A stretch of DNA of 15,844 nucleotides from Promethearchaeota archaeon (lineage in GTDB: Archaea; Asgardarchaeota; Sifarchaeia; Borrarchaeales; Borrarchaeaceae). The number at the start of each line of letters is the position of its first letter. Within the stretch, counting starts at the first letter, position 1. The position numbers and the translations under genes are program-made. The notes below the pieces were generated by a model. It did no database searches, was not told the DNA's origin, and worked only from the letters and a program-made list of their open reading frames with translations. The stretch lies in assembly GCA_048940375.1 (NCBI GenBank), contig JBHLOP010000019.1, positions 1 through 15,844 of the forward strand, given 5' to 3'. Below, piece after piece: positions 1-15,844 of the stretch.

Positions 1-20
1 AGTTGTCAATTTGAGCCTTA

Positions 21-50
21 TTTTTTCTCTTTATCTCTAAAGAGAAGAAA
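21..50. repeat. AT-rich inverted repeat (hairpin), function unknown
   Basis: Arms 25-33 (ttctcttta) and 38-46 (taaagagaa) are perfect reverse complements around a 4-nt loop (tctc). Pairing extends to 21-33/38-50 if one T:G wobble is allowed. The sequence lies at the window edge, so its context is unknown. Confidence 0.35.
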
Positions 51-210
51 AAGGAAACCAGTATCTCTTTTCTTAAATTCCCAATTTAAATAAACTTTCC
101 TTTTCGATGTACAACAAAGCCAAGACTTTAGATAAAAATTCGAGATTTTTGTAAAAAATTAAGAATTGATTCTTTAATATCTTAGATAGACTATTTTTTT
201 GCTTAGAATC

Positions 211-238
211 AAAAAATTCAAAAAAAGCGATAAAAAAA
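211..238 (-). terminator. Candidate archaeal oligo-T termination signals for the minus-strand operon
   Basis: Three A-runs on the + strand (211-216, 220-226, 232-238) read as T6, T7 and T7 on the minus strand. They lie 68-95 nt downstream of the stop codon at 306-308. Archaeal RNAP terminates at oligo-T tracts. Confidence 0.4.
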
Positions 239-305
239 GTGAAAGATTTGATTTTATGAGATTTCTCACGAAGATCGTTCTTTTATGAGGTTGGAACACT
301 ATTAT

Positions 306-1877
306 TTAACCTAACTGTGCTTTAAGCTCTGCAATCTCCTTCTTCAGGCGTGCAACTAAATCTGAGTGCTTCTCCTCGGAAATTTTTCCATCAAGGAGTA
401 GATCATCTGCTTTTTCTATTCTCTCTTGACGTTCTTTGATCTCCTTTTTAATTTTACCTGCATCAGTAGATGTCGTTGGAACCGTTGATGGACCTGCGAC
501 AGGAACGACACCAGCTCCAGTGACAATTGTTGGTGACGCATCAATTGAGACACCTTTCTTACCTAGTTCGCGATATCCTTCAGCTTTTACAAGTTCTTCA
601 ACGCTTATACCCGCTTCTTTGGCTCTTAAATACAACTCTGTGTCAACACCTTTCATTGTAGCATACTTTTCAGCCTCTATTCTTGCAAGTGCTTCATCTT
701 CAGCAGTTGATGAAAGTGCTTCATATTTTGCTTTCATAGCTTCTAATTCTGCGAGTTTTAACTCCTTTTCTTTTTCAAGCATCGCAAGTTCTGTTTCAGA
801 ACTTATCATTTTCGCCTTGGCAGTTTTTTGTATAACTAATTCTTCGTATTCTTCGGCTCCAGCGATGGTTGCTATTTCAAGTCGCGCTAACTGGACTCCC
901 CAATCGCCAAATGTATTCTCCGCGATTACCTTTGCTTTAGTGGAAATACCTTCGCGATTTGAAAACACATCTTCTAATGGATAGGTGGATACTGTTTGAG
1001 TTACAATTCCTCTCATTGAGTCCTTTGCCCAGTTATCAAACTCATCAGGCGCTAATTTCTCTTTACCACCAATAAAGTTTTGAACAAGGCGTTTAGGGTC
1101 ACTAATTTTGATGTATGCAGTGCCTGAGGCACCGATCTTTACCTTATCTTGTGTATAAATACGTTTAGGAACTCCCCAAGGAATTTTATATTCGCGTGTA
1201 TTTACCCATACGATTTCAGTGCCAATTAGTGCACTGTAGAGTTTTCTTACATCCATTCCGCTGAAGATTTTGTGAATTATTCCTTTAGAATCCTCTTTCC
1301 TCCACGCTTTGTCCAGTTTCCCTGCAGCTTCTAATTCTTGTGCACGTGCTCTTGCTTTTTCTTCAATCTTTCTCTCTTCTTCTGGTATTAAATCATATAC
1401 CCCTGCGCTTAATTCTCCTATCAAAGTTCCCTGTTTATAAAACAATGCTTTTTCATACGATCGTACAACAAATCCTCGAATGGGCTCCTGAAGTCTCGCA
1501 TCATATCCACACTTCTTACAGAAAGCCTGACCTGCTTTTATTGTAGAAACTCGTTCGGTAGGTATATCTGCTCCACATTTTTTACAGAATTTTTGTCCTT
1601 TATTTGCAAGTGTTCCACATTGTGGACATTTCCTTGCTTCTGCTAGTTTTCTACATCCCGGGCAGTGCATATCATAAATTGGCGGAGCATTCATAATATC
1701 TTCATACGTAAGACGATGTATTATTCCAGGATAAACTTGGTGGTTCCAAATGTATGTATATCGATCTCTACCCCATTCTTTTTCAATTACCTCATCAGCG
1801 TCTAATCCTTTGTCTGCTACTCTTTTAAGATCCTTGTCTACTTTTCTAGTTCTAAACCATTCTTTAATCGATGACAT
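306..1877 (-). CDS. Double zinc-ribbon / SPFH (Band 7, YdjI/COG4260-like) / coiled-coil / SHOCT domain protein
   Basis: 523-aa ORF. The ATG at 1877 lies 17 nt after the upstream stop, and the spacer reads AGGAGAGGATGGAGAGA on the coding strand (SD-like). Four CxxC pairs at aa ~72-125 (CPGC..CPQC, FCKKCG twice) form a double zinc ribbon. Aa ~133-345 show the pattern of Band_7_1-type SPFH proteins (ALFYKQG..AGVYDL; EIVWVNTREYKIPWG; GTAYIKISDPKRLV; WGVQLARLEI). Aa ~350-420 are an A/E/K-rich coiled coil, followed by a P/T/G-rich linker. The C-terminal ADDLLLDGKISEEKHSDLVARLKKEI looks SHOCT-like. No TM helix is seen. Confidence 0.8.
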   Translation of the reverse strand: MSSIKEWFRTRKVDKDLKRVADKGLDADEVIEKEWGRDRYTYIWNHQVYPGIIHRLTYEDIMNAPPIYDMHCPGCRKLAEARKCPQCGTLANKGQKFCKKCGADIPTERVSTIKAGQAFCKKCGYDARLQEPIRGFVVRSYEKALFYKQGTLIGELSAGVYDLIPEEERKIEEKARARAQELEAAGKLDKAWRKEDSKGIIHKIFSGMDVRKLYSALIGTEIVWVNTREYKIPWGVPKRIYTQDKVKIGASGTAYIKISDPKRLVQNFIGGKEKLAPDEFDNWAKDSMRGIVTQTVSTYPLEDVFSNREGISTKAKVIAENTFGDWGVQLARLEIATIAGAEEYEELVIQKTAKAKMISSETELAMLEKEKELKLAELEAMKAKYEALSSTAEDEALARIEAEKYATMKGVDTELYLRAKEAGISVEELVKAEGYRELGKKGVSIDASPTIVTGAGVVPVAGPSTVPTTSTDAGKIKKEIKERQERIEKADDLLLDGKISEEKHSDLVARLKKEIAELKAQLG

Positions 1878-1894
1878 TTCTCTCCATCCTCTCC

Positions 1895-3058
1895 TTATCC
1901 TTTATATAGGCTTGGCACATACCAAGCTGTGCCTCCCGCATAACTAGAATCACGTCGGGTAACTCCTTCTTGCTCAAGAGTTTGTAACGCTCGCATTACA
2001 CGTTCATTGTCCCATTGTGTTTTTATCATCAGATCTTCAAGGGAAATATATCCATTTGAGGTTGCAGCCAGCTCAAGTACTGTTCGTGAATCTTCTGTCA
2101 TGCCTACGGGCACAAATTCAACAAGTTTTAAGCCTGAAGGTTTCAATACATGCATATCAGCTATCATTCCAGCTTTATCTAATTTCTTAACTGCTTTTTC
2201 AATATCATTTACATTGAATTCTATGTCTAATCTACGTTCACGCATTTTCATGTAAAGATCTGCTAGCGAACAGATGCCTCCTGTTTCATTTTTGATCATA
2301 TCTTTGAGCTTAAGAATTTCTTCACCAAGTTTCTCATAATAGTCGCCTTTGCCAAAAATTCTTGGCTTTTTCGCTTTTTCGTCTTCCATTGCTTTTCTAA
2401 CTTCTCTGACTTTGCCCTTCTCTCGATGTCTCATTTGCCATAATTTTTCGTCAAGTACTTCCTCGATGTTTTTGTATACGCCATGCCATTTGCCAGGAAC
2501 CCACTGATAGATGTGTTCGGCTTCTGTCACGCCCAACAGCAAATCTTGTCTCTTCTTGAAGAGACTCACAACATCATCCATATCACTTTTTATTTCCCGG
2601 AAGAACTTCTTTCCGTCTTCTGCATTTCCATCTTCTACCTTTGGAAGTACCGTTTCTCGTAATATTTCGTTCATTGCATCGATTTCAAATAAAGTAAGCA
2701 TATCTATTCCTACAAGATTTTTGAACATATCGGACTCCAACGTTACATCAAATTTTGTTGGGCCTCCAGCAGTTTTACTTTGTTTATGAAGTTTTTCGAC
2801 CTCAAAAATGGGAGCCATCAACTCAACGTCTTGTTGAAATCTGTTCAATTTCTTTCTTAATCTTTCGCCTAACTTTAATACATCATCATTACCTAAGTCT
2901 ACTGAAGCTTTCTGGATCTCTCCTAATAGCTCATCTGAGCTTTTTAAACTATTTAACATCTTTTCTTTTAAGACGCGATCATAGTTTTCTCGCATCTCCT
3001 TCCTCCAGCCAGGCTTAATCCATTTGAAATAATTCTTAATTTTTCTAAGCCTTTCCAT
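1895..3058 (-). CDS. ESCRT-II Vps22/SNF8 (EAP30 family)-like tandem winged-helix protein with a long N-terminal helical extension
   Basis: 387-aa ORF. The ATG at 3058 has AAGGAG 8 nt upstream (rc of 3059-3090). Aa 236-385 align by eye along the whole C-terminal half of human SNF8 as I recall it: GKGDYYEKLGEEILKL..ETGGICSLADLY vs GDFYYELGVQIIEVC..NGGLITLEEL; NDIEKAVKKLDKAG vs DDLIRAIKKLKALG; NGYISLEDLMIKTQWDNERVMRALQTLEQEGV..WYVPSLY vs NGYVTVSEIKASLKWETERARQVLEHLLKEGL..YWLPALF. Aa 1-235 are helical and charged with no family I recognise. Confidence 0.8.
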   Translation of the reverse strand: MERLRKIKNYFKWIKPGWRKEMRENYDRVLKEKMLNSLKSSDELLGEIQKASVDLGNDDVLKLGERLRKKLNRFQQDVELMAPIFEVEKLHKQSKTAGGPTKFDVTLESDMFKNLVGIDMLTLFEIDAMNEILRETVLPKVEDGNAEDGKKFFREIKSDMDDVVSLFKKRQDLLLGVTEAEHIYQWVPGKWHGVYKNIEEVLDEKLWQMRHREKGKVREVRKAMEDEKAKKPRIFGKGDYYEKLGEEILKLKDMIKNETGGICSLADLYMKMRERRLDIEFNVNDIEKAVKKLDKAGMIADMHVLKPSGLKLVEFVPVGMTEDSRTVLELAATSNGYISLEDLMIKTQWDNERVMRALQTLEQEGVTRRDSSYAGGTAWYVPSLYKG

Positions 3059-3090
3059 AGGTCACACTCCTTTCTTTCATTTTTTTTAAT

Positions 3091-4575
3091 TTAAACCGAC
3101 TTTTGTCTTTCAAGTTTCATACTTAATGTGCTTCCACAAGTTGGACACTTGAATTTCTCAGGCCCTACCCAATCCACGCTTTCCTCGCTCAAAGGCGCAC
3201 CACATTCTGAACATGTGGTGGGAACGGTCTTTATTAGTATTACTTCTTCTTTCTTCTCGATAACTCTCTCCTTAATGATCATCTCAGTTGGCTTGGAATT
3301 ATTCCCTTCGGAAACTGCAGCGGCTGTAACTGGATCTACGATATCCATATATGCTCTACCAATCTCAATAGTAAGTGGCTCGCTGTAAATAGCAAGTTTT
3401 TGAGATTTAAAGATTTTCGGGGCATTAAAAAGAATCTCAGTAGGATTCAAGGAATATAATCCACCAATTGTTGGTGTAACTTTAAAATCAACAGCTCTAT
3501 ACGTTCCAGGACGAATTCTTTCTATGTGCTTCCCATTACCATTTCCCACTTCAAATTCAGACGGGAAATCTGTTTTGACCTCAATATTAGTAACTTCAAA
3601 ATCAGATTTATTACGAATATCTACCGAAATAAGCCCTTCGTGGTCAATATATAACGCCTTAGCTTCTCTATCTATCTCAATGTTAGGTAGAACGAACACA
3701 GGTGTAAGATTAACATCAGTAGATGTTGGTTGAAAATTCCCTGCAGTTATAGTTGCTTGTGCACGCATCGCAAACACACCAACTTCACCTGTTGGCAGCT
3801 CTAATTCTATCTCTTCAGTTTCATCTTTCCTTAATGAAACTGAAATATCTTCATTCAAAACAGGGAAGTGCAATTTCAACTCAGTAGGTAGTTTTGCTGT
3901 GATAGTCAATGTGAGCGGAATCTGATTACCGATTTTGACAGCTTCAACAGTTTCAACATTTATACTTGGCAAGACTCTCAAAATTGGGATCCCCATACGA
4001 TTGCATACCGGGCAACCGGTATTCACAAGATTTCTGTTGCATAATACTGGATGGGCTCCAGTTTGAATCAACTTCTTCTTATTCAGTTGATTGAAGATGT
4101 CGGCTAGGTTATCTTCAACGATTTTTGGTTTTGATTTTGAAGATTCCCACCCACAAGCTACACAAGTAACTTTATAATCAGGAGCAGCTGAATCAAAGAC
4201 GCCTCCTTTTTGAAATTGCGTGAGAACCAATTGCTTTCCACATTGGGGACACAATGAGTTTAATATAGTCTGACATTTAGCATTAGGTGGCGCTGATTGA
4301 AATCCTACCCCACAGGATGGACAGAATGAAATTTTTTTCGATGCACAATGTTTGCAAAACACGCCGTGTTCAGGACAGTAAAAATTAGCGAATTTACCGC
4401 AGTGTACACAAATATAATTTGCTAATTTTTCTTTTTTCTTTCCTTCTTCAATAAGTAGCATTGAAGCCCTTGTTGTTGGAGTTGGTTTAGAGAGAGAAAA
4501 TAGTGGTGAACCACAAAAAGTACAGAATCTTAGACCTTCTCTTAGTGTTCTTCTGCATCTAGGACATGCCGGCAA
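3091..4575 (-). CDS. Cytoplasmic multi-zinc-ribbon protein with B-box/RING-like 8-ligand module and central tandem beta-sandwich region
   Basis: 494-aa ORF. The start is TTG at 4575, with GGAGG (rc of 4585-4589) 9 nt upstream. There is no signal peptide or TM helix. Zinc modules: C4/C7/C18/C21; C56-x2-C59-x7-C67-x2-H70-x3-C74-x2-C77-x7-C85-x2-C88; C109/C112/C138/C141; H175?/C179/C188/C191; C455/C458/C477/C480. Aa ~200-410 are beta-strand-rich with alternating polar and hydrophobic residues (e.g. ISVDIRNKSDFEVTNIEVKTDFP..RPGTYRAVDFKVTP), resembling Ig-like/CARDB-type sandwiches. Confidence 0.75.
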   Translation of the reverse strand: MPACPRCRRTLREGLRFCTFCGSPLFSLSKPTPTTRASMLLIEEGKKKEKLANYICVHCGKFANFYCPEHGVFCKHCASKKISFCPSCGVGFQSAPPNAKCQTILNSLCPQCGKQLVLTQFQKGGVFDSAAPDYKVTCVACGWESSKSKPKIVEDNLADIFNQLNKKKLIQTGAHPVLCNRNLVNTGCPVCNRMGIPILRVLPSINVETVEAVKIGNQIPLTLTITAKLPTELKLHFPVLNEDISVSLRKDETEEIELELPTGEVGVFAMRAQATITAGNFQPTSTDVNLTPVFVLPNIEIDREAKALYIDHEGLISVDIRNKSDFEVTNIEVKTDFPSEFEVGNGNGKHIERIRPGTYRAVDFKVTPTIGGLYSLNPTEILFNAPKIFKSQKLAIYSEPLTIEIGRAYMDIVDPVTAAAVSEGNNSKPTEMIIKERVIEKKEEVILIKTVPTTCSECGAPLSEESVDWVGPEKFKCPTCGSTLSMKLERQKSV

Positions 4576-4615
4576 TTTTCTAGTCCTCCAGTTTTTTCCG
4601 ATGATTTTTTAGTTT

Positions 4616-4637
4616 TAGTACCACAATAGTGGTACTA
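4616..4637. promoter_or_regulatory. Perfect 9-4-9 palindrome, candidate operator for the minus-strand operon
   Basis: TAGTACCAC-AATA-GTGGTACTA: arms 4616-4624 and 4629-4637 are exact reverse complements. The palindrome lies 40 nt upstream of the TTG start at 4575 and begins 25 nt downstream of the minus-strand TATA element (4670->4663). It would therefore sit at or just after the expected transcription start. Confidence 0.45.
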
Positions 4638-4662
4638 CACATATACTACTACTACATGGCGG

Positions 4663-4670
4663 TATTTAAA
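4663..4670 (-). promoter_or_regulatory. Archaeal TATA-box candidate (TTTAAATA on minus strand) for the three-gene operon
   Basis: The minus-strand sequence reads ..CTCAAAATTTTTAAATACCGCC... TTTAAATA matches the archaeal TTTAWATA consensus, with an A-rich BRE-like stretch upstream. The position fits a TSS near 4640 and a 5' UTR of about 65 nt carrying the SD. Confidence 0.4.
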
Positions 4671-5009
4671 AATTTTGAGAAAACTCTCCGCATTTCAATT
4701 ATAATTGTTTCAATCAAGCGAAAAACATGTCCTGGTGAATATTTAGAATGTTACATTTATCACAAAGGTTTTTATTTTACATTAGTTAATTTGCGACAAA
4801 TAACTTAATGTTGGATTGCTTAACTGCCGAAATTATATCGATTTATTGACAGATGCGCTTTCATCTTCAGAATTATCTAGTCAATTAGCTCGAAAAAGTC
4901 TTTTCCAAAATTTTAGATATTTATGTCGGACGCAACATTTCTATAGGAGTTATTCAACTCTTAAAATTAGAACTACTATAAAATCAGATATAAAAGAAAA
5001 TTTGGAGAT

Positions 5010-15844: not shown

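Follow-up and report, generated by a model that had tools for sequence, protein, structure and literature searches.

Does a Vps22-like (ESCRT-II) gene that lies beside SPFH and zinc-ribbon genes, rather than beside its usual ESCRT partners, still take part in membrane remodelling, and in what form? The question is raised by a 15,844-nt stretch of DNA (the window), which is an entire contig of Candidatus Borrarchaeum, an uncultured Asgard archaeon. A sequence-only reading of this stretch had described a three-gene minus-strand operon with a divergent giant membrane gene beside it. The operon was said to encode a multi-zinc-finger beta-sandwich protein, a protein resembling SNF8/Vps22 over ~150 aa and a YdjI-type SPFH/SHOCT protein. 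That reading had also held that no canonical ESCRT partner is present in the window, and it had not recognised the gene combination as a described system.

The operon layout was borne out by the open reading frames and motifs (Table 1). Gaps of 32 nt (genes 1/2) and 17 nt (genes 2/3) separate the three genes, each of which has a GGAG-type SD motif, and the trio has a TATA-like box and an oligo-T region in common. The start codon of gene 1 is TTG, and the TM scan found no transmembrane segment in any of the three products. Because every gene has its own SD motif, the gaps are short (17-47 nt across relatives) and there is a single TATA box and terminator, co-transcription can be argued. We regard the trio as a real, lineage-specific and probably co-transcribed module. 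The oligo-T tracts are a candidate archaeal terminator. The inverted repeat, whose arms are kept and whose 4-nt spacer varies among the four Borrarchaeum genomes compared, may be an operator at the transcription start or a 5'-UTR hairpin.

Table 1. Features of the Borrarchaeum locus, with positions in the window.
Feature	Residues or motif	Position (nt)	Strand	Remark
Gene 1, soluble zinc-ribbon/Ig-like protein	494 aa	3091-4575	minus	
Gene 1, ~5 N-terminal CxxC zinc ribbons	aa 4-191			
Gene 1, two tandem Ig-like beta-sandwich domains	aa ~210-305 and 312-405	3361-3948	minus	
Gene 1, C-terminal zinc ribbon	aa 455-480			
Gene 2, Vps22-like protein	387 aa	1895-3058	minus	
Gene 2, N-terminal helical extension	aa 1-188	2495-3058	minus	lineage-specific
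Gene 2, Vps22/EAP30-homologous region	aa 189-387	1898-2494	minus	tandem winged-helix domains
Gene 3, TM-less zinc-ribbon SPFH protein	523 aa	306-1877	minus	
Gene 3, unique N-terminal region	aa 1-70			
Gene 3, two zinc ribbons (four CxxC pairs)	aa 72-123	1509-1664	minus	
Gene 3, SPFH domain	aa 137-371	765-1469	minus	
Gene 3, E/K/A/L-rich helix (coiled coil)	aa ~372-440			then A/P/T/V-rich linker, short C-terminal helix
Polytopic membrane protein	989 aa	5010-7979	plus	divergently transcribed
SD-like motif, gene 1	GGAGG	4585-4589	minus	
SD-like motif, gene 2	AAGGAG	inside 32-nt gap	minus	
SD-like motif, gene 3	GGAGAGGATGGAGAG	inside 17-nt gap	minus	
TATA-like box, operon	TTTAAATA	4663-4670	minus	identical in four Borrarchaeum genomes
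Perfect 9-bp inverted repeat	TAGTACCAC-N4-GTGGTACTA	4616-4637	minus	begins 26 nt downstream of TATA box
Oligo-T tracts x3	T7, T7, T6	211-238	minus	~70-95 nt past gene 3 stop codon

The gene 2 product is a true, divergent Vps22/EAP30 homologue. The Pfam EAP30 profile (PF04157; gathering cut-off 26.8 bits) matched aa 228-370 with 59.4 bits (E = 5.4e-16; profile positions 79-218/219). In phmmer searches of the PDB, only SNF8/Vps22 chains were matched, namely human SNF8 (3cuq_A, E = 5.4e-16 over aa 233-385, the extent of similarity previously described) and yeast Vps22 (E = 8.8e-6). Foldseek gave human EAP30 as the best fold match (1.7e-8), followed by yeast Vps22 (1.3e-5), Vps36 (1.4e-5) and Vps25 (1.8e-2); by these E-values and by phmmer, Vps36 and Vps25 are both more distant from gene 2 than Vps22 is. 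BLASTP identity was 40% with the Jordarchaeia Vps22 and 30% with the lokiarchaeial Vps22 (across aa 189-384), while the Jord and Loki orthologues are 44% identical to each other. Asp370 (nt 1949-1951), invariant in the alignment, aligns with Asp214 of yeast Vps22, and yeast D214 forms a salt bridge with Vps25 R83 (PMC539351).

Homology to Vps22 is confined to aa 189-387. Whereas the EAP30 profile aligns with canonical Jord and Loki Vps22 over positions 2-215, its match to gene 2 starts at position 79. The BLASTP alignment extends back to canonical residue 46 and no further, and the canonical N-terminus (MGIRE..., common to Jord and Loki) is not alignable. The canonical N-terminus (profile positions 1-78) is replaced in gene 2 by a unique helical extension of ~188-190 aa. 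This extension is 81-92% conserved within the genus Borrarchaeum and opens with a basic aromatic amphipathic segment (net charge +6 in aa 1-30; muH 0.72 in aa 7-20). A phmmer search with aa 1-232 against 1.84 billion representatives recovered its own cluster alone, and Pfam gave no match to the extension at E <= 0.05. The hhalign probability was 0.15% against canonical Vps22 and below 1% against the SB-containing Vps28 and UEV-Vps23. AF2 predicts the extension as all-helical at low pLDDT, with an N-terminal amphipathic helix followed by putative hairpins at aa 20-54/57-84 and aa 110-142/147-175, in models that are poor (pLDDT 52-54).

Gene 3 encodes the expected SPFH protein, which matched Band_7 (63.3 bits, 3.9e-17; cut-off 23.6), Band_7_1 (45.6 bits, 8.5e-12; cut-off 24) and Zn_ribbon families. 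Its designation as YdjI-type holds in so far as Band_7_1 is above the cut-off, but the generic Band_7 scores 18 bits higher. Stomatin was its single PDB sequence match (2e-3). Stomatin, HflK/C and FloA/T are anchored by an N-terminal TM helix or hairpin, whereas gene 3 has no TM segment (maximum 19-residue Kyte-Doolittle average 1.31); it shares with cage-forming SPFH proteins a long post-SPFH helix. The SHOCT domain (PF09851) attributed to it was not detected at E <= 10, either in the C-terminal 166 aa or in the last 47 aa alone. At the motif level only, the C-terminus resembles SHOCT (DLLLDGKISEE). The dN/dS of gene 3 is 0.066.

Gene 1 (dN/dS 0.105) is a multi-zinc-finger beta-sandwich protein, as had been read from the sequence: it matched Pfam DZR (1.4e-09) and weakly TRAP_beta/NEW3, CxxC occurs 10 times in its sequence, and the TM scan gave no segment. 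The AF2 model reaches pLDDT 60-84 in the beta domains, and transglutaminase C-terminal barrels and CEP192 SPD-2/ASH domains lead its Foldseek PDB matches, so far as the model goes suggesting generic Ig-like folds. Adaptin/COPI was absent from the top 50 Foldseek PDB matches of this model of moderate confidence, the model had no TBP/platform (alpha/beta) domain, at the same moderate confidence, and there was no Alpha_adaptinC2 Pfam match.

Some 16 hydrophobic segments were counted in the divergent membrane protein, which also carries a Trp-rich soluble domain and, at the C-terminus, a CxxC...CxxC zinc ribbon; Pfam and NCBIfam gave no family for it. No other protein of the neighbourhood is as well conserved (89-94% identity in relatives; dN/dS 0.079), and the gene for it adjoins the trio divergently in every relative examined. 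Linked to the operon by adjacency, this protein might anchor the soluble operon products to the membrane. On the other side, left of position 1, relatives encode S19e, L31e and eIF6. As the trio always lies between the gene for the 989-aa protein and ribosomal protein genes, it does not mark the border of a canonical ESCRT/ubiquitin cluster. The stated lack of ESCRT partners was confirmed by the Pfam search of the window's ORFs, which yielded no Vps25, Vps28, Vps23, ESCRT-III, Vps4 or ubiquitin gene and no PspA_IM30 or Snf7 match. In relatives, the 10 kb to the left and to the right of the EAP30 gene likewise contain no Vps25, Vps28, Vps23, ESCRT-III, Vps4 or ubiquitin gene.

The trio and its spacing are kept in at least five Borrarchaeum genomes, in which synonymous divergence is near saturation (dS 0.7-1.7), and purifying selection acts on all of the genes (dN/dS 0.07-0.10). 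Conservation of the trio had been proposed as a check across Asgard and other archaea; it was found within Borrarchaeum, but no similar trio appeared in other Asgard or archaeal genomes among the matches listed (from narrow scans of word-index candidates and of peptide patterns). Among these matches the trio is restricted to the genus. Since the whole 20-kb neighbourhood, with its metabolic and ribosomal protein genes, is syntenic within this single genus, gene-order conservation is inseparable from shared descent and is weak evidence of functional linkage.

The gene combination, not recognised in the sequence-only reading, has a counterpart in the literature. Makarova et al. (2024) reported archaeal 'Meth_adaptin' ESCRT loci with proteins of the ZnR-SPFH-CC type and of the ZnR/Ig "adaptin-like" type, and pointed to the parallel with YdjI-PspA (PMC10936438). 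In the Methanosalsum zhilinae type, as in the Borrarchaeum locus, an ESCRT-related component is found together with a ZnR-SPFH-CC protein and a ZnR/Ig protein, and the Methanosalsum-type ZnR-SPFH-CC protein (WP_013898576.1) and gene 3 are alike at the level of architecture. However, the Meth_adaptin loci contain Vps4, ESCRT-III, GOLD and ProX, none of which is in the Borrarchaeum locus, where the sole ESCRT component is the ESCRT-II-type Vps22; moreover, the adaptin appendage of their Ig proteins includes its TBP/platform half, which the gene 1 model lacks.

In Bacillus subtilis, YdjI recruits PspA and depends on YdjG/H for its own membrane localisation (PMC8581546), essentially as the sequence-only reading had stated. 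The pspA-ydjGHI operon and the Borrarchaeum locus have in common an anchorless SPFH protein with a zinc finger, candidate membrane partners and an ESCRT-superfamily-related protein encoded in the same operon. That protein is PspA/ESCRT-III in B. subtilis but an ESCRT-II-like winged helix in Borrarchaeum, which, as the sequence-only reading proposed, may serve as an adaptor where B. subtilis has PspA. The zinc ribbons are C-terminal in YdjI and N-terminal in gene 3, and the polytopic Borrarchaeum protein is encoded on the opposite strand, and no relationship between it and either YdjG or YdjH could be detected. Canonical Asgard Vps22 (PF04157; asCOG cog.002769) is ~242-244 aa long, compared with the 387 aa of gene 2, which shares the tandem winged-helix core and the D214-equivalent Asp of Asgard and eukaryotic Vps22 (EAP30/SNF8). 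The canonical Jord/Loki gene adjoins Vps25, Vps28, Vps23 or Vps4, whereas gene 2 adjoins SPFH and ZnF/Ig genes. Eukaryotic Vps36 is likewise a divergent Vps22 paralogue-type protein with an added N-terminal module and a zinc-finger-rich context; gene 2, however, lacks its GLUE/PH domain, and the zinc fingers, inserted in Vps36 itself, are located on neighbouring proteins in Borrarchaeum.

We tentatively favour, at a confidence just short of even, the reading of the locus as a Borrarchaeum-specific operon for a membrane-associated complex around a specialised Vps22 (ESCRT-II) family protein. The operon anatomy, the Vps22 membership of gene 2 and the precedents in other loci speak for it, while confinement to one syntenic genus, the lack of nearby ESCRT-III, Vps4 or Vps25 genes, the poor AF2 models, the generic Ig-like domains and the familyless membrane protein weigh against it. 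Gene 2 might instead be the only, orthologous Vps22 of Borrarchaeum, drifted from the ESCRT genes and N-terminally extended, acting in the ordinary Asgard ubiquitin-ESCRT pathway, with its SPFH and ZnF neighbours being co-expressed accessory or upstream factors or unrelated. We consider this unlikely, though it deserves serious weight. Hatano et al. found one Vps22/36-like gene per Asgard genome (PMC9192718), and there is one EAP30 locus per Borrarchaeum genome among the matches listed, although these loci were scanned for with two narrow peptide patterns, which a second copy could escape. The winged-helix region is nearly as close to Jordarchaeial Vps22 as the Jord and Loki orthologues are to each other, and it keeps the Vps25-contact Asp, but the canonical N-terminus is missing from the alignment and the EAP30 profile covers positions 79-218 only. 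Heimdall AB_125 (Makarova Table S2) bears on both sides: it has orphan Vps22 genes outside ESCRT clusters, in favour of this account, but its two Vps22-family genes also demonstrate that paralogues exist.

That the adjacency is functionally meaningless appears rather improbable; the tandem winged-helix protein would then have a non-ESCRT role (in regulation or in binding nucleic acids, for instance), the SPFH and ZnF proteins would each work on their own, and gene order would reflect recent descent. The metabolic and ribosomal protein genes are equally syntenic in all relatives, and co-occurrence outside the one genus was not found among the matches listed. Against this stand the operon signals and tight spacing, as well as the independent ESCRT-SPFH-ZnR/Ig association in Methanosalsum-type loci. 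The tandem winged helices do match Pol III RPC34/TFIIIC, but weakly (4e-3 to 7e-3, Foldseek); the EAP30 fold match beats that to any DNA-binding winged-helix protein by five orders of magnitude, and the homology is evident at the sequence level. It is far harder to credit that the N-terminal extension is a polymerising ESCRT-III/PspA-like or steadiness-box-like hairpin fused to winged helices in the reverse of the CdvB order, making the operon a self-contained SPFH plus ESCRT-III-like system analogous to PspA-YdjGHI. The two long helical hairpins behind an amphipathic helix in the AF2 model would fit this, CdvB (ESCRT-III then wH) and SB-Asgard Vps22 fusions are on record (PMC10936438), and YdjI-PspA is a precedent, but the confidence of the model is too low for reliance. 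The extension had no Snf7 or PspA Pfam match even at E <= 10 and no relatives besides its own cluster, its charge pattern is unlike ESCRT-III, and ESCRT-III and PspA structures were absent from the top 50 Foldseek matches; the hhalign comparisons with the SB-containing proteins point the same way.

If the operon does serve a complex around a specialised Vps22, its SPFH protein may assemble into a cup-shaped oligomer at the cytoplasmic side of the membrane; SPFH-like baskets have been seen in an Asgard cell by cryo-ET (bioRxiv 10.1101/2025.11.06.686947). It would be recruited there by partners, the best candidate being the zinc-ribbon-tailed 989-aa membrane protein, possibly with help from the amphipathic N-terminus of the gene 2 product. 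The gene 1 protein could be a cargo or partner adaptor, perhaps comparable with the zinc fingers of Vps36 or with the zinc-ribbon Ig/'adaptin-like' proteins found in euryarchaeal ESCRT loci. Vps4 is encoded in Borrarchaeota (Makarova Table S1), which also have a UEV-Vps23/ubiquitin cluster (bioRxiv 10.1101/2023.07.25.550441), so ESCRT machinery is present at other sites in the genome. The winged-helix module would connect the platform to a putative Vps25, ESCRT-III and Vps4 encoded there, so that the module may be functionally coupled to ESCRT-III. In Asgard archaea a Vps22 homodimer does without Vps36 (PMC9192718), and the connection could be made by a homodimer or by a heterodimer with a putative canonical Vps22, in which gene 2 would be a Vps36-like specialised subunit.

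The likely role of such a complex would be local membrane repair, remodelling or sorting. ESCRT-II variants in Asgard archaea are patchy and lineage-specific (PMC10936438). A link between ESCRT and SPFH proteins has already been noted in other archaea, and the Borrarchaeum locus is a local form of it, not a new kind of system; what is new here is a divergent Vps22 in a genus-restricted operon with SPFH and ZnF/Ig-like genes.

The window spans one entire 15,844-bp contig of an NCBI MAG labelled Promethearchaeota archaeon. Among the matches listed, the genomes closest to the contig are those of Candidatus Borrarchaeum weybense, B. yapensis and one Borrarchaeota MAG, which NCBI taxonomy places in the Asgard kingdom, phylum Borrarchaeota. 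The operon under study (the triad) encodes a zinc-finger/Ig protein (gene 1), a Vps22-like protein (gene 2) and an SPFH protein (gene 3). The genes are separated by 32 nt (gene 1/gene 2) and 17 nt (gene 2/gene 3), and a GGAG-type motif lies 4-10 nt 5' of every start. The open reading frames, both gaps, these motifs, the TATA-like box and the oligo-T tracts described in the sequence-only reading were all seen, and its sequence-level observation is therefore correct. A scan with bacterial promoter and terminator models, which are not applicable to archaea, gave matches at chance level only.

Features of the triad operon (window positions, forward-strand numbering)
Feature	Positions	Strand	Description
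Gene 1 (zinc-finger/Ig)	3091-4575	minus	494 aa, TTG start
Gene 2 (Vps22-like)	1895-3058	minus	387 aa
Gene 3 (SPFH)	306-1877	minus	523 aa
SD-like motif of gene 1	4585-4589		GGAGG
SD-like motif in the first gap (gene 1/gene 2)			AAGGAG
SD-like motif in the second gap (gene 2/gene 3)			GGAGAGGATGGAGAG
TATA-like box	4663-4670		TTTAAATA
Oligo-T tracts (n = 3)	211-238

Residues 228-370 of the gene 2 product matched Pfam EAP30 (5.4e-16, 59.4 bits, cut-off 26.8), and phmmer against the PDB recovered human SNF8 (3cuq_A, 5.4e-16, aa 233-385) and yeast Vps22 (8.8e-6), with no meaningful match beyond SNF8/Vps22; the EAP30/Vps22 homology claimed from the sequence is thus borne out. Mean pLDDT is low in the AF2 models of both gene 1 (54) and gene 2 (52) because their alignments hold 8 near-identical sequences. 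In the gene 2 model the C-terminal half forms two winged helices, and Foldseek placed human EAP30 (1.7e-8) ahead of yeast Vps22, Vps36 and Vps25. Gene 2 covers only positions 79-218 of the 219 in the EAP30 profile; the canonical Jordarchaeial and Lokiarchaeial Vps22 proteins (242-244 aa) match all of it. These two are 44% identical over their full length and have the N-terminus MGIRE in common; the gene for the former adjoins UEV-Vps23 and Vps28, and that for the latter Vps25 and Vps4. By BLASTP, gene 2 is 40% identical to the Jordarchaeial protein over aa 241-384 and 30% identical to the Lokiarchaeial one over aa 189-384 (canonical residues 46-237). Asp370 of gene 2, within the most conserved motif common to it and canonical Asgard Vps22, aligns with yeast Vps22 Asp214, which forms a salt bridge with Vps25 Arg83 (PMC539351). 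On the strength of these matches and the canonical comparison, therefore, the gene 2 product is a genuine member of the Vps22 family whose canonical N-terminus has been replaced by an extension of ~188 aa.

AF2 predicts this extension to be all-helical. It had no match in Pfam, and in hhalign comparisons with canonical Vps22, Vps28 and UEV-Vps23 its profile resembled none of them. Against 1.84 billion representative proteins, phmmer returned its own cluster only and one spurious match, a 2040-aa protein that was rejected as a homologue (six short matched stretches, E = 1.4e-4). Residues 1-30 of gene 2 carry a net charge of +6 together with Tyr, Phe and Trp, and the hydrophobic moment of residues 7-20 is among the highest in the protein. 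This composition suggests that the N-terminal start may be a membrane-binding amphipathic helix.

In gene 3, aa 137-371 matched Band_7 (3.9e-17) and Band_7_1 (8.5e-12), four CxxC pairs at aa 72-123 make up two zinc ribbons, and a helix rich in E, K, A and L comes after the SPFH domain. The SHOCT domain assigned to this protein from the sequence did not materialize, as its C-terminus gave no such match at any threshold tried. Gene 1 contains ten CxxC motifs, and its AF2 model has tandem all-beta domains at aa ~210-305 and 312-405 (pLDDT 60-84). Its top structural matches were generic Ig-like pairs (transglutaminase C-terminal barrels, CEP192/ASH domains), and neither adaptin nor COPI was among the best of them. 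No transmembrane segment was found in either product. The divergently transcribed 989-aa protein adjoining the triad (5010-7979, plus strand) has ~16 hydrophobic segments together with a soluble domain rich in Trp and, at the C-terminus, a zinc ribbon. It matched no Pfam or NCBIfam family and, at 89-94% identity, is conserved more strongly than any other protein of the neighbourhood.

Homologues were sought in a 5.8-billion-protein collection, GTDB species genomes and JGI metagenomes, the genome collections being scanned with narrow peptide patterns. Among the matches listed, triad homologues occurred in one narrow clade only, at identities of at least 75-85%. Word-index searches with each triad protein returned relatives at 75% identity or above and two canonical Vps22 proteins, nothing else; the genome and metagenome scans, among the matches listed, returned only Borrarchaeum loci or the canonical Jordarchaeial and Lokiarchaeial Vps22 loci. 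No triad homologue was found in viral contigs. A reading of the locus as a defence system was discarded, PADLOC giving no meaningful match.

Gene order is identical in every relative whose flanks extend far enough; the triad is co-located in these genomes, inside a wholly syntenic neighbourhood. The order runs metallophosphoesterase, 2-phosphoglycerate kinase, cyclic-2,3-diphosphoglycerate (cDPG)-synthetase-like, (GDPD) and ~985-aa membrane protein, then, divergently, zinc-finger, Vps22-like and SPFH, followed by S19e, L31e, eIF6, LX and prefoldin; gaps within the triad are 17-47 nt. In the comparison of the window with its most distant relative (L002), dS is 0.7-1.7, close to saturation, and the dN/dS of the triad (0.066-0.105) and of the membrane protein (0.079) resembles that of the metabolic neighbours. 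With dN/dS low despite such dS, the triad and membrane-protein genes are therefore real and constrained. The conservation of the triad is inseparable from that of the whole neighbourhood. Because ribosomal protein genes flank it in relatives, in the region left of position 1 where the edge of a canonical ESCRT/ubiquitin cluster might have lain, such an edge is ruled out. Elsewhere in the genome, Borrarchaeota have Vps4 (Makarova et al. Table S1, PMC10936438) and a UEV-Vps23/ubiquitin/JAB cluster (bioRxiv 10.1101/2023.07.25.550441).

Window and L002 share 73% identity across the whole divergent intergenic region (4576-5009), against a pS of 0.45-0.67 at synonymous sites of the flanking genes, so the region holds several conserved blocks; no Rfam family and no tRNA was detected in it. 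The TATA box of the triad operon is invariant in four Borrarchaeum genomes. A perfect 9-bp inverted repeat, TAGTACCAC-N4-GTGGTACTA, lies at 4616-4637, beginning 26 nt downstream of the TATA box. Its arms are kept in four Borrarchaeum genomes, the 4-nt spacer being variable; a C>T change in one arm, present in a single genome, would leave a G-U pair in RNA. The repeat may act as a repressor operator where transcription starts or form a 5'-UTR hairpin.

Several other genes were recorded. The adjacent pair at 8932-11218 encodes the cDPG-synthetase-like protein (CpgS_N in relatives) and the 2-phosphoglycerate kinase (NCBIfam PRK04220, 1.2e-94, 317.2 bits, just under the 343-bit curated cut-off). 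As the cDPG pathway is chiefly known from hyperthermophilic methanogens, finding its genes in an Asgard MAG is unexpected. The 511-aa protein at 11250-12785 contains two calcineurin-like metallophosphoesterase domains, both complete and arranged in tandem. A 510-aa ORF at 12825-14357, whose Phosphodiest/alkaline-phosphatase-like match is weak, shares 53 nt with the DUF711 gene; its B. weybense homologue was called at 467 aa, so the true start is probably an internal Met ~45 codons downstream. In the B. weybense locus (L004), ~7 kb past the SPFH gene, a 1336-aa helicase-Cas1 fusion (DEAD/ResIII/Helicase_C and Cas_Cas1) was called at 21318-21488, running off the locus. A canonical Asgard ESCRT-I/II cluster in another locus (UEV-Vps23, Vps28 and Vps22; L001, 6920-10735) adjoins genes for an Arf/Ras-like small GTPase and a zinc-ribbon protein.

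The triad fits the logic of several ESCRT/SPFH/PspA systems yet is a member of none. TM-less YdjI depends on the membrane proteins YdjG and YdjH for membrane arrival and PspA recruitment (Scholz et al. 2021, PMC8581546). The triad contains no PspA/ESCRT-III, and gene 3 gave no match to the SHOCT domain proposed for it. The 'Meth_adaptin' ESCRT loci combine Vps4, ESCRT-III, an SPFH protein with coiled coil and zinc ribbon, GOLD, ProX and two 'adaptin-appendage' proteins of Ig+TBP type, of which one bears a zinc ribbon (Makarova et al. 2024, PMC10936438). In contrast, the triad has no Vps4, ESCRT-III or TBP-platform domain, and its ESCRT component is of the ESCRT-II type. Asgard Vps22 homodimerises in the place of Vps36 (Hatano et al. 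2022, PMC9192718), and SPFH-like baskets were observed on the inner membrane face of an Asgard cell (bioRxiv 10.1101/2025.11.06.686947). The locus represents a new variant, confined to one genus among the matches listed, of the recognised ESCRT + ZnR-SPFH + ZnR/Ig theme and of lineage-specific Asgard ESCRT-II diversification. Of the sequence-only interpretation, the operon, the Vps22 homology and the separation from an ESCRT cluster edge stand; the SHOCT domain does not, nor does the novelty of the combination, since its context is already published (PMC10936438).

We tentatively regard the triad as a membrane-assembled module that links an SPFH platform to ESCRT through the Vps22-like protein, a reading to which we give a little less than an even chance. 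The operon products would be soluble and assemble at the membrane, where the SPFH protein would probably form an oligomeric cup. Attachment would be through the conserved polytopic zinc-ribbon membrane protein, possibly aided by the Vps22-like protein through its amphipathic N-terminus. The zinc-finger/Ig protein would act as an adaptor, and the winged helices of the Vps22-like protein would engage Vps25 and ESCRT-III, presumably encoded elsewhere.

It is also conceivable, if somewhat unlikely, that gene 2 is the lineage's only Vps22 plus an added domain and nothing more. Fairly improbable is an adjacency of the three genes that carries no functional meaning. We consider it distinctly improbable that a second, Vps36-like ESCRT-II subunit arose independently in Borrarchaeum, as a Vps22 paralogue whose new N-terminal module would, along with zinc-finger partners and an SPFH cage, target ESCRT-II/III to a specific membrane platform. 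In a more extreme form of this reading, the extension would itself polymerise, as an ESCRT-III/PspA-like hairpin joined to the winged helices. That the extension is itself ESCRT-III/PspA-like is very improbable, as neither sequence nor fold evidence supports it, although the model behind the fold comparison is poor.

The impact is limited by the restriction of the module to one uncultured genus and by earlier publications, which already cover the general contextual ESCRT-SPFH link and the patchiness of ESCRT-II diversity in Asgard archaea. Vps36 is thought to have arisen when a Vps22 duplicate or variant gained an N-terminal targeting module. If the Vps36-like reading were true, this would be the first case in nature of an SPFH microdomain scaffold hard-wired to ESCRT-II instead of ESCRT-III/PspA. 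If the triad proteins cooperate, they would show how a Vps22 duplicate or variant gains such a module. They would also provide an Asgard case in which an ESCRT-II-type adaptor is coupled to an SPFH scaffold, joining two separately documented links, bacterial SPFH-PspA/ESCRT-III and the euryarchaeal SPFH-ESCRT loci, and a compact, expressible soluble set for early-ESCRT membrane targeting in the closest archaeal relatives of eukaryotes.
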